NCBI GenBank assembly: GCA_904063045.1 | Contig: CAJFCJ010000012.1 | Location: 558,001 to 622,000, forward strand | DNA from: Dimorphilus gyrociliatus | Taxonomy: Eukaryota > Animalia > Annelida | Length of the DNA stretch: 64,000 bases | Direction: 5' to 3' | Shown here: positions 1-64,000 of the stretch, in pieces | Layout of the letters: each line of letters begins with the position of its first letter | Position numbering within the stretch: the first letter of the stretch is position 1 | Made by a program: the position numbers and the translations under genes | The notes under the pieces: model-generated | Told to the model about the DNA's origin: nothing | The model's input: only the letters and a program-made list of their open reading frames with translations | Databases searched by the model: none

Positions 1-976
1 CCTCCTACTGTACATAGTAGTATATTGTATATAGTGTATAGTGATTGTAAATTATCATATATTTAGCATACTGCTATCAATCAACTACATGTGTTAATGC
101 AATTAATCAATCGCTTAGATAAATAAAAAAATTATTAAAAGTTGTTATAAGTAACCGAGTATCTAAATACTTTTAATTATACAAAACCCATTTCTAGTTC
201 ACAACAACGCTATTTATTAAAATAATGATGAAAGAGGTCTTCCTTTTATCATTCGTATAAAAAAATTTTTATTGATATAAACATAAGATAAATATGTCTA
301 AATGATTTGCTATAAATCATTGCTTTCGTCATACTACGTAAAATTGATTGTTTACTTAAAAACATCCCTAAACTTAATGCAAAAAAAGGCTTTATATGGT
401 TAGTGCTATTAGACAATATGAATAAAACTTGTAGATCGAAGAACTGAAAATACATATTTATTATTAAATAAGCAGTTAATAAACTATATTTTTAAAATAT
501 TCTATGCTGAATGATTAAGGTAGTAAAATTTCTACAATATTACTAATTTCGTGATTTAATCAATAAAGATTATGCTCAGATTATCTTCTACGATAAGAAC
601 TACTCCCGTACTCTCTTTAATGTAGAGCATAATATAATATGTTACACAAATTAGGAAAACTCATTATTACGTCTAAACTCGACATAAATTAGACAATCAT
701 GATTATTTCAGGACTTTTTCAAGTTGAATATAGTTATGACAATTTTATACAGAGTTTTTCCATTATCTGCCAACCAAGCCATTGTATTTATAGATAAATA
801 TTTTCCAATTTAAGTAAATGACCTTTCAAATCTAAATACTGTTCTATGTCATATACTATACAGTATTACACTTAAAGGTGTTTGCAGACATCGTTCTAAA
901 ATATACTGTATACACTATTTATACATACGAGAAGGTTTTGTACATGCCGTTCTAAAGAGTTTAAAATAAATGTTAC

Positions 977-2889
977 CTAATGTTGGAACTGATGATGCAG
1001 TTGGAGGAGCTGCCTCGACTAAGATGAGGAGTAACAGAAGGAAGCTTGAAAATAGGCTCATAGCTGTATAAATTACACAATGAAAAATATATTAAGTGTA
1101 CAGTGGAAGTTCAAAAACGAAATTTTTGTAGAGAGAAGGGAAATATTAGAAACGTTTTCCTTCGTTAAAATTACCATCTAAGTCTATTTCTCTCTCTCTC
1201 TCTCTCTCTCTTTATATTACTCTTGTATTCTCCCTAAAATAATTTTTTTTATAAAATACTTAATTCAATAAAATAAAAAGAATTCTAATCTTTTAACCTT
1301 TTACATAAAAAAATAAGGAGATTATTGGATTTAGAAAAAATTTTTTATCCCTACTCTTTCATTTTGCTATATAAATTTGATTAGCATATCCTATATACAG
1401 TATATATAAATTTATATATACAGCATACAGTATACTATATACAGTATATATAGTATATATAGCATATATATACTGCGTCATCAATTAATTAGTATTTAAA
1501 GAGCACTTTTTCTAATGTAATTACAGCTGTACATTTAAAAAATATAAATAAATCATATTACATATACTTTATGACTGTTTTTTATATATATTTTGATTAT
1601 TTATAAAAATACTATAGAGTAAGTTAACATCCAAAATCTTTGAAAGCTGCTTAATTAAGAAAATGTATGTAGTTTTCTTTCATTTTCATTTTCTCTGAAT
1701 TAGTTAGGTAACTATCTTGTTTAGTTGATAAAGACTAGTTTTTTTCACATATATATACAATATATAGAATTTTACTTGTTATTACGCAACGATATGGTCA
1801 TTAGCAATTCATTTATAATGGAAACGTAACTGGAGCGGAAAAAATATAAGTCATGGTTTTCTTACTTTCCTTTAAATACTATTTTTAATTAAGATAATTT
1901 TTTTATATCCTGTACTTACCTAAACTAGTCCGATCGGGTCTTTCAGGAGGCAGCCAAAAGACAACTAGTGTCATACATGCCAAGAAAATGCAGGGTAAGG
2001 TAAGAATGAAACTAGAAAATACCAATTTTCGTTTCAGAGTTAATGTGAAAATTAAAGTGACGTAAGGCTGAGGGCAACAATCGTAGTACTGAATTTTTCT
2101 TTGCTCCGATTTGCCGATAATATCCCATTCCGTTGAGTTTCTTTCCAACTCGGTTGTATCCATCTGATCCATCGTCTCCATAAAATGTAAATCAATTTCA
2201 TTGCCATGATATGCCCAAGAGCCAAAAGTCATGGTACATTCTTGACTATCAAACGGGAAGTTACTTATATCTATTGCACATGAACTGAGGTACATGCGAT
2301 GAGGAATCCAAAGTATACTCCCATTGTGGTATAAAATTATTAAAGCATCGCGTTCTAACTGCTGCGTATCGGCCCTATGGAAATGAAGATACATGAGGGA
2401 ATTCTCGGCTAATTTGCTTCATGACCCACAATCGACTTAGGAGCTATTTCGAAAATCGCTACGTTTTTTACTAACTCAATTTGCTAGTTGCATCATATTG
2501 CGAGTCTTTACTTGAAAGCCTATCAACTAATATTTTTAATTGAATTTTTACAAGAATAACCACTAACGAGACTAATATTAGGAAGATAAATTGAGTACGA
2601 AGGTAATCCTTTTAAATATTTATAAAAAAATATACAATATATCTAAATATAGTTCAAAATTCTCCCTTTTAAGTTGGCAAACTAGCTAAAGTATAGAGTA
2701 AAAATAAAAACGAGGTCGTTATTTAAATCGCAATTCTTGTTAAATTGATTAGATACAAAAATTCGTGAATGAACTTTTAACATGAAGACAACTTCTTTTT
2801 TGTATTACATTTCTGGTAAAAAACGTTATTTATAGACCACATTATAAAGTGTATCACTTTACTATGCAACTCGAATGAGAGGCAATACA

Positions 2890-2923
<34 letters not shown>

Positions 2924-3509
2924 TATATACAGTATATGTATATATGTATATATGTATATATAGAATATATACATATATGCAATTAATTATAGGATACTCT
3001 ATTAAAATTACTAATTATTAGCAAGGTATATCACATCTTTTATTTTCATAGTTGGATGGTAATAGTTAATTATTTGATATGTAGACTAATGACTTTTAAA
3101 ATGATTTAGAGATTAAAATGTAACACACATTTTTTTCGTTACATATGCATTCTGGGTATGTCTACTTTTTCACCTTTAAAGAAGAATGTAAATTGTACTT
3201 ACGTGTTATATAGCATAATATCTGGTATCCAGACCTTTTGTGATGATAAGCGAACTGAAGTTAAATTATCAAATAGACCCGGATTCCATGCTATATAATC
3301 ATCATGCCATCTCTGAATTAATAATTCTCTTTTAGAATAAAAACCCTCGCTTGTATGATATATTATAAAATGCTTACGTAACGACACCACACAGACGTCT
3401 TTAACATATGCTCTCTTTCGTCCAAATCCATTTGAATCATATTCAAACCAAATCTTACTATTAAGGGTTTTGAAGAATTACTTATAGGTCTTCCATTTCG
3501 CCCCACTTG
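977..3509 (-). CDS. Nicotinic acetylcholine receptor alpha-type subunit (Cys-loop channel), partial. Exons 3509-3378, 3312-3203, 2374-1920, 1063-977; M3/M4 exons probably lie left of the window
   Basis: The spliced translation has loop D (TSVWCRYRW), loop A (WIPDIMLYN), the Cys-loop (CAIDISNFPFDSQEC), loop B (FGSWAY), loop C with vicinal cysteines (YYDCCPQPY), M1 (FILTLPCIFLACMTLVVFWLP) and M2 (RTSLAMSLFSSFLLLLLILVEAAPP). All junctions are GT-AG with matching phases. Confidence 0.95.
1189..1210. repeat. (CT)n microsatellite
   Basis: Direct reading. Similar (CT)n/(AG)n tracts occur at about 8399-8432, 20460-20478, 22605-22620, 26021-26071 and 43063-43090. Confidence 0.95.
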
Positions 3510-3556
3510 CTGGAGAAATTTTGAAAATATTTATATATATATACAGTATATACAGT

Positions 3557-3593
<37 letters not shown>

Positions 3594-6264
3594 TATATAT
3601 TAATTAATTACTCTGTAAGTAACAAATACTTGTTTATTTTATTATCATTAAATGAAAGTCCAAAAACGGATTTAGCTAATCTAAGTGGAATAAGCTGAAT
3701 AAATTATGTTATCAGATTTGATATATTTTTTTCTTAGTTAATATATCCTCCTATTACGCCCTACTTATTCATTTCATTATTTATATAAATAGAAAGACAA
3801 TATTTCTTTTTGCCTTTAATTAATTTCTATAATTAATACTTTTTAGTTATAACCTAAAATCTTCTTCGTTCAAGACTTAGTCTTCTTTTTTTCTCTTAAT
3901 GATGAATTATAATATAATATGATATGAAATATTGCAAAATTAATTTGACATGTATTGTATAGTAATGAGAGTCTATATAAAAGACACTGCTCTAGATATC
4001 GAGTGCATGGTCGAAATTTTTCCTTAGGTGCAATGAATTATACCAGAAAAATAATGATTTTTATTATATATAATACAAACAGAGCATTCCTTAAGAAAGC
4101 TATCAAGTAATGAGATGAACTTGAATGACTGGAGATATTATTAAAGGGTCTTTACAGAGGAAACAAGTATAAGACTAATGCACTTCTGCAACCGTTAGTT
4201 TCGCTCTCTTTTTTTGCTACTCAATTAAATGAATCCTTTGTTATAAATTTATAATTTTTTATATTCAGAGATAAGTTTTAGCTGACGCTAAAGATATAAT
4301 AAATGTCTATAAGGAAAGAGAAAGTACTGGTTATAGAAATGATTAAAATATTATAGAATATCGATAAAATATACAAAAACATCACTTTATAGAATAACGT
4401 TACAGTTATTAGATTTTAAATTTATATTAAAAGTAACTAAATTACTAAAATAATAAAAATATCTAAATATTTATTAAATATTTATTGATTATTTCTATGT
4501 TTTTTTTATATATACATTTTACTTCATTAATAGATCTCTATTCATTTATCACTTCAGATATTTTTCTCTTTTTGTTGCAGTTCTTAGTCGGATTAAAGTG
4601 TACTAATAATTACTTGAGTTTTTACAATTTTCTCCTTTGTTTGTTTCTTCCCATGCTTTTTATCATTCTGTTTAATGAATGATGTATTATATAAATATAT
4701 ATAGCTGATATATATACAGTATATATAGATACTGTATATATAGTATAAGTCCTCTGCATGTAATAAAATAAACGATAAAAAGTAACAGATAAACGAAAAT
4801 CAGAGTTTATCTTAACTTTTTCTCCTAACTAATTAGACAATGCGATAGGTAGTTCTGTGTTTAATTAAAAAAGTCCATAAAACCTCCTGGGAAGAAAAAT
4901 TGATGTTTAGTAAGAGTCCCTCGACGTATTTTTCTTTTTTTAATGAAAGAAGAAATCATTAAGATTTCTGTATTTCTTTTTTATTTATTTATTTGTTTTC
5001 TTTTGTTGTTCTCTTTTTTATAAATTAAACAGTATTCTTCTTTAGTGAAAATAGTACTATAAGATAATAATTTTACTTATATTCATTAAATTTCTTATAT
5101 ATGGAATTGTACAGACGAAAAAGTTAAATTTGTACTAAAACTTTCACAATAGTCCCGTATTTGGGGCAATTAAATAGAAAAAAAGATATTTCCTCCTTTT
5201 AAATTGGTATATAATACATCTCTTCTATGAAATTATAGTAGTAGAATTTTATGAAAAAAATATAAAAGCTATACATCGCTCTTAATCATAATAGTATGAA
5301 TGTATTTAAAAACCTTACAAATACATAGATACATTTATTATAATTGGCCTAAAAATATTAACATAAAGGATTTTGTATAGTCCCTTTTTTTTGCAGGTAA
5401 AAAATAATCCCTAAAGCATACTCTTTAATGGTAAAAAAAAATAGAAAATATAAAAAAGACTTAATCTTTTTAAGAATGCACTTTTTTTGAAATCTTTCAA
5501 TATTAGAACATTGTAATAAATTGTATTTTAATAAAAAGAAACTGTATTTCTTTTCTCTTTAAGATAATCTAATATACTTTTTTTTAACTTTTCTTTCTCT
5601 AAATAAAATATATAGAATTTAGAAAAAAGAACGACTTTGTTTTAAGCATAAACTTTACGTAAAACGTTTTCCAGTAATATAAAATGTCTTTCCAGTACCA
5701 GAAAAGCATTATCCGTAATAAGATAGTATTTTTAGCAAAAGTGAACCAAGTCGAAATATCATAAAATTCCCAAGTATAGAAACCTAAATACCCTACCTTT
5801 AAGTACATAGAGAATATCAATATGCGTACTATCTATTTTATATAAACACTGTATATATATATATATATACAAAGTTTATATATTTTTTTTATTTACATAA
5901 ATGATAGAGTTAAATTTAGGCCAAGTACTCAACAAATAAAAAGGGGAGGAAAGGAGGAAAGTGTATAGGAAGAGGACCTGTGAAATATCTTTTTATTTGC
6001 AATTTTGAAATAAAAGTACTAAATAATGTAATAAAAAGAATTCAAATATAGAGGTCCTTTTCATTTAAAACAGGTACACTTTAAATACTAATTAACTGGG
6101 AAATACTTACAATGCTATATATACTGTATATGTATATATATATATATATATTCGAATATATTTGCTATATTAATAGTAATATTGTTTAAGTAATATAAAA
6201 ATTAATAGGTCAACTAATAGTAAATGAAGGAGAGAAGAAGGGAGAGAGACATAGAGAGAGGGTT

Positions 6265-6334
6265 TGTGTGTGTGTGTGTGTGTGTGTGTGTTTGTGTCTG
6301 TGTGAGTGAGTGAGTGAGTGAGTGAGTGAGTGAG
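6265..6334. repeat. Compound (GT)n + (GAGT)n microsatellite
   Basis: Direct reading. It explains the spurious ORF 6214-6396. Confidence 0.95.
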
Positions 6335-8020
6335 CGAGTTAAAGAAAGAGAGAGAAGAGGGAGGGAGGGGAGAAAGAAAGATTTAAATTGGAGCAACGTA
6401 ATATATACTTGGTAACCCCGAGTTTATTCAAATAAAAGCCCTATCTTATCAATGAAACCCCATTATTCTTTGGTTGATTCCTTGATAGTTTATTTATCTT
6501 TGCCTAATTTTATTTTCTCTTTTTACAATTACATTTTTGTAGTAAGATTAATTATTCTTTTAGAAAAAGAAAAACTGTATCAGATGAGAAGAGAAAAATA
6601 CCTAGTCCTTTGTGAATTTATTAAACTTGTCAATGTAAGTCTCGATAACTACTTCATAAATATTTCAAGACTTTGAGGAAACATTTTGATGGACTTTCTA
6701 ATAAAATATGGCACAATGAGATACTTATAAAGATACTATAGATAGATTATTTAACTAAACCATACAACTTTTAGTGAAAGAATGGAAGCAAGAAGTAAAA
6801 CAGAGAATTCTATTAATATATTTAGTCTTTTTCTTTTAGTTTTAATTCGGTGAGAAATAATAATTTACTGAACAGTTGTCTGTGTAGTTTCTTCAGTATT
6901 CCCTAGCTGTTTTTAAATGTTATTTTATAATTATAATCCTAATCATATTAGTGAGTACAACTCCAAGGCAGTCCTACAGTCGTAATTAGGGGATATATTA
7001 ATTTCTTCTTTTCTATATTTTGCATGAATAGTGACTCAATTCTATTAGATTACAGAAAATAAAATATGTAAAGAGGGAATAGGTTTTTAAGTCTTTTATT
7101 TGTGTTGTTTTCAGCCAACAGTCTGGAAAGTTTCTAATGACAAGGAGATGCAAATTCAAAAACGGCCTATTTTCCCCCCAAAGACTTAATCCCAGAATGA
7201 AAATTTTGGCACAGTTTAGAAAACTGAAGACTCTAAAGAATAAATGCAGTTGGAGATAAAAAAACAAAGTTTAAATAAATTTCCCAGTGTAAAATTAAAA
7301 AGAATAATAAAGTTATCTAGGCGAATATTAAAATATTCTATTTTATAAATGGCCTTTGGGAATGTTGTAAGGTCAAGAATTATCATATTTGATATTCGCA
7401 GTTTGGACAGAGTCTAAAAAAGTTAGACACAAAAAAAGGAATATTACGTATTATAAGTCTACTTCAGTTAATCTTATAATAATCTCAATAGCCTTTGAAA
7501 TAATTTCTTAACGTATTTTTACTCGCATATTTTTCACCTTACTTGAGTAAAAAACAAAGATTCATCAAAAAGAAAAAAGAGAGGATAAGCTCTCTTTTAA
7601 TATCTAGTATATATATATAATATTAAATAAGCATTCGCATTAAATCACTAAATAATAATTAGTTTTACTTTGATATAACTGCATGAAAGCCGGCGAACGT
7701 TAAATTCTATGATTAAAAGGTAGTTTAATTGTTTTAAAAGACTATTTTTCAATCATTTCTGTCATTATTCAATTAAATAAATAGAATTAAATACAAAAAG
7801 GAAAAAAAAGAACTAAAGAGAAATTTTCTTTTTAAATACTCACTTTATATTTCTTTAAAATTTTTTTTATAAGTCTTTTTTCAGCGGAAATAGCAAGTTT
7901 ATGTCCTTTTCTTTCATTGCTGTTTGAAAAATAAACAATACAACTTTTAAAAACTAAAAGAGAAAATTGGTAATGGCGCAAAAATTAAAATTGAAAAAAT
8001 ATTAAAAAAATGAAAAAGGT

Positions 8021-8076
8021 TAGAGGGAGGGGAAACACTGAGAAAGGAAGGAGGGGGGGGGGGCGGAGGGGACGGA
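8021..8076 (+). other. G-rich tract with G-quadruplex potential
   Basis: gagggagggg...gagggggggggggcggaggggacgg stands out in an AT-rich background. A C-rich counterpart lies at about 44029-44052. Function unknown. Confidence 0.4.
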
Positions 8077-8392
8077 GAAAGAATAGTCACCGCACCCTAA
8101 AAAAAACAAAACAAAAAAGAAAAAAAAAACAATGAATGATTTTTTTCTAGCACGAAAATGGCTACCTACTGAATTCATTTATTCAATTGGTGCATTTTCT
8201 TTTTTATTTACGCAATCTATTTGTTAATTATTGATCAATAAAAGGTAGGTATTTGGTTTTTTGCTTCTTTTCTTTTAATTTTTTCTGTATTGTTCATTTT
8301 ACATTACTATCAATATATATACAGTATATAGTATGTAAAAAGGTTCATTTTGTGATTTATAATATTCCTAACTTTAAAACAAGAACGATTGT

Positions 8393-8436
<44 letters not shown>

Positions 8437-11400
8437 TAAAGAAAAAAATTTTTCATATATGTTAAAAAAGACACGACAACAGAGATAAATCGGTTTAGAA
8501 GGATATCCTTGTTTTTAAAAATGCATATAGTTCTATATATTAATTGACTGTGTATAATTAAATGTATAATTAATATATTTTTCTTACAAGTTATATAACA
8601 TTAAAAGTTCTACGAAAAGTTTACTAAAGGAAATTACAAATACAACGTTGACGTTTGTATAAAAAAATTATCAATAATTCTGTTTATCTTTTAGAAACGC
8701 GACAAATGTTTAGGCCTTTGGCAATTTTTTATCCAATATAGATTTTTCATGTACTTTGTTCGAAAAAAAAAACCTTACTAAGAGTCAGAGTGACGATATT
8801 CATTTAATTTCGTGTATACTGTATATTCTGAACCATGAAAACTCAAGTCAAAAATTTACTAAAAGAACTTTTCAACTTTCTTACTTTTTTTTTAAAAAGA
8901 AAAAATGTAATTAATTTTTTTATTTACATGGATTGATCGATCTATTCTCATCTAGCAAATAAATAAATAAATAAGGTTTAATAAAATAAAAATTAGATAG
9001 TTCAAAGGTATAATAAACAAAGAATAAATAGAGATTGACGTAGCTAAAATATTTTCCCTTTGTTGCTTTGTTATTTTTATTTATTTCTTCTATTTATATT
9101 GCAAATAAAATATAAAAGATGGTACTTTATTAAGTGATGCAACAACTGTAAATTTCCCCTTTATTCAGTTGTGTAGATATATAATATATACATATATAGG
9201 CTCTCATATTACAACAAATATTCGAAGAAGCTATCAATGTTTTACGTCAAATTCCTTTCAACTAGATAAAAAAGAAAACACAAAAAAGTACGCATATCTT
9301 TCATAAGCATTAAATATCATATAATTAGTGAGCTAGTAAAAGAAAGACAAACAAGATACATAATACAATTTGTGAATTTTAACTATACTACATGCAAAGG
9401 CCACAAAAAGAAAATAAAGGTATAAAGTACATAGCTACTAGCTATATGTACATATGTTTATTTTATCTTTGTACATAAACAAAAATAATTCGTGACATTT
9501 AAAAGTCTATAGATCATTATACAACTGAAATTGTATACAAAAAAGAAAGGCAATTCTCTTTTTTATTTCTTTCATTTTATGTTAGGGAAATGGTTTTTGT
9601 TTAAAATTCAATTCTTTTTTTCCAGTTCTTAAAATCTATTCAATATTTCTAAAGATTAAAAAACTTTGAATTTGAAAAGAGAGACTATTACGAGGCATTT
9701 TTTTGCATTTTCCTTGTCTTTGTTTTCTAAAGACAAAAATAAGATTACAAAGATATATGCAGTATATATATAGAGATATAATGTTAAAAATGCTATAAAA
9801 ACTAGAGTTGAAATAAGTTATCGTAAGAAGGGAATTGATTTTAGAGCTTATTTATGAGGTTTACAAATGATCCAGTGACTTTTAGTGCTTTAAATTGATT
9901 TAGTAGCAAAAAGAGGAAGTTTACTTTTGCTACAAATCTAATTAAAAAAAAAAAGCCGTCCTTTCAATAATGTATTTAAATTTAATTTATTATTCCTCTA
10001 TAATAATCATTGTAATATTTATAAACTATATATAAACATATATACAGTATCTACTGTATATGATGCACCTAGCAGATTTAATATATAGTGTGTTTCTAAA
10101 TTATTTTATAAATAATTACCTTTCAACATGATTTCAATGGTTTCAGTTAAATAATAATAAGAACTTTCTGCCTCTTTTTACTCTTTCTTTTTTCTTAAAT
10201 GCTTTTCCGTTTTACCCCCATTGCTATTAAGTTATAACAAGTACCCATTCCTTTTGCCACTATAGTATACTTCTTTTGCATCTATGTAATTTGTAGACGG
10301 CATAGTACTCGATACAATCAAGCTACTTCTATTAAGTTACATGAAATGCTATTACATCGTCTACTGAAAAGAAATTTATTATAATTCACAAGTCTTACTT
10401 TACTGTTCAAATGCCCATACGGATCGAATTTATTGACATAGGCCTATAGCACCAATAATTCAATTTACCTTTGCGAAACATGACAAATACTTTTGGACAA
10501 ACTACACGTTTACTCAATCGGTTTATATTTTAAGCAGACTAAAAATACTTTTATGTACATAACGTATAGTAAAATAAAACTATTTCTGACTTCTTCAAGA
10601 GGAACTTTGATCAAAATTGAATTATAAGTTTATAGGATATAAACTATTCTATATTTATCATAACATACAAACTTATATATGCAAATAGAAATTTCATCTA
10701 TCTGTTTATATTATCGCTGATGAATATTTAAACTTTCCAAGGAGTTAGTTAAAATTCTCTTGTGTTGTCTTTGTTACTTTGAATTTGTATGAGAATAAAA
10801 ACACGAAGAAATGTACATTAGCTAAATTAACTCATTTATTTTAGTAATTAAAAGATTATTCGCATTTCATAAGAGATATGGTTTTATATATAATATTATT
10901 TTCATTATGTATTGATATTCTATATAAATCATCAACTATAATATGCCTTTTTGGTGTATTTTCAATAACAACGGCTTATACAGATAAATTCCAGAAGTAA
11001 ACATTGACGTTACATTTATATATACAATATATACTACTATATATATATATAGATATATTAGGATATACAGTATATATTCTTCATTCGTCGAATAGGGGAT
11101 ATCTAAGCCTACATAGTTTAGCTCAACAGATAGGAATTTAACCATTCATACATGCAAACTTCTATATAGATTTCTTTTCTTAATGGTATACACAATATCC
11201 AGAAAGAGCAACCTTTATATACTTTTGCCTCAAGTAAATAGCTTTTATATACAATTCTGTGAAATTGTTTGAATATATGTGAAATTCAATTTGCGAAATA
11301 CCTAGTTCCTTCTTCAATTTAATAGGTCTTATATTATGTTTCGTTAAGTAATCATTAATTATGTATTGTTTTTAATTAATTTGGTCTTTTGTCCTTCGGA

Positions 11401-13358
11401 ATCTAAGAAAATATCTCCAGATATTTTGCACGAAATTTATCAGAAATCGACATTGAGATAAAGTAACTGTTAATGGAAAAAGAAAATGATACAAGATAGT
11501 CGTATCATTGATTTCGGAGAATCTGACATTATTATTTTCTTGTTTAAATAAACCTATACTATCCTAATTTTACATTGTAATTTTAAAAAGAAAAAAGTAA
11601 AAAACATAAATTAAGCGACTAAAATCAGAAAAAGCCGTATTCAACAAATATTGCAATTCCTTTGTATTTACTAATTATAGCTCTACTACTGTTTACATCA
11701 TTGATTATTTATTATGAGGTGACAATGTTGATCATTTTAGTCAGAAGAATATACTAAAATATGTTCTATTTTATTTTCATTTGCTCTTAATCTTTTTACT
11801 ATTTCTAAGAAGGATTAGAAGTCTCTTAATTGAATAGAACTACCTCCGATAGTTTAATACAAGTTCGGTATTTCTTTCTAAATAAACATATTTTAATGAA
11901 TACTTATTAGATTAAGATACTTATGAGGCATTTCCAACTTTGAACTGTAGTGCACACTTCATACATTGATACTCTATACAGTACGCTTTACATCTATACA
12001 TTACCCTTTACATGTGTATTAAAAGAGATTCACAATTTCCTCTAAGCTTATGAGATATATTATAGTATATAAGATATAATAATATAAAGCTGTATTTCCT
12101 CTATATTAACTTTTTCTTTGTCTCTTTTGCTTCTCTTAGCTGTCTCTCTTTAAATAGCTTAATGGACAACTACAATACTTTTTAGTTTAATAACTAATAA
12201 TCGTTTGTTAGGCTTTAGTGAATAAACTATACTAAGAAATTATATTTCTCATCGATAATTTGAAAATAAAAGAATTAGATAAAATCTACAAAGAGTCTAT
12301 TTTTTTTTGTAATGTATTCTTTAATAGTAAATTACTTTAGCCTGCCCTTATTGAACATGAATGACTATTCTTTTCTTGGTATTTACTATCTATAATTTAA
12401 ATTTTTCCAATAATTTATACAGTATATATGTATATATGTACGATACATGCTATAGGAAAAGAATCTTAAACTAACAATTACTATATAGAGGGACGAAATA
12501 GAAACTGTAATAGCTTGTTTCCCTTTCAAAGGAAGAAAAATAATAAAAGAAACATAGAATTATCATCTACTGATCGTTAACTGATAGCGTGTTAAAATGC
12601 TATATGTATCCTCTTATTTATTTCATACAAGCTAGAAAACTTTAAGTAGATCTTTCCATTTCGATGTATAATCATCAGAAGAATAGAAATTCATCAATGA
12701 CTAAATTTGTGTGCAATGCAATCATGCGTTCTATGTATGACAAATTACGGAATCATTCAGCAATTTTAAATGATATCTAACACATTCATAGCCCTGATTA
12801 GGATGTAACGCTTTCTTCAATGAATAAAGAAACTAGCGTATCATGTCAATAGATTGTTATTATCAAGTTTGTATAGCTATTTTATTTAGTGAAAACGTTG
12901 ATTAGTAGAGTTCCTGATACATTTTCAAAGGATTTCTTTCAAAATCGCCTTTATATTGTTATAGAACTTTACTTTCTGTGTAAACAAAGCTAAAGTTTTA
13001 AACATTTGAAATAAATATCATTTCATTCCTTTGATTTATTTCTTTAAAATCTTGCTTCTTGATATCAACGAAAAAGCATTTAAAAATAACCTGTTTAATA
13101 TAAAACACTCAGCTGTTAAAATCCCTTTAAAGTAAGTCATTACGTTAAGAAATATTCACCAATCTTAAGTTATCGACCAGAAAAGAAAGTAGATAATCCA
13201 TAAAGAAAACAATTTATTAAGAAGGAAGAATTCAGTATTAAATAAATAAGAATAAATTAGGAAAAGGTAGAAAGAAATGACAGAAGGTAAAATATATAAA
13301 GATAAAAATAAATAAACAAGCAAAAGTACTGGAGAGTTTAATATATAAAAAAAATAGA

Positions 13359-13396
<38 letters not shown>

Positions 13397-13972
13397 TGAA
13401 TATATTAGACTATATATATATACATATATCTTTAAATATTGAGAAATTATAATTATCTTAAGGGAAATAATACAAATTATCATAATTAATCCTATTTAAC
13501 TGACTAGATATAAAGCTATTCAATGGACGAATATTTATCTAAAACTTTCTTATTCAATAAAACTCTATAAAGTGTAATAGTTATAATTCTATTCTGAAAT
13601 TAAGTGCAATTGAAGAAAGCATTAATTCTTCACCCTGTTTTATGCTCTCTTTTTAAATCTATCCCTCTGTTATTTCTTTTGTTTTTTTCCCCTTATATGC
13701 TCATTATCAAATACAAGTTTTTTTAAGTTTTCTTTTAAGCATGTTCTATATTTCAGCAAAATAAAAATATAACTTATTTTGTATTGATTATACAAACTTT
13801 TTAAAATTAATGTTTAACTGTAATTCATTAAAAAAACCTGCATTGTAAATGTACATTATACATGTACAAGTAATATACATATATACTGGATATATATATA
13901 TATACAGTATATTTTAGATATATATTTACCTAATATAATTATCTCTTATAGTCGTTAAATAAAACTAGTTAC

Positions 13973-14115
13973 CTTTGTCTTTTTCTATTTCCATAAATGT
14001 TGGGCACATCTTCTCCTGGTCTTTGTTTAACTATCAGTTTTTTTGAATCAACTTTATGTATTAAAACCGAATAAAACAATAGTTGATAGAGTATTATGAA
14101 TATTATATATTTCAT
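13973..14115 (-). CDS. Signal-peptide-encoding exon, candidate first coding exon of the nAChR gene (or of another secreted protein)
   Basis: MKYIIFIILYQLLFYSVLIHKVDS-KKLIVKQRPGEDVPNIYGNRKRQ followed by a phase-2 donor AG|gtaact, on the same strand and upstream of the nAChR exons. I could not find the required phase-2-to-phase-0 bridging exon. Confidence 0.4.
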
Positions 14116-15835
14116 ATTTTTTCTATTATTATTTATCCTATAAAAAAGAAACAAATTCTTTTATCAACAAAATGCTTCTGGCCTGATCATAATTTTTCAA
14201 ATGAGAAGACTTAACTGCTTCGCGGCGCTTGTGAATATTTTGTTAGCGACATCTGGCTGGAACTTTTCTATATGTCCATACTATATACAATATCCTCATT
14301 TTGGTATACATTTCATGGATGTACTATATAAAACACTCATATTTCAGCGATATTAGTCTTTATTTTGTATATTATAAGTAAAAAGTTTTCAATATAAAAC
14401 TTATAGAAGTAAAAACTTTACATATAAAGAAATTAAAAAATGTATGAATATCTTTTGAAAAATGTATCCTTCTTTCTCAGGTTTTTGACATTAATTGCTA
14501 TTTATGATATGTATATAAATCTTATCAAAGACTGAACACTATATGAGGTGAAATTACAGTAAATCTTTTCAATAGAGCAAAGATATACATATATAGTGTA
14601 AAATATAAAAGTTAGAAATGCTCTTCTGTTTTCTATACTGTATTTATAAACTTATATTTATTTATATAGATTTACAAAGAAAACATTTTCTATCAAAGCA
14701 AAAGATTTTAGAAAGAATCAAGAAGTAATAAATATTTTTTTGGCGGATAAAAAGTTACATATTTTATAATTACATTGGAATGTATGGGGAAAGATTAATT
14801 TTGTCACGTAAAAGATCAATAATGCAAAAGAGAATGCAATATAATAATCAATAAAATTTTATAAATGAAAGTTAATTAATTCAATTGTTAACCTACAATC
14901 ATAATTTAACCGATGTAAAGTATATTCAACTATTATACACATGTATTGGAATTTATATTATTCTCTTCTATCATCCTGCTTCCTTTTCTCTATCTTTCTC
15001 TATCTTCCTCTCTCTCTTCCTCTCTTTCTCTCTTTCTCTCCCTCCTCCCACTTATGAAGCGGTATAAGACCGTTTTATGCTTCTTTTTAATAAAAATCTT
15101 TATCGATTCATTCTTTTTTGTCTACATTTTTATATTTTTACATTTTGGTTAGCATCTAGATTGACCTTGACGCTTAGAAAATTTAAGTAGTAGATTAATT
15201 GAATGCTATAAAATGTTACTAATCCAGGATTTAGTTGTGAAAAAATAGAGAAAGATATGAATTTAAATTTTATTTTCTATAAAAATTTCTATTGGTTTTT
15301 ACTTGAACTTTATCGTTTTATCAATGAACTTGACAGATTAGATATTCTTAGAATCTTAAGCATAAATACTAATAAAAGAAACTCTAAATAGGAATTAGCA
15401 GATAAGCTTTCAGCTTCCATCCCATTTTTGGACAGTAACATTTATATTCCATCATTCTAAGAGAACTCGTCAATATTATACTTTGTACTCTTTGAGAAAA
15501 GTAATACTCTTTCAAATAATAGACCAAAATATTCATAATTTAGGTTGATTTTATCAAGAATATTATCATTTTTATTAGTTGTATATAATGTAAATTATCC
15601 AATGATTAGAAAAGTATTGATTGACATTATTATCATTCTTCTCTAAACACTGTACAGTGTGAACAAAGAATATAGATAAACTCAAGCAAATTTCTTTGGG
15701 AAATTTTTCGTGAGTGCTTGTTGAAAAAGTAATGAATGAACTTCTAATACGAGCTCTCTTTCTCTCTTTTTCTCTTCTCAATCGCTCTCCGTCTCTCTCT
15801 ATCTTTCACTCTCCCTCTGTCTGTTGATTTGTATA

Positions 15836-17452
15836 TTATGGTAATGGACATTTGCAGTTAAAATCTTTATGACCAATTCGAAATTGTAAAAGTATAATGA
15901 AGTATGTGATCATAACGCCAAACATCTGATATAAAAAAAATAAACAATAGATAATAAATGAAAATAGTGTATACAGCAATAAATCATAAAAATTTCAATT
16001 ACCGTTACTAATGCAGAAGGATCGACAACAAACATTCCCATTGCCGAGACGCCAATCGTTGTTCCCGTCAATTTATTCATAAACATATTTATCTATTCAA
16101 AAATAATAATATTACATTGAAAAACCAATATGAATTAAAGCTCTTATAATATAAATACAGGATTAAGTACTACAAGTACTAGTCATTAATTACAGACATG
16201 AAAATTTCATATGAATCATACCTGAAGCAATTTATCATTGTCAACTCCATCGTAAACAAGTGATAGAGAGAGCATAGATTTAATGGGATGATGAGCCTAC
16301 TCACCACAATATATACAGTATTATAGTCTAAGAAAATATCCTTATTAATGTATATATATATATGTATGCTCTTACCCAAACGTAAATATTTCCTCCATGA
16401 TATCCAATTGTTAGCATATGAATAATTATTGAAAATATCCAAAATAGCTGAAGACTTGTAAATTCAGTATTTAATTTATGATAAATCACATTATATAAGA
16501 TTATACATAGTAGAGTAATATGACTTAAAAATGATGAAGATGTAATAAACGATACCACTCTATCCAAGCCTGTGAAAAATTAGATTAATCATTTATTTAA
16601 AAAGTTACTTAATGAAAGTAATAGCATACTTTCAACTAATTTACACAATTCTATATGTCTATTCCTGTAGATTTCTAAATCTCCTATAAATTTACCCTCA
16701 TCATCAACTAGATCCTCAAATTCTTTAGCAAATTTCTCAAGTTCGTCTGCAACCAATACGCACAACAGTTTATATAAGACTGTTGGTAAGACTGTTACCA
16801 TAGTATTTAAGAAACATATAATAACTGATAAGAATCTAAAATCTCCAGATAAAGGATAAAGCATGTGATTAAACCATATTTTTGATTTATTATAAGCCGT
16901 ATAAGATGTCCAAATTGTATTTAGAATGATAAAAAATGCTGCTCCAAATATATTTAATATCATACAACGCTTTATCTTCGGATTCTCAATTGAACTAGTT
17001 TCTTCATAATTAATTGCAAACGTATAGAAGCAATTCTTTTGCTTACAAACGTAAAACATGGCGCAAGTTTTACATACACTCTCCAACCACCAAACAGTCA
17101 AGATTAATTTGAAGAATAATTCGGCATTAAAACTATTCACAACTCCAAATGAGAGTAAATATCTTAGTAAATTGAAAACTATTAGAAACGATATAAAGAA
17201 TGAAAATATTTGAAAAGCTGATATTCTCTGCCATATTTTTAATTTATTATCTGTTGTATGAGATTTTCTTGAATAGAATAATCCACTAAATTTCATTACA
17301 AGAAAAAATGGCTTTAGTAAACGATACAGCTTAGTTTCTTCCAGTTTCTTAGGTTCATCTCTTTGTTTCATTATTCTTAGCGCTTTTAAGATTTGAGGCT
17401 CCATAAAATTTGAATTTTGGCGTGCCAATTTCCTTTTGTGAAGCTTTTCCAT
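15836..17452 (-). CDS. Gustatory receptor-like (7tm_7/GRL) protein, about 423 aa. Exons 17452-16630, 16569-16376, 16296-16222, 16092-16003, 15925-15836
   Basis: Multiple TM segments. The C-terminus reads IGVSAMGMFVVDPSALVTMFGVMITYFIILLQF, containing the GR-family TY-x5-QF motif. The last three introns are all phase 0, as is typical of GR/GRL genes. Confidence 0.92.
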
Positions 17453-18268
17453 TGTTAAAATCTGAAGAGTAAGTGCGTCAAGCGATTGCAGGTGTTGAGA
17501 AATTATTGATGCGCCTGATGGATGCTAAGTAAATATTATTGATTATTAGAAAAAAGAATCTTTTACCTAACATAAGAACCCTTTATTATTCTGTTTCAAG
17601 TAATTGAGGAGAATATTTTTTTCTCAAATAACGCCTTTATATATGGAATAAGAGAAGAACCGCTTCCCTACACTAAACAATATAAAATTATCAACTTCCT
17701 GGAGTTCAAAAGTGATTTCTCTGCAATCCTATAAATTGTACATGCTACAGACATTTGTCATGTTATAAAAAATATTCTCATATTCAGTACACAGTATATT
17801 AAGAGCTGTTACTTAATACATAAAATATCAAGAATTTGCACGCTCTTTAATTATTAACATGGCTGAAAAAGAGAGAAAAGTTACAATTTCATAGTTTCTC
17901 CTCTTTAAAGTTTAGAACGATAGATGGGGCTTCAACAATTTTATTATAGTAGGTACCTAAAATCTAGACGGAATTCATAAATATTCCCTTACACAGATGA
18001 AAATAATCGATTTTTTTTCTGCCCTTCAGGTGGGAAAAGTTTTATTTCTTTTATTACTGGTCCTTTACAAGTTTGCACAATACATATCTCAACAAATAAA
18101 ATGTATAGTTATAATAAAAAGAAACAATATGCAGTGATGTATATCCCAAAGAAAATGCTTTAAAAATATACAATTTATATGTATGCAGTATAATAAAACG
18201 ATCTTTTCCCTCTTTCTTCTATTGCATTAATACAGTATATATTCTGAATTTTTTGCTAATAATTGTAT

Positions 18269-21200
18269 TTATTTTTTTCTCATAGCCTGAGAGACGGCAG
18301 CCATTACTGTGGTTAAAGAACATCGAAACCAGTCAGAATGCAGCCGATAAGCATTCAAAATATTAGTTATATCTTTGAGCGTTCTTTTAGAATCGTTTAC
18401 GTTAAATTGCCAAACAACTTGAGAGTGTTTGTCGAAAGAGTTTGTTATCCTGTACAAATGTGGGCTAGACCAAGGTATAAAGAGTTGTTTCTTATCTGAC
18501 GTTATGTAGATAGACGATGAAGGCAAGGTTTTACTATAATAAGATAATGAGCATGGACATTTTGACCCGGTTGTCTCTTCCTCTGAGTTGATTTGAACTA
18601 AGTCTGTTTGAGTCGATGCATCAATAGCATAATGACAAGTTTTGCCTTCTCTTTCAATTATATCTAAATCTTTGCTATCCTCCAAAGATTTTTCAAAATT
18701 AGAAAATGTCTTGGAAAGTTCAATCTCCCCTGAATATTTAATGAATTCTTCATTATCTTTTTCGTTCGTTTCCCTTTCAACCTCGTCTTCTTTGATAAAG
18801 AACCTTTCACGGTTGACAGTTGCATATATATTGCTATTCTTTTCATTGTATTGTTCTTCTCTTGCCTCGTCTTCCTTATCCGAATAGTCAATATCATACT
18901 GTTCTTCATAATCAACATCGTCGGCAAAGGCGATATTTTGAAGGCTTTCCAAATAAACTTTGGTTTTTTCATAATAATCTACCCTGGTGTTCTCTTTTGA
19001 AACTTTAGTATATAGGTGTTCTTCTTCCTCTTCTGCAAACCTTACCATATGTTGAGAGGAAAGGGATCTTTGTTTTGAGGAAGAAGTTTCTGAAGGTGGT
19101 GATAGAGCTCGCTTTCTTGGAGGTAATGGAGGGGCGGAACTCTGACTCATATGTTTTTTTATTGAGGCGTAAAACACTTCATTTTCAGTTAAAGTGGAAT
19201 CGCTAGACTTTTCACTTTCGCTACTTTCAACAGTTTCCTGAAGCTGGGCCATTTCATTAGTTAATACAGTTTGCCATAAAGATGAGCGATGTCGCCAAGC
19301 GAATATACTTTGTCGTCTCTTAGCTAATCGTCCTGAAGATCCATCAGAAGATTTTCGTCGGTCTGCCCAATCGGGACGATTAGCTCCTAATTCTTTTACA
19401 AGATCAGAATCGGCCGAGACTTGCTCTTCTTGCCTCCTAAAATCATCATGGCATTCATTCATCCACGCTAACATCCATTCTCCAACCTATTTGTGATCAA
19501 AGAAAACGTGTACTTAATATTTTTATTATTCCAATAACATTATATTCTACGTAATACGTAAGTTGAAAATTTATCTATTTTTGTTGTTCTAGTCCAGTAG
19601 ATGGCTATTACGAATATTTGACAAATGAAAGAGAAGAACTTGACATTATTTTGATTAAGAAAATATACATGTTCTCTTAATTTAATAAGTAAAGAATTTC
19701 TTTGAAGAATATAAACGAATGCGTAGGAATCTAACGTAAAATTTTCAAAACATGAGATAACCTGTATTAACAGGATACGGCCGTCTGTACTTAGTTAACC
19801 CTCTAGACTACTGAAGCAATTCGAAAAGGTAAAAAAAAAAGAAAAGAGAAGAAAATCTCCTCTGCAAAAGAAACGCAAGCGGAAGAGAGAAAAATATAGT
19901 AAGAAACAATAAGAAGTCTTTAAAATTAATACCGTTTATTAAATTTCCATATAGCTTTAAGAGTGATTATGGTAATAACTTTTACACTAACTTTTCTTCT
20001 AAACCTATTACATTGTACTGGAAGCATTTGTCATTATTTTTCCTTAACCTTTTCAACTAGTACATTCTTCCTCTTTTCTTATTTTCTTTCTCAGATTTTC
20101 CCACAGTTTTTATTGTATATAACTTTAAGCAGAAAAAAAGATATACATTAAACAACAACGCAAACTCAGTCTGCTCTTTAAACGATTTAAATATCCGAAT
20201 TGTTCTTCATCGTAAAGATATCGAATGGGGCATAATTAAAATCTAGTAAAAACTCTATACTCAACAACTCCGAAGAGGGATGGATATAATTCAAAACAAA
20301 CTAGGCAAAGAATAATTTAGCCTACTATTTATACACCTGTTAACATTAGTTGAGCCTATAATTATTTGGTTGATTTTTGAACTTTCCAAATAAATATATA
20401 AAGACAGTATAAAAAATATAAAGGTTTATTATGAATTAAAGTAGGATAACAGCAAGAAAGAGAGAGAGAGAGAGAGAGAAAGTAAGAATTATTACCTATC
20501 TTTACTAAGCACATAAAATAAAAATAAAAAAGAGAGAGAAACATTCTTGATATCTCTTTTAAAAAAGTATATTTATTAAGAATATTCCGTTATAAATTGA
20601 CTAAGACTTTTAATAAATTCTCCTAGGTAATTTACTGTTGAATAAATAAACGTCTAATGGTAAATTTATTGTAAAAAATGCTGATTACTATTACTAATGG
20701 TTGTTCAGTCTATTTTATTTAAATGCTCTTTTACTAGTTGTACTTTATTATTTTCACAGTTGAGAAAGAAAAAAAGTTTAACAATTTTTTAAAAAGCTTT
20801 TTATTAAATATACAGTATATACGCTATCCTCTTTCTATCCTACGATTGTTCTCATATATTTCTTATTTCTAATACTATTATTAAGCTATCATCAGATATA
20901 TATCTCCAACTTAGAATCATATTACGAGTTGAAAAGTTCGCTTTAGATGAGAAGGGAAGTAATAGAATAATAAGGTCAGTATTTTTGTAAATTACACTGG
21001 ATAGATTGATAATTTAAATAATCCAAATGAGATTAAACTTTTAAGAATAGAAAGTATATATTACCATATATTTTCCTCCATGATTTAACCAAGTGGAAAC
21101 ATCCGCCTCATTATCTTCAATGGCATCAGCGATTTCTTCCACTATCACACCTCTTTTCATTAAGTATCTAACAATCTTAAAAAATTACGCAATAAGAAAA

Positions 21201-21371
21201 CAAGGAAAGTAAATGATATATTTTAACTTTGAACACCTGTCTAGCCGAATTGTGCTCCCAAATCGGAAATGCAAACATACCCGATTCGAAAATATCCATC
21301 ATTTCCCATTCTAATTCCTCTGACATAATCAAATCTGAAGTAAATAGGAAAGTTGAGAGTACTACAAACAT
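18269..21371 (-). CDS. Uncharacterised protein of about 487 aa with an N-terminal HNF1/HMBOX1-like helix-turn-helix and an acidic low-complexity middle. Exons 21371-21237, 21175-21065, 19486-18269
   Basis: Phase-0 GT-AG junctions (CAG|gtgttc..aag|ATT; ATG|gtaata..tag|GTT) join a 405-codon terminal exon to two short exons. The start Met is uncertain and there may be a further upstream exon. Confidence 0.75.
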
Positions 21372-23149
21372 ATCGACAATTTCTTCAAAATAGTTAGATG
21401 ACAAGATAAAAGAAGAAAAGTTATTATTTAAAATATTTATTAATATACTAGAGAAGTATGACTAATATATTATATAATAGAATATTATACTAGAAACTGT
21501 ATATATATATATAGAATATAAAAACTTGCTGAAAAACATCTAGAGGAAAAAGGGAAAAGAAATTATACTTCTTAAAAAAAAATTGAGAATGTTGCTAGGT
21601 CGAAAGCTATCGAAAGAATGAATTGAAATAGGTGTGGGATAGTAAGTCACGTGGAATCGTTTAGTTACGGAAAACTGAAGTTTTCTACTGTGATTTCAAG
21701 CATTCCAATTAAAATTGCAATGTTAACGGTTGCTTGTTAGGTGTAGCAGTAAATATTGTAAATTGGTCTTAACTTGATCACATTATACAATTTAAATACT
21801 AGTTAAAAGTTAATTTTGTTAAAGTTTTCTATAAAAATATAAAGTAAAAATCTGGTATTTTTCTTTCTTTTTTATATTCTATTTCCTTTCTTTTTCAACT
21901 GTAAAATGAACATTGAAATACTTAGAGATTTGTTATAGAAGAAAAATATACATTTATTAATTTAAACAGTTTGTTTTGAAGCATATTATTGTGTTTATAT
22001 CTCAGTGTTTAGTAGAGAGAAATGTTTGTTAGTACTAAACATTGTTTGTTATGAATTGCTATGGTTGTTAATTATATAAGGGAAAAAGGAGAGATAGATA
22101 TTTATAATAGAAGCAACAGAAAAGAAAAATATAATCCTAGATATATATTTATATAAAAAAGAAACTTGACAAACATAATTAGAATCAATTATATAAATAA
22201 ATTCATTTATAATAGTTTTATAGTTTACGAAAAGAACGCTTTTCCTTTTCAATAAATTTAAATAATTCTGGACTTTTTAATTATAAATTTCTAAGAAAGT
22301 TTCAGCTTTGTAGTGTTGAAAGAAAAATTACTGTCTATCCATACAAACAGTATGAGTGTATATGTAATGATTCTTCTGTTTATTTACCTATACTATTTCA
22401 TATATTTATATATATATATATATTTACAATGAAATTTTTTCTTTAATATTTATATATTTATTTCTATATTATTATATCAAATTTTTTCCTCATAACGTAT
22501 ATAAATATACTGAATACACTGTATATCTTTTTTCCCTTCTTTCTTCTCTCTCATTCTTGCTTTGTGGTTTAGATTATCTTACTTATACTATATACAATAT
22601 ATATGCTCTCTCTCTCTCTCCCTCCATATACAAACTTATATATATTTTTAGTCTTATGTAGAATATTTATATTCTAGAAGTTTGTCTGTCTGTCTGATCA
22701 CTAAATAAGCTAATTAATCTTGCTAACTGACAGTAAATAATTACCTTGAAATATTTTGAAACAGGTAAGAATAACATTGATTTTTTTACAGATTCTATAA
22801 CCAATGATATTCTAATAGATAAAAATATGTTAGAACTATTAACTCTTTCACATTTCACCTTTTACTTCGTTTATAACATTTCATGGCACATTCAACTCTC
22901 TATTTTTTCCTCTTTTCTCTCACTCTCCCACAATATTTCTTCTTCTTCCTCTTTCTCTTTGCCTAGCTTTCATTAGATACTTTTTTTTCAAAAACTTTCT
23001 CTTGTAACTTTCTTTTTCTTTCATTTATTTTGAAATTAAGAAAAAGAAGATTATTGGGCCATGTTTGTAAAACTTTACAAAATGTCAACATCTCTCAACA
23101 ACTGGTATTTCATTAGTGAATTCTTATGACTTGCGAATGCTTTAAAGAA

Positions 23150-23385
23150 ATAAAATTTAAGCAAGAACAGTAAAAAAATTTCAGACAAATGTTTCTAAAT
23201 AGTTATTTATCAACGTTACAAACTCAACATTTGTCTAACTTAATCATTGTCACAGCTGACTTTGATGGGTTACAGTAGCTCATAGAGCACACGATAAACA
23301 CAGTTTGTTCCAGTTGTACAAACAAAGAGGCTGTTGCCCTTTTTATTACCAGTTTAGTTAAGGAGACTTTTTTTTGCTCACTGTA
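23150..23385. mobile_element. Degenerate transposon remnant, class uncertain
   Basis: The minus strand reads TA|CAGTGAGCAAAAAAAAGT (23385-23366), resembling a Tc1-like terminus. A plus frame gives FLNSYLSTLQTQHLSNLIIVTADFD, weakly like the LINE endonuclease IIxGDFN motif. No partner end and no long ORF. Confidence 0.3.
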
Positions 23386-24746
23386 TATAGTTAATATTGC
23401 TTGTAAACTAGATCATAGCTATCCCGGTTTTTTTGTTCATCTTACAAAAATATAATATAGCTTTACTGATAAAGATTAGACGAGTCATTAAAACAATCTG
23501 TCACCGCTTTGGTATTTAACAAATACCCTAACCAATAAATCTCCTGATCAATTTTTTTATGCTATCCAATCAACGCCCCTGGATGCTGGGAATGTTGTTT
23601 TTTTATATATTTTATTTCTTCCTACTTAACAATAGAGAGTACAGACTGGAAAAAGTAAAAAGAATCGAATATACCTTATTAGAGCTTAGTAATTGATATC
23701 TTCTACTTAAAAATGCATTGGAATACTTTTAGAATAATTCTTAGGGGACGTCTAACTACTTGTAAAACATCTCACTAACTCATTTAAATAGTCCCTTGAT
23801 ATAATTCGTATTTTAAATATTTACTTCTTAAATCTTAACAACAAGCCAAAGTTGTTCGAGTAATAAGAAATATAAAAAGTCGCAAGTAAATTTAAACACT
23901 AGTCCTATAATAGTTAAACTAAATAGTTTAACATTAAAATTGTTAAAAGATGGCGTTGTGTGAAAAACAATTTTACTATTAAAATACTTTTCATTCGCTT
24001 TATTTCTGTTAATAAAGCCATAGAAGATATTTCATTAAATACTCTTAGATTTGCAGTATCTATTATATACATATGCTCTATAATCCATTTTAATCCTTTC
24101 ATATTTCTTCCCCATCCACCAGAAATTTATCTTATTATGTAATAATAAAAAAAGTTTTGGAGTAAAGAAAAAAAACACATAATGCACTTAGAAAAGCTTT
24201 TAATCTTGTTTACAAATTGCCTCGATCTAACTGATTATCAGTTTTCTTTTCATAAAAAATTAACATATTGAGTTAAATTTTTGTTTGTTTTTTATATTCC
24301 AAGATAAGTTTTGTATCTTCTCTTTCTTATTCTCTGCTCAAGCCTTCTTAAATTGCAAAATATGACTAATATTTTCATAATTCTTTTTCCTTTCACTATT
24401 ATAAACATAGCAATGTTGATTTTTTCTTCTTTTTCTTCTTGACAAGAGACTTATCATATTTCCATATTTCTTATTTTTAAACTGGATAGGTTTATATAAG
24501 AAAGTTGCTAAAATAATCCATTCAAGAGATATCAAGAAGGAAGTCGTCTTTTTACTTCTCTTTTTTTATATTAATCTGAGAAATTATTCCAAAATGAATG
24601 AAAAATATCTTCCTGATCAATGAAGAGACGAAAAAGAATCCGACGGCACTTGAGATAATCTGTACTGACTTAGTTTAATCTATTCTTAAATTCTTCTATA
24701 TGATGTTTATTCACTTTATTTCGTTCAATAATCTAGAACTTTTCAG

Positions 24747-25018
24747 ATAAGAGACGAAAGTTTACTGATTTTATCCCACGACTTGGCAAGGAACCGGAAG
24801 AAAGCTAGTATTCCACCCGATAAGCCTTATCATGAGCAACAACCATCAGGGTATGTTTGCCCCAAGATTTCGTGCTAAAATAAATTCCATTGGCGCCAAG
24901 CGCTCATTACCTTTTAGTAAAGTTTGTTTAAGACGTTGCGCATTTATTTTCAAAACCCACAAAATCTTTTTTCAGTTCGCCGAACTATAAAAACGAAGGT
25001 CACCTTAAGCCTATATAA
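24747..25018 (+). other. Candidate spliced exons 24747-24850 and 24976-25018 of an unidentified small transcript
   Basis: Good splice signals (ttttcag|ATA, GG|gtatgt, ttttttcag|TTC) around locally GC-richer sequence. Reading frame and start are unresolved. Confidence 0.3.
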
Positions 25019-26017
25019 CTTTTTTCCATGGAAAAGGGGTTTTTGATCCCGAAAGCAGCGGGCTATTGAAAATCTTTTTCTTTCCGCATACTAGAAAAAA
25101 AACTAAAGAAGCGTAAACTAAAAAAATAAAGGGGAAGTACGAGAGAACAAGAGCGTATATGAGAGAGAGAGAGAGAGAGGAAGGTGGGGTGGATGGAGCG
25201 GCTTGGGGGCAGGAGAGTAGTGAGAGAAAGGTAGAATAAAGAAAAAATCTGTTTCAATTTAAGATTATACTAAAAAAGAGAAATAAGAAAACTTTTTCCA
25301 GATTTTCCTGTATTCTCTAGGCGCCCTACGGCCGATACTAAACCGCTAATGTTTCTAGATTAAGTTTTAATTGAAAATAAACATCCTAAAGGCGAAAAGC
25401 ATATGAAAAAAATATACGAAAATATTTTATTTTATCTACCTCTTCTATTACAAGTTCAATTTTTTTAGTAATTCCCTTTGGAGTTCCTTATTCCTCTATT
25501 AATTTCTTTTAGCATCAAATTTTCGATACAAAATGCCCACAATACTTTTTTTTTGAGACCGTCTGCAATCATAAGGCCTATTAGATACGATTAGCCTACA
25601 ATAGCCTAAAATATTGCAGATATTTGCTTTTTAAGCGAATAGATAAGAGCCTAATCGACCTTAGTGATTTCTAACCATAGCGTAACAGTCATTATTCCTT
25701 TTAACTTTGGGATAGGAAAGAAATGTAGACATTCCTTTACCTAATTTTTCACTATTATAGGCCTTTTTACCATTTGCACTTTTTCGATTAGTGAAAATAT
25801 GCTTTAACAAAGATAATTTATCATTATGAAAATGTAGAAGAAGTTCTTATTTTTCTCTTGCAATCAAAATCAACAGAAGCGGTATGTAAAAAAAATAAGA
25901 ATAAAGTTAACCAACAAGTAAATATACAAGAATAAAGTTTTTTTGTTATTACTAGATTTTACACATACACTCACACTTACAGACATAGACACCACTTTCT
26001 TTCTATCATTCATTCAT

Positions 26018-26072
<55 letters not shown>

Positions 26073-27899
26073 TTCATTCTTCCCCTTTCATTTTTACTTT
26101 CTCTTTCACGGTTCCTATATTATACAGTAAGGAAAATATCAAAAGTGTGCGCATAAAGCAGTCTCTTTTACGTTTTCTAAACTTTGAGCAATTTGGACTT
26201 TATTTTTTAATTTAATCTCCAATTTAACATAGAATTATTGCCTTTAATGGTCGTTAAGTACAAATCTAATTATCGAGAGGCGAAAAAAAAAGACTTCATT
26301 CTACCAATTACCACTTTATCGCAGTAATAAACTCGTCGTTTTTACGTAATCTATTAAGAGAAAGGTGAAGCAGATTTTCATTGTTTGTTTTTTAAACCTT
26401 TACAGCGGATGCTATTAGAGTTACGTATAATAGAGCAACATCGTTTCCTTTAAGTTCAAGATCGATTCTACCGAAACATTCGACATTTAGACTTCTGTCA
26501 TGAATGTTAAATTGAAGCCTTTGGGCGCCTCCTACGAATAATTCTATCTAAAGGACCGAAGAAATACAAAGTTTTCATCCTTTATTTTATTAAAAATGCA
26601 GTAACCGCAAGATGGCGACATGTGTTAGATGAATTGTATTGAGAAAGAGATGCACATTATAAGCGTAAAATATTAGAATTAAAAAATAGAAATATACTTA
26701 AAAAAAATTAGACGCCACCAGATAAAATCGTTGACAGGTAAACCAATGAAAATAAACTATATCAAATTGAACATAAAAAATAGTGCATGATAGTCTTGAA
26801 ATGCAGATAGAAAATGAGAGGGAAAAAAGGAAAATATATATATAAATATATATTTCAAATATATAACAAGCAAATAATATTTTGCTATCATCAAAGAAAA
26901 TAATGAAAATGAAATTAATAGAATAATAAATAAATTAAATATTTGAAATTATTCTTTCCATAACCAATCTAGACTTTAGATTACTAAAGGGATTCGATGG
27001 TGGAAACATTACGTTAATTATAGCACAAAAATTCTTCAGGATAAATCAGCCTTTACACACGAAAACCGCATATATTTTCATTATCAAAATAATGAACATT
27101 TGTTTAGCGTATGACATGAACATTCATTCGATAACAGTATATGATTAATATTTAAATATATACTATTATATTAATATGAAACGTGAATCGAAAATATATA
27201 CAGCATATATATCAACAAATAAAGCTGGAATACGCTATACTTTACGATATATTAATATATATATACTGTATATATATATACACAAGTATATGTACAGATA
27301 TACATACATGTATATATATAGTGTATACATACTAGTATTCAGAATATTAGATACTACATTTCTGTTTTTCAAAGCGTTCGTTATAAAAAAAAGAGAAAAA
27401 GAAGTATACCTGCATTACTTAAGTAATAAACCTGTTAAGTTTTAGTGTTAACCCTCAACGAAATAATTTCCTTTTTTCCATAGACACTCTCAAAAGTATG
27501 GAATATAAGTATGCATATGTTGCAAGTATCTATGTATATACTGTAGATGAGAGAGAAATAAGAAGAAATGATTTGTGAGTAGTTAAAGCTACATTCTTCG
27601 CTGATAATATGCTTTTCGCATCTTCTTCCTTCTTTAATAACCAAGTTAAATCAAATTTTTAAGTTGTTTGAAATATCAATTTATTATTTTTTTCATGCCT
27701 TTACTTTTTAGAAAATAGAAAAAAGAATAAACATATTTCTTTATTGATAAATGTATTTGTGTTTTTTAGGTTTTATACTTCTGTTTCATTTTGGAAAAGA
27801 TTCAAGGAAACCTTTTGATTAGAGCGCAAAAAAAACTCTGTCGTATCAAATTCTATAAAAGTAGGAAAAAAGCGATTATGCGGTATTATTATATCTATA

Positions 27900-27918
27900 G
27901 ATATAACATATATATATG

Positions 27919-27971
<53 letters not shown>

Positions 27972-27992
27972 TATATATAAACACATGTACTG

Positions 27993-28022
<30 letters not shown>
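27900..28022. repeat. Long interrupted (TA)n microsatellite
   Basis: Direct reading. Other (TA)n tracts lie at about 2891-2975, 3527-3600, 13361-13432, 28381-28432, 31243-31279 and 59321-59430. Confidence 0.95.
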
Positions 28023-28023
<1 letters not shown>

Positions 28024-28503
28024 TAAAGAGACAACATTTGATATTTAAGCCAATTTTAAAATTAAATTGCTTTCGGATGTGGAAGATGTTTGTTTAATTA
28101 ACTATGAAATAAAATAATATAGTGATTACTTTGATCAACTGAAATATTATAATTGTCAATGGTACAAAATAAAAAGGAGAATAGCAAGTAAAGAATATAT
28201 TTATTACATAATCGATATTCTGGATAAGTAGCTTTCTTTTTTTTAGGGATTATAAGAGAAAGATATTCCTCTCTTATTTCTCTCAACTTCGACTTAAATA
28301 ACTATTGCATACTATGAAACATACAATATACATTTTCCAAACCTAAACAACATCGAAAGCAAGCAAAAAAAAAAATAAATATATGTATATATAGATATAT
28401 ATATTATATATATATATATATTATATATATATATTGTTTTATTTTTATTTTATATAAAAAAAGCGTTTTTTGCTGCCTTCAAATAAACCTTCGATCATGG
28501 GGA

Positions 28504-31239
28504 TTATTCCTCCTTTTTCTTTAGACCAGGAATGGGAACTTTTTCCTGAATCATCTTCATGACATCGTTGATTTTACTTCTAACTACGTCCAAATTCTTA
28601 TCGATTTGCTCTTTATTTAATTCGTATACTTTAGGGAAACTGAAGAGGCAAACAACTCCGATAAGCAATAAGGTCATAGCGTTGAACCAAGCTCCAACGT
28701 ATGTCAAAACCCATAAACATAAACCGAACTTGACTGAATCAACTACATTCTCGATAAGGAATAGACGCCTCAGAGAATTGAGCGAACAGACAGCGTGACT
28801 CATAATAGAATCAGCCAAAGCGTGAATTCTTTCTGGGGGTAAAGTTAGATCCGCTTCCAAATAAGTTTGAAATGGGTGAGATTCGTTTGTTTTCTGAACA
28901 GCCGCCATTATCGAACGGTAGGTTCGATAAGTAAAGGTTACTGACAGAGCAGCTAGGGAGAGGTAAGCTGTCACTGAGAGGATCGAGCAGCAAGACAGTG
29001 CTAGGAGGACTGAGAGTAGAACCGAAACGACAATTCCCGATTTTTTTGGACATTTCCAATATACCAAATCCAAAACTGTGATAATAAAAATTAGGTAATA
29101 AATAGTTGTTTAAAATAAATGACCAATTTGCATGGAATAAAACTAAATATAAAAATTTTCTATTAATTATAAGACCAATACGCATAATTTATTCAGCTAA
29201 ATCGACCGCCATCTATCGTCTTAAACTGGGGTTATGGTTAAGATAAAAATTTTCATCTGTACAAAATATTCAATTATATTTCATAAAAAGTACAAACATA
29301 TTATCTAAATGTAAATGAATCTTTCAAGGGTTAGTCAGCTTTTCATAATTAAAGCGAATCATTAATATTATATGACGGACAACTCTAAGAACTACCGATT
29401 TAGCATTTTTAATTAAATTCAATCTCTTTTCTTTTTATAGATTTTCCTTCAATCAAGTATTTTATTTTTATATTTTAGATAATATTACACAATATCTCAC
29501 TTTTTACTTGATAGAAATTTTCTTTTATCACTTCATTTCTCTCACTTTTTTTAAATATTTTTCGTTAAAAATTTATATTAGGTTCCAGAATTCTTTTATC
29601 TGGATTTTTTTTCTCTTCACCTTCTTCATGATTGATTTGGACGAAAAATGAGCAACCTTCTACAGTAATTTAAAACCATCAGCTTAAAATTCCTTCAGCA
29701 TTTTTCATACCTTTATTTAATAATAGACATTTAAAAGAAAGGAGATAAGCTGTAAATTGTTAGCGTATATGTTTTATACCCTCTATCTCGTTCTAAAAAT
29801 ATATATGCTCTTTTATATATATATATATATATTTTAAAGGCTTCCAGTCTTAAATGATTACAATGTTAAATACGGTAATTTATCAGGGAGATAAAAGAAT
29901 AGAATTAATTCAACAAACCAATTTTACGGTTAACGTATTTTTGCAAGAATTGCAAAGGCAAATCAATGCTACTGTCCGCCTCCATTGCAACTGCTAAACT
30001 TCACTGAAGCAGCTGCCCACTAGAATTTTTATATGCCACTGCATAACTATTCTAGAGTAGAGAGTATTTTTCTTCAGTTTTAGATATCAATAAAATACTA
30101 TTGGGTAATTTCTACTTAAATGAAATATCATTTCCTACTCCTCTGTCTGCGTTATTACTTTTCCGTTAATTTTACAATAATTGAGTGATTACGTAACTTA
30201 TTGACCCTAATATGAAAAAAAGTACCAGAATAAAAATACATTAAGTTAAATAGCAGCCTAACTGCAGAATACTGCAAATAAGCCTGTATACACAATATAA
30301 ACAGCTAACAGGCCGAAATTGGAACGCAGTGCAGTGGCGCCATGCAGATGTATTTTTTAGCTGCAGTATAGCTAGAATATATCGATTTTAGGCTTAGTTT
30401 GTCTTTCAAAAAACTTGAGTGATTTTTTCAAAAACAAATATAATCCATAGATAAACAGAAGGAAATAGTATAAAATAGTCAAATCAAACAACTATTTTAA
30501 CAAGTATTAACCCTATAAACATTAATGTAAAATAAAAAGTACAAAATTAAGCCTATTATCTTTAGATACGCTGTTTATCATATTCCAGGCCACTTCTCGA
30601 TAAGTAAGTATTGAAGTATCACTTGACTAATTCTAGATGACATTCTTAAAAAAAACTTCAAGAGAAAAACACTGCTGTATGATGTTTCTTTTTTTTTGTG
30701 TCTAATTTTCAATACAACTTAAATAGTTACTTGTTAACAAAGTACTCTCATCTTCTTCTGTAAAAAAAAATAAGAATATCTAACCTCTTACTTTAACATT
30801 TCCTACACGATGTTTGTTTATGTTTTCCTAAAGCAATTATTAAAAAAAAGGCTATTAGAAACAAATGCTAATTTGTTAAAAGAAAGAGGATTCCTGCTAC
30901 ATATTTAGAAGGATGATTAATATACATATAGAAGAATATTTATTTATATAAATACAATTACACACGCTGTGTACTATATATTGATATTTGATATAATGTA
31001 ATAGAATGATCATTCGTTATCTATCTCCACGAATATACATGTCTGTGGTACATTGATTCAAACGATAGCTGTTGTATATGATCTAAGAACTTCAAAAGAA
31101 AAACGCTATATTATTCATTAAAATAAAATTAATGACTGATTCATTTAAAAATCTATCATGGACAGTATTAATTTATTAGGTTGATTTTCAAGAGATTTCT
31201 ACAGCGAATTCTCTTGCTAAATGACTCTAAACCTATTCA

Positions 31240-31282
<43 letters not shown>

Positions 31283-33064
31283 TTGTTCACCTAGCTACCT
31301 TGCTAAGTACACCGTAAATTTCAAAATGCACACAAGGTATTTCTGCACTAATACTTTTTCAAGAGTATAAATGATCTTTTCTAGAACGTTTACATGTAGT
31401 AAACTTCTCCAACACTTGTTTATCTTATTTTAGATTAATGTTTAATCCTATTACTGATTACAGCAAATATAGTCGTTAAGGGGAAAATACCCGCGACAAA
31501 GTCTAAACTGTTAAACTTATGAGTCGGAAAAAAGAGAGACGCAGTAATCAATGGCACTTGCACAACGTTTCTGCCATGATGTCGATATTGGTAGGAAGCG
31601 ACAAACCTTTTCCTCGGGCAGCACAAAACGACTTGCATAATACGTCTTGCCTTACTTCTTTTTCAAAAAATTCTTGTTCATCCGCCATTTTAACGTTCAA
31701 TTGGATACTCAGCTGCAATTCTTACTACGCTTACAACAGTAAACAAGGAAACGCTACCTGATTATGCAGCGTCACCCTAGAATTTATCGATTATGTAAAG
31801 CATTTTTTTTCCATAGGTTGTACCTAAAGACTTACGCCATCTACTGACTCCAATTCCACCTCAATTATATATATAACAGTACAGTCTAGACTAGAGAATT
31901 TATTCAACCGAACTATTCTAGTTTTTCTTCGAAAACTTTATAAAATATTTGTCTTTACCAAATCTTTTATATGTTTTTCAAGGTGTTTAACATTAATTTT
32001 ATGCCTTTTATTGATATAGCTCAAATTTTTACTCCCATCTATAATCGATGCAATATCTCTATTTTATTATTTATTCAATAAAAGTACAATAAAATGTTTT
32101 TTTTAACATGAATACTGTCGTTATACCTCTTTAAAACGGAAAAGAAAACATTTTACTTTTACGCCTAGTACCTTGTAAGCTTTAAGTCTAATTAGTCATA
32201 CTGCGAGAGTAATTAATTTCTTCATATATACGTATCTATTCTAAAGATACACGTGGAATTCTTATAGAGCGCCACCTACCGTTTCGTCTTGAATTTTTTT
32301 AAAGATAAAATAGGAATAATAGTTATATATATATACGCTCCTTTAACACACCAAAGAACAAAAAGTACCCTGTTGAATTCTATATAAAAACATTCATTTT
32401 TAAAATTTCTGATGATCTATAAATGTCTATGCAAACATTTATAAATATTATATTAATATTGGAATATATAAAACCCTACAGTTTTAAGCATAAAACTCCA
32501 AGATTTCTATTGTATGTAATATACAATAATATGTATATAAATAGATATTTTATAAAAAAAACCCCACTGATTTTTGAAGTGCTATTACTGCTTTAAAAAA
32601 AATATCCCATCATAAAAAATAACGGCCTGTTTTGAACTATATCGAAACAAAAGGTGAAATATGCATAATTGAATAATGCTTCAAAGACTAACTTTTATTA
32701 TCAACTCTTGCTATTTATACTTATTTAATTTGTGTCCTTGTATGGTCTATTTTAAAACTTTTTACTATGGAAATTTGACATATTGTACATTTTTTTATCT
32801 ACATTTAGCTCACCTTTAGGGTCAAGGCTACACAGCAGTTTCGTTCCACCTGAAAAAATACTCATATATTTAGGCATTGTCCATAAATGATTTCTCTGCC
32901 AATATTCTTGTTACTTAAATCTACTTACAACATAAGTAATTTGTCTTCTCAGCAGACTTTTCGTCTTTAGTGGCTATGTTGCTTTCAGACTCAGTACTCT
33001 TTTGGGGTACTTCGACTTTTTCAAAATCGTTGTCAGTCGTTGACACAAATTCTTTGTCGTCCAT
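28504..33064 (-). CDS. RTN: Reticulon (RHD protein), isoform A, about 247 aa. Exons 33064-32929, 32849-32814, 29075-28504
   Basis: Spliced N-terminus MDDKEFVSTT...NYLCCGTKLLCSLDPK joins V-LDLVYWKCPKKSGIVV... of a complete reticulon homology domain (two hydrophobic hairpins, FPKVYELNKEQID). Phase-1 junctions with gtaagt/gtgagc donors. Confidence 0.93.
31607..31688 (-). CDS. RTN: Candidate alternative first exon of the reticulon (isoform B, about 217 aa)
   Basis: aaaATGGCGG context, MADEQEFFEKEVRQDVLCKSFCAARGK, then a phase-1 donor G|gtttgt compatible with the RHD exon at 29075. Confidence 0.6.
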
Positions 33065-33165
33065 TTTTTCTCGTTTTTTAACACAACTAACTTGTCAAAT
33101 ACAGAGCTTTGGTTAAATATGCTTCCAAGCCAATTTCTGAAGATATTTTCTGTACCATGTGACAA

Positions 33166-33175
33166 CGCATGCGCA
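33166..33175. promoter_or_regulatory. NRF1/Erect-wing-like GCGCATGCG site between divergent reticulon and zinc-finger genes
   Basis: cgcatgcgca about 100 nt upstream of the reticulon isoform A ATG. CpG-rich motifs are rare in this background. Confidence 0.5.
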
Positions 33176-33992
33176 TTACGAACAATTCTTACTAAAAGTG
33201 GGAAAGTTACACGTACAATAATTTTATTTCTCAATGCATTTATGAATCATCATTAGGACATCCTCGTTGGTTAATCGAAATATTATGAAAAACTTATTTT
33301 ATTACAGCATATCGTGATAAAAAATACAATATTTGACTGAAATATATTTATTAAGGTAATTATTTTTACTTTTCTATCATTTAGAATACCCTTAAGCGAA
33401 ATAATTAAAAAACATCAATAATAGTTATATTATTAGCAATACAATTAGTCAACTATTGTGAAATGTGTTGAAATGTTTTATTTTGAACGTAATTTTAACT
33501 AAAAAAATAATCTGCAATTAATCATTTTAAACATACGTTATATAGAAGAACAATTTAGAGGGAAAAGAACAATTTCAATGTCACAGAATTCATAATTATA
33601 CCAAATATATTTATAAATATATATTTAAAATTTAATATTCACAAGTTATATTCATATAATTAGTTTATAATGGAGAGAAAATTACTTTATTCTACCAATA
33701 GATAAGGTTTGTAACATATTAACTTCTCTAATATATATAGATTATTAATATACACAATTTAAAGATTAGCTTTCCATATTCTCCTTCTATCCTTTAATAT
33801 TTCGAAAATTATGATGGAATAGTACTTGTTAACATTCTTTGTCAGTACTTTTTTATAGAATTTTATGCCTCCCTTAGTTTAGGTTTACCCTATGTCTTAT
33901 TGGTTGTTAAACTGTTTACAAACACCGTAGTAAATCACGTTCTTGCTTTTCGTGCAATCGACTGAATTTTCTTTAATTTAACCCTTTAAATT

Positions 33993-35071
33993 ATGTCTTA
34001 CGATAATTATGATAGCCATAGAAGGTCAGGAAGAAAAAAACAACAAATTGTTAGTGCAGAAAGTGGAGAAATACGACAAAATTTGCATTTAGACGACTTA
34101 TTATGCATATTTCGAGGAAAATCCAACGAAGATTTTGAAGGAGGAATTAACTGCTGTTATTGTGGTAAATAACATATATTTAATATATATATATATATAT
34201 AATTATTATTATTAATTAGAGTGTCTTGGTTTTATAAGCAAATTATTTTAACCTCAACGAACATTAACAGAATCATATCTATTCGTTATCGTGTAGCCGA
34301 ACGTAAGATATAAACGGCTATTTTAGCGTCATCTGGTATTAACCTCGATAAAACATAACTATTAATCTAATATATATATATTAAGAAAAATAATTAACAA
34401 GGTCAAAAATTATTAATCTTGAATAACTACGTAAATTCCCCCCGTATAAATATTTTTTGTCCTTTCGTATAGATACAAGCTTGAACGGATATATTTTTAT
34501 CCGATAGAGAGCGTTATTATCGATATGCTGTTGTATATACATACATTTCTTTTATTTATTATCTTACTACGTCGCAGAAGGAAATTATAAGATTTCTTTA
34601 CATTAATAAATTATACCATCAATTATGTATAACAATAACAATAATTTAGTAATATGACATATGAATATTAATAAAAGAAAAGACTACCAGTTTAATATTT
34701 CGATATATACGTATATATATACTCTATGCTTTCATGCAATTGAAATATAACGTTTAACACATCTATTATTTGTCTTTAAAGGAAAACTGTACAAAGGTCG
34801 TGTATGTTTTACTAAGCATTTATGGGAACATACAACATACTGGAGTAATATTGAAGGATCACGGCACGAAAAAGTACTATCTTTACAGGCAGCTTTAATT
34901 CTATTTGCAAATAAATTGAAAAAGTCATTTGTAAGTAAATTCTTTCCATTTTAAACGTTTTCCATATTTTCTTTAAATATTTATGTTTTATAGGAATTTC
35001 CTGTTGAAATATTATTAGCAGCTCCTGTTTCTACTAAAAAACCAATTGGAAATGAAAAAACCGACATTTAA
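33993..35071 (+). CDS. Small single C2H2 zinc-finger protein, 132 aa. Exons 33993-34164, 34782-34930, 34994-35071
   Basis: Not in the ORF track. Splicing (TGT G|gtaaat..aag|GA; TTT|gtaagt..tag|GAA) rebuilds a perfect C-x2-C-x12-H-x3-H finger: CCYCGKLYKGRVCFTKHLWEH. Confidence 0.88.
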
Positions 35072-38000
35072 TGAGCAAGAATGTTTTTTATTGATTGTGA
35101 TATTAACTCTAAAACAAATTTTTTTCTATAACCCTGCATACTAAATTAGATATAAACAAACAAACAAACAAGAAAGAACTCAACTTATCAATGACAATGA
35201 AAATTAACTAAACTAAGATAGATAAGTTTTAAAGTGAAAAACAAATGTTTGATTCAAGTTCTCTCTTTCTTTTTTCGTTATTTCTTTTCGTGTTCTATCT
35301 AAATGTTTCCATCATATCGGCGGAGTTTTGGACGTAATTTTAATATTTAATAATTAATATTTTACAAAGAGGAAAAAAAAAACAAAAGAAATGTTTGTAG
35401 AGGATAAAGTCTTTTAACTAGATGAGGTATTAATAGTATTACTAAATAACTATGGAATATAATGTATTTTGTCTTTCTCGCTTTACCTCTTTCCCTCTCA
35501 TCTTCCCTATTCTACTCTTTAAACATCTCTATAGCGTATACGTTATTATCCCTAATTTGGAGTATGTAGTTTTGTATTGTACATATATGTATGTTGAAGC
35601 AGAGTGCTTTTAATGTTAACTGTCCCCTCTACGGTCTTTATGATTATGTAAAATTGTGCAAATTGTACATATACATAAATGTATATAAATATATCTATAA
35701 AGAATAATCTACAGATATAGATATATTTATAATATATTATATCTATATCTCTTTTGAATAGTTAATTAAAGGAAATACGAAATTCTATTGGTATTTACAA
35801 AGAAGAATGAAAGAAAGTATAGCTTTAATTGTATGTTTGCAGTACTTTATGCAAAATAAAATTGCGACATATGAGGCATTGTTTTTTAAATGAATTGTTT
35901 CTATATTGTTTTCTCTTTTGCCTTATTCAATAAAGAAAAAATATATTAAGTAAACATTAGAGTGTTCTTTACTTTTCACAACAGTCACGACAATGTACCA
36001 TTTATCATTAAAACTATAAGAATAATCATTGAGTTTCTGTCCTTTTCTGTTGAGCTTTTTGCTTTTCTCTCGTTTCATTTTCACTATTCCATTATTTTAC
36101 AGAACATAAATAATATAGAAACTATATAATTATATACAACAAAACGAAATATTTTAAGCGAAATATCATGAATAGATTAAATATTTTCCGCATTAAAATA
36201 AAATTTTCAGTTCATGCAATGAATTAATCAATTTTTTTGAAATATTTCTATTATTATGCAAGCTTATAATAGATTTTAAAATAAGATATTTGTGTTTTTA
36301 TAAAAATTCATAGCTTATTTTGCTGAACTTTCAGTTGATACAACAGCAATTCAATTTACGTACTTTATTGAAAAAAACAACAGTCATATTTTTATAGCAA
36401 ATCTTCACATAAAGTCAGATAGAAGGATTTCCTAGATGGATTTTCTTGGATAAGTAGTAATATCAGAAAAAGTAGATAAAAATGATCTCTTTATTCTTGT
36501 TTTGCTTTTCTTATTGTTGTTGGTTGTTGTTGGTGTTGTTTTTTTCTATACTGTAAACTTTACTTCATATTTAATAATGTAATAGTACATATTAACAAAT
36601 ACGAACATTGAATGTAAAAAATTTACTATTGCTCTCAAAATATATTGATTTGAATTATTAAATATGGATGAAGATTGTTCTTCAATATCAGTATATCTAT
36701 AATTTTCCAAGTCCTTGCTTATTTCTATTTCTTTAAAAAATCTAACTCATACGTAACTGTCAAATTTATCTATTAATAATTCAACTTTACGCAAAAGATG
36801 GCGACACAAACTTCTAGAGTAATAGGAAAAATATGTTTTTATGTAGTATATTTCCTTTTTTATTTTGTTTTTACTACTTGACTTTCAATATCTCCATACA
36901 TAACACTTTATCTTTCAGTAAAACCCCATAATATGCTAATTTTAAAAAAAACTGACATAAAAAAGAGTTGAAGACCACTCTATTCAATAACTTTTATATA
37001 TAGATATATATTTTCTCTTGAAAAGAAACGCCACAAGGTCGAATGAATAGAGAAAGAATGAGCTGAATGAAAATTTAAATGGTTTAGTTATAGAGCTCTT
37101 TAGATAAAACATTTTATAAAACTTTCCTAGAATGACGCTGAACGAAATTAATTATTTTGAAAACAAAATTAATAAGCGTTAAATTTAATGAATGGGCAAA
37201 CATTTAGGTTTTTTTTTCGTCTTTCTATGTTAACATCTAATTTAATGAAATCTATTCACGCTAGGAGCCGGTCAGGAATTAGTGGGCACACGCTTGTGGT
37301 ACATCTAGAAGCTTACGGTTTGGGTTTTCAGATACTGTAACTAGGTGGCGCTCCTAAATTAGACTATTCTTAAACAGTTTATTGAACTATAGCATTTCGC
37401 CTGCAGATTCTCTCACCTCTCAATAGACGAGGCATGTGATCAATAATATTTCTCATTATTTACGACTATTGGAGAGCTTATAAATTTACTTCAAATAAGA
37501 AAAGATCATATACAAAAGGAGATATGATAACTGCTTTACACAACTTGAAATCGCAAGAGAGAAGCCATCCTGTTCAGGTTAGTATAATAAATCGATTCCT
37601 AGAAATCTTTTTAAGAGAGATTAGGAAATTTCATAGGCGAGTTATTTAATTGAAATTATCCAGATGTTCATTTAATTATCTTTTACATTATATCAGTCTT
37701 TTATCTCCATGTTTCTTTTTATTTTAATAATCAACGAAAAGAATGGTTAACTATTATTCTATTCCCGGATGCTAAAGATGTTTATAAACAAAACACCATG
37801 GACTGCATTTACTGCATACTCTTCTGCCAAATAACCTTAATAAAGTGTACAAACAGAAGAGGAATTAGATCGCGCGTTGCAGTCACGCTTACTGTTGGAC
37901 TCTGGTCAATTCTTTGTTTATTTTAGTAGGCTTATATTTAACTTTTTGCCTCTCTCTCTTCCCCTCAAGCAATGGTTTTATCTGTTCTCTTTGCAAGGTT

Positions 38001-41000
38001 GTTTATCTAACCTTTCACTTAAAGGAGAAAAGTAGTGAAATTAATAATCCTTTTCGAAAGTTAAAAAACAGTCTCGTATTCATTTACTGCGGCTTAAACG
38101 GAAACAAAAGCATAAATTTCTTATAAAGTACCATAGCTTGTAATTCAAAAGCCTAATCAAATAACAAGTATTGTTAAAGAAAACGATTTCTTTATCTCTC
38201 CCCAATAAATTCTGTATGAAATCAACAAATAGGATAAGTGTATAATACATTAGGCGTATATTTTAATAAGAGAGCAAGATATAAGGAGGAGAAAGTAGTG
38301 GGTGGGAGGAAATGTGTAGATAGACGGAAGAGTTGAAAGAAGGGCTTTTGGCTCAATAAAATTTCAGGCTAGGCTAAGTAAAGAAAGCAAAAGCGGCTTA
38401 ATATTAAGTAATTACACAATTTCTTTCTTTTAAAGAAGAAAAAAGCGTTCTCTTGTCAAGTTTTTAATCTAATTTTTTAACAGTTTTTACAATTTATCGA
38501 TTTTAAGAAAATATCGACTGAAATGTTTTCTTCCACTTCATAAACTCATTTTCTCTTTTCTTTCCATCTTCCTCTCTCTCGCTCTTGCTCTTACTTTTTC
38601 TCTTTTTAACCTTTTTCACTTCCTTAATCTTAATATTTATTTTCTTTTATTTTTTTATAAATTCAATAATATTAAGTATATAAACAATTTATGATAATAC
38701 ATGAAAATATGTAATTGGCTTATCCAACCGATGAAACAACTTTAGAATCCCAAATGATGCGAGTAAATACGTTATTCCAAGTCTAAAGATTTCCTTATTT
38801 ATGATAAAGAATAGTAATCATTTTGATGACTATCAATCTAAATTAGGCAAATTTTGCTAGGACAATAATTGAGTTTCAATGTGTAAATTAAATGATCTAA
38901 ACGAATTATTGTACGTGCAGCAAAATTAATTACTGCTTAGTATTTTTCTTTGCTTGATTACGGTATCTATCATTCTCTGACTTGTTTCATTCTGTATCTT
39001 CTTCTCCGTCTGTCTATCTGTCCGTCTCTCTCGCTCGCTCTCTCTCTTTCTCTATCCATCTCCTTCTCTTGTATACAATACATATATCCAAACACTTCTT
39101 TCCCTTTTCACTTTCTTTCTTGTAGTTTTCATTTGCTGACAACATTCTAGCTAAGAAACATATCCATAATTGAGAGGGGAGGGGGTAACATTGAAAAAGA
39201 TCCGGTCATGTGATCGCTTCACCAAACTCTTTTTAACAGGGTACAATCGATGCTTAATTGCAAACTTAATTACCAATAAAATCAATAAATTGCAAACAAA
39301 ACTCATTTGTCGCAGTTTGACACGTCAATTTTATTTCGTTGTCAGATTGATTACGCACGACTGAATATTCGTCGTACACTTGTTAGAAACTGAACTGGCT
39401 TTTTAAAAAAAATACCTAAAGAGGCCTACGTTTAACTATTACTTTCTTTATTAATTTCAAAGGAATGATTTGCTATGAAGAAAGGGATTACTTTAAAGAA
39501 ATAATTAAAAAAAAAAGAACAGAGGGGAAAGGGGGGAAAACGGAAAAAGGGGGTAAATATGTTTATTTTAATGATGCTATTTTTTTTCTATTGATAACTA
39601 AGCAATGTGGAAAGATTCCTGCATGCAAATACTGCAAATGCAGTCTGTGTGCATGAGTTGGCTGCATAATCTTTCAGCCTAGCTGCCAAAGCAAGAGTCG
39701 ATTCTTTATAACGTTATCGCAAAGTTATAGCTAACGAGATATACTAGCCTAGTAAAAAAAATAAAGCATGCAGGTGGCCCGTAAAGCAAAAAGACTGCTA
39801 TTGTCGACAAATTATTTTTAAGAGGCATTCTATAGCTCATCCGTTACTACGTCTCATCAAACTTTCAATGAGAACGCTCTACGTTTTCCCATTTACTGAT
39901 TTCTTCAATTTTCTGCTTCTTTCTTTCTGTTTTATCTATAAATAGCCTCATTGGAAATTTTTACTGATAAATTTTCAAGAAATTCTTTCCCAAATTACAC
40001 TCTCAGAAATTTAATTCTAGAAGGAATGTTTTCCCAATGTCACGCCAAAATTAGTTAGTTGGTCACGTAAAGTTAACAAAAGTATATAGTATAGTATGTA
40101 TCGTTGAATGTAAATATTTAATATTTATATATGCACTACCTCGTAGAAAATTATTATAGCTTGTATCATTAGCAAAAGCCTTCCAGTCTATACAAACTTT
40201 TGTAGATTCTCAAGATATATTTCGGTAAACTAATTGATACAAAATATTCTTCTACTCTATAACATTCAAATTTTATAGGTTCGTTCAGTGTGTATTCTCG
40301 ATGAATATTCATTGTTTAAACAAGTTGTTAGCAATTAGTTTTGCTTAGATAAGTATTTACCATTTTAGGAGCAGTCTTTTTTATTTATTCTTCCTTTATA
40401 TTTAGAAATAAGTATTACTTTATCAGAATAACAAAATATTCTAGTCCTCTTTGAATTCTCGAGGCATAAAAGAAAAATATTCTTTACTGGTTTTTTCGAG
40501 TTTGATGAACGAGCTGGAAAGCATTTTAAGACGGTCCTGTCTAGAAATAGGACAGAAAATTTCATCAAGACAGAGTTGGTTGTGGATTTTGTAAAGTTGT
40601 ATAGTCAATTTGATTTTGTTACTTCTAACATCAAAACAAGACTTTTCTCTTCCTTTGAGAAGAATGATAACAAAAAAAAGAGAAATTAATGACAAATGTC
40701 GAAATATAGTAATAAAGAGTCTACTATGTCTTTTCATTTCTTTAATTTACTAGAAAAGAAACTCTTGAAAGTATTTCTTTGGCAGGTTCGTTACACTTAA
40801 AAGCAATTATTGAAATTCTTACTTGTCATTTACCTCTACCTTCTCCTCATCATCTTTCCAAAAAAATGCTTCTTTCCTTATGTATTACTTGTCTGCCAAA
40901 ATTACAACCATTATTCAATTGTATTAAATTTTATCCATTATTAATACGATGATGGAAATATTTCAACGTTAAACTATAACATCTTGTTTATTTGTATTAT

Positions 41001-44000
41001 TATCAACATATATATATGTATATATATATATATACAAGTGATACGATAATAATTATTTTATATCTAACATCTTCTTTATAACAGAATGATGACCTATAAA
41101 TAATAACGAAAAAATTTTAGATATCTTTTCTATAGCAGATATTTTGAAAGGGAAGAAATAACAATCTTGACCAATGAGCACTAAAGCTAATGCCATGTTT
41201 ATAGATGCAAAAACATGTCTATAAGCCAAAAATTTTCGAGTAGTAGATTGGTTCCCAGTTAGTTTTATTTGAAAGTGAGATTTTTCTGTCAGAAGTCGTG
41301 GTTATGTCAAGAATACAAGACTATTCAACAATTTCTAGTCATTCTATACAAGATTTACACGTAATTATTTCGTATATTTTCTACATTTAGTATTTATTTT
41401 ATAACTATGAATCTATATTCTATAAAGGAATATTTATTTATCCATTTGCCTAAAAAGACTTATATTACTTAATATAGACAAAAATTATTATTATTATTAT
41501 CTTTCTATTATTATGTGTATCTATAGAAATTTATAGCATTCCTTATTTGGTGTTATTAACAGAAAACTAGTTAGAGAATACGTTGGAGAGTTTATTAACT
41601 ATTCCATTAATATAGATGTTAATTAATAGCCAGTATCGGTATTAGTCTCTAAATTATTAAACCTTTTAATAAGAGCAAATATCTATTGATACAAACGAAA
41701 GAAAAAGACATATCTTTGAACAGATAATAAGATATTAGATATTCTCTCAATAGGTGATCCTTACCTTTTTCCCTTCCTTTTTCCTATATTCCTTTATATG
41801 TCAGATTATATTAATAATTGTTTACGTATTGTTCTATTGAAAACGAAAAGTAAACAATTACCCTTAATACTTAGGCCATTTGCTCTCTTATATAAATTTT
41901 TTTGTAGTCATCAGCTCGTATTGTATAATTTATTGAAAAGTAAATTATATGAAGTACTTTTTGGTCAGTAAATAAATTGAATTTTTTTACAGAAATAAGA
42001 CCCCCGTTTTTTCATTCTCTTTACGTTCTATAATCAATCAATCTATTGAGGTAATTTTTTATCCGCTATGGGAAAAATATGAAATATTACCTTAGAGTTT
42101 TGCTAGAGTAATTTATTTGCTAAAGGAATTAAGCTCCTAGGTGGGATTTATGGTTATCTTATCGGGTTTCTGCCCTAAATAATTGAAACACGGCCTTGAG
42201 TGTAGGAATAAAATAGTTTTAATGTTAGAAATGACAAAAAAACTTCTTTCAGGATTATTTAAATTAATAAAAATATATCGAGTAGAAAATTTTATCAGCT
42301 ATTGGAATTTGCATCAGTAACATAACGTTTATATGATTGCTTAAATTAGCATAAAAGCCATAATATAATAAAGCAAGGAATCTTTGCCTTTTAACTATAA
42401 ACCTTTCTGATCAAAATTTTTTATTAATTATATAATCAATAATAATATAAGACCGAATATGTCGATTGTAATCTTAATCGTTCTATATATAAATAACTTA
42501 TAAATCATATCAAGTTTCCTTTTTACCATAAAGTGCGAATTGCTTATGTACATATACAGCATATGAAAGATTAAAGAGAGAAAAATAATTGTTGTAGGAG
42601 GAAAAACAGCAAAATGTTAAGTATTAAAGGGAGAATGAGAAGGCAACGGAAGAAAGAAAGCTAGCCTTAGTGTCTATTTATTTAATATTTATAAATGCAT
42701 GTGAGTGAGTGAAAGAGTGGAAGAGTGTGTATGGGTGTGTTTGTATGTTTAAGAGAAAAAAATAAAGCTTGTAATAGAGGAAGAAATAGAAGAAGAAATA
42801 TGTGCGAAAGAGAAGGAAAGTGGGAGAGTATTTGTGTATGTGGAAAAAGAGAAAGACAGATAAACACTAGTAAGTTATTGCCAATATATTTTGTTCAGCT
42901 TACTCAACTGGAAAAAATATTCGTTACAAGTTCTCTTTTCGGTTTGATGTATAAGATAGAAAATTTTCCGTAGATATTACGATTACGAGGAATAGATAAA
43001 GAAAAAGTACGGAAGAAAACAGAGAAAGTAATCAGCATAATGATATTTAATCAATTTTTCCTGTCTCTCTCTCTCTCTCTCTGTCTCTCTCATACAAATA
43101 TTCTCTCCTTTATTTCTTTCCTACATATAATTTATATTTTTATTCATACATTTTCAATATCATATTTGTTTTATTTATAATTCAAATTAATGATTTTTTT
43201 ACCACAATTTCTTTAGCTCTCTTTGATTCTCTGCTTACTTAATAAGAATTATAGTCTATTGCATAGAAAGAAATTATATAAATAATAGTCATTGGGAAGG
43301 GACATTGACCTCTTTGCTCTGTAAGCTTATCAGTTCCACATATACCTCTTAGATTCGATTGATTTTTTTAAACTGTACTCTGTCGCGGTTAATGCAGAAT
43401 GAAAATGGAATCCTGTCACGATTTACTTAATTTTATTCATTTTAAAAATATGATTGTACTTTAATAATATTAGTTAAAAACAAAACTATAAAAATGATAT
43501 AGAATGAGGAGAGAAACGGCAAATTTCTACCAAAGATTATTTTTCTAAAGTACAAAAAATATACAGGCGCTAGAGGGAGAATATAGATGAAAAATGGGGC
43601 ACGCCAGAAAATTGTAGGAAAGGGGAGAATGATGAGTATAAAGGGACGGAGATAAGACACTTAATAAAGTGTGCTTAAGAAAATTATTTTTAAAATGAGA
43701 TATTAGACTTTATAACATCGAGTTGGCATCTTTCCTTAAACATTATTCATTATAATTCTTTCATCTTATCCCTACATTTGCATATAATATACTTTATACA
43801 GATAAGATAATTTACATTATGTGTGATCTATCCCTCTGAAAATAATCAAAAATAAACAAAAAATAAAGAAGATGGACAGTTTGACATTAAAGAAAAAAGT
43901 AAAAAGAAAAAAATAACAACACAATTTTACACTAAATAGTAGTATAGAACCTATTTTTTATGATGGTCGTCGGCATGGGATTTACAATTGATAAACGGAT

Positions 44001-44501
44001 CACAATCAGACACTATTCATTTTTTCCACCCCCTCCCCCCCTCCCCACCCCTTCTTTAATAATTGCAAACTTTTTCAAGAGTAAAAGTAACCTTTTTTTT
44101 CTTTTTAGATTAGTTTTATGTCTAGAAATAGAGAAAGAAGAAAAATAACAACACAAAAATTCAATTGTCAAATTACAGTATATATAGCCTTTAAGAGAAT
44201 TCCTTTTTTTTATTTGCCTGTTTTAAGGTTAATGTATATCTATTTTTTTGTTTATTATTGCGACTTTATACGTTTATTTATATCCTTTTTCCTCTTTTTC
44301 TTTTTCTTCTTCCTCTTCTCTTTTTATAGATAGTTTGTTCCCCTTTTTTTATTATAAATTCCAAGTAGGTAAACAATTTAGCAAAAGCAAAATTATAGAT
44401 TTCGACATATATACAGTAGTTTCTTTAAAGGAAACACGCACGGACCGTCACTTCTGTTTTTTTTTTAAGGCGTTGACTTATTCGATTTTTTTTTCTTTTA
44501 G

Positions 44502-45069
44502 GTTTTTTACGCGGAAGTCGGAAAATACGACAGTCTACCGACAAATGACCGAACAACAAAGTATTGTGTCCACCATGTTTGCTCACCAATATGCGATCAT
44601 CACAGGCATTGCAAACCTGTAAGTTTATTCGTCCTTTTCTATTTCATCCTCAATTTTTAATATTGTATACGTCGGCTAATAAAAAAAAAAACCGACCGAT
44701 AGATGGCGATACGTCTAGAATCTGTTAATTTATTTCTTTAATTATGATAATAATAATAATTGGTACTTTACAAAGAAAAACTTGAAAGTTAAAGAGAAAT
44801 TTATTTAAAAATAAATACAGTGTCTTCACTTCACGCCCCACAGAAGTGATAAATTTATAATAGACGAAAATGGAGCTCTAAGACCAAAGCCTCCAACGTG
44901 TTTAGGAAAAATGAAGAATTTTACTGGTTTCATTTTCGTTTTTATCTTTGTTATGGCAATTGTTTTATTATTAACTATGCAAAGTTCAGATATTCCTATA
45001 TTCTCTCCTATAATTAATCAAACAAACTCAACGGAAGGTTCATTTTCTAATGAGACTTTAGTGAATTAA
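44502..45069 (+). CDS. Uncharacterised single-pass membrane protein with a His/Cys cluster. Exons 44502-44618 and 44821-45069; candidate first exon 41304-41360
   Basis: A phase-0 junction (CCT|gtaagt..tacag|TGT) gives YCVHHVCSPICDHHRHCKPCLH...FTGFIFVFIFVMAIVLLLTM...NQT NST NET*. The first exon (MSRIQDYSTISSHSIQDLH|gtaatt) is speculative. Confidence 0.7.
44696..44710 (+). promoter_or_regulatory. Representative AGATGGCG (CTCF/YY1-like) site; eight exact copies in the window
   Basis: ccgatAGATGGCGat. Other copies at 23948, 26610, 29207(-), 31835(-), 36796, 61401(-) and 62265. Confidence 0.5.
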
Positions 45070-45810
45070 GAAGAGAATTTAAAGAAAATAGATAACAAAA
45101 TAATTTAAGAGATAAATAAATATAAATGAAAATAAAAGAGAGATTATAATGAATGATTTTATAAGAAGACAGTTATTGGTTTAACTTTTGAAAATAAATG
45201 CCAAACTTTTACCGATTGTTCCTAATCTGCAGTCTAATGTACAGTATCCTCTTCATGATTATAAAAGCTCTATACCGATATACTTGTATATACTTGTATA
45301 ATATTATATGTTACAGTTGTTTTTTCTTCAATTGTATATATATATATATATATATATTTACTTATTTATTATGAAATACATGTATTTGTTGAAAATGTGT
45401 ACATAACGTTAATAAACTCATCAAATTCGTACCTGTTAAAATATATTATATATATATATATATATATATACAATACATGCATCCATAAAATCTTGATAAA
45501 ATCAATATTTTTACATAAACATAGACTTTGTCTATATTTTCAGATAGATCCATTAACTTTTAGGTATATTTTTAATAACTTTAATTGAATTGCAAGTTTT
45601 ACAATAAAACAGTAAAGATTAAAGGGAATATAAATAAATGACCCATTTTAAAATTAATACATCACTCTATATATTTCTGGTCTAATGATTTGTTCTACTT
45701 TGCTAAAGTAACGATTTTTATTAAGTTTCTATGAAATGACGTCAATAAACGTTTAAAAAAACTGATTTTTTTTATTATCTTAAGTATAAAGTAGACACCA
45801 AAATAAGCAA

Positions 45811-47335
45811 ATGAAAAAATATGTCAAGAGTAAATTAAATTCTACAGAAAAAATGGAAGAATCGAATAAAGGGAATAGAAAAGGGAATTCCTTAAGTAGA
45901 ATGTCAAGTAACCGTCAAAGAATTTGGTCAAAAGATGGAATTTTTATGCAAAGGTCAATAAGGAAATCTATGGAAAATTTGAAAAAAGGCAAATTATATT
46001 CATCTTGTTTAAGGAATTCTAAGAATATTTCAACAAATTTAAATTATGCAGACGAAATCCACAAAACTAAAGTAACTGCTGCAGGCTTTAAGCGATCTGG
46101 CCAAGGTTTATCTCTTGGGGAATCGATTAAAATATCCAATACGGAGAATAATCTTAGAAAAATCGTAACTAATTTCCTACTTGCCGAATCCTTGTCGAAT
46201 AGGAAAGATCTACTCGTCAAAGGGAATAAAGATGATACTTTAGCGACTCAAATAGTCCGCTTTGTAATTATAGACGCCCTTGCTAGAATAATGGGAAAAG
46301 ATTTGGATAGAGAATTTGGTCATGTAGCTGATACTTTTGCTAATCGTTTTGTTATTGACGTTTTAAATGACAAAGTTAGATTTAAGGGAAATAATAAGGA
46401 AAAAGCAATCAATATCGCAGCTATTACTATTGAAAATGTAATAAATACTTATTCAATTTATAGTGAATTATATCAGCAAGCTGTAAATAATTATCCGGAT
46501 TTTGACTTGAGAAGCACAGCATATGAAATTATGCATTGTATTATTGATTTTGAAACTCCAGATTATTCTTATTATGATAGTAATAATCAAAATAAACCAA
46601 CTAGTTAGTTGTTCTATTATTATTCAACAATTATTCATGCATAATTAATAACATTTCTAAAAATTATTCCATATCTTCCTAGATAAACCTTCTACTACCT
46701 ACGATATTTGTACTATTAATAATGAACTAACAAACATGAATATTAATATCAATGAAAATGATAATTTTAACAGCTACAACAAGAAAGATAACGAATTTGA
46801 AAGTATTAAAAAGTCTTTATTCAATACAAACAGCGATTCGATACTTTCTCAACTCAAAGAATATCAACTTTACGAACAAACAAACGATTCTTTTTCGTCA
46901 ATTTGTAGAAATTTTAATAAAAACTGCAATGAAATGGATAAATCCACTAGACAGAGTGCGAATGTCAATAATAGTAAGGTAAAGATTAAGAAACAATCTG
47001 CCTCTGGCGAATCTATAAAAGTGAAAACTACTGATAGTACTGTTAATGCAGAAGCTAATCAATCTACGCTAGAGAAACAATCAAAGGATGAGATAATAAA
47101 AAGGAAAAAAGATAAGGAAGAGCTTAAAATAGTTAATGAAACAGAAGAAAATCAAGTTGAGATTCAAACGATTGAGTTTAACGAAGAGGAAAATGAACGT
47201 GATCATTGTATTCCTTGCAGAATAAAGGGGAAAATTCGTGAAGTGAACTCAAGCGATCACTTATTGGATGATGATTGCGATGATATTTTCGACTATATAT
47301 TATGCAATAAGTCTTCTACTGATAACAAGGAATAA
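45811..47335 (+). CDS. Uncharacterised protein of about 481 aa with repeated amphipathic helices (AKAP-like). Exons 45811-46603 and 46683-47335
   Basis: Two long ORFs are joined in frame by a 79-nt phase-1 intron (A|gttagt...ttcctag|AT). Confidence 0.75.
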
Positions 47336-47852
47336 TATTATTTGCGTTTTGTTTGCCTTTGTCCTTTATAGGTTTCTCCTAAAACTAGACCTATTAATTT
47401 TATCAAGACAACAAAACTCACCAACTTTTTCCCATTCTCTCTCTAACTTTTACCGATATGTATTCGAGTTTAATAGTAGTCTTTTGTTAGGACAGTCTTA
47501 CTTAATTTATTTAGGAAAAGAGATCTAATTTCCTCTTAATCTAGTTTTCTTTATAATTACTTTTACTTAGATTATGGTACTTTATTAAATGCAGCTATTT
47601 TCTAGGATGGTTCCTCCTTTCTCTATTTCTCCACTTCATTTTATCAATTACTATATACTATATATATATATATATATATATATAGGCTGTCATTCATTTT
47701 TTATTCTCTATTTATCTATAAGCAGAATTGTATATGATTTTAGAATTGTTTACTATGATTAAGTAGAAATTAAAGATATATCTGAAAACTATAAAACTGA
47801 TAAGAAAAGTTCATTATAAAAATAAGAGAACGCCTACTAATTTCAAAACAGT

Positions 47853-49452
47853 ATGAGTAAGTTTTATTTATAAATCTAAGTCTTTTTTTCATTTTTCCCC
47901 CATTAATTAACCTTTGGAAATTCGTTTCCTCTCTACGCTTTTTCCATAGGTAATAATGCGGAAATATTCACAACTTCTAATAATACCCAAACATCTGAAC
48001 TGGATTCCTATCCAACAACAAAGTGTGCCTGTCACACTATGGAATCAATACATGATAATCGAGGTGCAAGAAATCAATTAATCATTGTGGCTATTTTATG
48101 CGCAATTTTTATGATCGGCGAAATAGTTGGTAAATATTATTTTCATATTAAAATAAATATGTTTTTGCATTATAAATAAAGAAATATGCAAATTCTTTAA
48201 TAAATTCTTTATACAGTAAAATATTTTGCAGTTTTCATTTCGGATTAAAAATAAAAGGGCCTAAAAAATGTATTTCTCTCCTTTAGCTTTTCTTTTAACT
48301 CTGCTCTTTGTTTTGTAAAATTTATTCAGGTGGAATAATTGCAAGTAGTTTAGCATTACTCTCCGATGCCCTTCACCTCGGTAGCGATCTTGCTGGATTT
48401 ATTATAAGTCTAGTTGCATTGTGGTTGGCTAAGAAACCGGCAAATTCGAGAATGACCTTTGGCTATTATAGAGCTGGTTAATATTTTTTTTATTACTATT
48501 TAAACTATAATAGTAAGTGACCAGGTTTTTGTTTACTTTCTTTTAGAAGTCGTGGGTGCTTTAATAAGCGTTATAATAATTTGGTTAGTTACTGCTATTT
48601 TGGTCTATGCTGCAGTGCTAAGAATAAAAGATCAAAACTATGAAATAAAACCATTAATAATGCTGATAACAGCATCAGCTGGAGTTGCCTTTAATATTAC
48701 GTTTGTATTTATGAAAACATTACTGGTATACAATAGAAGATTATCATTGATTTCTATTTAGGTTAGGTATCATTTTACACTGTAGTAAATGTCACTGTAA
48801 CGTTGCTCATGGTCATTCGCATGGAGCTGATAGAACATTTATAATTGACAACGACGCCCTAGCTCAACAGGATAGCGAAAACAGCAACAACACTTTTAAC
48901 GATACAAATACACAAAACGATAATATCAATGTTAAAGCCGCTCTTATCCATGTCATTGGAGATTTGATTCAGAGTTGTGGAGTTGTAATCGCTTCTGTTA
49001 TCATCTTAATAAAAGTACAGTATATACATTTACTAATTCGTTACGGATAATGCATTCTTATAAATACTTTATAGCCACAATATAAAATTGCCGATCCCAT
49101 CTGTACATTTCTGTTCAGTGTACTAGTGCTTATCTCTACAATTAGAATACTTAGAGAAATTGGATTTGTCATTATGGAAGGTTCGCCAAATGAAAGTCAG
49201 TTACATAGATTAGAGAGTGATCTCAAGTCCAACTCATTAATATTGTCCATACACGATTTGCATGTTTGGTCTTTAACGACAAACAGACTGGTTGCATCAG
49301 TGCATATCGTTGTGAATAATAGACAAGTTGAGACAAAAGAAATCGAGAACTTTGCTACAGAATTGTTGAAGCGAAAATATGGTGTAAGTAAAACAACGGT
49401 ACAAGTTGAAACTTATGAAAACTGCGATACTTGTTACGTTTATGATAATTAA
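47853..49452 (+). CDS. SLC30A2: Cation diffusion facilitator zinc transporter (ZnT2/3/8-like), 371 aa. Exons 47853-47856, 47950-48129, 48330-48476, 48547-48700, 48762-49014, 49075-49452
   Basis: SDALHLGSD (TM2 HxxxD), MTFGYYRAEVVGA, a His-rich loop HGHSHG, NVKAALIHVIGD (TM5), ADPICTFLFS and IHDLHVWSLT. Paralogue assignment is approximate. Confidence 0.96.
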
Positions 49453-49753
49453 TTAAGATTAATTTATACAATGTATACACTATATGTTCAATATATTTCA
49501 AAAAAAGACTTTTTATCTCTCTTAAATAAAATTAATTAGTGACCTTCACCTATATCTGTCAATTCATTATAAAATAATATAGATAAATTTTAAGACGCAA
49601 GTTAATTAATGACAAAAAGTAGGCTCTTCCCTTTTTGCCTTGTAACATAAGATTAACATATGCTTTTTCTCATATAGAAATATATATATGTTATAAAAGA
49701 ATAAATAGTTTTTTTCATCTTAATGACTTTCTAATAGCTAGAAAGTTAAAATA

Positions 49754-52700
49754 ATGTTGTCTCTATTTGGCATCCTTTTGGCTTTATTTCCATTATGCTC
49801 CACTCAGAATTTCTTGATAGGGGCTGGTATTTCAGACATGACAGGTCTTCTAAGTGAAGGCATCATGGTAAGCAAAAATAATTTCACTTTTATCTTTTAT
49901 TTCTTTATGATAAATTCCATCTTTAGTTCGGTTATGCTAAACAAGATCAAGAAGCCAGAGGCTTACATCTTAGACAATTTAGGTAAAAAGAAAAATAACA
50001 TAATTTCTATTAGTTTCGTAATTCGCCTCTTTTTTTCTATTATTACCAATATTTTTTTTTCATTATAGCCGAGCTTACGTTGTAGCTGATCGGAACGGAA
50101 ATTCTAGATTTGCACTCCTTTCAATCGAAGTTGCAACATCATCTGACGCTATAAGAGATAGCGTTAGTTTGTGTTTTTATATAATTCTATATAAATATAC
50201 AAGAAATATGAAAGAAGGAGCATAATATTTATTTAATTCTCATTTTTTAAGGTTGTTGAAAAACTAAGAGAAACATATGGCGATTTATATACGCATACAA
50301 ATGTTATGATCACTGCTCAGCATACTCATAGCGCACCTGCTGGATATCATACTTATTGGATGTTTCAAACGGCGGCAGGTGGCGGTTTTGTCAATGCTAC
50401 TTTCCAAGTATACGTTGATGCAATTGTTGATGTAAATTCATTTTTCCTTATCAATATTAACAAGCTTTCTTTAAATTTTCTCATCTATATATTACATACA
50501 TCTATATATACACCAGAGTATCAAAAAAGCTCATAATAACCTTAAACCTGGAAATGTCTTATTTAACGAGGGAGACCTTCTTAACGCCAACATAAATAGA
50601 AGTCCAGCAGCTTATTATAACAATCCTAAAGAAGAGCGGGATAAATACGAATATGACGTTGAAAAGCGTATGAGTTTGTTAAAATTTGTTGCGGAAGATG
50701 GCTCCTCCATCGGCTCTTTTAGGTCTTATTCTTTTAGTATCTCCTATTGAACTAACTGAATCTAAAATTTTTAATTTAAACAGTTTCTTTCCCGTTCATA
50801 CAACCAGCATGTTTAATAGCAATCACTTAGTCAGCTCAGATAACAAAGGGGTAGCCGCTCTCCTCATGGAGAAAGATTTGAATAATAATGCCTTCCCTGG
50901 TCAAGGATCAATTGTCACTTCTTTCGCTCAAAGCTGTCAAGGTGACGCTTCACCCAATGTTAATGGGTTTTATTGCGATACGGGAGAACCTTGTGATTAT
51001 TGGAGTGGAGCTTGCGATGACGACGTAAAAGCTATCTTATTTTTATAGAAAAACAACAAAACTAGTTACTTTTTATGAATTTTAGGTTCGTAGATGTCAA
51101 GCTAGAGGACCAGGAAGTAATATGTATGAAAATACTGTAATTATTGGTGAAAGGCAGTATAGAAAAGCAAAAGAGTTGTTTGAATCGTCTACTGAAGTTT
51201 TACAATCCGATATTGGCTCTGTTCATCAATGGGTTAATTTTACTGGCATTGAAGTAGAAAGTAACGGACAAACGGTAATTTTATTGAAAAAATCTATACC
51301 TTTTGAAAAATAGCCGATAACACCGACTTTTTCTTTTACTCTGTTAGTATAAAACTTGTGCTCCAGCAATGGGTTACAGTTTTGCCGCAGGTGCCGTTGA
51401 TGGCCCAGCTCTTGGACCACCTTTCGTTCAAGGTATTTTAAAAAGAAGAAAAATAACATTTTAATTTGATAATAATTATCTTATCATTTTCCATGGCTAT
51501 TTAAGGACTAAATGAAAGTGATCCAGTTATTGATACTATTCGTGATCTGATTTTGCCTGCATCTGAAGAATTGTTAGCTTGTCATGAACCAAAACCAATC
51601 TTAATTTCATCTGGAGAAGTAACTTGAAAAAATTTTCATTATATTCATTATTTCTACTACAAGATTTTATCTATAGGCTGATGATGAATGGCCATGGCAA
51701 CCGGAAGTATTACCTTTGCAAGTGTTTAGACTAGGCAGACTAATTATACTTGGCATTCCAGCAGAAGTAACGTAAGATATTTAGTCTAAAAAATATAAAA
51801 AGTTATCTTTTCACTAAATATTATCTTTGTGCCATCAAACAATATTTTTTTTTTACTTTTAAATATAGAACAATGTCATCTAGAAGATTTGTTGCTGCAT
51901 CTGAACAGGTGTTCTTGTTTACATGTATAGAAGATTATTTATATTCTTATACTAAGAATGTTTACAGGTTATGAGAGAAAATGGTATTGATAACCCGAAA
52001 GTTATCGTTGCTGGCGTTACAAATATGTATATTAATTATATCGTCACACCTGAAGAATACGAGGTTAATAAGTTTTTTAAGTATTAATAATCAATGTACG
52101 ATTTATTGTCATATTTTTAATGGTATTGTTACAGATACAAAGATACGAGGGAGCGTCTACTGTTTTTGGACAATATACTCTTAATGCCTATATAGAAAAG
52201 TTGAAACCTATGATCCAGTCCCTTATTCGCGTAATATAGCAAATTTCCAAAAGATATTTTTAGAATCTATTTTAAGATTTCTAATTAAATCTAATTTAAT
52301 TTTATGTAGGGTGAGGCCGTTGAGCCTGGAACACCTCCTCCAGATTTGAGAGATAAACCTGAAGAAATTTTAGAACCCATTAGAACTGATCTCACCCCGA
52401 ATGGATTTGACTTTGGAGATGTTTTGAATAATACAAACGAAGCTTATAAACAAAATGAAACTGTTACAGTTGTATTTGTATGCGGAAATCCAAGAAATAA
52501 TTTAATGGTATTATAAATTTAGCGCTATATTTCTTTCATTAGATTTTATGATTAATAATTCTTCCCTTTTCTTTTTCAGACTGGAAATACTTTCCTAACT
52601 GTTGAAAAAGAAAATGGTGGTTCATGGACAACTGTTTTTACAGATGCTCATATCGAAACAAGATACTATTGGGAATCAAACTGCGAAGATGACGAAGGAG

Positions 52701-52876
52701 AAGATCCTTCGTGCGAAACGGAACAATCTTCAAAAGCAAGAATAACATGGGATATACCAATAAATCAAGATGCTGGAACTTATAGAATATCTCACTTTGG
52801 TCACGCAAGACTAGCCGATGGTACAGTTAAGCAATACGAAGGGAGAAGTGGAAACTTTGAAGTTCGTCCATTATAA
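49754..52876 (+). CDS. ASAH2: Neutral ceramidase, 699 aa, 15 exons (49754-49867, 49927-49982, 50069-50162, 50252-50431, 50517-50722, 50784-51024, 51086-51274, 51348-51432, 51506-51618, 51677-51771, 51869-51908, 51968-52063, 52135-52230, 52310-52507, 52580-52876)
   Basis: Signal peptide, then HTHSAP, NINRSP, VHTTSM, GDASPN, GYSFAAG, IPAEVT and YIVTPEEYEIQRYEGAST, plus a C-terminal Ig-like domain. Zn-binding and catalytic motifs are retained and all phases match. Confidence 0.97.
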
Positions 52877-53541
52877 AGTAACACTCCTAACACAGTTAGT
52901 GCTGATTGAAGCGCAATTTTACATAATAAAGTCATTTTATGATACATACTAATAATTAAGTATATCATATTTATATAATTCTAAGAAAAATACAATATTT
53001 TGCCAAATCTATATACTTGAATAGTAATTTATTTAGATTAAATAGAGAAGAAGATTTCCCTTGGTAACCAATAGTTATAATATACGATATACTGTATATT
53101 ATATCAAGCAATAAAGATATATTGTCATATGTCCTTTAACCGAGAAATATATTGTATTTACGAAGTTCATACAAAGTGACAGCTAGAATTAGAAAAAAAT
53201 GTGAATAAAATAAGAGCATAGCACAGTTGTTAGAAATACATTATAATATAATAAAAGATATATTTAAGCCTAAAAGAAATAAACTCTAAGTGCCCCATGT
53301 TAGCTTTCTAAAGAAGTTATTGTAAGAAAATTTAATATATGATCAGTGTACTTTCTCTTTTCAAAATTATTACGTAATAAGCTTTGTTTTTTTTTAAACT
53401 TTTTTCTTTTTTGGATTTTTTTTTTAAATATTCAATTAAAGATTTTCCTTATTGATTATTAAGATTTCTATATTATCCCTTTTTTTGTGATTCATTACGA
53501 AATGTATGAAAATCAATCAAAAGTATTCCTAAATGGTTCTT

Positions 53542-55884
53542 TTACAACTTCCAGCAATTTCTCATCATTAAATCGAACTGGATATCCTTGTCGAAATTGG
53601 AACTTATACCTCTGTAGTAGTCGAGGAATTCTTTCCATGTTACCTATAATTAAAATCAATATTAGTATTTTAATGTATCAATTAGTGAGAAAACTCCAGA
53701 AACGATAACTACTACTTACTGTCTCATCCAGAACACCTCCTTGTTGAAAATTATTTAAGAATTCTTTATAGACTCTGTTTGCACTCCACTCTCCCGATAT
53801 GTACTTTGGATGCTTTTTATACTCATATTGTCTCTTTAAATCCTCTATAGTAATAACTCCATCACCAGTAACATCTAGTTTTTGGAAAGCTTTCTCAATC
53901 AATTTGATCCTGCCATCACTCATGTTAGGCTGTTTAAATTTACAAAAATTGTTCAAATTAGTTCTCAACAAATAGTGAACGTTTACAAAGGCCAATAAAA
54001 CATTTATTTTATATATATAAATGTATATATATAAAATTTTATCACTAAAAGGAAAAAAATTGATCAAACCCTGATTTTTTCAATGAATTCGTTAACACTG
54101 ATGTGACCACTTTTATCCTTATCGAAATATGAAAACATCTCAGTGATGTCTCCCTCGCTAATGTTGACTCCATAGTCGTGTATTCCCTGAAAAAGATGAA
54201 GAATTTAAGCGAAAGTCCAACAAAGTAACGTAATAGATAACATATAAATATATATATACAGTATATATAGTGTACGCTTATTGGGGTAATTCTATAAACG
54301 TTTAATTAAACAATAAATTATTGATTAACGGTAGTAAATGTAAAGGAAAATTTTCGAAACATAGGTGCCTATCCTACTGTTATTTTATTTATAAATGATT
54401 ATATTTGTATAGAAAACTGCCAAAACTATACAGTACCTTTTTATATGTATAACAATAAAAATTTTAGAAAGACTTTATTAAAGTCTTTAAGCTTCTATTG
54501 TGGAAAAATAAAAAGATATACAGTATATCTAGATAAATTTAGGTATATTAATGGATATTCTGTACATTTAAAAGTAATGAATTATACAAAGGCATTCAAT
54601 TTTTATCTATATATTATTCAAGTATTCCTATTATATTCTATAATTGTTAGAAAGTATAAAATAAAACAGAAGAAAATAAATGAATTCAACTATAATTCAT
54701 TACTATTTATTAGCTTTTATTTATTTTCCTACTTTCTGCAAAGTGCCATGATTCTATTAATTCGTAAACCGACAACTTTATTATAAGATAATTCTAATAA
54801 GATTAGTATTTATTCTTGAACACGTTTTACTAAATAATATCTTACAGTTGGGTAAGCTTTTTCCTGTGTCAGAATACATATTCGCTTATATTAATATAAG
54901 AATATATAGCGTTTAGATATCTTATAAAGTGTATAAAACACGTATCACCGAGATTCGTCATGTAATCTCTAGTATGTCGTGATTTTTAACAATTGTTAGT
55001 ATAACGATTAGAATATCTATCTTAAGCCTATATGCTACCTTTTATACAGCTGCTTTTAAAGAGTTTTTATTAACTTAATTAAAGGTTTGACAGTTTATTG
55101 ATTAAGATTCTATAAGATATCTATAGCTTTACCTTATTAAAATCCTAATGACTAGTTTTATGAATTAAATTCAATAACTAAATAAAAAAGAGATAGAAAT
55201 TTCTATTCAAATGCTAATAGTATACACCTTTATCTTCAATATGAAAGAGAGAGAAAGGCTGATGGACAAAAAAAGACTGATGTTCTAGGCTATAATCTTA
55301 TATGAATTGTTAACTATAAGACTAACTATTTGTCTTTCTAACTCATGGCCAAAAATTGTAAATATATGCCATTTTTTGTCAATAGATAAATTGCATTTCT
55401 ATATTGCATAAGACAGAACAAAGAAATGCAGGAGAAGAGGAAGTAGCAGGGAATGATGGGAATATATTTAGAGAAACAGTCCGTGTTTTTCTAATGAGAG
55501 ATGGAAGAAGGATTGCAAGGGAGAGATTTAAAAACAATATATTATACCTTTCCAAATTCTTCTCTACTCAAATATTTGCTGCCATCGTCATCATAGATTC
55601 TAAATGTTCTGTATAGAAAATAACCAATAATTATTATTTAAAGCATATGGTACAGTTTTTTTTCTGGGCTGTTGGAAGCAGTACAGTCTATTATAGAGAA
55701 AGAAATTTTATCGAAGCAATTTTTCCACAGTTAGACATAAAAAATGTTGATAAATTTAAAGGAAAACCTTTGTATATATTAGTAAATACTAATGTACAAA
55801 CCTAGATAAGCTTCTAATGCCATTTACACCTCTTTTTTTACAAGCGTCTCTCAAAAGCTGAACGCCAGCAGGCTCAGTTTCCAT
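53542..55884 (-). CDS. CAPSL: Calcyphosine-like EF-hand protein, 190 aa. Exons 55884-55802, 55608-55548, 54186-54070, 53929-53720, 53643-53542
   Basis: LRDACKKRGVNGIRSLSRTFRIYDDDGSKYLS, FDKDKSGHISVNEF, LDVTGDGVITIEDL, HPKYISGE and VTWKEFLDYYRGIS...FDLMMRNCWKL are calcyphosine-family hallmarks. Confidence 0.95.
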
Positions 55885-56940
55885 GTTTGTTGTATTGATT
55901 AATTCGGTTACCTGGTTCGTCGCCGACTGCTTATTGTATGAAAATTCTGTAATAAAAACTTCGTATACTGCACCTGTGCTATAACCTCTTAAAATCAATA
56001 GGCTTATTTCTAGTTGTATACACTTGAACACTATTATAGTATGTAATGAACTTTTTACAGACAAGTCTTTTGTATTATAATATGCTGTTTCTTAAGTGTT
56101 TGAACCAATGTTATTGTTTATCAGAATTTAAATATCCTAGCAACTATGGGAGTGTCTTTCAGAACGTTACATCCCATCAATTATTGATTTTTTTTCTTTT
56201 GCAAAAAGTGTTTCTTTATCGATTTACTTTTCTTATGATTTATTGCTATATGCCGATTCGCCAGTAGTTGTCTAACAAAAACCTACAAAAAAGGCTAGTC
56301 TTCTAGCGGAGGGGAACAGGAGGCGTCAATTCTCCTTAGAAATACGCCAGATGTCGTTATTTGCTTTTTTCTATCTCATACTCGATAATAATAAATACTA
56401 ATAGAGAAGCTTTTAATTATGAATTGTTAGTAAATTAGTCATTAAATTTAATAAACAAAGCACAGCAAAAACTAGTAATATATTAATCTTCTTTGTGCTA
56501 TTTTATAGCCATTTTAAAAATATTAGTAATATATATATATAAATAAATGACGTATGAAAACTTACATAACTGTATAAATAGTTAGTATTTTATATTCGAT
56601 AAAGTAGATTATATGTTTAATTTCTTTGTTTTTTTTTAATATTAAAATTGCTAGTGCTGCTGTTGCTGTTACGGCTGTGAACTCTATTACTACTACTGCT
56701 GTTTTTTATTTTCATCTCTTTTCTACAATTTTGAACATTGAATATTTGTAATTGACATTTCTTTATATATATATATATAAATATATCATCTTTTAAAAGC
56801 AGCCTCATTCAAGCTGATGCTTCTTTTTACGATTTACAACAATAAACATTCACAGTTTGAATACTTAATAAAGGAATACATTTAAAAATGTAATAGTAAT
56901 TATAAAAGTTACTAGTTGGAGAATAAAGGATGACGAGAAG

Positions 56941-56980
56941 GAAGAAGAAGATGAAGAAGAAGAAGAAGAAGAAGAAGAAG
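56941..56980 (+). repeat. (GAA)n trinucleotide repeat
   Basis: Direct reading. It lies about 150 nt downstream of the SLC46-like stop. Confidence 0.95.
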
Positions 56981-57126
56981 ATAAAGCAGAAGAAAATTCA
57001 ACGGATAAATATCTTTTAATTCTTTTAGTTCATAAAATTTGAACATACTTTTAATTTAAAAGCCCTATTATAGGAAGAAATTATTATAACTTTATTATTT
57101 TTGATAGAAGAAACCTCAATAATTCT

Positions 57127-59171
57127 CTATATATTCCCTTTATTTACAAGATCTTTAGTGTTTGTCTGCTTAGTCGCTCCAATATGTCTTCTCTCAGTCT
57201 TACTTAACATCAACCATCTTGTACCGAATTGGGCTGCAATTAAGTTTAGAGCCATGAAGCCAAAGAGTACAACAAAAGCACACTTAGACCAAACATTAAC
57301 CGTTACTGCATAAATTGCCAAACTGATAGAAACTCCTAACAATGTTGATAGGTGAGAAGCTGCCAGACTGACAGCCAACAGTTTACCAATCTCATCACTA
57401 TCAACTAATTGGGTACAAGCTCCTCTAATGGTTGATAGAACTCCCCCACCACCAGCTCCGATTAGTGTAGCTAAGAAAAGAGTCCAGGTACTAGTAGCAC
57501 CCCACCAAATAACCAAAAGTTCCAACGACTTGCAGAATATGCCAGTTAGAATAATCTTTCTATCATCCACACCTTTAGACTGAAGTGTAGGAAGGATTAA
57601 TATACAGACTATCGCTAATCCTCCGAACGTAGCTGCTCTCCAATAACAATAAGTAGCCCTTTTTAAATATTTAGTAATTAAATATTTGACCAAAACCTGA
57701 CAATATTAACGTTAAATAGATTTAATTATCGAATTTTAGAATAATTCTTATAAATATTTAAAGAGGGAGACTTTGTCCATAGCAATGGTTTTCTTCTACA
57801 AAAGACAAGAACTAATTCTTCGGTAGCTGAAATGCAAGATTTATGAACACATCCCATGAAAATAAGCAACCAAAGCGCGTGTTTTCCTTCTCTTTCCTTT
57901 CTCAGAGTCTCAAAAGTTTTCTTTGCTTCGCTCATTTCACAGCCGTTACTCTTCTCATGCTCTTCTCTCTTAGAAAAAACTATGGACAAAACTGTCCCTA
58001 AGATTAATACCAACACAACGATATAAACTGATCCTCCACCATCGTAATCAACTAATGAAGCTGCTAATAATGAGCCGAATAAATTAGCTACATTTTGCAC
58101 ACCTGAGAATAATGTATAATTTCTTAGCCATCCAATAAAACCAATATTCTAATTGGTCAATACACAAACAATGTAAATGATACAAATTAGCTATGTCTAT
58201 AATTAATATAGTTTAACTAATCATGAAAAGAGATGCAACAAATTGAAACTTTTCTGTTTGTCTTTTAACACGTTTTCCTTTCTTTCTCTCTCTTTCTCTC
58301 TCTCTCTCATTATTAATATAGACTAGTTGTTTGTTTTTCTCATTTAAATGACAATAGGTCCTTTCTAAGGTAAAAATTAAAAAAGAAACAATAGTCATAT
58401 TTGAAATATTCAATAGGGAAAGAAGAGGAAAATGGAAAAAGAAGAAAAGTAAGTATTTCTAAGGAAAAGGATTAGAAAATTTCATATTTTAATATTCCAT
58501 TAAAGTTCAAAATTATGTTTTCCACGAAAATTTCCCTCTTTACTTCTAAATAGATGTACTGACGCCAAACTAAATGTTTTCTTTATATTTGATACTCTAG
58601 TAATTTTTTATCTTTGTACATTTTATTCTTAAAGTTAATCTCTTAAGAAATTACACATACCCTCCATAACATTATATCTCTTTGTTCTATTATCTTCTCC
58701 TATTCTATCGGCAAGATATCCAAAACAGGCTACACTTAGCAAAAATCCAGGTGCTAAACTTCCTTGAACAAATCCACTTATCAGTAACGGAATGCCATAA
58801 CTTTTTCCCAGAATAGCTGTATCTACCATTGCTAAAATTGAAGAAATAACAGTACCAAAACATACCATTAACATTGGAGTTCTTCTACCAATTTTATCAC
58901 TGCTAGCCCCAAAGATTATCCCTAGAATGAGTGTAGGAATTTCCAAGCAAGTTTTATATCCCATAAGATAAGTAGAAGATCTGGCTTGTAAAAGTTTATT
59001 ATTTATATTATCACTTGAACAGTTAACTCTATCAAGTAAGTCCCAACACGATCGTTCATAGAGTAGAAGTTTAGTAACTGGCTCCTTAGCCTTATCAGCG
59101 GTATCGTAAAAGAATAGAACAATTTCCGCCAAATATGAGGAGAGAAAATCACTAATACATGCCCAAGTCAT
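57127..59171 (-). CDS. SLC46 (PCFT/HCP1-like) MFS transporter, about 457 aa. Exons 59171-58661, 58102-57772, 57658-57127
   Basis: GASSDKIGRRTPM (MFS motif A), FGYLADR, PLLWTKATYCYWRAA (gap-free match to PCFT-type PLCWDSKLIGYGSAA) and IRGACTQLVDSDEIGKL. The second intron has a non-consensus GTCTCC donor (see findings). Confidence 0.85.
57657..57767. mobile_element. 111-bp MITE-like element with 17-bp terminal inverted repeats and a 2-bp AG target duplication, inside the SLC46 coding sequence
   Basis: Left end ccctttttaaatattta; right end taaatatttaaagaggg (reverse complement ccctctttaaatattta, 16/17 identical). AG occurs at 57655-57656 and 57768-57769. Confidence 0.65.
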
Positions 59172-62100
59172 TTCCTTGAACAAAATAACTGTTTATAATC
59201 TAAACGATGAAATATGCACAGCTATTGTTTTGTTGAATGAACTTTTGCGAATGATGATAATAATATAATGTCTTCATAATAATATAATTATGCTGACATT
59301 AAATATTATAATAAATTAGTATATATATATATATATATGTCTATATATAGATATATATATAAAAACAGTATATATATATATATATGTATATATTTATATA
59401 TATAAATTTTATTCATATATATTATATATAAATATTCAAATTCTTATTATGCAAACCTCCACGCTTTATAAAAATGTCTTCAGTATATTTAAATAGCTTC
59501 AATATTCAATGTCTATGACTACGGCATAATAAATCTATTATTATATGGTAATTTCATTCGCGTATTACATTAAATATGATTACTATCCTTCACCAGAAAT
59601 TTATTTAAGTAAGATAAATCCTTCGATGTCTTAAACGATCAAGAAATTAGAGAGGATGTCTCTACATGTAAAAGACAAAAAATAGATGAAACTGAAGTTG
59701 ATAAAAAATAATAATCCTTTGAGAATTATTTCCTATCAGATTATCGTCAAAAAGGGAAGCAGTAAGGGTTTACTAGAGAATTAATATTTACATATACGAA
59801 TAGTTATTGCTTGATAGAAAATTTATAGACATTTTTTTACTCCAACACAAGTAAACATAGGAAATAAAGTAAAGTCAATCAGAACTTAGTAATTTATTAT
59901 ATGCCTCCTACTCTTGTTTAAACAACTTTCTCATAGTTTTCTTTGTTTCTATTGTCTTTAACAAGTCTTCAGGCATAATATAGTAAATTTTTTCTCCTAT
60001 ACCAGTTTATAGAGCATATGTTGATTATATCTAATTAAATTTGAATGAGTACTAAAATATCAGACATGTCTTTTTTTACAAAAAAAACAAAGGTAGATTG
60101 ATCATGTTTCATATTCATTGCTGTACTATGAATATCGATGTATTAAATAAATGAATATTATACAGATGTACAACATATACTCACTATAAATACAGTATAT
60201 ATTAGTATGCGTGCGTATGTTACATCTTTTGTTACTACTTTTCTTGTTTCTTATTTTAACGAATTGTAGAGTTCTCATACTTAATAAATAAAAATAATCA
60301 GGCCTCTCATTATTGCCCTTCTCAGCTAATATACTAAAAAGAAATTTAAGAGGAGAAAGTTTTTTATAACCCTTTGAAGATTAACTAGTAGATTTCCTAA
60401 GTTTCATCCCTCTTGAGACTCTTTACGTATTAAATAGAAAAAAAAAAGCATTTTTCTACAAAGGTATTATTTTAGAAAAAAGTAGTAATACTTGTTTTCT
60501 ATGTACTTTTACATTTCTATTCATAGACGGTTAATTCTATATATCCTTCGTGTATTTACAAATTTATCTTTTTCCTCTAAACGGAATATCTATATTCTTT
60601 ATATATCTTTTTCTTTTCAAGGAAATATGAGTAAACTGCAAATTAATAGGTCAACTATAACAATAAGAACTCTAAATGTTATATTTCTTCAAAGAAAACT
60701 TTAATGAAATTTGTCTATTTTTATAAAAAATATGTCTGTTGGATAGTTTTAGTATAGAAAGAATATTCTATTCAATATCATTCTGTAGCTGTTCAATAAG
60801 ATAACAAGAAATATATATACATATATATATATAAATTAGTATATACTGTATATACTATAAATACAGTTGACAATTTGTTACAAATGTAAAATATGATTCA
60901 TAAAATCAAAATCTAAATATAAATAGTCTGTTTTTTCAGTTTTCTAAAATCTTGCTATAATCATACATATTGTCTTTCTCTAGCTATTTTTAACATTTAC
61001 AATATTAGTGATTGTTTTATAATTATTACTATTGTTAATAATTAGCTAAATACACTGATAAATAATTAATATATATATATATATATACATAGATTTTTCA
61101 CATTTAATATACTTTAATTGCTTATTTGTTTGTTTTTTTTTTCTAATTTATCACCAAGCTTTTTAATTTATATTTCAAGTAGTATTATTCTAATGTTAAC
61201 TATACTCCATAAGTCTATCAATTGATTCATTAACCAAGAGCAAGTGATTTATTTATTATAATCTTTTTTCAACAATGATATGTATATTTCATTTTTATAT
61301 CTTGAAATATTAATGATTCCAAGTACTTAACTCAATGTAATATACACGAAACAATCAAATACCATATATGATAATTAATTACACTGCTCTTTGTTAAATT
61401 CGCCATCTATTGGTCATTTTAAATGTAGTTGTATTTGTTGAGAATAAATACAATATTCTTTAGTTATCCTTTAAAAGGATGCTTTTATAATGGACATTTT
61501 ATTTCTTCGCATTCCCAAAAGCTTTTATTCGTATGACGCACAGTGAAGTAGATGATTGTGCTGACTAAGCCAATATGAAGAAAATTCTTTCTTTTCCTAA
61601 TAAATTATTAATATGTAAATTAATTTTCTAATAAAACAAATGAAATGTGTTGACAACCCAATAAAATATATCACGTAACTGGTAAATATGTATATGTTAG
61701 GAAGCATAACATAAGATATTCACTATAAGGGTATATACTGTTCACAGGAAGCTAAAGTCACCTGTAGGGCACTAAGAGCTAAAAACAAAAAAACTTAGAA
61801 TGACTACAAAATTTCCAAAGAATCTATTAATTAAAAGGGCAAAAGTAAGAATTTAATCTTATTTTTAAAGTAATAAAGCATAAATAATTTATGCCAATAA
61901 TTCCCTTCCTCAATAATTTAAAACAGTATTCTGTGAGAATATTTACAAGCAAACCATCATCTTTAATAAACTACACGAAAGATAATTAAGTTTTAATTAA
62001 ATAACGTTATTGACACTTTAGATAGGAGGTCAGTTTTTTTCGAAACACTCTTCAATAAGTCAAGAGAATTAAATGGGAGTTACTTAATTATTCTAAAAAT

Positions 62101-63295
62101 CTAATTTAACATTCTTAATGACATAGCCTTTTGAAAAAAAACACTATGGAAGTGGTATTAAATTAAATTTAAAAGAGAAGATATTTAAGTATGAGGGAGT
62201 GGGTAGGAGAGGAGAGTTCGGAAGACTCTAGCAAAAGAAAATGCAGTTTACGAAAACTTTCGGTAGATGGCGATATTTAACAAGATATTTTTGAGTTTTC
62301 TCTCTCTTCCTTTTCAAGTGATAACTAAGATAATACTTCTGTATTCACATTATTCCATTCGAATAGCTATCAATTTACTATAGTATCTATAAACAGGTGT
62401 CTTATTAGACTAAAATTTTAATAAATTAGCTGACAATCTCATTAGCTAATATATATTAATAAAGTATGAAAAATATTTCAGCAATCATTTCACCAGGCAC
62501 TTTAAATTTTTTCAATTGCCTAGCTTTACAAAAAAAGCAACAACAAAAGAAAGAAACACCTGCCATTCGAAATGAATTATTCAAAATTACCGTTTTATCA
62601 TAGTTTATTGTTTTTAATTAGTTCAGTAAGTATTAATTATAAAGATAATAAATAGAAAACAAATATTATATAGTCTATCTTTGATCTTTCTTATGTTAGA
62701 TAACATTCACTTGTTAGTTCTTATTCTAATTTATTCGTTTTTTAACGACTGTTCCATTTAGATTATTAATATCTATAGAAGAGAAATTACACATCAAGCA
62801 AAATATTGAACAAGTAGTTTTCCAAGGTCCTTAAGTGCGAAACACTTTTTACCTTTCTAAAACATTTCAATTAGCGAAGAATTCTTGGCAAACATTATAT
62901 AGAGATAAAGGTCAAAAGCAAGAAGAATCCGGGATCTTTAACCAGGCTTCAGTGATTTTTAATCTAATTGGCGATAATCAATACCCCACTAACTTCAGCT
63001 TAGGCACTATAATAATTCATCATAAATCAAATTTCTTCACTTATTTTCCTCTCTTATTGGATGATGTAATCAGAAAAATAATCTATTGTAGAACTATGTA
63101 ACATCCGTACAACGAACAATAACCAATCAATTGCGTAAGAGTTTATCTTACGCAATCTATAATAATATATTGGAATGGAACAAATCATTTTTTTTCTTAC
63201 TTGTTCCTTGTCTTAAGAAGAACTACAAAATAATTGCAAAAGAATGTATATTATTTCCCATCTAAATAACTATTTACAACATGTCCCATTAATAT

Positions 63296-63658
63296 TCATG
63301 ACTCTTCTTGTCCATTTTCCATGTTCTCCATAAGATGAATTTCCACTTCATAGTGATCGTTATTATTACTATTATTATTCCCACAATCAGATGACTCGTC
63401 ATCTTCTCTATATAATAACAAAAATATAATCGAGTTGATCCTTGTTGACCCCTAAAAATTAATTTCAATAGGAAAAAGTAATAATAACCTTGAACAATCC
63501 ATACACATCTTCAGCATTACAATAGCTAAAAATAATATAAATAATAGGGTCATAACAAATAAAAACGTGTAAAGTCCAAATTGAAAAGCCTGCAAAAATC
63601 TTTTAATTAATAATTATTACAATTAAAAGGATTATTATAGAAAATATCAACTTACCAT
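63296..63658 (-). CDS. Single-pass membrane microprotein, 71 aa. Exons 63658-63656, 63589-63489, 63407-63296
   Basis: ATG|gtaagt, ttttgcag|GCT, AG|gttatt and atatag|A give MAFQFGLYTFLFVMTLLFILFLAIVMLKMCMDCSREDDESSDCGNNNSNNNDHYEVEIHLMENMENGQEES*. Confidence 0.7.
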
Positions 63659-64000
63659 TATTTCTTTTCTAATTGTAATTTTCTAATATTTTTTCAAAAG
63701 GTTACGTAATAAAAAAATCAGAAGAATTAGCAAGAGAAAAAAATCCTTCTCTAACTTTCTCTCTCACCTAGAAAATCGTCGAAAATAGAGTTTTAACAAA
63801 AAAAATCCAGTATATATGTATACCATGTAACTCTGTCGGACTTCTCTCTTAAATGGACTTGGAGAAGTTATTAGAGAGACTCCACGCAAACTACTAGCTG
63901 AGAAAGAGAAATCATTTTAAGACTCTTTCGCTGGGTAAACTATTTCCTTAACGTCTTTTTTTAGCGGTTACGAATAATTATATTATAGGTATTTTTTTCA

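Follow-up and report, generated by a model that had tools for sequence, protein, structure and literature searches.

Introners, which occur in Micromonas, fungi, dinoflagellates and other lineages, are defined by the presence of many similar copies in one genome (PMC11282704). The intron analysed here, in an SLC46/PCFT-like gene of the annelid Dimorphilus gyrociliatus, resembles introners in its terminal inverted repeats, its short flanking repeat, its apparently lineage-specific position, and in taking one splice site from the flank and the other from the repeat (PMC11282704). It is unlike introners in that its sequence is unique in the 78-Mb genome and is common to a diverged relative, hence there has been no recent burst. 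MITE-derived introns have also been described in an animal, Fritillaria borealis (Henriet et al. 2019, as summarized in PMC11282704), where they occupy species-specific sites and are thought to derive from inverted repeats. According to the same summary, however, the Fritillaria introns are numerous, have non-GT/AG borders and depend on an altered spliceosome, whereas the focal intron is GT-AG and single-copy (PMC11282704). The nonconventional introns of euglenids likewise lack a pyrimidine tract, have ends whose pairing joins the borders, and carry short repeats at their junctions (PMC11282704, PMC12501133). Their borders are non-canonical and their pairing is short and fixed, +4 to +6 with –8 to –6 (PMC11282704, PMC12501133), in contrast to the canonical GT-AG borders and the helix of ~20 bp in the focal intron. 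No description of introns clamped by a hairpin in annelids was found in the literature.

The host gene is an SLC46/PCFT-like MFS gene on the minus strand of a 64-kb stretch of D. gyrociliatus DNA, the whole of which is called the window; all positions are window coordinates unless another locus is named. The gene has three exons and two introns:

58661–59171, minus strand: exon 1, with the ATG at 59171; 170 codons plus one base, equal to residues 1–170 of the public protein P0057
58103–58660, minus strand: intron 1, 558 nt, donor GTATGT; ordinary, served as control
57772–58102, minus strand: exon 2; its translation equals residues 172–280 of P0057
57659–57771, minus strand: the focal intron, 113 nt, phase 2, GC content 19%, donor AAA/GTCTCC, acceptor AAAAAG/GG, no pyrimidine tract
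57127–57658, minus strand: exon 3, with the stop codon TAG at 57129–57127; its translation equals residues 282–457 of P0057

A word search starting from exon 1 reached a protein cluster containing CAD5120126.1, the 457-residue product of DgyrCDS8704 from D. gyrociliatus (P0057). The corresponding search with exon 3 gave no matches. The cluster of P0056 and P0057 is represented by a 207-residue fragment of exon 1, although the annotated protein has 457 residues, and a search of representatives with exon 3 therefore cannot find its own gene. The absence of matches is uninformative in this case, and any claim built on a lack of relatives can be misled in this way. Each of the three exons gives a weak Pfam match to MFS_1. 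Against PDB, the whole protein matches chicken PCFT only (7BC6; E 1.9e-07, residues 85–431), and because this is the only solved relative, labelling the host gene as a divergent member of SLC46 is reasonable. The nearest relatives outside the dinophilids are only ~30% identical to its protein, and the gene is not named in the supplements of PMC7854359.

The borders of the focal intron are GT at 57771–57770 and AG at 57660–57659 on the minus strand. The first-pass annotation, made from the sequence of the window, had predicted that splicing from GT (57771) to AG (57659) would give WTKATYCYW, and this is exactly the junction of P0057, which reads PLLWTKATYCYW. Its second product, WTKSTYCYW, obtained by deleting the inverted-repeat element plus one flanking CT, is also reproduced and likewise requires the removal of 113 nt. 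Either product aligns without gaps to two paralogues, 13 homologues and chicken PCFT, in agreement with the PCFT-type alignment proposed at that stage. Removal from GT to AG thus keeps the frame and matches the mature protein, as expected of a U2-type intron. In the published annotation transcript assemblies were weighted 10 times over ab initio models (PMC7854359), so that transcript support behind the public DgyrCDS8704 junction is likely. The public gene model and the conservation described below indicate that the segment is a real U2-type GT-AG intron. The last 16 nt ahead of exon 3 (CTAAATATTTAAAAAG, ending in AG) consist of 10 A, 4 T, 1 C and 1 G. The earlier view that the donor GTCTCC is unlike the others in the window holds for the CC at positions +5/+6, which is found in none of the eight other donors (GTAAAA, GTTAGT, GTAAAT, GTCTTA, GTAAAA, GTAATT, GTATGT and GTTTGT), but not for the C at +3, which one of the eight, GTCTTA, shares. 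Since donors are loose here and a neighbour uses GTCTTA, GTCTCC is less extreme than it appears. That neighbour is a 61-nt intron at 50723–50783 on the plus strand, in a neutral-ceramidase-like gene. A U12-type identity was considered and rejected: the donor GTCTCCCT has no A at +3, as compared to the consensus [AG]TATCCTT, and the branch site TCCTTAAC is absent from the 3′ 45 nt of the intron.

The elements around the two splice sites are as follows:

57770–57773, minus strand: AAGT over the 5′ splice site, which pairs with ACTT in exon 3 (57651–57654) and lengthens the helix
57768–57769, minus strand: CT at the 5′ arm; together with the second CT, either a putative duplication of 2 bp or an internal loop (2x2) of the helix
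57751–57767, minus strand: 5′ arm of the inverted repeat, CCCTCTTTAAATATTTA, beginning at intron position +5
57671–57676, minus strand: TACTAA, which resembles a branch point (a sequence match only) and lies 18 nt from the intron's 3′ end
57657–57673, minus strand: 3′ arm of the inverted repeat, which includes the AG acceptor and extends 2 nt into exon 3
57655–57656, minus strand: CT at the 3′ arm, within exon 3

The anatomy given in the first-pass annotation, a 111-bp segment bounded by 17-nt inverted repeats with one mismatch and flanked by CT on the coding strand, is borne out: the arms at 57751–57767 and 57657–57673 are complementary at 16 of 17 positions, and the flanking dinucleotides lie at 57769–57768 and 57656–57655. 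Outside the CT/CT loop the helix resumes with AAGT/ACTT, giving 20 bp over 23 positions and enclosing both splice sites. The predicted fold of the intron with its flanks runs from one end to the other and has –27 kcal/mol (z –3.7). Eight neighbouring introns defined by hand have terminal pairing of 8–13 of 17 and fold z-scores of –1.2 to +1.4, compared to 16 of 17 and –3.3 to –3.7 for the focal intron, whose sole GC-rich runs are located in the arms. The core of the arms, AAATATTT, is a palindromic AT 8-mer with three copies in the 113 nt, so part of the repeat could stem from local duplication. In the whole window there are 30 copies of it, versus 18.7 expected. The last two copies in the intron are 15 nt apart, resembling a small tandem duplication, and the middle copy is not retained in the relative described below.

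The position of the intron appears to be lineage-specific, in agreement with the earlier reading as a new intron. Two paralogues on one contig of the assembly (G000 C13; L034:682-2133:+ and L033:1399-2859:-) each consist of one open frame (483 and 486 residues); they are intronless, ~28–30% identical to the window gene and uninterrupted across the site. Homologues present as plain ORFs on genomic contigs of 21 kb and 65 kb are also uninterrupted and gapless through it, and the alignment of all 15 sequences spanning the site has no gaps. Because the coding sequence is continuous here in paralogues and homologues, the comparison points to a lineage-specific gain as the likely history. Immediately after the junction, 10 of the 15 have Ser and 4 have Ala, and therefore both the spliced product and the reconstruction of the empty site fit. 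Four homologous ORF calls from other organisms (P0021, P0027, P0029 and P0037) all begin at one column with M[CT]KSGE, and this common start, ~23 residues upstream of the focal site, suggests that other invertebrates share an intron just upstream that is missing in the D. gyrociliatus gene.

A relative of D. gyrociliatus bears on the age of the intron. A Logan genomic contig of 2668 nt from this relative carries three ORF calls that correspond to the three exons:

P0058: exon 1, reading through the same donor into intron 1
P0060: exon 2, with the terminus ...WTKSPSLNI*
P0059: MSVFSQIIINKYLKR, followed by exon 3

Protein identity to the focal gene is 94, 89 and 92% for exons 1, 2 and 3, without gaps. 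One of the paralogues has an orthologue in the related lineage that is 87% identical (P0002), and the relative is therefore a distinct lineage. The peptide SPSLNI is the translated donor plus 5′ arm and KYLKR is the translated 3′ arm, and both are compatible with unchanged arms. In a codon-aware alignment the arms need no changes, whereas 28 nt of adjoining interior needs at least four substitutions and one indel. The relative's intron is seen solely as translated read-through, which hides third codon positions and leaves compensatory changes invisible in this comparison. The first 17 nt of the ordinary intron 1 are likewise conserved in the relative, and intron ends are usually conserved anyway. 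The focal intron is retained in the relative, including both arms as far as the ORF read-throughs show. Because a relative with ~8% protein divergence keeps it, the intron predates the split; judged from these translations it is not recent, contrary to what had been proposed.

We consider it probable, with moderate confidence, that the segment is a routinely spliced, gained intron of the U2 type (GT-AG) in DgyrCDS8704, older than the split from the relative, and that its ~20-bp end helix aids its removal. On this account the intron would have been gained in the lineage of the host gene ahead of the split from the ~8% diverged relative. Its splice signals are poor, with a donor, GTCTCC, that offers little complementarity to U1, and an A-rich 3′ end in which a pyrimidine tract is absent. 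The two ends of the intron, plus 4 exonic nt on either side, pair as a helix around the splice sites, which would bring the two sites together and may have been retained as an aid to removal, in a form of structure-assisted splicing. In yeast, splicing is helped by complementary intron segments, which on pairing bring the splice signals effectively closer together. The yeast pairing joins the donor region with the branch point in long introns and does not run across both splice sites, as it does in the 113-nt focal intron. The end helix probably helps splicing. Against a helper role, it buries the donor GU, and an obstruction of U1 binding is as plausible as a benefit to splicing. The pairing may also be a footprint of the palindromic DNA that made the intron; the route of origin may have been palindromic or transposon DNA.

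A more specific route would be that a 111-bp non-autonomous element with terminal inverted repeats inserted at CT within AAG TCT ACT, duplicated the CT, and was then spliced from the exonic GT to the AG in its far repeat, changing Ser to Ala. We regard this as rather unlikely, although several features favour it. The terminal repeat (16/17) has CT at either flank, the whole segment folds as a hairpin like many MITEs, and paralogues and homologues are intron-free at the site. The empty-site reconstruction gives Ser, the commonest residue at that column (10 of 15 homologues), and single transposon-derived introns are known (PMC11282704). One point against it is the copy number. A BLAST search with 131 nt (E up to 10) of the 78-Mb assembly returned only the self match. 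The 17-mer arm with at most one mismatch has 31 matches in the 78-Mb genome, as compared to 22 for a reversed-pattern control, with neither an inverted partner nor extended similarity. The 11-nt arm-pair pattern with a gap of 40–400 nt occurs once genome-wide. The element is single-copy in the 78-Mb genome and therefore belongs to no introner or MITE family; the designation "introner-like" in the first-pass annotation has to be given up. The identity of the two CT dinucleotides arises by chance in ~1 of 16 cases and is weak evidence for a target-site duplication, and the pairing extends past the supposed duplication into host codons (AAGT/ACTT), which such a duplication does not predict. Mariner elements duplicate TA and MULE elements make a long duplication; neither is known to make a CT duplication. 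These are the DNA transposons reported from the D. gyrociliatus genome (PMC7854359). A MITE of these resident transposons is not supported, as the flanks are CT rather than TA and the arm pair is seen nowhere else at gaps of 40–400 nt. Ends of the piggyBac type were also considered, for which TTAA is expected; the CCCT termini are present but TTAA is not. A duplication of AAAG would remove 112 nt and break the frame. Since the insertion would be old, any transposon family could have decayed. What stands of the proposed transposon-derived intron is a spliced intron with terminal repeats; with no copy of a family in the genome, a transposon origin is possible but unproven.

It could instead be argued that the intron is ordinary and that its terminal inverted repeat arose by coincidence in AT-rich sequence and serves no function. 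We put pairing by chance alone at roughly one in five. Its splice sites are canonical GT-AG and donors in this genome are degenerate, and the arm core is the common palindromic 8-mer, in excess in the window as given above. The chance rate of such a terminal repeat is estimated at ~5e-5 per intron, which for ~70,000 introns, assuming ~5 introns for each of the 14,203 annotated loci (PMC7854359), leads to an expectation of a few chance cases genome-wide. On the other hand, when the intron was shuffled 20000 times with its dinucleotide composition preserved, leaving out exon flanks and allowing end offsets of at most 6 nt, no shuffle reached 16/17, a value that the real intron attains only with 6-nt exon flanks, because the 3′ arm extends 2 nt into exon 3; on the same measure without flanks the real intron scores 14/17, which ~0.2% of shuffles equal. 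The window holds five non-microsatellite inverted repeats of similar quality, compared to ~0.7 in shuffled windows. The strong predicted fold as opposed to values near zero in the neighbouring introns, the confinement of the GC-rich runs to the arms in an intron of 19% GC, the unchanged arms beside a changed interior in the relative, and the co-occurrence of the repeat with a poor donor and an absent pyrimidine tract all argue against coincidence. The first-pass annotation had also offered a MITE-disrupted allele, in which the insert is retained and the gene is dead in the assembly. In-frame stops 15 codons into the insert and the weak donor would agree with this, but the public model splices the insert out, and the relative, with the same insert, keeps all three exons open and gapless at 89–94% identity. 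Because the intron is kept and the exons are intact in both lineages, we regard a disrupted allele or pseudogene as very improbable; the search for a presence/absence polymorphism gave no alternative haplotype contig, and hence no empty-site haplotig, in the assembly. It is hardly credible that the excised hairpin becomes a microRNA, as in a mirtron, even though the pre-mRNA would form an end-to-end hairpin. In isolation, the excised intron folds with a 5′ tail of 9 nt and an AU stem that is weak (–15.4 kcal/mol), and there is no Rfam match with E up to 1. At 113 nt it is also long for an invertebrate mirtron.

Returning to the preferred reading of a gained, routinely spliced intron with an assisting end helix, it is possible, and we suggest it tentatively, that the intron belongs to a genome-wide class of recently gained, hairpin-clamped introns of D. 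gyrociliatus in which end pairing partly replaces splice signals. By analogy, such a class would be an animal counterpart of the euglenid nonconventional introns. In its anatomy, in its lineage-specific position and in the conservation of its arms, the focal intron is what such a class would predict. In a census of ORF interruptions bounded by repeats, covering the 64-kb window and 95 kb of other loci, the focal intron alone reached 16/17 and a mirror control gave none; at ~160 kb the census is too small for any estimate of class frequency. Taken alone, this is a modest case: a poorly conserved transporter gene has gained an intron whose ends pair. The result removes an introner label that was attractive yet unsupported, and adds a data point for paired ends on an intron that retains GT-AG borders. 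If the class is real, members of this kind would bridge ordinary and non-canonical introns in a compact annelid genome, and would offer a simple animal substrate for testing whether end pairing can compensate for weak splice signals.

Other pairings were seen in the same material. At 44129–44317 on the plus strand, inside an intron of ~243 nt, a purine-rich stretch that lies 43 nt away from the donor is complementary at 15 of 17 positions to the pyrimidine tract just 5′ of the acceptor. At 54570–54707 a 16/17 inverted repeat spans 138 nt in the interior of a long intron of an EF-hand (calcyphosine-like) gene, off the borders. Outside the window, at locus L023 (G000 C19:1411267-1414283), a candidate 126-nt ORF interruption (938–1063) is bounded by a 15/17 inverted repeat; near it, at about position 949 on the minus strand, the scan of ORF pairs found a candidate donor, AAC/GTATCCTG, that resembles the U12 consensus.
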